In this document: positions 1-45,801 of the stretch, piece after piece
How positions within the stretch are numbered: position 1 is the stretch's first letter
Layout of the letters: each line of letters begins with the position of its first letter
Origin: Candidatus Heimdallarchaeota archaeon
GTDB lineage: Archaea > Asgardarchaeota > Heimdallarchaeia > Heimdallarchaeales > Heimdallarchaeaceae
Direction: 5' to 3'
Length of the DNA stretch: 45,801 bases
Assembly: GCA_030668825.1 (NCBI GenBank)
Contig: DAOVET010000011.1
Span: 1 to 45,801 of the forward strand
Position numbers and translations under genes: made by a program
The notes under the pieces: generated by a model
Seen by the model: the letters and a program-made list of their open reading frames with translations, nothing else
Databases searched by the model: none
Told to the model about the DNA's origin: nothing

Positions 1-1143
1 GGAAAATTATCCATTGATGATCCAGTGAAAAAACACATTCCTTTCAAATTAGGGGTGGAGGATAAACCTGTACTAATTCGTCATTTGATGTCACACTCAT
101 CTGGAATTCCAGATTTAGGTTCTGCATCAGTTCTTATCTCACGTCATGCACCAACTGAAGAAACTTGGGTACCTTTTGCAAGCAAAGATGATTTCTATAC
201 ATTCATTAACGGAGCTAAAGAGGAAGTTGCTGATGAACCTGAAAGAAGATATTTCTACTTTAATTCTGGGTTTACTCTACTGGGAGAGATAATAGAATCA
301 ATTAGTGGTTTGAAGTATGAAGAGTATGTAACAGAGTTTATTTTGAAACCACTTAGGATGCACAGATCAACCTTTCTTGAAGAAATATTTGAGAAAGACG
401 AAGATAAAATGACTGCATACCTTGCTGAGGAAGATAAACCTATAGTCAAAACGCATCCTTTTGACCAATTTATTTACGCTGCAGGAGGACTGCTTAGTTC
501 AGTCAACGAATTTACTAATTTTCTTTTCATGCTCCTGAATAAAGGTAAGTTTGAAGACACCCAAATCATTAATTCTAAATCACTTGATGAGATGTTCGCA
601 ATTCATATAAACACACCTTCAGTCTACTGGGGAAGAAGTGGATATGGCTTTGGTTTAGCTATTTCAGAAGACTTTCTCGGATATAAACTCATATCTCATG
701 GTGGTTCTACAGGTTTATCAAGTGCACATTTTGCATTCATTCCTGAACTCAATATCGGGGTTGTATCTGCAGCTAATGTTGGTAATAGTCCAGGTGCTCT
801 GATATCTCAGACGGTATTGAGTTTGCTTCTTGATAAAAATCCAGAAGAAGTTATCCCATTCTTTAATATACAAAGAAAAATGGAACAATTTTCTGGAGAA
901 TATGTAAACTATAAAGGATTAAATAAAATTAAGGTATTCATCGAGAATGGCATCCTTATTGCTGAATTTAAATCAGGTTCAAATATACTCAAATATACAC
1001 TCATACCTGAAGATTTGCGAATTTCAGACAATAAATTTTACTTTTATTCTTTTGGGAATAAAACACCTATTACATTTGAAATCAAAGATGATGGAAAAAT
1101 TAATGTCTATGTAGAACGGAATTGTTTTCATAAAATACAATGA
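1..1143 (+). CDS. Serine hydrolase, beta-lactamase/AmpC-like (class C) family; 5'-truncated by the window edge
   Basis: Frame is open from base 1 (GKLSIDDPV, typical of the family). Has the IRHLMSHSSG, YxN (YFNSGF), AAGGLLSS and HGG motifs. The SxxK motif would lie upstream of the window. Confidence 0.85.
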   Translation, partial: GKLSIDDPVKKHIPFKLGVEDKPVLIRHLMSHSSGIPDLGSASVLISRHAPTEETWVPFASKDDFYTFINGAKEEVADEPERRYFYFNSGFTLLGEIIESISGLKYEEYVTEFILKPLRMHRSTFLEEIFEKDEDKMTAYLAEEDKPIVKTHPFDQFIYAAGGLLSSVNEFTNFLFMLLNKGKFEDTQIINSKSLDEMFAIHINTPSVYWGRSGYGFGLAISEDFLGYKLISHGGSTGLSSAHFAFIPELNIGVVSAANVGNSPGALISQTVLSLLLDKNPEEVIPFFNIQRKMEQFSGEYVNYKGLNKIKVFIENGILIAEFKSGSNILKYTLIPEDLRISDNKFYFYSFGNKTPITFEIKDDGKINVYVERNCFHKIQ

Positions 1144-1149
1144 CTCGAT

Positions 1150-1163
1150 CCTTTTTTTCTTTT
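1150..1163 (+). terminator. Probable archaeal oligo-T terminator
   Basis: Pyrimidine/T-run directly after the stop at 1143. Confidence 0.35.
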
Positions 1164-1209
1164 AAAACACGCACAACAAGAGTTTTAATTTCTCCTTCTT
1201 TATATTAAT

Positions 1210-2103
1210 TTGATGTCTAAAGGAAGTCAGGTTTCAAAAGAAGTTCTAGATAAAATGTCAAAACTCATCATTGGGCGAAAGAAAGAGCTAAAAATGATGG
1301 TTAGAGCTATTGAAAAGGATTTACCAACTATTATTGAAGGTCCAGTTGGAACTGGAAAAACAGAGATGGCTAAAGCTTTAGCAGAGAGTCTTGAGAGACC
1401 GTTCATTAGAGTGGATGGTGATGATAGTTTAACCTCTATTAAACTGAAGGGATGGTATGACCCTCCTCTTGTGTTAGAAAAGGGTTTTTCTAGAGATACA
1501 TTCATTTCAGGACCTTTAACTGAGGCAATGGAAGAAGGAGGATTATTTTTCTATAACGAAGTTAATCGAGCACCTTCTGAAACTATTAATGCAGTATTAA
1601 CAGCTTTGGATGAAAAATTGATAACAATACCTCAGCTAGGAGAAATCAAAGCACAAAAAGGTTTCATACCCGTTTTCACCTATAACCCTCACGATACTGT
1701 AGCTACAAATCCTTTACCAAAAGCATTCTACGATCGTTGCATTTGGATTAGTGTTACTCATCAACCTTTAGAAGAAATGATCGAAATTGTAAAACTTCGA
1801 ACATCTAGCACAGACAACTTTCTAATTCGAATATCATGTGAGATTGTTGAAGCTTCACTTAATCATCCTGAGCTTGAATATGGCTCAACTGTTCGCGGAG
1901 CAATACAATTGGTACATCTCTTTAGAGCAAATGAAAGAATGGATGAGATTGAACTTATTGAGCGAGCTATATCTGTTCATTCTCGGAAGATTAGATGTAA
2001 AACATCCAGTAGAAAAAGCGAAGTAAAGATAATAGAAGAAATCATCTCTAAAGTCTTATCTAAATATGACGATAATAGGATTACACGAAAAAAAGAAGAC
2101 TAG
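1210..2103 (+). CDS. MoxR/CoxD-type AAA+ ATPase
   Basis: Walker A GPVGTGKT, variant Walker B FFYNE followed by NRA, LPKAFYDRC arginine-finger region, STVRGAI sensor II. Lies next to a vWA gene, as is typical of MoxR systems. Confidence 0.85.
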   Translation: MMSKGSQVSKEVLDKMSKLIIGRKKELKMMVRAIEKDLPTIIEGPVGTGKTEMAKALAESLERPFIRVDGDDSLTSIKLKGWYDPPLVLEKGFSRDTFISGPLTEAMEEGGLFFYNEVNRAPSETINAVLTALDEKLITIPQLGEIKAQKGFIPVFTYNPHDTVATNPLPKAFYDRCIWISVTHQPLEEMIEIVKLRTSSTDNFLIRISCEIVEASLNHPELEYGSTVRGAIQLVHLFRANERMDEIELIERAISVHSRKIRCKTSSRKSEVKIIEEIISKVLSKYDDNRITRKKED

Positions 2104-2134
2104 GTGACCTTACATCATCCATTGTAGGGGATGA
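2088..2134 (+). promoter_or_regulatory. Putative programmed -1 ribosomal frameshift signal (A_AAA_AAA slippery heptamer plus downstream hairpin)
   Basis: CGA AAA AAA GAA GAC TAG ends the AAA+ ORF. The -1 frame is open from 2079 into the vWA ORF. Possible stems: CCTTACA/TGTAGGG (2108-2129) and TCATCC/GGATGA (2115-2134). Confidence 0.6.
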
Positions 2135-2168
2135 ACCGTTTCTAACTTTCCCATCAAACGCTGGTCGA

Positions 2169-3125
2169 ATGACTATTAACAAGATTCATCTTGAACTTGG
2201 TAAAAAAGAAGATAATATGGCACGTATTATTGAATTAGCTGAAAGAGCTGCAAAGGAAAGTAATCTGGAGGGTTTAAGACTTATTGCGACCAATTACCCC
2301 ATGATTGCTGCTAAAATACTTAATAAAATTGAATTAACTGATCAAATGTTAGACAATCTTACTGGAGAAGATTTAATTCAACTATATTCTAGAACAAAAA
2401 AGCATCTTAATTATAATATTCGCAAGAAACTTCTAGAGAAACTTATACCATTCATAACAGAAAAAGCTAAAACTATTTTCAGACGGGGGATTTCATCTTC
2501 TGTTTCTAGATATGTAAATTATCAACCAGGTGATTCTTGGGAAATTGAAATGACTTTTGAGAAAATGTTGAGTAGTGGAAAGCAAGTTCCAGACTATGAT
2601 TGTATAGTAGTCAAAGAACCTTCAAAAAGAAAGAAAAGTATTGTTATTTGTATTGACAAAAGTCTTAGTGTTTTACAGTTAATCCATCAGATTGTTTTGA
2701 TGGCTTCAGTTTTGTCACTTTCAGTTAAACGAGACAACTTTGCAATAATAGAATTTGATTCAGAAGCTCAATTGTTAAAGCCTATGTCTAAGAGAATCCC
2801 ACCTGAAGAACTAGTAGAACTAATTTTGAATATTGAAAGTGGAGGAAAAACAGATTTAGATAAAGCCTTACAATTGGCCACAAAACAGCTGAAAGATAGC
2901 TCATCAAGAGAAAAAATCATCTATATCATTAGTGACCTTGAGAGAACTATAGGAAAAAATCCGCTCCCAATTATTCAACGTATTCCAGATTTAAGAATAG
3001 TTTATGCAAGAACATACAGACGAGTTTCTTTTGTTGATGAAATCGTTTCTCTACCAAATGTAAAGATGGTTGAATTGAATCATAATTCCGATCTAGTAGA
3101 ATTAACTACCAAACTAGTTTCATGA
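2169..3125 (+). CDS. von Willebrand factor A (CoxE-like) domain protein; possibly also the C-terminal half of a frameshift fusion
   Basis: Intact MIDAS elements DKSLS, GGKTDL and IISD. Frame stays open upstream to 2079. Confidence 0.85.
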   Translation: MTINKIHLELGKKEDNMARIIELAERAAKESNLEGLRLIATNYPMIAAKILNKIELTDQMLDNLTGEDLIQLYSRTKKHLNYNIRKKLLEKLIPFITEKAKTIFRRGISSSVSRYVNYQPGDSWEIEMTFEKMLSSGKQVPDYDCIVVKEPSKRKKSIVICIDKSLSVLQLIHQIVLMASVLSLSVKRDNFAIIEFDSEAQLLKPMSKRIPPEELVELILNIESGGKTDLDKALQLATKQLKDSSSREKIIYIISDLERTIGKNPLPIIQRIPDLRIVYARTYRRVSFVDEIVSLPNVKMVELNHNSDLVELTTKLVS

Positions 3126-4460
3126 TTTAGTTTTCTTACTCTTTCTAAGTGCGATTATTTGGTCTACAATAATTATAGCTAATCCAATCCCACTCAATAT
3201 TCCTCCTTCTATAACTGCTTGTTTTCTATGTATAACATAATTTATAACAATTCTAGCTTCATAAATGAAAGATTCAGTTGTGTTCCACTCATCTACAAAT
3301 GTAATTAAGAAAACTGTTTCTTCTTCCTCAGTTTCGTTCATGGCTATAAGGATGCCAGAAGCTATTTCGTCTCCAATTAGTCTAGACTCGAAAATACTTT
3401 CACCTTTTGCTTGATTAGTTATGATTGAATAAGAAGCAATCATCTGTTCATAGGTGATATTTTTATCATAGTAGTTATTCGTCAAATTTTCAAAATTATC
3501 AAAAAAGCTTATGAAAGTATCATTGGTGGAAGTTAGGACTGTAACATTATAATCAACAAGACCTGTTTCACTGCTAAAATTAACTAAAGTAGTAGCTTGA
3601 GGTTTATTCGCAAAAGCTATACCCAGAGTTGGATCAAAGAGTGATTGCGTACTCTTGTATTCATATGAAATTTCATAATCAATAGATCTATTCAAACCGA
3701 TTATTGGTCCTAGCATTAAGCCTAAGAATATTAGAAATATTCCAAAGAGTGTGAGTTGTCTCTTTATCAAACTCCACGTTGCTTTTAAATTTGCATATAA
3801 TTTCTTCCGGTCTTCTACTGGTTTCTTTTTCTTTCTTCTGAATGCTGGAAATAGGATCACTAACATCCATACAATAAATAAGAGAACATGAAATGTGAAC
3901 TGAGCGATGTATAAATCCAGAAATTCTCCATAAATTGATTGAAGTTCTTCTTGAGACAGATCTATGAAAAACATCCTTTGCCCTTCAGTCATGGAATAAA
4001 TCGACCAATCTGGAATCAGACCAACAAAGGTCAATGGAAAGAACAACCATGCTTCGTTTCTGAATCTAAGATAAACTGAAAGATCATACAGATTATTATC
4101 TAAAGGCCAGAATAACATAAGTGGTCCCCAGCTTAGGTCTAGGAAGATATGAATTATCCACATCAGTGAAGCTAATTTAACAAATCTTACAATCTTATGA
4201 GTTGCTGATTCTATTGGACTTGCGTCTTTATTGATCTTATCTATTACTAGCATACTGAAAAGAATGAACGTGGGAAGAATCAAGCTGTGCGTGTAAGACC
4301 TGTGATATCCAATAAGTAAATCTATATCGGGGAGAACTGCTACAAGATTAATAAGTATAAACTCCCACCTATGTTCTTTGTAGTATGCCTTATTCTTCTT
4401 TGATAATAATAACCATACAATAATACCTTGTACAGCTAAATGTGTGGGTGTATATGTCAT
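3120..4460 (-). CDS. Membrane-bound metal-dependent hydrolase (YdjM/DUF457-like) with an extra C-terminal extracellular domain
   Basis: N-terminal H, LPDID, HRSYTHS and HIFLD motifs; several hydrophobic helices. Confidence 0.75.
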   Translation of the reverse strand: MTYTPTHLAVQGIIVWLLLSKKNKAYYKEHRWEFILINLVAVLPDIDLLIGYHRSYTHSLILPTFILFSMLVIDKINKDASPIESATHKIVRFVKLASLMWIIHIFLDLSWGPLMLFWPLDNNLYDLSVYLRFRNEAWLFFPLTFVGLIPDWSIYSMTEGQRMFFIDLSQEELQSIYGEFLDLYIAQFTFHVLLFIVWMLVILFPAFRRKKKKPVEDRKKLYANLKATWSLIKRQLTLFGIFLIFLGLMLGPIIGLNRSIDYEISYEYKSTQSLFDPTLGIAFANKPQATTLVNFSSETGLVDYNVTVLTSTNDTFISFFDNFENLTNNYYDKNITYEQMIASYSIITNQAKGESIFESRLIGDEIASGILIAMNETEEEETVFLITFVDEWNTTESFIYEARIVINYVIHRKQAVIEGGILSGIGLAIIIVDQIIALRKSKKTKS

Positions 4461-4627
4461 TTACTTCACTAATTGTTAGTTCTGTTAAGTTATCACTTAC
4501 TTGTTTTTATTATTAGTTTTTATACTAATAAATAATTATATCTATTGAAAGCAAATCTAAGACTAAGACTAAGTAAGACTTATTACTTTGATTATAAAAT
4601 GAAGTTTATAGCGTAGGGTATACACAA

Positions 4628-7600
4628 ATGCACATAGATATGCAATCCAGTCCAAGTGAAAGGTTCAGAGAGTTCTTTCAAGCATATCAAGATGAAAATG
4701 GGAGACATATATATGTTGAACAAGTTCAAAAAATGTCTTTAGAAGGGCTTTTATCCCTTTTTGTAAATTATGATGATTTATTACGATTTGATCCTGTATC
4801 TGCTAAAGCACTACGAGAAAAACCTGAAGATACAATCAAAGCAGCAGATGATGCTCTAGTAGAGGTATTGAAGATTGAGGACCCTATTTATGCTTCTAGT
4901 GAAGAAACCGAAGGTTTATTTCATGTTCGATTTTCAAATCTTCCAGATTTAGTTGATCTACGTCGTTTACGATCAGTTCATTTAGGAAGGTTGTTAGCTG
5001 TTGAAGGTATCATTATTCGTCAAAGTGTAGTTAAACCTCTTTTAATTCAAGGTATTTTTCAATGTACTAGAAAAGGGTGTCAAGAAGTTCATTTTGTCCC
5101 ACAAGATGGAGGATATTATACAGAACCATCAAAATGCAATAATCCACAGTGTACAAATACTAGTTCTTTCAAACTCTTAACTAAAGATAAAAATACAATT
5201 TATACAGATTTTCAATCTGTCACTGTTCAAGAAAAGCCAGAAAGTCTTCCTCCAGGTCAAATTCCTCGTTCTGTCCCAGCAAGATTAGTTGGCGATTTAG
5301 TAGACACTGTCAGAGCAGGAGATAGAGCAATCGTTTCTGGAATTCTCCGTATGAAAGTAAAAGGGAAACAAAAAGGAAAACTGGCAACATTCGACCCCTG
5401 GTTAGACGTAAATTTTGTTTCATCTAGAGAAAAGGAGTTTGAAGAGATTGATATTGATCCTGATACGGAACAAGAAATTTTAGCTCTTTCTACTGACATT
5501 AACATCCATAGAAGAATAGTCAGATCTGTTGCCCCTTCCATTTATGGAATGGAGACAATAAAAGAAGCTTTAATAACTGTTCTGTTTGGAGGAGTATCCA
5601 GAGTTGCTCCTGATGGCATGAAACAGAGAGGAGAATCTAACCTATTAATGATAGGAGATCCTGGGGTCGCCAAGTCACAATTGCTTCAATATGTTCATCG
5701 TCTTGCACCTAGAGGGTTACTTACATCAGGAAAGGCAAGTTCTGCAGCAGGTTTAACCGCAGCTGTTATCAGAGATGCTGAAACTGGAGAGTTTGGTTTA
5801 GAAGCAGGAGCTTTAGTGCTAGCAGATAGAGGAGTATGTTTAACCGGTGATACAGAAATATTAATGTCTTCAGGAGAACTACTTCCAATTCAAGAAATAG
5901 TAGATAATGATTTAGAAGGAGAAGTTATTTCCTTTAATCAACTTACATATGATTTGAATACAAACAAAATTGTTTCAAAATCGAAAAGGGAAAGTGAAAA
6001 AGTTTACAATCTAGAATTTTCTTCTGGAGAAATTCTCAAAGCTTCTGAAGAGCATCCTTTTCCAGTCTGGGATAATGGTTTAATTTGGAAGAAAGCTGTT
6101 GATTTAAAGGAAAATGAAGTCATTATTGATTACAGAAATTACCCTTTTTCAAAAAAACAGAACAATGAAGGGATAGATAAAGAAATTACAGAAGATTTGG
6201 CTGAGTTATTAGGGTTAATTGTATCTGATGGAAATCTATCAAAAGAAAAATATCGAATTACTTTCTATTCAAAATCTATTGAATTACTGCAAAGATTCCG
6301 TGATCTGGTACATAGTATTTTCAACATAGATGCTAAAGAATATACTGACAAAAGAAGCAACATTAAAAGATTGTATTTTAATGATAAGGAAATACATCAG
6401 TATCTTAAAAGTCTTGGAATTCCTAATGAAAACAAATCAAAAAGTAGGTGTGTACTAAAAGAAATTCAAAATTCGTCTTCGGATATTATTCAATCTTTTA
6501 TAGCAGGAGTAATCAATGGAGATGGATCTATTTCCAACAGAAAATCTGGTGGTATAGTTGACATAGTTATTGGAAATAAAGAAACAGCTGAATTTTACAA
6601 AAAACTATTCAGAAAAATAGGGATTATAGCAAAAATAAATAAAACTATTCAATTGGGAGGGGGAGTTGTTAAGAAAGGCGTATATCTCACCTATAAAATT
6701 TCTATTACAGGAGTATCAAATATCCGAAAATTGGACTCATCTAGATTAATCTCATACAAAAAAGATACTTACTTCAAGATTATAAATCGACAAGATAAAT
6801 TTGATAAAATCTACAAAATTGATAAATTAATCAAGTCTCTTTCAAATCAAATACCACATGGACATAAACACATTTTATACAACAATAGCATTAGAAAAAG
6901 TCAACTCAGCAAGGTAGGTATTAGTAGGAGAAACTTAGTAAATGCATTGGAACAGTTAAGCCAAATTGAGGGTATTCAAGAAAGTTCTGAATACAAAAAT
7001 CTTCAAAGAATAATTTCGAAGAATTTGAGTTTTATTATTCTTAGAAAGAAGAAGAAAATACAATCTCAAACAGTCTATAACATTCAAATAGCAAATGATG
7101 AAACATATTTTGCGAACTTTATACTTGTTCATAATTGTATGATAGATGAGTTCGATAAAATGAATCCAACAGATAGATCCTCAATTCATGAAGCGATGGA
7201 ACAACAATCTTATCACCCAAGTTTTGAAATATCATTCTTAGATGGACACAAAGAGGAAATTGGAAGATTTGTTGATGATCTCTTTAAAAAATATGAAAAA
7301 TTAAAAATCCTAGGTAAAGATTGTGAAATACTTTCAGTTGAAAAGTATGATTATAACATTTTAACAACCGATTTCAAGAATGTATTTCAAACAAATGTCA
7401 ATAGAATCAGCAGACATATAGCTCCAGAAGAGTTTATTAGGATAAATTACTCAAATGATGTAGAATTACTAGTAACTCCTGAACATCCAATTTATGTTTT
7501 AAATAATGATGAAGTTATTACTGTTGATGCGGAAAATGTTAAGAAAGGTATGTTAGTTCCTAGTGTATCAAACAAAAAGATAGAGTTAGATAAGGTAAAG

Positions 7601-8515
7601 ATAATTAAAACTGAAAAACGATATAATGAAGGAGAATATGCAACTAAGTGGGTTTATGATGTCACAATTGAGCCAACTGAGAATTTCATAAGTCACGGAC
7701 TTGTTCTTCATAATACCGTCAGTATAGCAAAAGCTGGTATTGTCGCTCAACTCAATGCAAGAACAGCGATTATTGCAGCTGCTAATCCTCGTTTTGGAAG
7801 GTATGAAGATTCTCGCCCTCCTGTTGAGAATATTAATCTTCCCCCAACTATTTTATCGCGTTTTGATTTAATCTATGTTATTCGTGATGTACCAGATGCT
7901 GAGACAGATAAAAGAATGGCTAGACATATCTTGGAATTACGAAGAGGTCATGTTATTGAAGATACTGAACCGACGATTACTATGGATCTGTTAAGAAAGT
8001 ATATCAGTTATGCAAAACAACACATTCAACCCTCTCTTACTGATGATGCCATGGAGCGAATTGAACAATTTTACTTAAACCTTAGAAAAGAATCTGATGA
8101 TTCATCTGCAATTGCAATCACCCCAAGGTACCTAGAAGCTATTATTCGTTTATCGGAATCACAAGCAAGGATGGCTCTTAAAGAAGATGTAACTATAGAT
8201 CATGTTGAAGCAGCCATAAATCTCCTAAGAGTTTCATTAGAGCAAGCTGGTAAAGATCCAGTTACTGGTCGAGTTGATATAGATTATCTTTTGTCTGGTA
8301 CAACTAAGACTTCACGTTCTAAAATGCAAATAATCATTGATATTATGAAAGAAGAATCGAGAGTGGGAAGCTCAGATGTTGTGTCGATAAGAAGAATAAA
8401 AGAACTAGCTAAAGAGCAGAATATTGATGATGAATTTGTAGACAGAGTAATAAATCAACTTCGCAGTAATGGAGAGATTTATTCTCCAAGTGATGGTTTT
8501 GTGAAATTAGCTTGA
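4628..8515 (+). CDS. mcm: MCM replicative helicase precursor with two inteins (about 693 aa after splicing)
   Basis: C4 zinc finger, Walker A GDPGVAKSQ, SSAAGLTAAV, Walker B IDEFDKM, ILSRFD arginine finger, ITPRYLE, C-terminal winged helix. Confidence 0.97.
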   Translation: MHIDMQSSPSERFREFFQAYQDENGRHIYVEQVQKMSLEGLLSLFVNYDDLLRFDPVSAKALREKPEDTIKAADDALVEVLKIEDPIYASSEETEGLFHVRFSNLPDLVDLRRLRSVHLGRLLAVEGIIIRQSVVKPLLIQGIFQCTRKGCQEVHFVPQDGGYYTEPSKCNNPQCTNTSSFKLLTKDKNTIYTDFQSVTVQEKPESLPPGQIPRSVPARLVGDLVDTVRAGDRAIVSGILRMKVKGKQKGKLATFDPWLDVNFVSSREKEFEEIDIDPDTEQEILALSTDINIHRRIVRSVAPSIYGMETIKEALITVLFGGVSRVAPDGMKQRGESNLLMIGDPGVAKSQLLQYVHRLAPRGLLTSGKASSAAGLTAAVIRDAETGEFGLEAGALVLADRGVCLTGDTEILMSSGELLPIQEIVDNDLEGEVISFNQLTYDLNTNKIVSKSKRESEKVYNLEFSSGEILKASEEHPFPVWDNGLIWKKAVDLKENEVIIDYRNYPFSKKQNNEGIDKEITEDLAELLGLIVSDGNLSKEKYRITFYSKSIELLQRFRDLVHSIFNIDAKEYTDKRSNIKRLYFNDKEIHQYLKSLGIPNENKSKSRCVLKEIQNSSSDIIQSFIAGVINGDGSISNRKSGGIVDIVIGNKETAEFYKKLFRKIGIIAKINKTIQLGGGVVKKGVYLTYKISITGVSNIRKLDSSRLISYKKDTYFKIINRQDKFDKIYKIDKLIKSLSNQIPHGHKHILYNNSIRKSQLSKVGISRRNLVNALEQLSQIEGIQESSEYKNLQRIISKNLSFIILRKKKKIQSQTVYNIQIANDETYFANFILVHNCMIDEFDKMNPTDRSSIHEAMEQQSYHPSFEISFLDGHKEEIGRFVDDLFKKYEKLKILGKDCEILSVEKYDYNILTTDFKNVFQTNVNRISRHIAPEEFIRINYSNDVELLVTPEHPIYVLNNDEVITVDAENVKKGMLVPSVSNKKIELDKVKIIKTEKRYNEGEYATKWVYDVTIEPTENFISHGLVLHNTVSIAKAGIVAQLNARTAIIAAANPRFGRYEDSRPPVENINLPPTILSRFDLIYVIRDVPDAETDKRMARHILELRRGHVIEDTEPTITMDLLRKYISYAKQHIQPSLTDDAMERIEQFYLNLRKESDDSSAIAITPRYLEAIIRLSESQARMALKEDVTIDHVEAAINLLRVSLEQAGKDPVTGRVDIDYLLSGTTKTSRSKMQIIIDIMKEESRVGSSDVVSIRRIKELAKEQNIDDEFVDRVINQLRSNGEIYSPSDGFVKLA
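5837..7135 (+). mobile_element. Intein 1 in MCM with LAGLIDADG homing endonuclease (433 aa)
   Basis: Junctions ADRGV|CLTGDT and ILVHN|CMIDEFD; block B ASEEHPF; LAGLIDADG motifs LLGLIVSDG and IAGVINGDG. Confidence 0.95.
7208..7714 (+). mobile_element. Intein 2 in MCM, Ser1 mini-intein without endonuclease (169 aa)
   Basis: Junctions AMEQQ|SYHPSF and LVLHN|TVSIAKAG; block B VTPEHPIY; block F WVYDVTIE..NF. Confidence 0.93.
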
Positions 8516-8532
8516 TAGTACGTGGTTGAATA

Positions 8533-10782
8533 ATGAAAATAGAGGATCTTCCATTACCTGACATTATCAAAGAGAAATTAATCACAGAAGGAATATCCTC
8601 ACTATATCCACCACAAGAAGAAGCAATCAAAAAAGGTCTTTTTGATGGAACTAATTTAGTTGTCGCAATCCCTACAGCTTCTGGAAAAACCTTACTAGCA
8701 TTATTTGCGAGTATCAAAAAACTTACTGAAACTGGGTTGAAAACACTATACCTCTCACCTTTGAGGGCTTTGGCTTTCGAGAAATATATGGAATTCAAAT
8801 CTTTTCTTGATTTGTTAAACAAAAAAATTATTTTGCTCACTGGGGATTATGATGAGGAAGATACAAGAGCCCAATATGCTGACGTTATTATTGCTACAAA
8901 TGAAAAAATAGATTCAGCTATAAGGCATCAAGCACGATGGATTAACAAGATTGGATTAATTGTATCGGATGAAGTACACCTCATAAATGATTCATCAAGA
9001 GGTCCTACTTTAGAAGTAGTAATAGCACAATTAAGACAAGTCTGCGATGCACAGATTCTAGCTCTAAGTGCAACAATTAGAAATGCTGATCAGATAGCTA
9101 GATGGTTGGAAGCTGAGCTTGTTTCAAGTAATTGGAGGCCGGTCAAACTAAAAGAAGGAGTCCTTTTTGATAAAACCATAGTTTATGGTGATGGTACCGA
9201 GGTTACCATTCCTTCAAAGCTCAAGGATAGTTTCAATAATCTTACTGATTACATATTAAGCAAGAAAAATCAAGCATTAGTCTTTGCCACAACTAGAAAC
9301 ATGGCAGAATCTACAGCTAAGAATCTAGCTTCTAGAACAAATAAAACTCTTTCAAAAGAAGAAAAAGAGAAACTAAATGCAACGTCTTCAGAGATTCTAA
9401 ATACAGGAGAACAAACAAAACAATCACGAGGTTTAGCACAGCTTGTTAGAAATGGTGTAGCATATCATCATGCAGGATTAAATTCAGCTCAAAGAAGAAT
9501 CATTGAACATAACTTCAAGCAAGGGTATATCAAAATTATTAGCGCTACTCCGACTCTAGCTGCAGGTGTGAATCTTCCAGCAAGATATGTTATTATTAAG
9601 AGCATCTATAGATATAATGTCACATTAGGTAGCTATCCGATTCCAGTATTAGAATTTAAACAACAATCAGGAAGAGCTGGAAGACCTCAATATGACACAG
9701 AAGGGGATGCCATTGTTATTGCAAAGAATGAGTTTGATGCAACTAGTCTTTATCAAACCTATATTACCGGAGAAGCAGAAGATATTGAATCCAGAATTGC
9801 CGCAGAACCAGCCTTGCGAAAAATAGTTTTGGGGCAGATATCAACAGAGAACACTCAAACTATTGAAGAACTACATGAATTCTTTGGTCAAACGTTTTAT
9901 GGGTATCAACAAGATTCCGCAAATCTAAGTTCCATTCTTAATAAAGTTGTAAGATTCTTACAGGAAGAAGCACTAATAGTTGATGACCCAGATTATTTAA
10001 TTCCAACAAACTTTGGTAAAAGAGTAAGTCAGCTTTATATCGATCCAAAGAGTGCAATTGTAATACGAGAGGGGCTCATTAAAGGAAATATAAAATCTAA
10101 GCATTATTTAACTGACTTAAGTTTTCTCCAATTAGTTTGTTCAACTCCTGATGTTCGTTTTTTGACCATAAGAAAGGATGAACAGATTAATTTAGTCAAC
10201 TTCATAAGTGACCATGAAGAGGAGTTTTTAGCCAACCTCCCAGAAACATCATTTGATTTAGAGTTATTCATGAGTCAACTGAAAACGTCTTTAGTTTTGC
10301 AGGATTGGATTAAAGAAGTTCCTGAAGATATTATGCTAGACAGATATAGAATAGGCAGTGGAGATATCTACATGGTTGTTTCTAATGCAGAATGGCTCCT
10401 CTATGCTTCTTCTGAGATATCACAATTATTGGGTTACAAGGATATGGCTAAGCAAATTTCAGCTGTTCATAATCGAGTGATAAATGGAATAAAACAAGAA
10501 TTACTAGACCTGGTTCAGATTCCAGGAATAGGAAGAATGAGAGCGAGAATACTTTATGATAAGGGGTATAAAACAAAAGAAATTCTGAAAGAAACAAATC
10601 CAAATGAGATTATGAAGATTTCTGGTTTTGGTAAAGAACTAGTTAAGAACATCTTTTCTCATCTTTTAGGTGATGGTTTTTCAGGAACTGAACTTGCAGA
10701 AGACTCTAAGCAAGAAGAACAGGCAGAAGAAGATTATAATACAATACCTCCTCAAAAATTACTAGATGATTTTTTTTCCTAG
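8533..10782 (+). CDS. hel308: Hel308/Hjm Ski2-like SF2 DNA helicase
   Basis: PTASGKT, DEVH, LSAT, YHHAGL, TLAAGVNLP and GRAGRP motifs; HhH IPGIGR; C-terminal PIP box QKLLDDFF. Confidence 0.95.
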   Translation: MKIEDLPLPDIIKEKLITEGISSLYPPQEEAIKKGLFDGTNLVVAIPTASGKTLLALFASIKKLTETGLKTLYLSPLRALAFEKYMEFKSFLDLLNKKIILLTGDYDEEDTRAQYADVIIATNEKIDSAIRHQARWINKIGLIVSDEVHLINDSSRGPTLEVVIAQLRQVCDAQILALSATIRNADQIARWLEAELVSSNWRPVKLKEGVLFDKTIVYGDGTEVTIPSKLKDSFNNLTDYILSKKNQALVFATTRNMAESTAKNLASRTNKTLSKEEKEKLNATSSEILNTGEQTKQSRGLAQLVRNGVAYHHAGLNSAQRRIIEHNFKQGYIKIISATPTLAAGVNLPARYVIIKSIYRYNVTLGSYPIPVLEFKQQSGRAGRPQYDTEGDAIVIAKNEFDATSLYQTYITGEAEDIESRIAAEPALRKIVLGQISTENTQTIEELHEFFGQTFYGYQQDSANLSSILNKVVRFLQEEALIVDDPDYLIPTNFGKRVSQLYIDPKSAIVIREGLIKGNIKSKHYLTDLSFLQLVCSTPDVRFLTIRKDEQINLVNFISDHEEEFLANLPETSFDLELFMSQLKTSLVLQDWIKEVPEDIMLDRYRIGSGDIYMVVSNAEWLLYASSEISQLLGYKDMAKQISAVHNRVINGIKQELLDLVQIPGIGRMRARILYDKGYKTKEILKETNPNEIMKISGFGKELVKNIFSHLLGDGFSGTELAEDSKQEEQAEEDYNTIPPQKLLDDFFS

Positions 10783-10819
10783 AGTAAAATAATTTAAAAG
10801 GATTGAATTTAGAGTACTA

Positions 10820-11392
10820 GTGGTAACATTGACTTCTGATAATAAATCTTTAACTGAGTTGGAAAGAATCCAATATGATTTTGAAGACTTTGATATTCCA
10901 GTAAAATGCCTGAAAACTATGGAAGAGTTTGACATAGGTGCTAGAAAAGTAAAATTGGTAAAGGGATTGAAAATCAAAATACCTTTTTGGTTAGCCACAT
11001 TTCTGCAAAAAGAAGGATATGTTGAATTGGAAGAAATAGGTGAATTAGATTTTCCTGAACTCTACAGGTTAGCCATAAAGGAAGGAGAAAATATCGATCT
11101 TCAGAAGATTAACAATTTCTTCTATATTCTCATGAAACAATTGTTTGATGATTACGAGAAAAAGGGCAAAGCTGCTCCCTATCGTCAAAAAGAATCCCTT
11201 GAAATAAAACTTAGAGATATAATGACGATGCGATTATCAAAAATCATCAAAATTGCAGGTAAGGGAAAAAATATCACAACCCAAATCAGAAACATGTCAC
11301 CTGAAGAAAAATGGTTGTATGACTCGATTTCTGAATTTATCGAAAAATGGAAAAATATGGTAAAGTCATCAACTGAAAATGAGGATATTTAA
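10820..11392 (+). CDS. gins23: GINS complex subunit, Gins23 (Psf2/Psf3-like)
   Basis: N-terminal B domain KIPFWLA..L...GYVEL; helical A domain with NFFY, RLSKI and NMSPEEK; sits in the mcm cluster. Confidence 0.8.
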   Translation: MVTLTSDNKSLTELERIQYDFEDFDIPVKCLKTMEEFDIGARKVKLVKGLKIKIPFWLATFLQKEGYVELEEIGELDFPELYRLAIKEGENIDLQKINNFFYILMKQLFDDYEKKGKAAPYRQKESLEIKLRDIMTMRLSKIIKIAGKGKNITTQIRNMSPEEKWLYDSISEFIEKWKNMVKSSTENEDI

Positions 11393-11411
11393 TTAATTAA
11401 GCAATATTTAT

Positions 11412-13046
11412 ATGTCCTATTTCGATATGCTTTATGTGCCAAAATATATTTTCGTTTGTGGAGCTTTAATTTCAGGTTTAGGTAAGGGAGTAGTAACTTC
11501 TTCTATAGGACGTAATCTCCAAGTTAGAGGAAAAACAATCAATGTTATCAAGATAGATCCGTATCTGAATATAGATGCAGGAACCATGAATCCTTACGAA
11601 CATGGCGAGACTTTTGTTACTGCAGATGGTTATGAACTTGATCTTGATATGGGGACTTATGAAAGATTTCTCAATCTTGAAATGAAAGGTGACCAAAATA
11701 TTACCACAGGTCAAGTTTATCACAGTGTTATTGAACGAGAGAGAAAGGGAGATTTCTTAGGGAAAACTGTTCAAGTTATTCCACATATAACAGATGAAAT
11801 TAAAAGAAGAATAAAAGCTATTGCTGAAAGAGATTCTGATATGGATTCACTTATAATAGAGGTAGGAGGAACGATAGGTGATATTGAAAGTCAGCCCTTT
11901 CTTGAAGCTATTAGGCAACTACGCCGTGAAGTACCAAGAGAGGATTTCCTTATAGTGTTAGTAACTTATATTCTGGAACCTCCAAATCTAAAAGAGCAAA
12001 AAACCAAACCTACACAACATGCGGTTCGTGAAATGCAATCTTCAGGCTTAAGCCCGGATATTATTATCACAAGGGGTTCTCATGATTTAACTGATAGTGC
12101 AAAACAAAAAATTGTTATGTTTTGTGACGTTCCAGCAAATGCAGTATTTTCACTCCCAGATTTAGATACAGTTCTTGCAGCTCCAATCTACTTAGATAAG
12201 CAAGGGTTTGGTTCCACTCTGAATCTTAAACTTAGATATGAAGATGTTGTTGCAGATTGGTCTGAAGATGAAAGACTAGTAAAGATTCATACAACTGCTG
12301 AAAAAACAGTAAAGATAGCTTTAACAGGCAAGTATGCAGAATTGGTAGATTCATATATTAGCGTAAAAGAAGCTTTGAATCATGCAGCAGCTCATAATAA
12401 TGTGAAGGTAAGCATTAACTTCATCTCAACTGAAGAATATGAAGAGAACCCTGACAGAATAACAGAATTAACAAAATATGATGGTGTTCTTGTTCCAGGA
12501 GGATTTGGTTCTAGAGGTGTAAAGGGAAAAATAGCAGTTATCAAATATCTAAGAGAGAATAATGTTCCATTTTTAGGAATTTGTTATGGATTTCAGCTAG
12601 CTACAATAGAATACGCCAGAAATGTCTGCAACTTATCTGATGCAAATTCAACAGAAATTGATTCTGCTACATCTCATCCTGTGATAGACATTCTTCCTGA
12701 ACAAAGGCAAATTACTGATTTAGGAGGAACCATGAGACTAGGGAAACATAAAATACTTCTAGAAAAAGGATCAAAATTTGAGAAAATGTATGAAAGCACT
12801 ATCATCTATGAAAGACACAGACATAGATATGAAGTGAATCCTGAATATATAGAAACTCTTAGTGAAAATGGTCTTATTTTCTCTGGAAAATCTGAAGACG
12901 GTATTCGTATGGAGACAATTGAACTACCAAAACATCCGTGTTTCATAGCTGTACAGTTTCACCCAGAATTTCAATCCCGCCCCATTAATCCTTCACCACC
13001 ATATTTTGAGTTTGTGAAAGCTGCTAGAGCTAGAATGTTAAATTGA
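11412..13046 (+). CDS. pyrG: CTP synthase
   Basis: SGLGKG, KIDPYLN.DAGTM.P.EHGE, KTKPTQ, GICYG, ERHRHRYE and QFHPE motifs. Real start may be the GTG at 11436. Confidence 0.98.
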   Translation: MSYFDMLYVPKYIFVCGALISGLGKGVVTSSIGRNLQVRGKTINVIKIDPYLNIDAGTMNPYEHGETFVTADGYELDLDMGTYERFLNLEMKGDQNITTGQVYHSVIERERKGDFLGKTVQVIPHITDEIKRRIKAIAERDSDMDSLIIEVGGTIGDIESQPFLEAIRQLRREVPREDFLIVLVTYILEPPNLKEQKTKPTQHAVREMQSSGLSPDIIITRGSHDLTDSAKQKIVMFCDVPANAVFSLPDLDTVLAAPIYLDKQGFGSTLNLKLRYEDVVADWSEDERLVKIHTTAEKTVKIALTGKYAELVDSYISVKEALNHAAAHNNVKVSINFISTEEYEENPDRITELTKYDGVLVPGGFGSRGVKGKIAVIKYLRENNVPFLGICYGFQLATIEYARNVCNLSDANSTEIDSATSHPVIDILPEQRQITDLGGTMRLGKHKILLEKGSKFEKMYESTIIYERHRHRYEVNPEYIETLSENGLIFSGKSEDGIRMETIELPKHPCFIAVQFHPEFQSRPINPSPPYFEFVKAARARMLN

Positions 13047-13109
13047 TTTAGAAGTAAAACTACTGCTTTTTAAATGGAAAAATGGATATTAGTAGTAGTG
13101 ATTAGATAA

Positions 13110-14264
13110 ATGGCAGTTAAAAATACTATAGATGAAGCCATTGATGACATCTCAAAAAGGATAAGAACCTATAATGAACATAGGAAGTTGTTTCAGGATC
13201 TCTTCAGACAAGTTAAGGATAAGCTCAATCCTTCTGAGTTTCCTCCAGCTTTTGATATCAAAACTTCAGATAATCTTTTCACAGTGAAAGTTCCTAAAAC
13301 AAATATAGATGGTTTGAAAATTGCAGGAATTGATGGTGGCGTCATTCATAGATCATTAAATTATTTTGACATCGCATTAATACGTGCAGTAGGAGTGTTG
13401 TTTTATCACAGAAAAGATAGCAAACCATTAGTAAGATATATCCCTGAAGAGCAACCTTTTCCAGATATCCTTACAAGTATTGAACCTTTATCACAAAATG
13501 AAATTGAAAGCCTTATTTCAATTTGGAGGATGCAGAAAGAGATAAGGTGTGGAATTGACCTTCTTGAAGAAGATCATCCAGACATCATTATCCTCGATGG
13601 TTCTGTACTTCCTGTAATTGATCTTCGTCAAATCAGTCAAAGTGAATTTCTAGTTAGCCAATATAAGAAGCTTAAAGCTCAATACAGAAGACTATACACT
13701 CTATGTCAGAAAAATCGTACTGCTTTATGTGGAGTAGTCAAGGATTCTCGTTCAGCTATACTAACAAAAAAATTATCTGCTATTTTACCACATTTAAGCA
13801 AATTACCAGAATTCAGCAAACTGGTTGAAATAGATTACAGACCTATTGTAAAACAATTAAGAGATACTGATCTGCTCTATCAAGTTCTAGATACCAACGA
13901 AAGAACTTTTGAGTTTCTGTTATCAAATTTCAATGATGAATCAGATAAGGATCTTCCAGATTTTAATATTCATTGTTTCTACATGAAAACTGCAGAATTT
14001 GATACTCCTTTAAGAGTTGAGTATCCTGTACTATTTTCAACTCAGAATGAACAAGCACAAACTATTGCATCTTTAGTTAATGCTGTTTCAAAATATAATC
14101 CAGAATATGGATTACCCAGCGTCATCATAGAAGCTGATGCTCGAGCAAGATTACAAGAAACAGATGCCGATATACTAGTTGATGAAATTGCATCAAAAAT
14201 AGGTTACACAAGCTTTTCTCTTCAAAAGAGGAGAAATAGACTTCCATTTAAAACAAGTGGTTAA
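13110..14264 (+). CDS. nurA: NurA 5'-3' nuclease
   Basis: AGIDGG, LDGS, VKDS and YGLP...EAD motifs; overlaps herA. Confidence 0.88.
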   Translation: MAVKNTIDEAIDDISKRIRTYNEHRKLFQDLFRQVKDKLNPSEFPPAFDIKTSDNLFTVKVPKTNIDGLKIAGIDGGVIHRSLNYFDIALIRAVGVLFYHRKDSKPLVRYIPEEQPFPDILTSIEPLSQNEIESLISIWRMQKEIRCGIDLLEEDHPDIIILDGSVLPVIDLRQISQSEFLVSQYKKLKAQYRRLYTLCQKNRTALCGVVKDSRSAILTKKLSAILPHLSKLPEFSKLVEIDYRPIVKQLRDTDLLYQVLDTNERTFEFLLSNFNDESDKDLPDFNIHCFYMKTAEFDTPLRVEYPVLFSTQNEQAQTIASLVNAVSKYNPEYGLPSVIIEADARARLQETDADILVDEIASKIGYTSFSLQKRRNRLPFKTSG

Positions 14265-15759
14265 AATGTCAAAAAAGAATATAGGTACAGTTATTGTTGA
14301 TGAAGATAATTCACCAAATCCTGAACAATTCAGCTTTGTTTTAACAAAAACAGAAGAAGAGTTCCAATTACAAAAGGGGATGTATGTAATCGTTCCAACC
14401 GAGGATGGAGAGGTTCTAGCTAATGTCACTGAACTTTACAAAACTAATAGATATTTCTCTTCCCCTTCTGCAGTAAGAGCTTATGAAACTAGTGGTAAAA
14501 CCTTAGCTTCTATTTTTCCCGCAGATAGATGGGAATATATTATTGCAAAAGCTAAACCTTTAGGAATAATAACAGAGATTGGTATTCAAAGATTATTATT
14601 TCCAGTTTCTCCAGGAGAAAACGTTTCAATTCCAGATAATGAAATTTTGATAAAATTTCTAGGTTTAGAAAAAGAAAATGGATTAAACATTGGGAAGATA
14701 GAACAGCATGATCTTACAGTCAAATTGAATCTTACAAGGTTCCTCCAAAAACATGCAGCGATACTTGCTATTTCTGGTGCGGGTAAATCATATACAGTAT
14801 CTGTTCTCCTTGAAGAATTACTTTCTAGAAAAACTGATCAGGGCAGGGTAGCAATCGTTCTTTTCGATGTTCATGGAGAATATAAAGGATTTGGAGATGA
14901 AAAATCACCATTTTTCAAAAATGTTAATGTCTTTCCTGGTGGATTAATACAATTTGCAACTTCTTCAATGTCTGCTAGACAATTTGCGATTTATCAGCCC
15001 CAAATAACAACTGCTCAATCAAGGGATTTATCCAAACTCTTATCCCAGTTCTATCATGACAAAGTTAAACAAGGTGAAAGCTATTTAATCGGAGATATAA
15101 TTGATGAACTCGACAAAAATGAACAAATGAATACTAGAAGTAAAGAAGCATTGATAGGTTGGCTTTTCTCTCTTGAAAATACTCGTTTGTTTGGAGCAGC
15201 AGAAAATCCAGATCTAAAAAATATTTTGAAACCAGGAAAAATCACAATATTTGATTTGAGTGATTTTACAAGTATAAAACTGAAACAAATGATAGTTAGC
15301 TACTTACTATTCAGGATTTTTGAAATGAGGAAGAAAAACGAAGTTCCCCCAACAACTGTTATATTGGAGGAAGCTCATCAATTTGTTCCTGAAGCTCGTT
15401 TAGAATTAGCTATATCTAAATCTATTATTGAAACAATAGCTAGAGAAGGAAGAAAATTCTTCACATCGTTAATACTTGTTAGTCAAAGACCAGTGAAACT
15501 TTCTACAACAGCTCTCAGCCAATGTAATACGCATGTTATAATGAGAATACTCAATCCTTACGATTTAGACTATATTGGTAGATCATCAGAGGGAATTGAC
15601 AGATCAACCATGAATTCAATAACCTCGTTAGAAGTAGGAGAAGCTATTATAGTAGGAAATGCAGTTAATCATCCAATTTTTGTAAAAGTTCGAAAAAGGA
15701 AAACAACAACTTTAGAAACTAGAACTTTAGAAGAATCGGCCAAGAACTTTGAAGCATAA
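14257..15759 (+). CDS. herA: HerA/FtsK-family bipolar helicase
   Basis: N-terminal HAS barrel; H.AILAISGAGKS, DVHGEY, LEEAH, IAREGRKF and SQRP motifs. Confidence 0.93.
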   Translation: MVKMSKKNIGTVIVDEDNSPNPEQFSFVLTKTEEEFQLQKGMYVIVPTEDGEVLANVTELYKTNRYFSSPSAVRAYETSGKTLASIFPADRWEYIIAKAKPLGIITEIGIQRLLFPVSPGENVSIPDNEILIKFLGLEKENGLNIGKIEQHDLTVKLNLTRFLQKHAAILAISGAGKSYTVSVLLEELLSRKTDQGRVAIVLFDVHGEYKGFGDEKSPFFKNVNVFPGGLIQFATSSMSARQFAIYQPQITTAQSRDLSKLLSQFYHDKVKQGESYLIGDIIDELDKNEQMNTRSKEALIGWLFSLENTRLFGAAENPDLKNILKPGKITIFDLSDFTSIKLKQMIVSYLLFRIFEMRKKNEVPPTTVILEEAHQFVPEARLELAISKSIIETIAREGRKFFTSLILVSQRPVKLSTTALSQCNTHVIMRILNPYDLDYIGRSSEGIDRSTMNSITSLEVGEAIIVGNAVNHPIFVKVRKRKTTTLETRTLEESAKNFEA

Positions 15760-15785
15760 TTAAAAAGTTTGGATAATTATTAAAC

Positions 15786-15800
15786 GCAAGCTTTTTAAAT
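15786..15800 (+). promoter_or_regulatory. Probable BRE/TATA promoter of the Sm gene
   Basis: GCAAGC followed by TTTTTAAA about 50 nt upstream of the ATG at 15846. Confidence 0.35.
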
Positions 15801-15845
15801 TACAAGCTTCCCGTCGAGATATATCAAATTAAGTTTGTGTAGATT

Positions 15846-16079
15846 ATGAGTAGCATTCCCATTAACACACTTAGAAAGGTAATTGGCCAATATATAATCA
15901 TTAGATTAAAAGATAACGTGAAATATAAAGGTAAACTACAAAGTTTTGACCAATATATGAACTGTCACTTGAGTGACGCAATTGAAATAATTGCAGACGA
16001 AGAAGTCTCAAGATATGGGAATATCTTTGTTAGAGGGAATAACATCCTATTAGTGCAATTAGCAGTGGATGAGTTGTAA
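15846..16079 (+). CDS. Sm/LSm RNA-binding protein (SmAP)
   Basis: Sm1 motif GKLQSFDQYMN..L; Sm2 motif IFVRGNNI. Confidence 0.95.
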   Translation: MSSIPINTLRKVIGQYIIIRLKDNVKYKGKLQSFDQYMNCHLSDAIEIIADEEVSRYGNIFVRGNNILLVQLAVDEL

Positions 16080-16080
16080 G

Positions 16081-18219
16081 TTAATTTTCTAACTCACCAT
16101 TTTCATCTTCAAAGTGAGCTTGGTCGTTCTTTCTTCTTTTACGAGAAAAAGTTTTATCCTGTTCTGTAATTTCGATTTCTCGTTCCTTTCTATATTCATC
16201 AACTAAATTGTCCAAAAAACTTTCTTTTTTCTCTGTTATGATAAGGTCAATTTCCTTCTTAGCTTCAGAAATTAATCTATTTAGGTCATCTTCTTTTATT
16301 ATAGCAATTTCATCAATTCTAATGATCTCTACATCAGCTTGTTTAGCTATCGGTAATTGAGATTCAATAAGTTTCTTTCTTGCATTATATGAAAGGTGAT
16401 CAACATCCCCAATTACAGCTTTAATTTTGTAAGAAAATAGTTTTTCAGCTGTTTGACCTCCTCCACCTGTTGTATCGAGTATAAGAACTATATCTCCAGG
16501 TCCTAACCCATAGTTCTCAGCTGTTCTTTCAATCTCATCTTGAGTGAATTTTCTTATTACCTTAAGTGGAACCCATCCTTCATGACCTCTGAGCCAGACA
16601 ACTCTCTTCAGTTCGTCAATCCTATCTGAATATCTTTCAATTTCATTTTCCAAAAGGTTGATTCTCTCTTTGGAATGAGAGATTTGATTCTCTAAGATAA
16701 TATATACCTTCTCTCTCTGAATCTTTTCAATATATTCTGATTTATCTTCATCTAACCTAAATTGTAGATTCTCAAGTTTCTCCTCTAAAACTTTGATTTC
16801 AGAATAAAATTCCGTATTTTTGCTCCTCTCCCAATCTAATTGCTCTTGAAGGACATCAAATTCTTTCTTGAGTTCAACTACATCTAGTTCAGGTTTTTGT
16901 TCTAAGGTTGGTTTGACTATTTTTTCTTTAACAGTCTTATCACCAGTTAAGGATTGGTTTATTTCTTCAATTGCATCAGTAAGTGTTTTTCCCCTAACTA
17001 ACAAGTTTTTTATCTCATCTCTAAGAGATTTATCGTACACATCTCGATAATTTCTTTCAATTTTTTCGAATTCTGATCGAAATTTAGCATATCCTTTGTA
17101 AGCAGAAGCAAGAGAATCTCTCTGGTGAGCATTTTTTACATTAACACCTTGTTGCATTGCAAGCTTTCTAGATATCTCGTTCTTCTCTGAAACCGTCATC
17201 ACGCTTCTTGGTGTATAAAGTCTGGAGTTTAGAACAGCAGAAATTTTCTCAACATAAGCTGGATAAGGATAAACATCAACACAAATTAATGAAGGTTTAC
17301 CATAATTGGTTATTTCGCGAATTATCTGTCCTCTACTGGCTTCTCGATAACTATTAACTTTTAGTATTCTTCCATTCAAATCCATAATTGATAATCCAAT
17401 TGTTAAACCGGGATCTATCCCAACAATTAATCTTCTCAAAGAGGATTTTATTTGTACTTGTTGAGATAGAGGGATGAATTCTACTCTTTCTTTATTAACA
17501 GGATAAATATTAACTCGACAGAGTTCTCCCCTCCGTTTTTTTACAATCTTTGTTATCTCAGAGATTGGAGAGTACACACTAAATACAACTTTTTGAGCTC
17601 CAAATTTACTTTTAGTTACGTTCTTATCGAAATCAAATCTTCTCTCAATTAAATTACTTTCTATATTCTTCGCTTCTTGGTTGATTGCTGTATCATACAG
17701 CCTACTATAGCGTTTTTGTGACCAACCTCCAGATCCTTTAGATCTTGATCTAGATACAATAATCTTTGTTTCATTCTCAAAAGGTTCAACAATGTAACCT
17801 AATTTTCTACTCGCTAAAATAGCACACGCTTCTGCTGCAACTAGTGGAAAAAGTTTCCCAGAAACATTCAAACCATGCTGTTTCATTAGCTTAGTGAGAG
17901 GAGTAAAACCATGAATAGGAGATCCTGTTATTTGAACTAGTTTTGTATTAGGTTGAAGTTGAAGACATAAATGAGGAATTTGAGATGGGTTCTTAACTAA
18001 TTCATAGATATTATCGCTAGCAAGATAGTGAGCCTGAGAACTTCTGACTATACCTATCAATTTCTGTAAGTTAACCTTTTCATATTTCTGAATTATAATA
18101 TTATTTGCTCCATCATAAACGCAAACTGAGTATTTGGCTATCTTAGAAGGCGATGATTGAGGTAAGATATCAACACCAACACTAATGATTTCAGAATCAG
18201 AAATTTCAATCACCTTCAT
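16081..18219 (-). CDS. DUF460/COG2433 protein (RNase H-like domains plus coiled coil)
   Basis: VGVDI, LASDNIYEL, GGWSQ.RY, IVGIDPG and HQRDSLA motifs; long heptad region; LD..GGG C-terminal domain. Confidence 0.85.
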   Translation of the reverse strand: MKVIEISDSEIISVGVDILPQSSPSKIAKYSVCVYDGANNIIIQKYEKVNLQKLIGIVRSSQAHYLASDNIYELVKNPSQIPHLCLQLQPNTKLVQITGSPIHGFTPLTKLMKQHGLNVSGKLFPLVAAEACAILASRKLGYIVEPFENETKIIVSRSRSKGSGGWSQKRYSRLYDTAINQEAKNIESNLIERRFDFDKNVTKSKFGAQKVVFSVYSPISEITKIVKKRRGELCRVNIYPVNKERVEFIPLSQQVQIKSSLRRLIVGIDPGLTIGLSIMDLNGRILKVNSYREASRGQIIREITNYGKPSLICVDVYPYPAYVEKISAVLNSRLYTPRSVMTVSEKNEISRKLAMQQGVNVKNAHQRDSLASAYKGYAKFRSEFEKIERNYRDVYDKSLRDEIKNLLVRGKTLTDAIEEINQSLTGDKTVKEKIVKPTLEQKPELDVVELKKEFDVLQEQLDWERSKNTEFYSEIKVLEEKLENLQFRLDEDKSEYIEKIQREKVYIILENQISHSKERINLLENEIERYSDRIDELKRVVWLRGHEGWVPLKVIRKFTQDEIERTAENYGLGPGDIVLILDTTGGGGQTAEKLFSYKIKAVIGDVDHLSYNARKKLIESQLPIAKQADVEIIRIDEIAIIKEDDLNRLISEAKKEIDLIITEKKESFLDNLVDEYRKEREIEITEQDKTFSRKRRKNDQAHFEDENGELEN

Positions 18220-19112
18220 TTATTTCCTACAACATATTCTATAACAGTTTCTACTTCATCTGTAGTAATCCCCCATTTTTTCCCAAAATAGTCTAAGAGA
18301 TGGGTAAAGTCTCTTCTTAAAAGAACAGTAGCTTCAGGATGATCTGTTTGAACAGCTTGGGGGAAGTCAATAACTGTTATCTTTCCATTTTCTTCATCAT
18401 ACATAATATTGAATTCTGTTAAATCCGCATGTACTATGTCAAATTCCTGGTAAAGAGTTTTTGCAAATTCTATTATTCTTTCGAGAGTTTTAATTGGTTT
18501 CTTAATATGTTGCACATTTACAAGTTCTTTACCTTCAACAAAGTCCATTGCGATGATGTGTCTATTATGTCCTTTAACATTAGGTATAGGTAGATTGTTA
18601 CCCTTTAAATCTTCTAGAATCTTGTATTCTCTTTTAGCTGCAATTTCAGCAATTGAGAACATTGAATAGTGAAATCTGTTAACAAGAAAATCTCTTTTTT
18701 TCTTTATTTGTTGGAAACTAGCTCTACCTGTTCGATTGATCTTAATTATTATTTCATTTTCTTCAAAATCAATTGCATGGTAAATGTCGCTCTCTTTTCC
18801 TACTCCCCTAGTTTGCCCTACACCAAAAACTATTTTCTTATTGTAGAGTGTATTGAGTGCCAAAGCATCAAATCCTGACAAAGTTAAGGAATAACCAACA
18901 AATTGTCCTTTCCATCTGCGAGTCAACTTCATTTTATTCAATTTAGATAAGATTAGATCAACATCTTTTGCTCTATAACCTGAATAAATGACAATTTTAT
19001 CTACGGGAGCATACTCTCCTTTTCGAAGAAGCGTCTCAATCATATTCAAAACCCTAAAATCCATATTTGAGAGGTCTTTCAGCACTTTTGCTCCACGCAG
19101 TTTTATTGGCAT
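18216..19112 (-). CDS. rio2: RIO2-type atypical Ser/Thr kinase
   Basis: N-terminal winged helix (GY.LT..GFDALAL), GVGKESDIY, HADLTEFNI and IDFPQ. Start trimmed to the ATG at 19112 because the longer call overlaps the divergent gene. Confidence 0.92.
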   Translation of the reverse strand: MPIKLRGAKVLKDLSNMDFRVLNMIETLLRKGEYAPVDKIVIYSGYRAKDVDLILSKLNKMKLTRRWKGQFVGYSLTLSGFDALALNTLYNKKIVFGVGQTRGVGKESDIYHAIDFEENEIIIKINRTGRASFQQIKKKRDFLVNRFHYSMFSIAEIAAKREYKILEDLKGNNLPIPNVKGHNRHIIAMDFVEGKELVNVQHIKKPIKTLERIIEFAKTLYQEFDIVHADLTEFNIMYDEENGKITVIDFPQAVQTDHPEATVLLRRDFTHLLDYFGKKWGITTDEVETVIEYVVGNK

Positions 19113-19166
19113 CAATATGTTGTAAGAGTATGACTTAAAATTCTTTTCTTTCTTATATTTATTTGA

Positions 19167-19706
19167 ATGAGTAATAAGAAGTACGAAGTAAGGCATAAAT
19201 ACGATTCAACTGCAGAGCAATATGAGAATAGATACACTGCTATACAGAAACAGAAGTATTTCGAAATTTTCTCTGATATCGATTTTGAAAAAAAGACAAT
19301 TGTTTATGATGTGGGTGGAGGTACAGGATTACTTCTAAACTATCTAAAACAGGATAATGTCACTATTATTGTAAGCGATATATCATTAGAGATGCTGAAA
19401 GTTGGGAGAAATAAATATCCTCTAGGTTTTTTTGTTTGTGCAGATAGTGAATTTCTCCCTTTCAGAGAAGAGAGTGGAGATTTTGTCACTTGCATTTCAG
19501 TGGTGCAAAATTTAGTCAACCCACAAAAAACGATTGATGAGTGTCATGATATGGTAAGAAAAAAAGGTTATCTTGTTTTAACTGCTCTAAAAAAGATATT
19601 TAACATCAAGAGTTTAAAAAATATAGTTAAAAAAAGTGGATTTAAAATAATAAAATCATGGAATCTCTCAATAGAAGATATAGTTTTGATAGCCAGAAAG
19701 GAATAG
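19167..19706 (+). CDS. Class I SAM-dependent methyltransferase
   Basis: DVGGGTG, DIS.EML and ADSEFLPFR motifs. Confidence 0.88.
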   Translation: MSNKKYEVRHKYDSTAEQYENRYTAIQKQKYFEIFSDIDFEKKTIVYDVGGGTGLLLNYLKQDNVTIIVSDISLEMLKVGRNKYPLGFFVCADSEFLPFREESGDFVTCISVVQNLVNPQKTIDECHDMVRKKGYLVLTALKKIFNIKSLKNIVKKSGFKIIKSWNLSIEDIVLIARKE

Positions 19707-19711
19707 AAATT

Positions 19712-19993
19712 CTAAAGAATGTTCAAAATTATCTTATTCACTTTCGTTTTACAAACCTTACGAACCCCATGAGCTCCTGGTTCATACCTTGAATCCAATA
19801 CTCCTGCTCTTTCTAAGTATTTAATCTGAGCTGAAGTATTTGCTTCAGTTTGTTTCATTTTCTTAGCTATGCTTGATATATCCATTTCTTTATCAAGAAG
19901 CAATTTTACAATGTTAAATCGTGTAGGAGACGATAAGGCTTTTGCCAGTGCGATTATTACTTTTTCTTCACTTAACTCAAGTGTTTCAGTCAT
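19712..19993 (-). CDS. ArsR-family winged-HTH transcription regulator
   Basis: AKALSSPTR..I..LL and ANTSAQIKYLE.AG; GGGTGG Shine-Dalgarno-like motif upstream. Confidence 0.85.
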   Translation of the reverse strand: MTETLELSEEKVIIALAKALSSPTRFNIVKLLLDKEMDISSIAKKMKQTEANTSAQIKYLERAGVLDSRYEPGAHGVRKVCKTKVNKIILNIL

Positions 19994-20245
19994 TTGAAAA
20001 CCACCCCTAATTTTCAGTTTGTATTAAATTAATGATTATTTAAATATAATGCTTGGTTAACGAAAAAATAAGTAAAAGATTTATATATTAATAATACTTA
20101 ATGCTCTAACATTAGTTTAATCTATTATAATTTTACTGAATTAATCAGATATTCAATCAGCAATGAAAATTCAAGACAACGATAATCGTTAAATCTAAAT
20201 ACTTTTCAAACTCACTATACTTAAACTGGCTAGAAACAGGTTTTA

Positions 20246-21361
20246 GTGATGAGTTCAGCTATAGATGAAAAGATTCTTGACATTGAGGACCAAATTTCGA
20301 GAACTCAAAAGAACAAGTCTACTGAGCATCACCTTGGAGTTCTGAAATCTAAGCTAGCAAAATTGCGTAGGAAGAAACTAGATGCACAATTTTCTAAGTC
20401 TGGTGGAGGTAGGCATGGTTTTGATGTTAAGAAAGCTGGTGATGGCTCTGCTGTTTTGATTGGATTTCCTTCAACAGGTAAATCCACACTCATTTCCAAC
20501 ATCACTAGTAAAGAATCAAAAATCGGGCACTATGCTTTTACTACAACTTCAGCTATTCCAGGAATAATGTTTCACAGGGGGACACAAATCCAAATAATTG
20601 ACCTACCTGGTGTTATAGAAGATGCAAGTTCAGGTAAAGGGAGAGGCAAAGAAGTACTAGCTGTTGCTCGAGGAGCTGATATGATTATAATCATAATGGA
20701 TCCTCAAGAAACTACTGATTACTATAAGAAAATTATTAGAGAATTGCATAATGTTGCTATTAGACCGGGAAAAACAAAACCCTATATTCGAATAAAAAAG
20801 AAAGATAAAGGAGGAATTGCTCTCTCCACTTTAACTAAGCTTACACACATGTCTGAAAAAACATTCATGGGTATTTTAAGAGAGTATAAAATCATGAATG
20901 CAGCTGTAACTGTTCGCAGTGATCCTACAATTGATGAGTTAATAGATGTTTTAGAGGGTAATCGAGTTTATCCTAAGACTCTTATTATTGTGAATAAAGT
21001 TGATTTAATTTCGAAAAAACAAAGAAGGAAAATCGAAGAAAAGTTTCCAGATGCTATGATTATCAGTGCATTAACTGGTGAAAATCTCGAAATCCTCAAA
21101 GATGAAATAGTTGAACGCCTTGAATTGATAAAAATTTATCTAAAGAAACAGAGACGAAAAACAGACTATGAAGAACCTCTGATTGTTAAACGAAATTCAA
21201 CTATTAGAGATGTATGTAATAAAATACATAGAAGTTTTGAATCAGAGTTCCGTTATGCAGTTGTTTCTGGTAAAAGTTCTAAACATCCAAATCAGAGAGT
21301 AGGTTTAGATCACGTTATTCAAGATGAAGATGTTATTACAATTATTATAAAAAAATTCTGA
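20246..21361 (+). CDS. drg: DRG/Rbg (OBG family) GTPase with TGS domain
   Basis: KNKSTEHH, GFPSTGKS, YAFTT, DLPG, GKGRG, NKVD and QRVGLDH motifs. Confidence 0.95.
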   Translation: MMSSAIDEKILDIEDQISRTQKNKSTEHHLGVLKSKLAKLRRKKLDAQFSKSGGGRHGFDVKKAGDGSAVLIGFPSTGKSTLISNITSKESKIGHYAFTTTSAIPGIMFHRGTQIQIIDLPGVIEDASSGKGRGKEVLAVARGADMIIIIMDPQETTDYYKKIIRELHNVAIRPGKTKPYIRIKKKDKGGIALSTLTKLTHMSEKTFMGILREYKIMNAAVTVRSDPTIDELIDVLEGNRVYPKTLIIVNKVDLISKKQRRKIEEKFPDAMIISALTGENLEILKDEIVERLELIKIYLKKQRRKTDYEEPLIVKRNSTIRDVCNKIHRSFESEFRYAVVSGKSSKHPNQRVGLDHVIQDEDVITIIIKKF

Positions 21362-21370
21362 ATGAGAAAA

Positions 21371-22933
21371 TCAATCCCTTTTGTATGAGATTTTTCCTCC
21401 AACAATAGTGTATAACACTTCAACATCATGAAATCCTTCTAGTTCAATCTCGTCTAAGTTGCGATTTAGAATAACAATATCCGCGAGCATGCCTTCCTTT
21501 ATCATTCCTTTGATCTTCTCTTCTCCAGATACTACGGCTGGATAGTATGTGTAACATTTTATTGCTTCTTCCAGAGATAATCTTTGGTCTTCATTAGGAT
21601 GAAATATTGCTCCTTTAATGCCATATATTGGACCCAAAGGCATACCATCACTCCCGAAAATAAGTAACATATTATTATCAAGAACCCAACGAAAAGGATT
21701 GTTAATCATGGTTTTTTCTCTCCCAAGTCTCTGTTCATACATACCATTGACATCAATCATCCCCCACCTCCAAACAAAGTTTGGTTGCATTGACATTACT
21801 AATCCATATTCTTTTGAGCGTATTGCATCTTCTTCTAATAAAAGTTCAGCATGTTCTATCCTATGCAAGGAATTTCTGCATTCAATTGCATCTAAATTTC
21901 GTTCTATTGCTGAAATTAGTCTGGAAATAGCTTTATCACCAATTGCATGGGCAGCAATTTGAAGACCAGCATTGTGAACTTTCAAAACCATCTCATCTAA
22001 TCTTTGGTCATCATATAGTGCAAAACCCTTCTCGCCTTCCATGTCAACATAATCATCAAACAAATAAGCTGTTCTAGAACTTATAGCTCCATCTGTCATC
22101 AATTTACATGCTCCAATTCTAAACCATTTATCACCAAATGTGCGATCAATTCCCAGCTTAGTTATCTCATCAATCATATCTTCGTATACAATACCATATA
22201 CTCTAATCTTCAAATCATTTTTTTTAGCGAGAAAATTGTAAGCAAGTAAATTCTCGAAGGTTATATTATCATGTACAGAAGTTATTCCTAGACTTAGACA
22301 TTCATCCATTCCATAACCTAATCCTTTAATAAAATCCTCAGAAGTAGGTCTGATTTCTTCTTTATCTGAGAGATCTATATCCCTTAATGTTCCGATTATC
22401 CTTCCTTCCTCATCAACATCAACACCTTTCCGATCCTTAGATAAACCTAAACGTGTGAAACCAAGGCTATTAACAACTTCAAAATGTCCAGATACATGCC
22501 GAAGTATAACAGGATTTTCAGGACTTATAGGGTCTAAATCAGCTGCTGTCAGATACCTTTGTTCTAACCAATTGCTCTGATCCCAAGATCGACCTATAAT
22601 CCACTCTCCAGGTTTCTTTTTCTTGATTTCGCTTTTTACTAAATCTAATGTTTCATTCAGACTTTTAGTCTGACTTAAATCAAGATGTACTTTATTCATG
22701 CCATTCCATGCAATATGTGTATGAGCATCAATAAACCCTGGTAGCACTGTTTTATTTTCTACATCTAAAACCTTAGTTGATGGACCTATAAGATTCTCTA
22801 CTTCCTCAGTTGAAGTGACTTTAAGGATAGTGTCCGAATAAATTGCTATAGCTTCCACTTTGGGATTTTCATCATTAAGTGTCCAAATATTTGCGTTCTT
22901 AATAATTAAATCTGCAAATAATTCCATACTCAT
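21371..22933 (-). CDS. Amidohydrolase family 3 (YtcJ-like)
   Basis: PGFIDAHTH, DGAISSRTA, HAIGD, RIEHA, GSD and G.LADIVIL motifs. Confidence 0.92.
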   Translation of the reverse strand: MSMELFADLIIKNANIWTLNDENPKVEAIAIYSDTILKVTSTEEVENLIGPSTKVLDVENKTVLPGFIDAHTHIAWNGMNKVHLDLSQTKSLNETLDLVKSEIKKKKPGEWIIGRSWDQSNWLEQRYLTAADLDPISPENPVILRHVSGHFEVVNSLGFTRLGLSKDRKGVDVDEEGRIIGTLRDIDLSDKEEIRPTSEDFIKGLGYGMDECLSLGITSVHDNITFENLLAYNFLAKKNDLKIRVYGIVYEDMIDEITKLGIDRTFGDKWFRIGACKLMTDGAISSRTAYLFDDYVDMEGEKGFALYDDQRLDEMVLKVHNAGLQIAAHAIGDKAISRLISAIERNLDAIECRNSLHRIEHAELLLEEDAIRSKEYGLVMSMQPNFVWRWGMIDVNGMYEQRLGREKTMINNPFRWVLDNNMLLIFGSDGMPLGPIYGIKGAIFHPNEDQRLSLEEAIKCYTYYPAVVSGEEKIKGMIKEGMLADIVILNRNLDEIELEGFHDVEVLYTIVGGKISYKRD

Positions 22934-23090
22934 GAGCTATAATTTGTCCTTATTTTTTTAATCTTGTTATTCATTGAAGTTATTATCAAAAGCAAGAAAA
23001 CAATATATAGCTGAGCTTCTGTAGAGAAAATTAATCTTTTATAGTTCATTATGCTTGTAATCAAAATAACTATAAGACTGAGTTGATTTA

Positions 23091-24455
23091 ATGCCTATTC
23101 TAGAAACTGAACTTTCCCCTCCTACTGAAATCCAAATGAACATCAAAGCTCTTCTTAAAGCTCCTGAAACTAGGGAAGTATTAGCTTTTTTCACATCACA
23201 GTTTCTCAGTTTTGCAGTATATATGTCAATAATACAACTTTTTCCTCTTTATATTCAAGAAAGAGTTTCTTTCCAAATGATGAATTATGCATTCTTCATG
23301 TCAGTTAGTAATTTCTTTCCTAATGAATTGAACGATTTTACATCGGGAATAGAATCAGAAGTATTAATACAGTGGGGGATTATAGCTACAGTTTATACAT
23401 TTGTAGGTCTAATTGGGAGAATTCCAAGTGCTTGGCTTGTTGAAAAATTCGGTCGTAAAGTTTCTATCGTAACATCATATGGTGTGATGATTTGTTCGGT
23501 AGGTTCACTAGCCTTAACGGATAACACCGCTCTTCTAGCACTGCTTTTTGCAATGCTAAGACTTACGAATAATGTCTTTGGATTGTCCAGTAGATCTCTA
23601 TTGTCCGATATAAAATCTAAGTACAAAGGGGTGTATAATTCTCTTATTTCTAGTTTTGGAAGATTAGGAACACTGATAGGAGCAATAAGTCTAGGTTTCG
23701 TTCTAGATTTCCTTCCAGGTTATGTTATGATATTATGTGGTTTCATTGTAGTTGTTTTTGGTTTAGGGATATTTCAACTTCTTTTTGTAAAGGGAAAAGG
23801 TGAAACAATTCATTTTCTCAGAAGAATAGATATTAAAAAAGGTGAAAAAGCAAAATTAGATTTCAAAATATTCAAATCTAGAACATTTATCTTTTTCACA
23901 CTAAGTTTCATTATATTTGGATTTATCTCAGGTATAACTGTTCCAGTAATCTCTCTTTATGGTAAAAATATCCTTTTTCTATCTGAAAGAATGATAGGAA
24001 TCATCTTAGGTTTATCTCAATTAAGTTTTGTACTTCTTTCACCGTTCATAGGATGGATAATATCAAATAAACCTAAAACAAATAAATCACTCCTACTTAG
24101 CGCATCTATCATCATTACGTTGAATTACTTGCTCATATACTTAGTTCCAAGCAATGCATATGTATATGCAGCAATATTATTTATCAAAAATATTGGACAT
24201 GCACTATTTTTCCCAGTAGTTTTTACAATCCTAACTTATGAATTACCTAAAGCTCATTTCTCAGTAATTTATTCAATTATAACTACTGGTTTCTTCTTAG
24301 GGTTAACAAGTACAACTTACTTGTCTACAGTTCTTTACAATTTATCTCCAATCTATCCTTGGTTATTTGCGTGGATTACTGGGATTATACTGACAATAAC
24401 AGTCATTTTTTACATCAGTTTTAGCAAAGTCGAATGGACGAATTCTGATAGTTAG
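23091..24455 (+). CDS. MFS transporter
   Basis: About 12 hydrophobic helices; motif A-like AWLVEKFGRK. Confidence 0.8.
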   Translation: MPILETELSPPTEIQMNIKALLKAPETREVLAFFTSQFLSFAVYMSIIQLFPLYIQERVSFQMMNYAFFMSVSNFFPNELNDFTSGIESEVLIQWGIIATVYTFVGLIGRIPSAWLVEKFGRKVSIVTSYGVMICSVGSLALTDNTALLALLFAMLRLTNNVFGLSSRSLLSDIKSKYKGVYNSLISSFGRLGTLIGAISLGFVLDFLPGYVMILCGFIVVVFGLGIFQLLFVKGKGETIHFLRRIDIKKGEKAKLDFKIFKSRTFIFFTLSFIIFGFISGITVPVISLYGKNILFLSERMIGIILGLSQLSFVLLSPFIGWIISNKPKTNKSLLLSASIIITLNYLLIYLVPSNAYVYAAILFIKNIGHALFFPVVFTILTYELPKAHFSVIYSIITTGFFLGLTSTTYLSTVLYNLSPIYPWLFAWITGIILTITVIFYISFSKVEWTNSDS

Positions 24456-24516
24456 AAAGAGAACTCTATTCTTCTCATTTTGTTGAGCTTATATATTTCA
24501 GTTTATGTGAAGTAAT

Positions 24517-25596
24517 GTGTCAATAGAGATTGAAAGTATAAGTAAACAATTTACAAAAAAGGGAAAAGAAATAAATGCATTAGATAATATATCATTAAAA
24601 ATCAAAGAAGGCTCATTTGTGGGTCTTCTAGGCCCAAATGGAGCCGGTAAAACAACACTTACAAAGATTCTTACAACTCTTCTTCTTCCTTCAAGTGGAG
24701 AAGCTTATATTGATGGTATTTCAATTAAAGAGGATAAGAAAATCAGGCAAATTATAGGAGCTGTTTTTGGAGAAACAGGGGGAAGAAGTTTATATTATAG
24801 ATTATCAATTTTAGACAATTTGATGTTCTATGGAACTTTAAGTGGTTTAAGTAAAACAGTAGCAAAAAAAAGAATTCAATCTCTCTTGAATTATTTCGAT
24901 TTGGAGGAGAAAAAGAATACTCTAGTTATGAAGCTTTCTACAGGTATGAAGGCCAAAGTTCTTCTCATTAGATCCTTAGTTCCCTTTCCAAAAGTTTTAT
25001 TGTTAGATGAACCAACATTAGGATTCGATGCTGAAAGTTCTGAAAAAGCTAAAGATTTACTAAATGAATTTAATAGAGAATTTGGAACGACAATCCTCCT
25101 TACTAGTCACAATTTTCCAGAAATAGATGAACTAACTTCTAGATTGATTCTAATTGATTCAGGAAAAATCGTTCAAGACTGTGCTCCCGCGGTTTTCAAG
25201 CAGAAAGTTATTCAAGAATATATTCATCTAATCTTCTCATTACCTCCACTTCCAGCCGATGGTTTCAAAATGTCTCAATTACCTACAGAGATTTTCAAAA
25301 AACTTGTTAGAGATTCTGCTGGAGCTGAGGTTACTTCGCTTAAGGAAAAAGATGGCTTAAATTTCGTTTATGAAGTGACAATTCAGCCTATTGAGTATTC
25401 GCTTAATGAAACAATTTCTAGAATTACTGTACTTATCTTACGAGCCAGTGGAGAAATCTACAAAATTGCACCGTATATGCCTAGTCTCAAAGAATCGTTC
25501 TTAGCATTTCTAGCTATGAACAAAACAAATTCTGCTCTTGAACCAGAAGCAAAAGAAGAGATATTCACTTTCCCAATGCAAGAGGAGGATGTTTAG
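24517..25596 (+). CDS. ABC transporter ATP-binding subunit (DrrA-like)
   Basis: GPNGAGKT, signature LSTGM, LLLDEPT and TSH motifs. Confidence 0.93.
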   Translation: MSIEIESISKQFTKKGKEINALDNISLKIKEGSFVGLLGPNGAGKTTLTKILTTLLLPSSGEAYIDGISIKEDKKIRQIIGAVFGETGGRSLYYRLSILDNLMFYGTLSGLSKTVAKKRIQSLLNYFDLEEKKNTLVMKLSTGMKAKVLLIRSLVPFPKVLLLDEPTLGFDAESSEKAKDLLNEFNREFGTTILLTSHNFPEIDELTSRLILIDSGKIVQDCAPAVFKQKVIQEYIHLIFSLPPLPADGFKMSQLPTEIFKKLVRDSAGAEVTSLKEKDGLNFVYEVTIQPIEYSLNETISRITVLILRASGEIYKIAPYMPSLKESFLAFLAMNKTNSALEPEAKEEIFTFPMQEEDV

Positions 25597-25598
25597 AA

Positions 25599-26462
25599 AT
25601 TACTTATCCTCTTGTCGATGTACTTAATTCATTTAATTATGCATCTAAGAGAAGTAACCCCTTTTCAAGAATTAGTATCATCTTCAAATCAAAAATAAAA
25701 ATGGCGTTGAGTTACAAAAGTAGTTATCTAATGACATTTTTCCTTAATCTTATTACAATCGTTATGTACTTCTTCTTTGGTAAAATGAACCCAGACATGA
25801 CTGTGTTTGGGATTCCATCAACTTATTTAGAATTTTGTTTTCTAGGTCTATGTTTACAGATGATTATAGGGACATCTCTAGCAACAGTTTGTGGAAGTAT
25901 TTACAATGAAATAGTTTCAGGAACTTGGTCTTATTTACTGTTTCAATTCAATTTTATTGAGTATTCAATAGGGAGTACTTTGGCTGGTGTTGTTCTTTCT
26001 TCACTTTCTGTTTTTGCAGCTTTATTCTTAGCTTATTTATTCATGGGAAGTTTTTATGTTATTTCAATTCAAGAAGTTATGTTAGTCATCGTTCTATTCA
26101 TGTTAATTTTGATAGCTCATATGTCGATTTCCATGATTTTTGCTTCGTTCACAATATACTATCAAAAAAACAGTGGTTTAGTTCCCCTTCTTTATCAACT
26201 TACAAAAACATTCACAGGTATTGTTTTCCCACTTTCATTACTTAAGGGGTTTTCAATGATAGTATCTAGAGCTCTTCCCTTGACGTATGGACTTGAAGCT
26301 TTACATTCAGTAGTATTAACGGATCAAACTAATTGGCAGCTAATTTTAACAAATAGCATGATATTGTTGATTTCTTCAATAGTTATTGGAGTTTTTGCTA
26401 TTTTCTTAGCATCTAAAAGCATCGCTCATTCAAAAAAACACAATAAGGTAGATTGGTATTAA
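25599..26462 (+). CDS. ABC-2 type permease; probable non-canonical (ATT) start upstream of the first ATG at 25701
   Basis: Six-TM ABC-2 pattern (E..SGT, GIVFPL, LPLTYGLE). The open upstream frame aligns gaplessly with the N-terminus of the next permease. Start position is inferred. Confidence 0.8.
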   Translation: MTYPLVDVLNSFNYASKRSNPFSRISIIFKSKIKMALSYKSSYLMTFFLNLITIVMYFFFGKMNPDMTVFGIPSTYLEFCFLGLCLQMIIGTSLATVCGSIYNEIVSGTWSYLLFQFNFIEYSIGSTLAGVVLSSLSVFAALFLAYLFMGSFYVISIQEVMLVIVLFMLILIAHMSISMIFASFTIYYQKNSGLVPLLYQLTKTFTGIVFPLSLLKGFSMIVSRALPLTYGLEALHSVVLTDQTNWQLILTNSMILLISSIVIGVFAIFLASKSIAHSKKHNKVDWY

Positions 26463-27346
26463 TGTCAACAGATGAAGTCATCAAAGTAATTGAAAATTTC
26501 GAATATTCAAATTTTTCCACATCTTTTTGGATGGGGTTTAAAGCAACCTTTTTCAGAAATATAAAGATAATTTGGCAGTATAAGTTTGCACTACTTTTGG
26601 GTTTTGTTAATACTTTTGCAGTTGCTAGTTTATTTTTTTATATTGGAAACCTTGTTCCCAATCAATCTATAGCCCAAGATGGTTACATTGTGAGTAGTGT
26701 AATCTATATTTTTGCAGGCAGCATGTTAGTAGATATATCTACTCGCATACTTATGAAATCAATGAACAGTTTCACAAGTGAGATGAAGCAAGGAACTTTC
26801 GAAACTTTGGCAACCCAACCTTTTGGACTAAAGAAGTATTTTGTTTCTGAAATCACATTTGAAGTGTTGTACAGTCTAGTTTTTTCAGTAATTTATTATA
26901 TACCAGTTCTCCTAATCTTTCCTATTTTCAAGGGTCTCAATCTTAATTTTATATCCGTGCTATCCTTTCTGTTGGTTATAGTTTGCGTCATTTTCTTTTT
27001 CTTTTCCCTATCTCTATTGGCTGCAAATGTAACCATACTAATAAAGAGAGGAAGAGAGATTTCTATGATAATTATAGGTGTTATGCATCTATTAAGCGGA
27101 AGTCTCTTTCCTCTCTCCCTCTTCCCTGAATGGCTGAGAATAATTGCATATTTCTCTCCGATGACGCTTGCTGTTCAATCATTTAGACTCTGCTTATTCG
27201 GACAAGGAACTCTTATGGATAGTATAGTTTGGGGATCAGTTGTTATGTTATTACTTATGTCAATAGTAATGTTAATTCTGTTTAATCTAACCTACAAAAA
27301 AATATATTCAAAAATCAGATACAAAGGGACAATGCATGAATACTAA
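26453..27346 (+). CDS. ABC-2 type permease
   Basis: EMKQGTFE.L...P, SGSLFPL..FP.WL and SPMT motifs. Start may be the ATG at 26462. Confidence 0.9.
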   Translation: MVLMSTDEVIKVIENFEYSNFSTSFWMGFKATFFRNIKIIWQYKFALLLGFVNTFAVASLFFYIGNLVPNQSIAQDGYIVSSVIYIFAGSMLVDISTRILMKSMNSFTSEMKQGTFETLATQPFGLKKYFVSEITFEVLYSLVFSVIYYIPVLLIFPIFKGLNLNFISVLSFLLVIVCVIFFFFSLSLLAANVTILIKRGREISMIIIGVMHLLSGSLFPLSLFPEWLRIIAYFSPMTLAVQSFRLCLFGQGTLMDSIVWGSVVMLLLMSIVMLILFNLTYKKIYSKIRYKGTMHEY

Positions 27347-27368
27347 TCAAACTAAGATAATTTTCTTC

Positions 27369-28010
27369 TTACAGAATATGAAGAAAATCATTAATTGCGG
27401 CTTCAATATTATCCGATTGAGTAATTGCTCTACCAACAATTATAATGTTTGCTCTATTATTAAGGGCTCGAGCACTTGTTTCGAGATTTAATCCTCCAGC
27501 AACAGCTATTTTACATTCTGGAAATTTCTCTTTGATTATTTTAATTTTATTCCAAGGATGATCTACTTCTTCTTCTTGGTCTATTCCTCTATGAAAAAGT
27601 ACAATTTCTGGTTTCTTTGTTAAATTTTCAAGAATTGTGGATGGTGATTCAACATTCATACAATCTAATAAAATATCAACATTTCTTTTTTCAGCTTCTT
27701 CAATTGATGAAACAAGTGTTTCATTAGGGGCTAATCCACTGATAGCTACAACATTTGCTGAAGCTTCAGCTGCAATTTGAACCTCTAACCATCCGACATC
27801 TAGTGTCTTCATATCTGCAATAATATATGATAATGGGTGAAATTCACGTATAAATTTCACTATATCAATTCCGAATTTTTTGATCAGAGGTGTCCCTGCT
27901 TCTAAAAGAATTTTATCCGAATCTGGAATTATTGATAAGATTCTTTCCAATTCGGTCTTGTTAACTAAATCTAAAGCAATTTGCAAATAAGGAGGATTGT
28001 TGATTTTCAT
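27369..28010 (-). CDS. hps: 3-hexulose-6-phosphate synthase (HUMPS/OMPDC superfamily), stand-alone
   Basis: PYLQIALD, EAGTPLIK..G, DMKTLD, HRGIDQE, AVAGG and VGRAIT motifs. Confidence 0.85.
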   Translation of the reverse strand: MKINNPPYLQIALDLVNKTELERILSIIPDSDKILLEAGTPLIKKFGIDIVKFIREFHPLSYIIADMKTLDVGWLEVQIAAEASANVVAISGLAPNETLVSSIEEAEKRNVDILLDCMNVESPSTILENLTKKPEIVLFHRGIDQEEEVDHPWNKIKIIKEKFPECKIAVAGGLNLETSARALNNRANIIIVGRAITQSDNIEAAINDFLHIL

Positions 28011-28011
28011 T

Positions 28012-29370
28012 CTACAAACTCACTAACTTAGTAGGTACTTCTTCTTTCAGGATTCTTGGTTTAGCAATATCCTTGACAAAGTTGAGAATGTATTCTTGAT
28101 TTCTTTTATCACCATGAATTAAAACTATCTCATTTGCTCCTGATTTCTCCATTACTGCTTTCAAACCATCTACTGAACTATGTCCAGAGTATGGAAATTT
28201 CATCACTTTTGCCTTTAAGTTGATTTTCTTTGGTCGCCCATAGCTTGTTTGAAGTGTTATGTTTTTGTTCCCATCATATATGTCTCTTCCAGTTGTCCCT
28301 TCTACTTGGTAGCCAGTAAATCCTAGGACATTATTTGGGTTGGTTCCACATAGTTCCAAATAAGTGTGAATAGGGCCACCTTCTAGCATACCGGAAGTAG
28401 TAACAATGATTGAGCCCTCTTCATTCTTTGAGATGTATTTTCTAGAATTGTTTGTTCTATTTGAAATTGAGGGAACAGGAATGAAATTTTGTTTTTCGAA
28501 AGGTGAATAGAGACCGGCATCTTTCAGCTGACTGAGAAAACGTTTAGATACCCACTTATCACTTAGAAAGTGTTCTGTAACCATATTCATATGGTTTATC
28601 ATTCCATCAATGTAGATAGGTACATCATTCAAATCGTCATCTAAAGCTAAGGTGATCAACGTTTCCTGAGACCTACCTACTGCAAAAGATGGTAAAAGCA
28701 TTTTATTTTTTTCATCTGCTATTTGTTTAGCCATAAGTCTAAGACCAACATCTATCTTTGATCTTTCAGGTACATAACGATCTCCATTTGTGGATTCTAT
28801 TAATAGAACATCAATTTCCTCATCTGGTAAATCATATCCATCAAACATAGGAGTTATTCTATCATTTATGTCAGCAGTATAGAGAATCAATGTTCCTTCC
28901 CAATCGATAAGTATTTGAGCTGCTCCTAGAACGTGCCCAGCATTAATTAAACGTGCAGTAATTCCATCTGCTACTTTGAATGGTTTTTCATATTCTGTAG
29001 TTTTTATTCTTCGAAATACTTTATCCAAATCAGACTCTGACCAATGTCTTCTTCCTTCAATTTTTAGATGATCTAGCCAGAGTTTGTAAACTATTTCCTT
29101 GGTAGGATGAGTCATGTAGTAATTTCCTTCAAAACCATGCTTAGATAAAGCGGGAATATACCCAGAATGATCTATATGTGCATGACTTAGAAGAACTGAA
29201 TCAACTTTGTGTGCTATACTATCTACTCCTTTTGGAGCAATAGACATTTGTTTAGGGACCAATTGTAGACCACAGTCTAGAAGTATATTATGATCTCTAT
29301 TGTGTAGAAGAAAACTGCTTCTTCCCACATAGTCAGTAGCACCGTAAGCTGTAATATTTATATCGTTCAT
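28012..29370 (-). CDS. beta-CASP metallo-beta-lactamase ribonuclease (aCPSF-type, no KH domains)
   Basis: VGRS, LLDCG, SHAHIDH, AGHVLG, IEST, FAVGRSQE, SGMLEGG, GYQ.EGT.GR, SGH and IHGD motifs. Confidence 0.92.
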   Translation of the reverse strand: MNDINITAYGATDYVGRSSFLLHNRDHNILLDCGLQLVPKQMSIAPKGVDSIAHKVDSVLLSHAHIDHSGYIPALSKHGFEGNYYMTHPTKEIVYKLWLDHLKIEGRRHWSESDLDKVFRRIKTTEYEKPFKVADGITARLINAGHVLGAAQILIDWEGTLILYTADINDRITPMFDGYDLPDEEIDVLLIESTNGDRYVPERSKIDVGLRLMAKQIADEKNKMLLPSFAVGRSQETLITLALDDDLNDVPIYIDGMINHMNMVTEHFLSDKWVSKRFLSQLKDAGLYSPFEKQNFIPVPSISNRTNNSRKYISKNEEGSIIVTTSGMLEGGPIHTYLELCGTNPNNVLGFTGYQVEGTTGRDIYDGNKNITLQTSYGRPKKINLKAKVMKFPYSGHSSVDGLKAVMEKSGANEIVLIHGDKRNQEYILNFVKDIAKPRILKEEVPTKLVSL

Positions 29371-29504
29371 TATTTACGCCTTGTAATTTTGAGTACTAAA
29401 AATAAAGTAATTTACCCCAAAGGTTATTTCATTATTCTCTTCTTCAATTATGCCGTAACTTCATAATAACTAAAAACGTTTTGATGTACTTAATTGAATA
29501 TTTT

Positions 29505-29512
29505 TTTATATA
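29505..29512 (+). promoter_or_regulatory. TATA box of the ESCRT-II-like gene (probably a leaderless transcript)
   Basis: TTTATATA lies about 28 nt upstream of the ATG at 29540, the usual archaeal spacing. Confidence 0.5.
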
Positions 29513-29539
29513 AGGATGGGTAGATTCATCTTGATAATA

Positions 29540-30283
29540 ATGGTACCTGATAAAAAAAATGGTAAACAAAAGAAGCAAAAAGAAGAAAAAAAGGACCTTC
29601 GTTCGGATATTTCAGATGCCTACAGATCATTTGATGCAGGGCTGAAGGATGCTCAAAGGCAAGATGAAGACAGAAGGAAAGAAGTCTTTGAAGAAGGAAT
29701 AGAGAGGATTGAAAAGAAATCAGAAAAAGATCTAATAGCTTCTAAAATGCTAGTTGGTAAGGTACTTGAACTTCGCAAAAGAGCAGGGATGGCAGAAACA
29801 ATAGGAACTGCAGGCAAAGTAAAAACTCCAATGTTGTTTGGTAAAGATGAATTCAAACAAAAACTTGTTCAAGAAATAATGGTCATAGGAACTGAAGAAC
29901 TAGAGGATATTGGTAGTGCAATTACAGTTGTAAACCTCATAGATTACTTCAGGGAAACAAGACCAAACTGGGAGGTAGGAACAGGAGAGATTCTAGAAGT
30001 AATACGCAAACTAGAAGAGAAAGAAGTAATTCCACCAAAAGTAGATCTTGGAGAAGAAGAGGTTTTGATTAGATTCAAACCAATCGAAATGTCAAATGAT
30101 ATACAAGAGATATTAATGCTAGCTACAGGATTACCATCATTATCGGTTGATAAAGTTGCAAGCCATTTAGGATGGTCAATGGAAAGAGCTCAAAGCACGT
30201 TGACATTGATGATGAAGATGGATTTAGCAATACTGGAAGAAGAATCTGGAGATTATTACTTCCCTGGAATTGCTAAAATGTAA
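29540..30283 (+). CDS. ESCRT-II Vps22/Vps36-like (EAP30 family) tandem winged-helix protein
   Basis: Pattern F...L..EI..I, G..IT...L, EI...I.KL, P.E.S.D...IL.LA, LGWS.ERA...L, YYFPG parallels eukaryotic SNF8/Vps22 as recalled. ATG at 29540 preferred over 29516 because of TATA spacing. Confidence 0.8.
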   Translation: MVPDKKNGKQKKQKEEKKDLRSDISDAYRSFDAGLKDAQRQDEDRRKEVFEEGIERIEKKSEKDLIASKMLVGKVLELRKRAGMAETIGTAGKVKTPMLFGKDEFKQKLVQEIMVIGTEELEDIGSAITVVNLIDYFRETRPNWEVGTGEILEVIRKLEEKEVIPPKVDLGEEEVLIRFKPIEMSNDIQEILMLATGLPSLSVDKVASHLGWSMERAQSTLTLMMKMDLAILEEESGDYYFPGIAKM

Positions 30284-30351
30284 TAAGTAAACAAGTCTTA
30301 ATACTCCAAAAGAACAAGGTTTTAATGGTTCTTATCGCCTTTTGCGAAGAG

Positions 30352-30359
30352 TTTATAAA
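30352..30359 (+). promoter_or_regulatory. TATA box with upstream purine-rich BRE-like sequence and no downstream + strand CDS
   Basis: GCGAAGAG-TTTATAAA about 21 nt before a GC-rich hairpin. Confidence 0.4.
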
Positions 30360-30379
30360 GTTTAAAGGGAAGTTATCTT

Positions 30380-30414
30380 GGTGAATCCCCACACTCATTT
30401 TGCGGGGATTCACC
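30380..30414. repeat. Perfect 11-bp GC-rich inverted repeat (candidate small RNA or bidirectional terminator)
   Basis: GGTGAATCCCC (30380-30390) and GGGGATTCACC (30404-30414); flanking AGGGA/TCCCT can extend the pairing. Confidence 0.85.
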
Positions 30415-30447
30415 CTCCCTCCCTCAAGGATCTCGATTTTATATTAA

Positions 30448-31290
30448 TTACTTCATTCTATACCAATATTTTGCTCCCTTGTTTCTTTTCTCCTCATCCA
30501 TTTCTGCTAGAACTTTGACTGCATAGTTAGCAGCTGTAATTGCTTCTTTTTCACCTTTTGTTCCAAAGTCATTAGTAACTCTGCTTGCATACACAGCACA
30601 AATAGCCCCAGTTCTAGCTCCATAGATCTGACCTAATGTAAATATATGGGACGCTTCCATTTCGAGATTCATTACACCCATCTTTTGGAGGTCTGGGACA
30701 ATTTTATTTGTTTTTGATATCTTATAATCTTTATATCCTGGTCTTCCTTGTCCTAGATAAAAACTGGAAGATGAGGCAGCTACTCCTAAATGGTAAGTAA
30801 ATCCTAAAACTTCACATGCTTCTATAAGTGCTAGAACAACTTCATAGTGAGCTGAAGCTGGGTAATCTGCTGGTACATAATATTTGCTAGATCCCTCCAT
30901 CTTAACTGCAGCTGTGTTAATTATCAGATCTCCCAGTTCTATTCCTGGTTGAATAGCACCTGTAGAACCTACTCTTATGAATGTTTCACAACCGATATTG
31001 AGCAATTCTGTAATTGCTATTTCACAAGCAGGTGTTCCAATACCTGTTGAGGTTACACTGATTGGAACTCCATGGATTTTTCCTGTATAAGAATAATATT
31101 GCCGATGAGCAGCGATTTCCTTGAACTCATCCCATGTTTCAGCTATTTTTCTCGCTCTCTCAGGATCTCCAGGAAGAAGTACAGGTCCTTTCAAATCTCC
31201 AGGTTTGCATTCAATATGGTATTGTTTTCCCTCTTCGAAGACAGGTTTATCTGCTTCTATCTTAGCTTTTTCTTTATCCATAATTCTCAA
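30448..31290 (-). CDS. udp: Uridine phosphorylase (PNP/UDP family 1)
   Basis: QYHI, LLPGDPER, STGIG, IRVGSTG, FYLGQGR and EME motifs. Confidence 0.92.
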   Translation of the reverse strand: MRIMDKEKAKIEADKPVFEEGKQYHIECKPGDLKGPVLLPGDPERARKIAETWDEFKEIAAHRQYYSYTGKIHGVPISVTSTGIGTPACEIAITELLNIGCETFIRVGSTGAIQPGIELGDLIINTAAVKMEGSSKYYVPADYPASAHYEVVLALIEACEVLGFTYHLGVAASSSSFYLGQGRPGYKDYKISKTNKIVPDLQKMGVMNLEMEASHIFTLGQIYGARTGAICAVYASRVTNDFGTKGEKEAITAANYAVKVLAEMDEEKRNKGAKYWYRMK

Positions 31291-31337
31291 TAAGCAGATT
31301 AGAATAAAAGTTTTTCATATTATCTCTAGTTTAACAT

Positions 31338-32585
31338 CTAAAGTAGTTCTTTTGCTCTGTCAAAAGATATTTTTTCTTCTTTCATCATTTGTTGAGCAAT
31401 TCTTTCAATATTTTCACCTTTTGCTCCAGCAGTAATTGCTATATTTCTTGCATGCAAGCTCATATGACCTTTTTGAATTCCTTCTGAGCACAACGCCCTA
31501 AGTGCAGCTAGATTTTGAGCTAAACCAACTGCACCTAATACTTCTGAAAATTCCTTTGCACTACTAATACCCATTATTTTGAAAGAAAGTTTGTAAATTG
31601 GATTAACATTCATTGCACCACCAAGGATTCCTACAAAAGTTGGTACTTCAAGATAACCTACTAAATCACCATCTTTATTCTTCTCAAATCTAGACAATGA
31701 TCTGTATCTTCCTTCTTTTACAGCAAAAGCATGAGCTCCCGCTTCTACAGCTCTTGAATCATTACCTGTAGCTAGTAAAACAGCTGTTATTCCATTCATA
31801 ATCCCTTTATTATGAGTTGTACATCTATAGATATCATGTTCTGCAAAATCATATGCCAAAAGAATTTTATCAACAACATCCTCTCCACCCAATTCTTCCT
31901 TGTCAAAAACTGCTTTGACTTTAACTAATCTCCTAATTGCATAATTTGAGATTATCTTAAGCAAAACTTCTCCAGAAGTAATTTTTTCTATCTCGAATTT
32001 GATTTTTTCTAACATTGTATTTACTGCATTTGCACCCATTGCATCTTTTACATCAACAATTAAATGAACCACCAAATATTTCTCTAGCTTTCCATCTACT
32101 TCCCGTATTTCAATATCCTTAGCTCCCCCTCCTAAATCCATCAATATTTTATTTGTTCTATTAGCAAGTTCTAGTAATATATCCTTATTTTTTAGAATGT
32201 TTGAAGAAGCTGCTTTAAAATCGTCTAATCCAATAATTTGAATCTGCCCAATAGCTATCGAGCCTGTATATTCTACTACAAATCCTCCCTTCTTTCTAGC
32301 TATTTTTGCTGCGTGACTTGCAGCTGCTACAATAGATGACTCTTCCACCGCCATTGGGACAAGATGATCTCTTTCATTGACTGTGAAATTGGTTGCAATG
32401 CCTAATGGCAAAACAACTCTACCAATCATATTCTCAATCATATAACTAAGAGTTTCATCTTTGATACCTTGTCCTTTCAGAAGTGCGATTTCTTCATTAG
32501 TTAAATTGCATAAATCTGCAACCTTATTTCGTTTTTCTTCTAGTGAGAGATTGTAAAAATTAGGTATTCGAGAATTAAATGGCAT
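31338..32585 (-). CDS. mvaA: HMG-CoA reductase, class II
   Basis: ENMIG, PMAVEESSIVAA, DAMGAN.VN, THNKGIMNG and GIQKGHMSLH motifs. Confidence 0.95.
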   Translation of the reverse strand: MPFNSRIPNFYNLSLEEKRNKVADLCNLTNEEIALLKGQGIKDETLSYMIENMIGRVVLPLGIATNFTVNERDHLVPMAVEESSIVAAASHAAKIARKKGGFVVEYTGSIAIGQIQIIGLDDFKAASSNILKNKDILLELANRTNKILMDLGGGAKDIEIREVDGKLEKYLVVHLIVDVKDAMGANAVNTMLEKIKFEIEKITSGEVLLKIISNYAIRRLVKVKAVFDKEELGGEDVVDKILLAYDFAEHDIYRCTTHNKGIMNGITAVLLATGNDSRAVEAGAHAFAVKEGRYRSLSRFEKNKDGDLVGYLEVPTFVGILGGAMNVNPIYKLSFKIMGISSAKEFSEVLGAVGLAQNLAALRALCSEGIQKGHMSLHARNIAITAGAKGENIERIAQQMMKEEKISFDRAKELL

Positions 32586-32675
32586 GATATGATTTTCGGT
32601 TACTAAGTTAATATCTTTTTCCTAAATCTCCAGTGTTTGATGTTATTCGAATTGATAAAATAATAGGAATAGGGG

Positions 32676-34430
32676 TCAATGGAACAGATACAAAAACCGC
32701 TCCATATAGTAGAGAAACACTTGATTATAGTACCCAGGGAAGTAAAGATCATTTGCATGACCAGCAAATGGAAATATTAATACTGCACAATCGCTTCTTC
32801 CCAAATCACTATATGTTTTCTGAAATCTTAAAGATTCTCTGATTAAGTTATCTTTAGCTCCTTGGAATATTAAACTTGGAGGGGAGTCAGATACTACTAA
32901 AAGATTTGGATCAACCCATTCTACTTTACTACCAACAGCAAAATCTGCAGTGATATTGTTTGCTGGATAATAAGGAATCAATCCTTTTATTGTCATTGCA
33001 TTGGAAAAAGTACTAGTATAATTTCCAGAATCTATGCTTAAAGCCACAGCACAGGTAAGTTGACCTCCTGCTGAACCTCCTGAAATGAAGACTGAATTAA
33101 GATTAGACCCATATTCAGAAGAATGAGTTTCTAAGAACAGAGTGAAATTACCAACATGTCGCATAATATCATCTAGTGTAAAATTACCAAAAACATATTC
33201 AGGACCTACTGAAAATCCCCCCATCAGATTAGACACGTTATTTAATCCATACTGAATATCGAATACACAATATCCTTGAGCAGCTAGATATCTATTCATC
33301 ATTCTTATGTTCATTAAATTCTTATCACCAAGAACCCAACCCCCACCGTGTATTCTAATAATCGTTGAATTTTCCCCAGGTAATCCAGCGCCGCTGTTAG
33401 GTGGTAAATAAGCATCAAAGAAGAGTTGTATATTTTGGTCAACTGAATAATTACTAGTGCTTCCATCAAAATACAATATATCTGGAATAATGACACAAGA
33501 AGGATTTCCACTACCTAGAAAATACCCAGTTAGTTGAAATGGATTTTTCAGAAAGAAATCCTTGAAACCAGATGAATCGATGGTAGTTTCCCAACTCCCT
33601 CCAAAATATGGGTTATATGCTTCTGAAAAATCATTAAATGCAGCTGCACTGAAAGATGGAGTTGAAAATAATGGAACAAAGCATAATATGGCTATAGTAA
33701 ATCCTAAAACTGAAATTGATATTATTTTAGTTTTAAAAAATTTAGTATACCTTCGGACTGTGTATAATATTAGAAATGTTGAACTTAAACATCCAAGACC
33801 AAAAAAAAGACCAGTTTGAGCTGCAAAAACACCTAATCCGAAACCTAGAAACCTCAAAGAGTTTGGGTTGATTATAGTGATATCCACCAAAATACCTAGA
33901 GAGAGAGAAATTACACCGATTAATACTATAACAGCTCTTAGAATGAGTAAAATCACATTCTTCAATGATTTTATCTCTGAAGTAATATTCTTGGAATAAT
34001 CTAACATTTCATTATCAAATTTAAGAAGGGAAAACACAATTAAAAATGAAGGATAGAGTAAAATTCCAAAATAACCAACTCCTATCATAAGTCCAATTGC
34101 TATATTTGAAGATGGATTAGGTCCATATCCTATGAAATTAGCAAAGAAAATAAGGAAATAAGCTATAGCTACAAAAAAATAATATCCATAAGAGGCTATT
34201 CGAAACCTTTTTACAATTTTCATTTCTGGATTTACTTTCTTACCCACATGAAGAACAATGGAGCTGTTAATGAGAATAGTCAAAATGTAGACGATTCCTG
34301 CAAAATTCCAAAAATGCGAATTATTAGGATAAACAAGATAAATAATCCCCGTTACTATACAAAAAAAGTTTAGAAATAATGTCGCAAGCTTTGAATACAA
34401 AGGTAACCACTTCATTGAAGAGTGTCTCAT
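32676..34430 (-). CDS. Multi-pass membrane protein fused to an alpha/beta hydrolase (HSL-like esterase/lipase)
   Basis: About 7 N-terminal TM helices; HGGGW oxyanion motif, GGSAGG nucleophile elbow, G.KD and GH catalytic residues. Confidence 0.88.
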   Translation of the reverse strand: MRHSSMKWLPLYSKLATLFLNFFCIVTGIIYLVYPNNSHFWNFAGIVYILTILINSSIVLHVGKKVNPEMKIVKRFRIASYGYYFFVAIAYFLIFFANFIGYGPNPSSNIAIGLMIGVGYFGILLYPSFLIVFSLLKFDNEMLDYSKNITSEIKSLKNVILLILRAVIVLIGVISLSLGILVDITIINPNSLRFLGFGLGVFAAQTGLFFGLGCLSSTFLILYTVRRYTKFFKTKIISISVLGFTIAILCFVPLFSTPSFSAAAFNDFSEAYNPYFGGSWETTIDSSGFKDFFLKNPFQLTGYFLGSGNPSCVIIPDILYFDGSTSNYSVDQNIQLFFDAYLPPNSGAGLPGENSTIIRIHGGGWVLGDKNLMNIRMMNRYLAAQGYCVFDIQYGLNNVSNLMGGFSVGPEYVFGNFTLDDIMRHVGNFTLFLETHSSEYGSNLNSVFISGGSAGGQLTCAVALSIDSGNYTSTFSNAMTIKGLIPYYPANNITADFAVGSKVEWVDPNLLVVSDSPPSLIFQGAKDNLIRESLRFQKTYSDLGRSDCAVLIFPFAGHANDLYFPGYYNQVFLYYMERFLYLFH

Positions 34431-34506
34431 TCTGTCAGTATATATATTTTCCTTGAATCATTTACTTTGTTAAGAAAGAGTAAATAAAAAGAGTCTAGTG
34501 GTGAAC

Positions 34507-34725
34507 TTAGAGTTCTTCTAAAACTTGTATTTTTTGATCTTTGAATTGTCTCATAATGCGTGTAACATAGCCTGCTATCAGGTTTCGCATCTTCTTAGAC
34601 ATTGTGGTACAGACTTCTTCAACTACATGTTTGTTGTTTTCAAACTCTGTATTGAGTTGGTCATGAAAATCTCTTACTATTTGTTTGGATAACCGTTTTA
34701 CTTGGCTTGTTCGAATATTACCCAT
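34507..34725 (-). CDS. rps17e: 30S ribosomal protein S17e (eS17)
   Basis: MGNIRT..VKR, FENNK and SKKMRN.IAGYVT motifs. Confidence 0.97.
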   Translation of the reverse strand: MGNIRTSQVKRLSKQIVRDFHDQLNTEFENNKHVVEEVCTTMSKKMRNLIAGYVTRIMRQFKDQKIQVLEEL

Positions 34726-34797
34726 TTAATCACTATCGGTGCATCTTACAACTTATTTTAAATCTTACTATCAACGGCTAGATTTTAGATAATAAAG

Positions 34798-35517
34798 CTA
34801 AAAGTAGAATTGCTCACTTGCATAAACTTCTATACCATTTGGAGTTATAGCAAATGGTCTTTCAGACATTTCATGTTTCAAACCGCGCATTTTGCGGATA
34901 TTCATACTGCGTATGGCAACATTATTCCTATATTCATAATTCAGGACGATGACTCCTTGACTCATGAATTCTTCAACACCAAATCGACTAACTACTCCAC
35001 CTCTCATTTCACTAGTTAAGATAGTTGTACACTCTAAAGAAGACATAACTGCACTGAGTTTGAGAATTTGTTTCCTGATTTGTTGTTCAGATGGCATAGA
35101 TAAAGCTAAAGCTGTTATACTGTCAATGACAACTCTTTCAGCTGAAGTCTTATCAATTATTTCTACTAACTGTGTAATAAGTTCGTCAACATCTACAGGT
35201 GTTTGATATTTCTCTTCAGAACTGACACCAGCTCTAGGGCTAAAACCATCAACAATTACAAGTAAATTATCCTTTTCAATATCATTTAGGTTCCAACCAA
35301 AATTCAAAGTTTCTTCTCGTACATGCTCGGGATGCTCATCGAATGAAACAAAAATTCCACTTTCTCCACCTGATACGATACCATGATAAAGAAATTGCAT
35401 TCCAAATGTGGATTTTCCAGCTCCAGCAGGACCTGCAACTAAAATAGTTCTACCCTTAGGTAGTCCTCCTCCAAGAATTCCATCTAATCCAATTATCCCT
35501 GTTTCAACTACTTCCAT
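34798..35517 (-). CDS. Single-domain KaiC-like (RecA superfamily) ATPase
   Basis: TGI.GLD.ILGGG.P, GPAGAGKS, RVVIDS, SRFGVEEF and KMRG motifs. Confidence 0.93.
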   Translation of the reverse strand: MEVVETGIIGLDGILGGGLPKGRTILVAGPAGAGKSTFGMQFLYHGIVSGGESGIFVSFDEHPEHVREETLNFGWNLNDIEKDNLLVIVDGFSPRAGVSSEEKYQTPVDVDELITQLVEIIDKTSAERVVIDSITALALSMPSEQQIRKQILKLSAVMSSLECTTILTSEMRGGVVSRFGVEEFMSQGVIVLNYEYRNNVAIRSMNIRKMRGLKHEMSERPFAITPNGIEVYASEQFYF

Positions 35518-35570
35518 AAGTTCTTTTCTGCATCAACTATAAAAAGAATTTCGGAAGTATTAGTATTAAT

Positions 35571-37379
35571 TCACTTATCAGCAATAGTTGTTAACTCCCA
35601 TCCTCCTGGAGATCTACACAAAATTGTTGGCTGGGAAACATGGTCTATATGTAAAATCAACTCTACATCATGTTGTTTTCTAAAATGAGCTGAAGCAGGT
35701 ACAACTTTGAATTTACCATCAATAAGATGAATAGTATTACCAAGAGTTGCATTTCGAATTAATTCTTGATTCTCATCTATAATACCAATTCTAGCCATCA
35801 TTCCCCAGTTCATCACTTTGATTAACGGCTTGATTTTGTTTTTCTCTTTCATGTAAGAGATTCCTACACAATAGAGAGGAGATTTCAGATCTATTGCTAG
35901 TGCAGAAAGAGGTTGATATGCAGATGAAGTGAAGTTCTCTAAATCTTTGGGTTTACTAGTAACCTGTAAACTGACCTGATAACTAGATTTGATCTCTGGA
36001 AATTTCTTAATCAAATTTTCATAAAGATTCTGAATGACAGATTTAGCAGGATGAAATCCAGAGAAATATAACCAACCTAGATATTCTAAGCTAGCAATAC
36101 ATAATCCTCTATTCTTGGAATTAAGAGAAAGGTAAAAGGTTTGTTCAAACATTAATGCAGCTTTCTGTAAATCTTCTAACTGCATGAATTTAAACCCAAG
36201 TTGATTGATAAATTCAATGTTATCATAATCATAATCTTTCGCAGTTTCTACTGCTTTCTCCCCTCCTAGAATAACAGTTAGCAAGATTAGTGCCCTTATA
36301 ATATTGACAACATCAGCTCTCTGATATTCGTTACATTCATCCTCAAAAGCTGGAGTGAAGTAGGAATTCAATCTCTGAAATTGTCCTGATAAAAGCAAAA
36401 TAATCATCCGCAAGAGATGAACATCAATGCCATATTTTTCGTTTGCTTCTGAGTTTTGCAATAATATCATGATCAATTTATCCATGTAGACTCTCGCAAG
36501 ATCAACTTTCTTATTTTCAACCAAACTAATGCAAGACAAATAATGTAGTCGACCTAGAAGTTGAAGAGATTCATTATAGATTATGTGATCTTCTATTTTA
36601 TCAATAGCAAGTTTCCAATCCACTAAATGATCAGTTATTTCTCGAATTCTAGCTAACAATTCAGCTTCTAATTCCATATATTTACCTGAGTTAAAATCAT
36701 CTTCTAATCGTTGTAAATCACTTTGAACTTCAGTAAGGAGTTCCTTTAATTGTAAGGATTCAATTGAAAAGCCATCTGTTTCAGGTAAATCACTTTGAGA
36801 TAACTGAGTCATTTTTTCTTCATATTCAGTTCGAATAACAGATATAGCAGAATCAATTATCTTTCTAATTCGTTTTACTGGATCATATCTGTTTGTACTC
36901 TCAATTGAATATCGAATTTCTGCTGTCATTAACTTATTTTCCAGATCTTTAAGGAATGAATTCAAAGTAGGGTCTTGGTTCTCTTCAATAGTAAATTTGG
37001 TGAATGCGCTGTTTGTAAGTGTTGGAATTCCAATCAATTCTGCTGTTTCTAGAAGCTTTAAATCACTACTCACAACAGTTGCGCCCAATTTATCAGCTAA
37101 GTAAATGACAGACAAATCTGGTTTTTGTGGAAGACTTGTTGTATGCTTATGCACTTTTTGAAGAAATTTTTGAAATTCCGAATGATTTACATCTACTACC
37201 TTTACATGAGGTGTAATTTCCCTTTGAAGAAAAAACCTCATTTCATTCTTAATATAGGATGTCATATGAATTTCAAATTTGAGAGCTTTGGAAGCTTTAG
37301 CAAATTTGGAGAATGTATTAGGTAAAGTTTGAAACCCACTAATATAGAAATTTGTATCGATAACAAAATCTGGCATCAA
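35571..37379 (-). CDS. PIN-domain protein with a long helical region and a beta-rich C-terminus
   Basis: FVIDTN, NE, PDLSV..LA and VVSSD..L give the four acidic PIN residues. The remainder was not recognised. Confidence 0.7.
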   Translation of the reverse strand: MMPDFVIDTNFYISGFQTLPNTFSKFAKASKALKFEIHMTSYIKNEMRFFLQREITPHVKVVDVNHSEFQKFLQKVHKHTTSLPQKPDLSVIYLADKLGATVVSSDLKLLETAELIGIPTLTNSAFTKFTIEENQDPTLNSFLKDLENKLMTAEIRYSIESTNRYDPVKRIRKIIDSAISVIRTEYEEKMTQLSQSDLPETDGFSIESLQLKELLTEVQSDLQRLEDDFNSGKYMELEAELLARIREITDHLVDWKLAIDKIEDHIIYNESLQLLGRLHYLSCISLVENKKVDLARVYMDKLIMILLQNSEANEKYGIDVHLLRMIILLLSGQFQRLNSYFTPAFEDECNEYQRADVVNIIRALILLTVILGGEKAVETAKDYDYDNIEFINQLGFKFMQLEDLQKAALMFEQTFYLSLNSKNRGLCIASLEYLGWLYFSGFHPAKSVIQNLYENLIKKFPEIKSSYQVSLQVTSKPKDLENFTSSAYQPLSALAIDLKSPLYCVGISYMKEKNKIKPLIKVMNWGMMARIGIIDENQELIRNATLGNTIHLIDGKFKVVPASAHFRKQHDVELILHIDHVSQPTILCRSPGGWELTTIADK

Positions 37380-37426
37380 TGTTAGTAAGAATAAGCCATA
37401 TTTTTACTTTTTGTAATGAAAGAAAT

Positions 37427-38347
37427 TTATTGCAGCTTCAAATAGAGTTCTTCTAAACCTTCTTTTAAAGAAATAACTGGATTATAGTTCAGTTCTCTCT
37501 TTGCACGGTCAATTGAGGAGTAACTATGGTTAATATCCCCCAGTCTTGCTTCTGTGTATTGAGGGATTAAATCTTTTCCACTGATTTCAATAATTAATTT
37601 AGCCAAATCATTTATTGTAGTTGATTTACCTGAGCCAATATTAAACACGGTAACATCTCCTTTTACCTCTTCAAGAACTAGTTTTATGGCTTTGGCTGCA
37701 TCCTTAACATGCACAAAATCTCTTGATTGGTCTCCTTTTCCTTGAATAACGGGTGGTTTTCCATGTTTCACTTGTTTAATGAATTTGTAAATTACACCAG
37801 CATAGGGATCATCTTCAGCAATAATTGGGCTGTACAAATTGAAAGGAATAACTATAGCAGTATTCAGGTTATATAGTTCTGAAAAAAGCTTGACATATTT
37901 TTCTGCAACTGACTTGCTCAGACCATATGGAGAAAGTGGATTTCTAGGATGGTCTTCAGTAATTGGAAGGAATTCTGGATGCCCAAAGATTGCCGCAGAG
38001 CTGATATAAACAAATTTCTGGATATTCTGTTTTAAAGCATATTCTAGAGCATTTAAAGTCCCCATAATATTGATTTCTGCATCAAAAAGAGGGGATTGAG
38101 TAGATTTCTCAATACTGATCTGTGCTGCTAGGTGAATTACATAATCGAGATCAGGAAGTTTTGGAAAAACCTCATTATCTATGATATCACCTTCAATAAA
38201 AATAACATCTTCTGGAGGTTCAAATTTGGATGTTGATTTATTATCTAAAATGCAGAGATTATAGTGACTCTTTAATTCCTCATAAAGGTAATAGCCAATT
38301 TGTCCTAACCCTCCAGTAATAAGAATGGTTTTTCTCTTTGATGACAT
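37427..38347 (-). CDS. NAD-dependent nucleotide-sugar epimerase/dehydratase (GalE-like)
   Basis: TGGLGQIG, HLAA, SSAA, YGLSK and RDFVHV.D motifs. Confidence 0.93.
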   Translation of the reverse strand: MSSKRKTILITGGLGQIGYYLYEELKSHYNLCILDNKSTSKFEPPEDVIFIEGDIIDNEVFPKLPDLDYVIHLAAQISIEKSTQSPLFDAEINIMGTLNALEYALKQNIQKFVYISSAAIFGHPEFLPITEDHPRNPLSPYGLSKSVAEKYVKLFSELYNLNTAIVIPFNLYSPIIAEDDPYAGVIYKFIKQVKHGKPPVIQGKGDQSRDFVHVKDAAKAIKLVLEEVKGDVTVFNIGSGKSTTINDLAKLIIEISGKDLIPQYTEARLGDINHSYSSIDRAKRELNYNPVISLKEGLEELYLKLQ

Positions 38348-38442
38348 ATGAACATATGTAGAGTAAAACTTTTTAAAAGCATAACGTTCCTTTGCTCAAT
38401 TAGTTCAAATTGATTTTCGTGTTTGAAGAAAAAGGTGAACTC

Positions 38443-39525
38443 ATGTCGAAAAAAGTTAAAGTTGCAATTGCGGGTCTGGGTAACTGTGCATCAGCTCTGG
38501 TACAAGGTCTAGAATATTACCAAAACGCTGATGAGAAAGATTTTGTACCTGGGGTTATGCATGTTAAGTTTGGTGAGTATCATATTTCAGATGTTGAAGT
38601 AGTAGCTGCTTTTGAGGTTAATACTAAGAAGATTGGGAAGGATATTTCTGAAGCTATTTGGCAAAGTCCAAATTGTTGTAATAAGTTTTCAGATGTCCCT
38701 CATAAAGGAATAACTGTCCTACCAGGACCTATCCATGATGGTGTTGCACCACATATGATAGAACCATTTCATTGCTATGACTCTTCAGAAGTACAACCGA
38801 TAAATATTGCAGATGCTTTAAAGGAGTCAAATGCTGATGTTTTAATTAACTTCCTTCCTGTAGGAAGTGAAGAAGCATCAAAAGTATATGCACAAGCTGC
38901 ATTAGATGCTAATGTTGCTTTTGCAAATGGGATTCCAGCATTTTTAGCTTCGAAGCCTGAATGGGCTCAAAAGTTCAAAGATAAGAATATTCCAATAGCA
39001 GGAGATGATATAAAATCTCAGCTTGGAGCAACGATTTTGCATCGTGTTCTTGTATCACTAGCTCATGACAGAGGAATTAAGCTTGATGAAACCTTCCAAT
39101 TAAATATTGGTGGAAACACTGATTTTGAGAATATGAAAAAGGAATATAGATTGACTACAAAGAGAATATCAAAAACTGAAGCAGTCACAAGCATGTTACC
39201 TTATGAAGTTCCTACTAGAATCGGTCCATCTGACTATGTTCCATTTCTAGATGATGAAAAGATCTGCTATCTTTGGTTGAAGGGTAAGAATTTTGGAGAA
39301 CAACCAATAACTGCTCAATTAAAGCTAAGTGTGCAAGATTCACCTAATAGTGCTGGTGTTATGATCGATGTAGTAAGATCTCTGAAAATTGCTTCAGACA
39401 GAAACATAGGTGGTCCTCTAATAGGCGTCTCAAGCTACTTCTTTAAACACCCACCAAAACAAATCAAAGATTCTGAAGCTAAAGAACTCGTTGAAAAATT
39501 CATAAGAGGAGAAATAACTAACTGA
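38443..39525 (+). CDS. ino1: myo-inositol-1(3)-phosphate synthase
   Basis: GLGNCAS, GDDIKSQ.GAT..HR, N.GGN.DF, K.ISKT, DSPNSAG and FKHPP motifs; AGGTGA Shine-Dalgarno before the ATG at 38443. Confidence 0.95.
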   Translation: MSKKVKVAIAGLGNCASALVQGLEYYQNADEKDFVPGVMHVKFGEYHISDVEVVAAFEVNTKKIGKDISEAIWQSPNCCNKFSDVPHKGITVLPGPIHDGVAPHMIEPFHCYDSSEVQPINIADALKESNADVLINFLPVGSEEASKVYAQAALDANVAFANGIPAFLASKPEWAQKFKDKNIPIAGDDIKSQLGATILHRVLVSLAHDRGIKLDETFQLNIGGNTDFENMKKEYRLTTKRISKTEAVTSMLPYEVPTRIGPSDYVPFLDDEKICYLWLKGKNFGEQPITAQLKLSVQDSPNSAGVMIDVVRSLKIASDRNIGGPLIGVSSYFFKHPPKQIKDSEAKELVEKFIRGEITN

Positions 39526-39532
39526 GGTGTTA

Positions 39533-40606
39533 ATGGTGAAAAATGACGTTATAAAAATAGCAATCGCTGGTATCGGGAATATTGCTTCAGGTTTACTTCA
39601 GGGCATTAATTATCTCAATATCTTTGAAGATAAAAAGGAAAAACTTCTTTATCCGAAAATCAGCAGTTATGAAGCTAAAAATATTCGAATTGTTGCTGCC
39701 TTTGATGTTGATGCTGATAAGGTCGGAAAAGACTTAGAAGAGGCTATATTCGCACCAATCAATAGTACTCCTCAATTTGTGAATGTTGAAAAGACCAATG
39801 TTGAAGTTCACAAAGGACCTGTGAAGGATGGCCTTTCAAAACACCTACTTGAAGTAATAGTAGTAGCAGAAGGTTCTGAAGCAAATGTTACTGAAATATT
39901 AAAGGATTCAGGAGCCGAGATTCTTATTTGTGCTCTTCCTTCAGGCGCAGAAAGCGCTGTTGAAACATATGCTCAAGCAGCTCTTGATGCAGAAGTAGCA
40001 TTCATAAATTGCACACCAACTAGTATTGCTAGCAGCCCTGAATGGGCAAGGAAATTCAAAAAAGCAAATGTATGTGTATTAGGTGATGATTTACAGTCCT
40101 TATCTGGAGGAACAGTTCTTCATAAAGGATTTTTAGATCTTCTAAGGGAACAAGGTGTTATCATAAAGGACACCTATCAACTAGATGTTGCTGGAGGGCT
40201 TGAAACACTGAATACACTTGATGATGATAGAAAACAATACAAACGTGAAGTAAAAGAAAGAACTATTAAACAATCTTTTGGCAATGATATAAATCTCGCA
40301 AGTGGGACATCAGACTATCTAGAATTCTTAGGAAATAGGCGAGTGGGTCATTTCTGGATACGAGGAGAAGGATTCATGGAGATGCCAGTTAAAATAGATA
40401 TTAGGTTAGAAACATTAGATGGCCCTAATGCAGCGGGAACCCTTGTAGATGTAATAAGAGCAACAAAAGTAGCTATCAATCGAGCAGGAAGTGGTCCGAT
40501 AAGTTCAATCTGTGCTTACGGTTTCAAGGCTCCTCCTGTTACAACAGATAGATATACAGCACATATTTGGTTTAGTGAGTATATACAAGGAATTAGAAGT
40601 GACTAA
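39533..40606 (+). CDS. Divergent inositol-phosphate-synthase paralogue
   Basis: Collinear with the upstream gene (GIGNIAS, AAFDVD..KVG.D, YAQAAL, FKAPP) but with altered active-site motifs; GAGGTG Shine-Dalgarno at 39524-39529. Start is approximate. Confidence 0.85.
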   Translation: MVKNDVIKIAIAGIGNIASGLLQGINYLNIFEDKKEKLLYPKISSYEAKNIRIVAAFDVDADKVGKDLEEAIFAPINSTPQFVNVEKTNVEVHKGPVKDGLSKHLLEVIVVAEGSEANVTEILKDSGAEILICALPSGAESAVETYAQAALDAEVAFINCTPTSIASSPEWARKFKKANVCVLGDDLQSLSGGTVLHKGFLDLLREQGVIIKDTYQLDVAGGLETLNTLDDDRKQYKREVKERTIKQSFGNDINLASGTSDYLEFLGNRRVGHFWIRGEGFMEMPVKIDIRLETLDGPNAAGTLVDVIRATKVAINRAGSGPISSICAYGFKAPPVTTDRYTAHIWFSEYIQGIRSD

Positions 40607-40621
40607 TTCCCTCTTCTTTTT

Positions 40622-41626
40622 TTATATATGTAAAAGATTTGTTATTTCGATTAATTTATCTCTTGAAGGACTTTTGGAAAACATATTGAGAATCGCAATT
40701 GCTTCACTGATATAATGAGATATTTGATTCTTTACTATTTCAAGAGCTCCAGAATTTACAAGTATTGACTTAATTTTTTCAGTTGGAAAGTCTTTCTTAT
40801 CAATATAATAATCATTTAGAATTTCCTTTTCATTAGGAGAGACCAGATCCATTGCCTCTAGAACTATATAGGTTTGAATACGGTTCGAGATATCAGTCCA
40901 AACACCTGATTTTCCTAAATCATTCTGCTCAGAAGTCAAATTGAAATAATCATCTTTTAATTGAAATGCCCTTCCAAATAATTTACCAAAGAGCTTCATA
41001 GATTCTCTATCTTTTTTTGAGCTATTTCCTAGAAGAACGCCAATAACAGAAGCTGCTTCAAATAAACTTGAAGTTTTTCTATCAATTAGCTGAAGCGCTT
41101 CCTCTTGAGTCATCTTATTCTTTCCAGACCGGAATTTTTGCTCTAAAAATAATGAAGTTGATAGTGTATGAATTGCTTTAATTAACTCGTCAACTATCTC
41201 AATAACGTTAGTTTTGGAAGCTAAGCTTAATGCTAAACTACTTAGGGAATAAGAAATTGAAAGTGCTGCGAAAGTGGAATACTTTAAGTAGAAAGATTTT
41301 TCTTGTCTTCGATAAATATCTTTATCGAAAATATCATCAATTATGAGTGATGCATTATGAATAACTTCTAGAGAACAAGCTGCAGCTAAACTCGTATCAT
41401 TGCGCTGTTCATTTGATATCATCTCAAATGAAAGAAGGCAGATTAAGGGTCTAATCCTTTTACCGCCATTTTGAAGGATATGATCAATTAAATCATTGAT
41501 TTCGTCATCATAAGGACTATGATTTCTTAAATCAGATAGGTAAGAATTTATTTGATCTACCTCTAATGGAAAATTTAGCTTATTAGAAGTCACTCTAATC
41601 AAGCTAATTCGAGTATCTATATTCAA
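40622..41626 (-). CDS. trans-isoprenyl diphosphate synthase (GGPP synthase-like)
   Basis: GGKRIRP, first Asp-rich motif HNASLIIDDIFD...RR, KT, second motif FQLKDDYFN. Confidence 0.9.
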   Translation of the reverse strand: MNIDTRISLIRVTSNKLNFPLEVDQINSYLSDLRNHSPYDDEINDLIDHILQNGGKRIRPLICLLSFEMISNEQRNDTSLAAACSLEVIHNASLIIDDIFDKDIYRRQEKSFYLKYSTFAALSISYSLSSLALSLASKTNVIEIVDELIKAIHTLSTSLFLEQKFRSGKNKMTQEEALQLIDRKTSSLFEAASVIGVLLGNSSKKDRESMKLFGKLFGRAFQLKDDYFNLTSEQNDLGKSGVWTDISNRIQTYIVLEAMDLVSPNEKEILNDYYIDKKDFPTEKIKSILVNSGALEIVKNQISHYISEAIAILNMFSKSPSRDKLIEITNLLHI

Positions 41627-41650
41627 AAACTTATTGAATTGTCGAAATAA

Positions 41651-43147
41651 CTAAACTAGGATTATTCCAATCAAACTGCAGAAAATTAAGAATTGTTTTA
41701 TAAAAATCACCACTGCAATTATAAGAATCAGAGCAATAAAAGAGCCCATGAACACTGCTGGTTCAGGTGAAGAGAACTTTTGACTTCTCTGAACGGGAAT
41801 AAGGAAGATCGATCTTAACAACCTAATAAGATAGACTAATGAAAAAACCATGCCTAAAAGAAGAATCACAACTGTAACATACATTCTTGGCGAGAAGAAA
41901 TCAGGAAAAGCAATTTTCTGAGAGACGAGAAGTATTGATGAAGGTGCAGCAAACATCAATAGGACATTAAGTACCATTATAAGGAATTGAGAAATAGAAT
42001 TTCTTCCAACTTCTCTTAAAATTTGTATTTCATCTGATTTGAAACCCTTTGAAATTACACCTATTGAGGAGATAGAAAATGTTATCGAAAGAATAAACGC
42101 CAGTACTCCGTAGAATGCAGTCTTTAAAGTTAGATTTATCAATTCTTCAGTGAGGATGGGGGAAAATAAATCGGATAAAACCAGAAGTATTATCCCCACA
42201 AATATGATACTGATATAGTGTATTAATTTCTGTAATCTTTTTACTGTCATGGAAGCTAAGACTCCCCAAAGAACATAGACAACACCACAAACAGTGAATA
42301 ACCAAATCAAAACTATTGAAAATGATGATTCAGCAATTGCTAAAGTATATTTAATTAAGAAAGCTAAGGCCAAACCTTTCTGAACGGAAAGCATTATCTG
42401 TGTTATTGCATTAAATTTCTCATTTTCCGATTCAAAAAAGATAAAGTGGAAAGGAGGACCCCCAACTAGAACTAATAATCCAGATAGTATGAATATCTCG
42501 CTTATGAACTCCCAGAGACGTAAAGTGGTGTTTTCTATTGACAATATAAAGGAATTTCCTGAGAGAGAATGAGCTGCAAAACCAATAAACAATAAAGATA
42601 GAGCTAAACTACTCAAAGTTAGATAGTTTCCTATGAAAGATTTCTTTTTATCGGGTATTGTTGGTCTGAAGTTTCTTATAAAGAAATTCATTCCAGTAAA
42701 AACTAATACAAAACCAAAGAAAATGAACACCAATGAATTTGCAGCAGTGATGAATATAATACTGGATTCTATTAAAAGCAAAGAGACAAAAAGCATATAG
42801 CTTTTTCTAAATTTCAACTCTATTTCGACAATAGATAAGAAAATCCCAATAATGATAGCAAATGAAACAGCATAAAATAGTCCTGAAGTAAAAGCTGAAA
42901 TGGTCAAGTTAAAAGCAATTACATAATTACTATCTAAGGGGGTGTATATGTAGCTATACACTATAACAGCAATAATACTTGAAATAAGAGCAATATAACC
43001 ATAAACAATTCTCATCCTTGTCATAAGAAACGGGAATTTTCTGACAATCTTGGAAGAGAATGACCCCAAACCGATAATTAAGATGATTCCTAGTAGAAGA
43101 ATTTCAAGAGGTAGAAAATCGTGCAAGAATGAGAGTGGATAACTCAT
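41651..43147 (-). CDS. Divergent NuoN/MrpD-like antiporter-type membrane subunit
   Basis: About 14 TM helices, PPFHF, WG.LA.....LQKL..Y.SI; last position in a J-K-L-N-like run. Confidence 0.7.
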   Translation of the reverse strand: MSYPLSFLHDFLPLEILLLGIILIIGLGSFSSKIVRKFPFLMTRMRIVYGYIALISSIIAVIVYSYIYTPLDSNYVIAFNLTISAFTSGLFYAVSFAIIIGIFLSIVEIELKFRKSYMLFVSLLLIESSIIFITAANSLVFIFFGFVLVFTGMNFFIRNFRPTIPDKKKSFIGNYLTLSSLALSLLFIGFAAHSLSGNSFILSIENTTLRLWEFISEIFILSGLLVLVGGPPFHFIFFESENEKFNAITQIMLSVQKGLALAFLIKYTLAIAESSFSIVLIWLFTVCGVVYVLWGVLASMTVKRLQKLIHYISIIFVGIILLVLSDLFSPILTEELINLTLKTAFYGVLAFILSITFSISSIGVISKGFKSDEIQILREVGRNSISQFLIMVLNVLLMFAAPSSILLVSQKIAFPDFFSPRMYVTVVILLLGMVFSLVYLIRLLRSIFLIPVQRSQKFSSPEPAVFMGSFIALILIIAVVIFIKQFLIFCSLIGIILV

Positions 43148-45093
43148 CAGATTATACCTCCAGCATAAAGAACAATTGTAATAGCAAGCATTATACCAAG
43201 TCCTAAGATTATATAAAGTAGCTGTGCTTTTAGTTTAGCACTTTCCAAGCTTTGAATAAATTGAGAGCTTCTCTTAAAGAAATTTACAGTCCGTGGAACT
43301 GCAATATTATTTACAAAATCCTTAACAAGGTTTGCTAGGTAGAAGAAAAATTTGAAGATACTGACTATTATAACCTTGTAAACAAAATCTCTGATCACAT
43401 TTACATAAAACCAGATTGCTGAAGGAATTATGATTTGAACATTTACCCAATTTATCGGTGAGAAAATAAATTCGAAATAGTAAATTTTACTCAATCTTTC
43501 TTGAATCTTTGTTGAAAATTTATTGAGAGATATTGAGAATTTTTCAGCAAATAACTCAATAACAATGTATGAAACAAGGATAACAAACCATCCCACAAAA
43601 ATTGGGATAAGAGCAATGGAAAGGCTTTCCTGGGAGAAATTAAGAGGCAATGAAAATGGATTTAAAATGTTAAAGAAGGGATAGAGAACACTATTTGCTG
43701 ATAAGAAAACTAGAATCATAATAAGTGGAAACATCTCTGAAAATTTTAGTTTCTTGAAGAGATTTTGTTTGAAATATTTCCAACTTATTTGAATACAAAT
43801 TAAAGTTATGCCCAAAACTAAACCAATGGATAAGATGTAAACAAAAAGACTCAGATTTATAATATTAGAAGTGAATAGATAACCCAAAGTAAGTAAATTA
43901 CCACTAAAAGGAATTACTGAAATTATTGAGATTATAACAATTGTAACAAGGATAATGTTAGCTATTGATCTGATAATTTTTTTACTCCTTTGACCAGTAG
44001 GAGGATCTAGGTGGATGTTTAAAGATTTTGATGAAAGAATCACAAGACCCAGAAAAGCAAAAGGTAACATCATCAAAAACTGAAAAGCACTTGACAGATT
44101 TCCACTTCCAATTGAAATTAATACCAAACCTACAGAAGAAGTGAAAACTAAAATCTGTTTTTCAAATCCTTTTGCCAGAAATATAGCGAAAAGTGTTACA
44201 ATTACAGAAAATATAATACCATACCAAGCATAATAATCTGGTACTACTACAAGTAAGTTGTAAATTGGGGAAATGAAGATGAGTGATATTCCAAGAATAA
44301 TATTGATCATTATTGGGCTAAATTTCCATGTAGATTCTTTAGAACAAACATTAGGTAGCCAGCTATGAAATGGGAATAATGAGCTTTTTGCTAATATACC
44401 TAAAAGAAACAAACAACAAAGAACAATGAAATATGGTTTAAAAATGAAAAATTTGTACTGAATATCACTCAAAATAATGTCAAAATCAAAGCTTTTTGAT
44501 CTTCTGAAAAGGAATATGAATGCTATACAGATCAGGAAATCTCCAACACCAAATGAAGCAGTCATTATCTTCAAGTTCCTCTGCTTACTTTCTTCCTGAT
44601 TCAAACTGTACAACAGTTCAATTAAGACTAAATCGGCCACAATTAAGAAGAACAGTAATTGAAAGAAGTTTGGAGATAAGATAACTAGAATAGAAATCAC
44701 TGAGTAAATAGAGATTCTGTCTACTTGATCAACAGTCCATTTCTCCTGACTCCATACCAAATAGAAATTTATCAAAGCTACAGCAGAAGTAATACCTACA
44801 AACAGAAGAACTTGGATTTGAGTTAATTGAAATCCGAGAGCAAAATTATATCCAGATATGGAAAATAAGGTTATTTCCTCTGTTAGGTTTGAAAGATCAT
44901 TTGCATTCAGAAAATGTATGGTAAGTGCAAATATAATAGAAGAGAATCCAGCTAAGGAAAGAGACACAATACTTGAATAAATTTTTCTTACCCTAATCTT
45001 ATCATTCTCTGAAAACACTAATAGACGTCTAAATATAGGTAAACCAATCAAAATCGAAACTTGAGCAATTAATAAGACAATTATGTTATTCAA
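43147..45093 (-). CDS. Divergent NuoL/MrpA-like antiporter-type membrane subunit
   Basis: S.NFFQL, GDF, AKSSLFPFHSWLP; long C-terminal amphipathic helix and final TM. Confidence 0.78.
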   Translation of the reverse strand: MNNIIVLLIAQVSILIGLPIFRRLLVFSENDKIRVRKIYSSIVSLSLAGFSSIIFALTIHFLNANDLSNLTEEITLFSISGYNFALGFQLTQIQVLLFVGITSAVALINFYLVWSQEKWTVDQVDRISIYSVISILVILSPNFFQLLFFLIVADLVLIELLYSLNQEESKQRNLKIMTASFGVGDFLICIAFIFLFRRSKSFDFDIILSDIQYKFFIFKPYFIVLCCLFLLGILAKSSLFPFHSWLPNVCSKESTWKFSPIMINIILGISLIFISPIYNLLVVVPDYYAWYGIIFSVIVTLFAIFLAKGFEKQILVFTSSVGLVLISIGSGNLSSAFQFLMMLPFAFLGLVILSSKSLNIHLDPPTGQRSKKIIRSIANIILVTIVIISIISVIPFSGNLLTLGYLFTSNIINLSLFVYILSIGLVLGITLICIQISWKYFKQNLFKKLKFSEMFPLIMILVFLSANSVLYPFFNILNPFSLPLNFSQESLSIALIPIFVGWFVILVSYIVIELFAEKFSISLNKFSTKIQERLSKIYYFEFIFSPINWVNVQIIIPSAIWFYVNVIRDFVYKVIIVSIFKFFFYLANLVKDFVNNIAVPRTVNFFKRSSQFIQSLESAKLKAQLLYIILGLGIMLAITIVLYAGGII

Positions 45094-45367
45094 TTTCCTC
45101 CCTCCTTGTTGCTTCTACATTAATATTTGATAATAAATGATCTCTGAAATGAAAAGCCAAGATTATAGTAACTGTAACTAAGCCTAATAGGAAGAATAAA
45201 ACAATATCTGTACTTATAATCGAACTAGATATAAGAAAAATACCTGATAAAAAGAGAAAGATAAAACTCATATTCATTTGAAGTTTCGATTTTGAGAACA
45301 TTAATAACAGCAAGCCTAAACAAAAACAAATGAGACTCAGGGCAATTAGATAACTTAAGAATACCAT
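45086..45367 (-). CDS. NuoK/MrpC-like small three-TM subunit (divergent)
   Basis: Size, YL.ALS..FCLGL start and position just upstream of the nuoL-like gene. Confidence 0.55.
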   Translation of the reverse strand: MVFLSYLIALSLICFCLGLLLLMFSKSKLQMNMSFIFLFLSGIFLISSSIISTDIVLFFLLGLVTVTIILAFHFRDHLLSNINVEATRREEIE

Positions 45368-45795
45368 GGTTCTTCCATCCTTTTCTTATTTTGAGCTTGT
45401 AAATCTAATACGAACACAAATGTTACTATTAGTAAAAAGATAATTCCTACAATCAGGAAAGTAATTGCATCACTGTTCTTGTAGAACAAATCGAAGAATG
45501 ATGTTTTCTCAATCCATATTACTTGATTCTCTGATAGGAAAAAAAGTATGTATACTGTAATCACTGGGAAAGCAAGTAAAGTTATAAAACTTATAGTTTG
45601 AAATCTTTTACTACCTTCCATATTTGTTTCTTTAGCTTTTGAGTCATACAAATTAAAGGCAGTTATACCAATTATGAAGAGATAGGAAAAACAAAGACAG
45701 AAAACAAACATAATTACATTGCCTATAGACAAAAATACAAACGAAAAGGACATAAAACTTACTAGGAAAACAACAAAGCTTAATCGATTAGACAT
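45355..45795 (-). CDS. Membrane protein, possibly NuoJ-like; may extend past the window end
   Basis: Four hydrophobic segments; overlaps the nuoK-like gene. Assignment is by position only. Confidence 0.4.
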   Translation of the reverse strand: MSNRLSFVVFLVSFMSFSFVFLSIGNVIMFVFCLCFSYLFIIGITAFNLYDSKAKETNMEGSKRFQTISFITLLAFPVITVYILFFLSENQVIWIEKTSFFDLFYKNSDAITFLIVGIIFLLIVTFVFVLDLQAQNKKRMEEPWYS

Positions 45796-45801
45796 CAGTA
45801 T

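What the first reader, a model, noticed from the sequence alone, without database searches (positions are those of the whole stretch)
1210..3125. Putative programmed -1 frameshift joining a MoxR-type AAA+ ATPase to its vWA partner
Seen: the AAA+ ORF ends CGA AAA AAA GAA GAC TAG, so A_AAA_AAA (2088-2094) is an X_XXY_YYZ heptamer in the correct phase two codons before the stop. The vWA ORF is in the -1 frame, which is stop-free from 2079 to the ATG at 2169 (..KKRRLGDLTSSIVGDEPFLTFPSNAGR-M). That ATG has no Shine-Dalgarno motif. The 65-nt gap is GC-richer than other spacers and can form hairpins (CCTTACA/TGTAGGG, TCATCC/GGATGA, and a longer-range GACTAG/CTGGTC). Established: frameshifted chlD-type chelatase genes use a poly-A slip between AAA+ and vWA domains to make two subunits from one gene. 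Inference: this locus makes a 297-aa AAA+ protein and a roughly 638-aa AAA+-vWA fusion at a fixed ratio, building a ring with a sub-stoichiometric tethered adaptor. I know of no described case for an Asgard MoxR/CoxD-type pair.
Basis: partly seen in the sequence, partly recalled or inferred. Interest (0 to 1): 0.85.

Follow-up and report, generated by a model that had tools for sequence, protein, structure and literature searches.

The report
Frameshift fuses Asgard ATPase to adaptor
A Heimdallarchaeal gene pair appears to make both a free AAA+ ATPase and an ATPase–vWA fusion from one message by a conserved backward ribosome slip, adding a rare cellular case of programmed frameshifting in archaea.

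Summary

- **Signal.** The AAA_5 (MoxR/NorQ-like) ORF ends CGA AAA AAA GAA GAC TAG. A_AAA_AAA (2088-2094) is in X_XXY_YYZ phase. The vWA ORF is in the -1 frame, open from 2079.
- **Conservation.** All 46 Heimdallarchaeia genomes holding both ORFs keep the -1 relation, an in-phase A-rich heptamer and a nearby 0-frame stop (0-2 codons later in all but four g14 loci). The "spacer" encodes a conserved -1 peptide. The vWA start codon is absent in many orthologues.
- **Stimulator.** A hairpin 8 nt downstream is conserved, with covariation. Four orthologous loci with A10-A11 runs lack it.
- **Fusions.** Kariarchaeaceae encode a stand-alone AAA+ next to an in-frame AAA+-vWA fusion with a degenerate Walker A. 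This parallels ChlI/ChlD.
- **Assembly.** Contigs from three independent studies confirm A7.
- **Paralogue.** A second AAA_5-vWA pair in the same genomes uses U_UUU_UUC the same way.

It works like frameshifted chlD but fails the chelatase membership tests. The closest solved relatives are NorQ and NorD. Literature searches found no description.

Ribosomal versus transcriptional slippage, the product ratio and the client are untested.

The parts
1210..2103 (+). 0-frame ORF: AAA_5 (MoxR/NorQ-like) AAA+ ATPase, 297 aa from TTG 1210 (296 aa from ATG 1213). Walker A GPVGTGKT at 1339-1362. Walker B LFFYNE at 1543-1560, with Asn where Asp is usual.
2088..2094 (+). Slippery heptamer A_AAA_AAA in X_XXY_YYZ phase.
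   Evidence: In-phase and conserved in 46 of 46 two-ORF genomes. The preceding codon varies (CGA, AGA, TCA, CCA, ACA, TTA) but always ends in A.
2101..2103 (+). 0-frame stop TAG, two codons after the heptamer.
   Evidence: The stop lies 0-2 codons after the heptamer in 28 of 28 loci.
2103..2137 (+). Candidate stimulatory hairpin, starting 8 nt after the heptamer. Outer pairs 2103-2105 with 2135-2137; inner stem CCTTACA 2108-2114 with TGTAGGG 2123-2129.
2094..2168 (+). Trans-frame linker, read in the -1 frame (RRLGDLTSSIVGDEPFLTFPSNAGR). Previously it would be taken for an intergenic spacer.
   Evidence: It is disordered in the model.
2079..3125 (+). -1 frame open reading frame (348 codons + stop): linker, helical domain and vWA domain. 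MIDAS DxSxS at 2655-2669. The ATG at 2169 may also allow separate initiation.
3120..4460 (-). Convergent YdjM-like membrane protein. It is syntenic with the pair across the family and is not shown to be functionally linked.

Best explanation
One transcription unit makes two proteins by programmed -1 frameshifting.

- Most ribosomes translate the AAA_5 (MoxR/NorQ-like) ATPase and stop at TAG 2101. This gives a protein of about 296 aa.
- A fraction slip back one base on A_AAA_AAA (2088-2094), helped by the hairpin at 2103-2137.
- Those ribosomes continue through the former 'spacer' into the vWA frame. The product is a fusion of about 638 aa: AAA+, flexible linker, helical domain, then a vWA domain with an intact MIDAS motif.

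Inferred function: free and fused protomers co-assemble into an AAA+ ring that carries one or a few covalently tethered vWA adaptors. The ring remodels an unknown client, or inserts a cofactor into it.

Shown here: the conserved recoding signal and the coding status of the linker. Inferred: the slip itself, its efficiency, co-assembly and the client.
For: 1. **Frame and heptamer.** 28 of 28 two-ORF orthologous loci keep vWA in the -1 frame. They carry an in-phase A_AAA_AAA (26 loci) or A_AAA_AAC (2 loci), with the 0-frame stop 0-2 codons later. 18 of 18 further loci of genus g14 do the same. That makes 46 genomes in two families. 23 of 23 named Heimdallarchaeota/Hodarchaeota MAG loci, largely the same genomes, agree.
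2. **Selection on the nucleotide.** The codon before the run changes (R, S, P, T, L) but always ends in A.
3. **Coding linker.** The -1 peptide GDxxxxIVGDEPF is conserved. Mean pairwise differences at -1-frame codon positions 1/2/3 are 0.32/0.26/0.44, the coding pattern also seen in the flanking ORFs.
4. **No conserved start.** No start codon stands at the vWA N-terminus in 4 of 26 loci of the window's family. No ATG/GTG/TTG stands in that stretch at all in 14 of 20 g14 loci.
5. **Hairpin.** It starts 8 nt after the heptamer. 94.7% of cells are paired, against 25-60% when the partners are slid. Six pairs show double changes, and 0 of 500 shuffles reach the covariation score. The 45-nt stretch is among the 2.5% most stable windows of the two genes in 19 of 28 loci. 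g14 has a different GC-rich hairpin at 6-8 nt. It is missing exactly in the four loci with A10-A11 runs.
6. **Natural fusions.** 638-aa in-frame fusions exist in Kariarchaeaceae, collinear across the junction. A stand-alone AAA+, 53% identical to the window's, lies immediately upstream. The fused copy is 34% identical, and Walker A is degenerate in 4 of 4 fusions. A second lineage (g33) has an in-frame fusion plus an unlinked stand-alone AAA+ that is 72-74% identical to its AAA half. 10 of 10 longer relatives tested are AAA_5 + vWA.
7. **A7 is real.** Contigs from three independent studies bridge 2088-2094 without gaps.
8. **Independent recurrence.** In a paralogous pair, 20 of 26 loci are in the -1 frame, and 19 of those 20 carry in-phase U_UUU_UUC/A/U, A_AAU_UUU or G_GGU_UUU next to the stop. 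In a phylum-wide sample, 14 of 16 split loci have a long -1 ORF across the stop.
9. **Precedent.** An A_AAA_AAA cassette from a Mg-chelatase gene gave 10% frameshifting in E. coli (PMC3711429, passage read). A_AAA_AAT works in Sulfolobus fucA1 (PMC8211752, passages read).
Against: - There is no direct evidence of the slip: no RNA reads, ribosome profiling or peptides.
- The window's own 81-nt region does not fold better than shuffles (z -0.61). The hairpin overlaps conserved codons, so peptide and RNA constraints are confounded.
- In g14 the stem core is nearly invariant and shows little covariation.
- In the window's family, 21 of 26 loci keep an ATG and one a TTG at the vWA N-terminus, so separate initiation of a 318-aa vWA protein cannot be excluded there.
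- 12 of the 13 in-frame fusion loci seen in the phylum sample show no stand-alone AAA+ within 1.5 kb. A free AAA+ product is therefore not obligatory in every lineage.
- Related genomes are not independent observations.
- One hairpin locus is weak (L017).
Confidence: 0.8

Rival explanations
1. The same two products arise by transcriptional slippage. RNA polymerase adds one A (or drops two) in the A7 run, and a subset of mRNAs then encode the fusion in frame. The ribosome does not slip.
For: - Homopolymeric A runs support slippage.
- Four orthologous loci have A10-A11 runs and have lost the hairpin.
- A third paralogue family has A9-A10 runs next to the stop.
- Poly-A length correlated with efficiency in the chelatase cassettes (PMC3711429, passage read).
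- In those long-run lineages this may be the main route.
Against: - The heptamer phase is fixed in 46 of 46 genomes, which polymerase slippage does not require.
- Eight g14 loci have only A6 followed by C or U.
- The paralogue uses mixed heptamers (A_AAU_UUU, G_GGU_UUU, A_AAC_CCU) that suit only tandem tRNA slippage.
- A hairpin at 6-8 nt is the ribosomal stimulator geometry.
- A7 is short for efficient polymerase slippage in the bacterial cases described (PMC3711429, passage read).
Confidence: 0.12
2. These are two ordinary adjacent genes. The vWA protein starts at ATG 2169, by its own initiation or by re-initiation after TAG 2101. The -1 relation and the A-run are inherited accidents.
For: - An ATG is present in the window and in 21 of 26 loci of its family (one more has TTG).
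- Most genes here lack a Shine-Dalgarno anyway.
- A7 runs are common.
- In family f6, the paralogous pair is not in the -1 relation and mostly has an ATG close by.
Against: - The start codon is missing in 4 loci of the window's family, and no ATG/GTG/TTG stands in that stretch in 14 of 20 g14 loci.
- The sequence upstream of the ATG is conserved as a -1-frame peptide with a coding substitution pattern.
- The gap has 46% GC, against 23-27% for the two longer true spacers nearby.
- Frame, heptamer phase and stop distance hold across 33-45% protein identity despite changes in gap length.
- In-frame fusions are collinear through the junction.
Confidence: 0.06
3. The frameshift is an assembly error in a homopolymer, or a recent inactivating mutation that made a pseudogene of a fusion gene.
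For: Homopolymer runs are error-prone, and in-frame fusions exist in relatives.
Against: - Contigs from three independent studies show A7 with no gaps.
- The same state is found in 46 separately assembled genomes, with both ORFs intact.
Confidence: 0.02

Closest known systems
Frameshifted chlD (fs-chlD) Mg/Co-chelatase genes (Antonov et al. 2013, PMC3711429; Kuznetsov et al. 2022, PMC9227772)
   Same: - A -1 frameshift on an A-rich heptamer, including A_AAA_AAA, sits at the junction of an AAA+ module and a vWA module.
- It gives a short AAA+ subunit and a long AAA+-vWA subunit from one gene.
- Relatives are in-frame fusions.
- It is usually annotated as two adjacent genes.
- It occurs in archaea (Methanocaldococcus, Methanococcus).
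   Different: - The AAA+ module here is AAA_5 (NorQ/CbbQ/GvpN type), not ChlI type. There is no PF01078 match, and TIGR02031 scores 22 bits against a cut-off of 499.55.
- No CobN/ChlH was found in the genome.
- The family is confined, as far as searched, to Asgard archaea.
NorQ-NorD (and CbbQ-CbbO) MoxR-type AAA+/vWA remodelling pairs
   Same: - NorQ is the best single-domain sequence match among solved structures (55 bits).
- The best fold match of the modelled vWA part is NorD in NorQD complexes (9qhe_G, E 8.9e-09).
- Both have an AAA_5 ring plus a vWA adaptor with a MIDAS motif.
- In the solved NorQD entries there are six NorQ chains per entry and one NorD chain G. This is read from chain counts.
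   Different: - NorQ and NorD are separate proteins from separate genes. Here the adaptor is covalently tethered through recoding.
- Scores are far below family cut-offs.
- The client (NO reductase or Rubisco in the known cases) is unknown here.
Sulfolobus solfataricus fucA1 -1 PRF (PMC8211752, PMC1616953)
   Same: A cellular archaeal gene with an A-rich heptamer (A_AAA_AAT), a putative downstream stem-loop and a -1 slip.
   Different: - fucA1 needs the slip to make its only functional product, and it is restricted to close relatives.
- Here two products are expected, and the signal is conserved across families.
Midasin/Rea1 (eukaryotic AAA_5 ring with one tethered MIDAS domain)
   Same: It combines AAA_5-type modules with a vWA/MIDAS domain. 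Its architecture is six AAA modules to one MIDAS domain. The MDN1 MIDAS domain is rank 7 in the fold search.
   Different: The high total score to midasin (127 bits) is a sum over several AAA repeats. The best single repeat scores 35-40 bits, below NorQ. No specific relationship is shown.

Membership tests
Canonical -1 programmed ribosomal frameshift site | X_XXY_YYZ heptamer in the 0-frame phase | tested here: met
   A_AAA_AAA at 2088-2094. It is in phase in 46 of 46 genomes.
Canonical -1 programmed ribosomal frameshift site | Downstream RNA structure about 5-9 nt after the heptamer | tested here: met
   A hairpin lies at 2103-2137 with an 8-nt spacer. It shows covariation and local stability. 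The single-sequence z-score is not significant.
Canonical -1 programmed ribosomal frameshift site | -1 frame open across the site and encoding a conserved product | tested here: met
Canonical -1 programmed ribosomal frameshift site | Trans-frame protein actually produced | not testable with these tools
   No RNA holder was listed, and no proteomic data are available.
fs-chlD / BchD-ChlD chelatase subunit | ChlI-type AAA+ module (Pfam PF01078; NCBIfam TIGR02031 or TIGR02442 above cut-off) | tested here: not met
   There is no PF01078 match at E <= 0.01. TIGR02031 scores 22 bits against 499.55. TIGR02442 scores 14.4 bits against 779.45.
fs-chlD / BchD-ChlD chelatase subunit | C-terminal vWA domain with MIDAS motif | tested here: met
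   VWA_2 matches. DxSxS, T and D are invariant.
fs-chlD / BchD-ChlD chelatase subunit | Large CobN/ChlH partner in the genome | tested here: not met
   PF02514 was not found in the own genome, which is 90.6% complete. The controls matched.
MoxR AAA+ (AAA_5 / NorQ-CbbQ-GvpN group) with vWA partner | AAA_5 domain with Walker A and the Walker B glutamate | tested here: met
   AAA_5 matches at E 7.5e-20. GPVGTGKT is present. Walker B reads hhhhNE, with Asn in place of Asp.
MoxR AAA+ (AAA_5 / NorQ-CbbQ-GvpN group) with vWA partner | Adjacent vWA/MIDAS protein | tested here: met
NorQ/NorD, CbbQ/CbbO or GvpN as equivalogs | Score above the family cut-off, and the client (NO reductase, Rubisco, gas vesicle genes) present | tested here: inconclusive
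   GvpN TIGR02640 scores 70.5 bits against a cut-off of 266.8, which is not met. Client genes were not searched.

The most novel reading that the evidence does not exclude
Across Asgard archaea, AAA_5 rings are fitted with vWA/MIDAS adaptors mainly by recoding. Lineages switch among -1 ribosomal frameshifting (A- or U-type heptamer plus hairpin), long-run slippage, possible +1 shifting, and hard-wired fusion with or without a duplicated free ATPase. The slip efficiency would set roughly one tethered MIDAS domain per six-membered ring. That is the architecture which eukaryotic midasin/Rea1 has fixed covalently. The Heimdallarchaeial module would then be a living analogue, or even a relative, of the precursor of midasin.
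Probability: 0.07. Interest if true: 0.9.

Novelty: new member of a known kind. Interest (0 to 1): 0.72.

Why it matters
**Few archaeal cases are known.** A 2021 review names one experimentally shown cellular -1 frameshift in archaea (Sulfolobus fucA1), plus a suggested chelatase case and some viral ones (PMC8211752, passages read). This locus would add a deeply conserved, multi-family cellular case in Asgard archaea, the closest prokaryotic relatives of eukaryotes.

**It corrects annotation.** What databases list as an 'AAA family ATPase' followed by a separate vWA protein is probably one recoded gene with two products.

**It gives a testable rule for assembly.** MoxR-type machines may set their ring-to-adaptor stoichiometry by slip efficiency.

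**It offers natural comparisons.** Lineages differ in how they reach the two products: heptamer plus hairpin, longer A run without hairpin, and fusion with or without a duplicated free ATPase. These mirror the evolution proposed for chlI/chlD.

Tried and rejected
- **RNA evidence.** No RNA holder was listed. The one run labelled RNA-Seq (X19, probably DNA) did not cover the site.
- **Midasin.** It was the top PDB sequence hit (127 bits). I rejected it as a specific relative because the score sums several repeats, each weaker than NorQ.
TCATCC/GGATGA and GACTAG/CTGGTC are 58.6% paired across orthologues and do not exceed shuffles.
- **RNAalifold on the g14 set.** It gave a poor consensus. A hand-written stem showed conservation but little covariation.
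- **Rfam.** No family matched 1900-2400.
- **Shine-Dalgarno argument.** It is uninformative.
- **Profile search of PDB with the vWA alignment.** Only generic vWA domains appeared.
- **Neighbourhood.** A YdjM-like membrane protein and MCM are syntenic within the family. They are convergent or unrelated in function. Distant loci have other neighbours: M48 peptidase and a cation ATPase. No client could be proposed.
- **CobN search.** Negative.
- **Literature.** These searches found no description of this case: 'frameshifting + MoxR + von Willebrand', 'Asgard + ribosomal frameshifting', 'midasin + Asgard', 'Heimdallarchaeota + frameshift' and 'Asgard archaea + frameshifting'.
- **Not seen.** Supplementary tables of PMC3711429 and PMC9227772, which list frameshift clusters, were not seen and could hold related clusters. 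The 2020 chlD paper cited by PMC9227772 was not seen either.
Full report
**Observation**

The sequence is as described. ORF1 (1210-2103; ATG at 1213) is an AAA_5-type AAA+ ATPase: Pfam AAA_5 E 7.5e-20, and the best NCBIfam hit is GvpN, far below its cut-off. It ends CGA AAA AAA GAA GAC TAG. The A7 run at 2088-2094 is therefore an in-phase X_XXY_YYZ heptamer, two codons before the stop.

ORF2 (ATG 2169 to 3125) is a vWA protein with an intact MIDAS motif. It lies in the -1 frame, which is open from 2079. A slip on the heptamer would give 295 + 343 = 638 residues.

In one genome this could be chance:
- A7 occurs 36 times in the window, fewer than the 71 +/- 13 in shuffles.
- Most genes here lack a Shine-Dalgarno motif (6 of 33 ORFs have one), so its absence before ATG 2169 says nothing.
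- A genome-wide count puts the site in context. Of 113 pairs of long frames overlapping in the -1 relation, 6 carry an in-phase heptamer. Three have it within 13 nt of the stop, and two of those three are AAA_5/vWA pairs.

**Comparative evidence for the pair itself**

The vWA protein was searched in 61 related genomes and 30 loci were returned. One locus lacks the ATPase at a contig end, and one is an in-frame fusion.

In all 28 remaining loci:
- the vWA frame is -1 relative to the ATPase;
- an A_AAA_AAA (26 loci) or A_AAA_AAC (2 loci) heptamer is in phase;
- the 0-frame stop follows 0-2 codons later;
- the -1 frame is open across the site.

[quoted passage not shown] Together these are 46 genomes: 26 in the window's family and 20 in g14. 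Protein identity to the window falls to 33-45%. Named records place them in Heimdallarchaeota and Hodarchaeota MAGs, and 23 of 23 such loci with both genes agree. They are largely the same genomes.

Several features point to selection on the recoding signal and on the linker:
- The codon before the run varies (CGA, AGA, TCA, CCA, ACA, TTA) but always ends in A. Selection therefore acts on the nucleotide, not on the residue.
- The supposed spacer encodes a conserved -1 peptide (GDxxxxIVGDEPF in the window's family, RDxxPA in g14).
- Its substitutions follow the coding pattern in the -1 frame: 0.32/0.26/0.44 at positions 1/2/3, against 0.30/0.19/0.52 and 0.28/0.14/0.51 in the flanking ORFs.
- Its GC content is 46%, against 23-27% in the two longer true spacers nearby.
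- The ATG at 2169 is replaced by non-start codons in 4 of 26 loci of the window's family. In 14 of 20 g14 loci no ATG, GTG or TTG stands in that stretch at all.
- Contigs assembled from three independent studies bridge the run with no gap, so A7 is not an assembly error.

**RNA structure**

A hairpin begins 8 nt after the heptamer. Its outer pairs are 2103-2105 with 2135-2137. Its inner stem is CCTTACA with TGTAGGG.
- Across 25 orthologues it is 94.7% paired, against 25-60% when the partners are slid.
- All six inner pairs show double changes.
- No shuffle of 500 reaches its covariation score.
- The 45-nt stretch is among the 2.5% most stable windows of the two genes in 19 of 28 loci, and within 10% in 27 of 28.
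- It uses codons that are rare here, GGG and CCG.

There are limits. The window's own 81-nt region is not more stable than shuffles (z -0.61), and the stem overlaps conserved codons.

g14 carries a different GC-rich hairpin (GCGGGA/UCCCGC) 6-8 nt after the heptamer. It is very stable but nearly invariant, so it shows little covariation. The four loci that lack it are exactly those with A10-A11 runs. This fits a shift towards stimulator-independent or transcriptional slippage there.

No Rfam family matches.

**Natural fusions**

In the Kariarchaeaceae-like genome the orthologue is an in-frame fusion of 638 aa, collinear with the window's two frames through the junction. The KK of the heptamer aligns with KK in the fusion.

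Immediately upstream lies a stand-alone AAA+ gene of 277 aa. It is 53% identical to the window's ATPase and has an intact Walker A. The ATPase half of the fusion is only 34% identical. Its Walker A has Arg in place of Thr/Ser in 4 of 4 fusions, and the KK has decayed in 2 of 4. This is the hard-wired version of 'short plus long product', and it parallels ChlI/ChlD.

A second lineage (g33) has an in-frame fusion and an unlinked stand-alone AAA_5 gene that is 72-74% identical to its ATPase half.

A profile search of 1.84 billion representatives found 38 relatives at E <= 1e-30. Many are 560-710 aa long, and 10 of 10 of these tested are AAA_5 + vWA. Sources name them 'AAA family ATPase' or 'MoxR-like ATPase' from Asgard MAGs.

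Against a universal need for a free ATPase: 12 of 13 fusion loci in the phylum sample show no second AAA+ within 1.5 kb.

**The phenomenon recurs**

A paralogous AAA_5/vWA pair in the same genomes (own genome contig C91, outside the window) was examined in 26 loci.
- In 20 loci the vWA frame is -1. In 19 of those an in-phase U_UUU_UUC/A/U, A_AAU_UUU or G_GGU_UUU sits 0-1 codon before the stop. Often a strong hairpin follows, and a conserved -1 peptide precedes any ATG.
- One locus lacks a canonical heptamer.
- Six loci, all of one family (f6), have the vWA in the +1 frame after TTT TTT CGG, with an ATG nearby in five. They may be separate genes or +1 sites.

In a sample of 301 Asgard genomes, 30 loci related to a fused protein were returned:
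- 13 are in-frame fusions;
- 1 is unresolved;
- 16 are split.

Of the 16 split loci, 14 have a long -1 ORF across the ATPase stop. Thirteen of these carry an in-phase heptamer within 22 nt of the stop, and several of the thirteen have A9-A10 runs. The other 2 are in the +1 relation.

**What it is and is not**

It works like frameshifted chlD, in which a -1 slip between an AAA+ module and a vWA module gives two chelatase subunits. A 7-A heptamer gave 10% frameshifting in E. coli (PMC3711429 and PMC9227772, passages read).

It is not a member of that family:
- there is no ChlI-type domain;
- TIGR02031 scores 22 bits against a cut-off of 499.55;
- no CobN was found in a 90.6% complete genome.

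The closest solved relatives are NorQ by sequence (55 bits as a single domain) and NorD by fold. The model has pLDDT 81.5, and its first 24 residues, the linker, are disordered. Midasin's higher total score is a sum over repeats.

**Mechanism and likelihood**

| Reading | Odds |
|---|---|
| Programmed recoding used at this site | about 0.9 |
| of which ribosomal -1 frameshifting | about 0.8 |
| of which transcriptional slippage | about 0.1 |
| Ordinary separate genes | about 0.06 |
| Assembly error or pseudogene | about 0.02 |

Co-assembly of free and fused protomers into a ring with few tethered adaptors, and a chaperone or cofactor-insertion role, are inference from the NorQD, CbbQO and chelatase precedents. 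The CbbQO stoichiometry is recalled and comes from no call.

**Novelty**

Five literature searches found no description of this case. A 2021 review lists very few archaeal frameshift cases (PMC8211752, passages read). Supplementary cluster lists of the chelatase papers were not seen.

Noticed in passing
own genome contig C91, about 28100-29820, minus strand (locus L099); also L100-L117, L124: A paralogous AAA_5/vWA pair also has the vWA in the -1 frame. An in-phase U_UUU_UUC (or UUA, UUU, A_AAU_UUU, G_GGU_UUU) sits right before the stop. A conserved -1 peptide (FFLEEGxGDLYK...RPFVFRGKM) precedes the first ATG. This holds in 20 of 26 loci, and 19 of the 20 have a canonical heptamer.
   Followed up: partly
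L118-L123 (family f6) and L145: Here the paralogous vWA is in the +1 frame after AAG TTT TTT CGG/CGT, where the Arg codon is rare. The peptide SFFGP is conserved in the vWA frame upstream of an ATG that one locus lacks. This could be +1 frameshifting or separate genes.
   Followed up: no
L132, L135, L136, L138-L141 versus L142, L144 (and the unresolved long ORF of L137): A third AAA_5/vWA family has A9-A10 runs next to the ATPase stop and a 306-334 aa -1 ORF. Members of the same genus carry in-frame fusions of 599-624 aa.
   Followed up: partly
L054/L098, L093, L097 (g14 orthologues): Loci with A10-A11 runs have lost the GC-rich hairpin that the loci with shorter runs (A6-A9) keep (18 of the 22 rows). 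In L093 the 5' arm is deleted.
   Followed up: partly
window 1543-1560, and orthologues: Walker B reads hhhhNE (LFFYNE). Asn stands in place of the usual Asp. The same is seen in the Kariarchaeaceae stand-alone copy (FFFNE) and in the paralogue (LFLNE). The fused Kariarchaeaceae copy has Gln.
   Followed up: no
window 4628-8515 (+): A 1295-aa MCM helicase ORF contains inserted intein-like segments (for example C-LTGDTEIL...VHN-C). Its N-terminus is syntenic with the pair across the family.
   Followed up: no
own genome contig C19, 2378-5943 (+): Another MoxR-like AAA+ ORF is followed by an 863-codon vWA-containing frame in the -1 relation (13-nt overlap). There is no canonical heptamer, and the first ATG is 233 nt downstream. 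A TTG or GTG start is possible.
   Followed up: partly
window 24511-26462 (+) and own genome contig C11 (-), 38385-39874: Two other -1 overlapping long-frame pairs carry in-phase heptamers (T_TTC_CCA 25 nt before the stop; C_CCA_AAT 13 nt before). The first has an AT-rich region before a downstream ATG and is probably chance.
   Followed up: no
window, whole: A7 runs are depleted relative to dinucleotide-preserving shuffles: 36 against 71 +/- 13, and all 100 shuffles have at least 36. This fits selection against slippery runs in general.
   Followed up: no
cluster 8: One 90%-identity cluster of a 642-aa fused protein also holds a 296-aa 'midasin' and a 183-aa vWA fragment from the same 3320-nt contig. 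This may be a split or frameshifted variant of a fusion gene.
   Followed up: no
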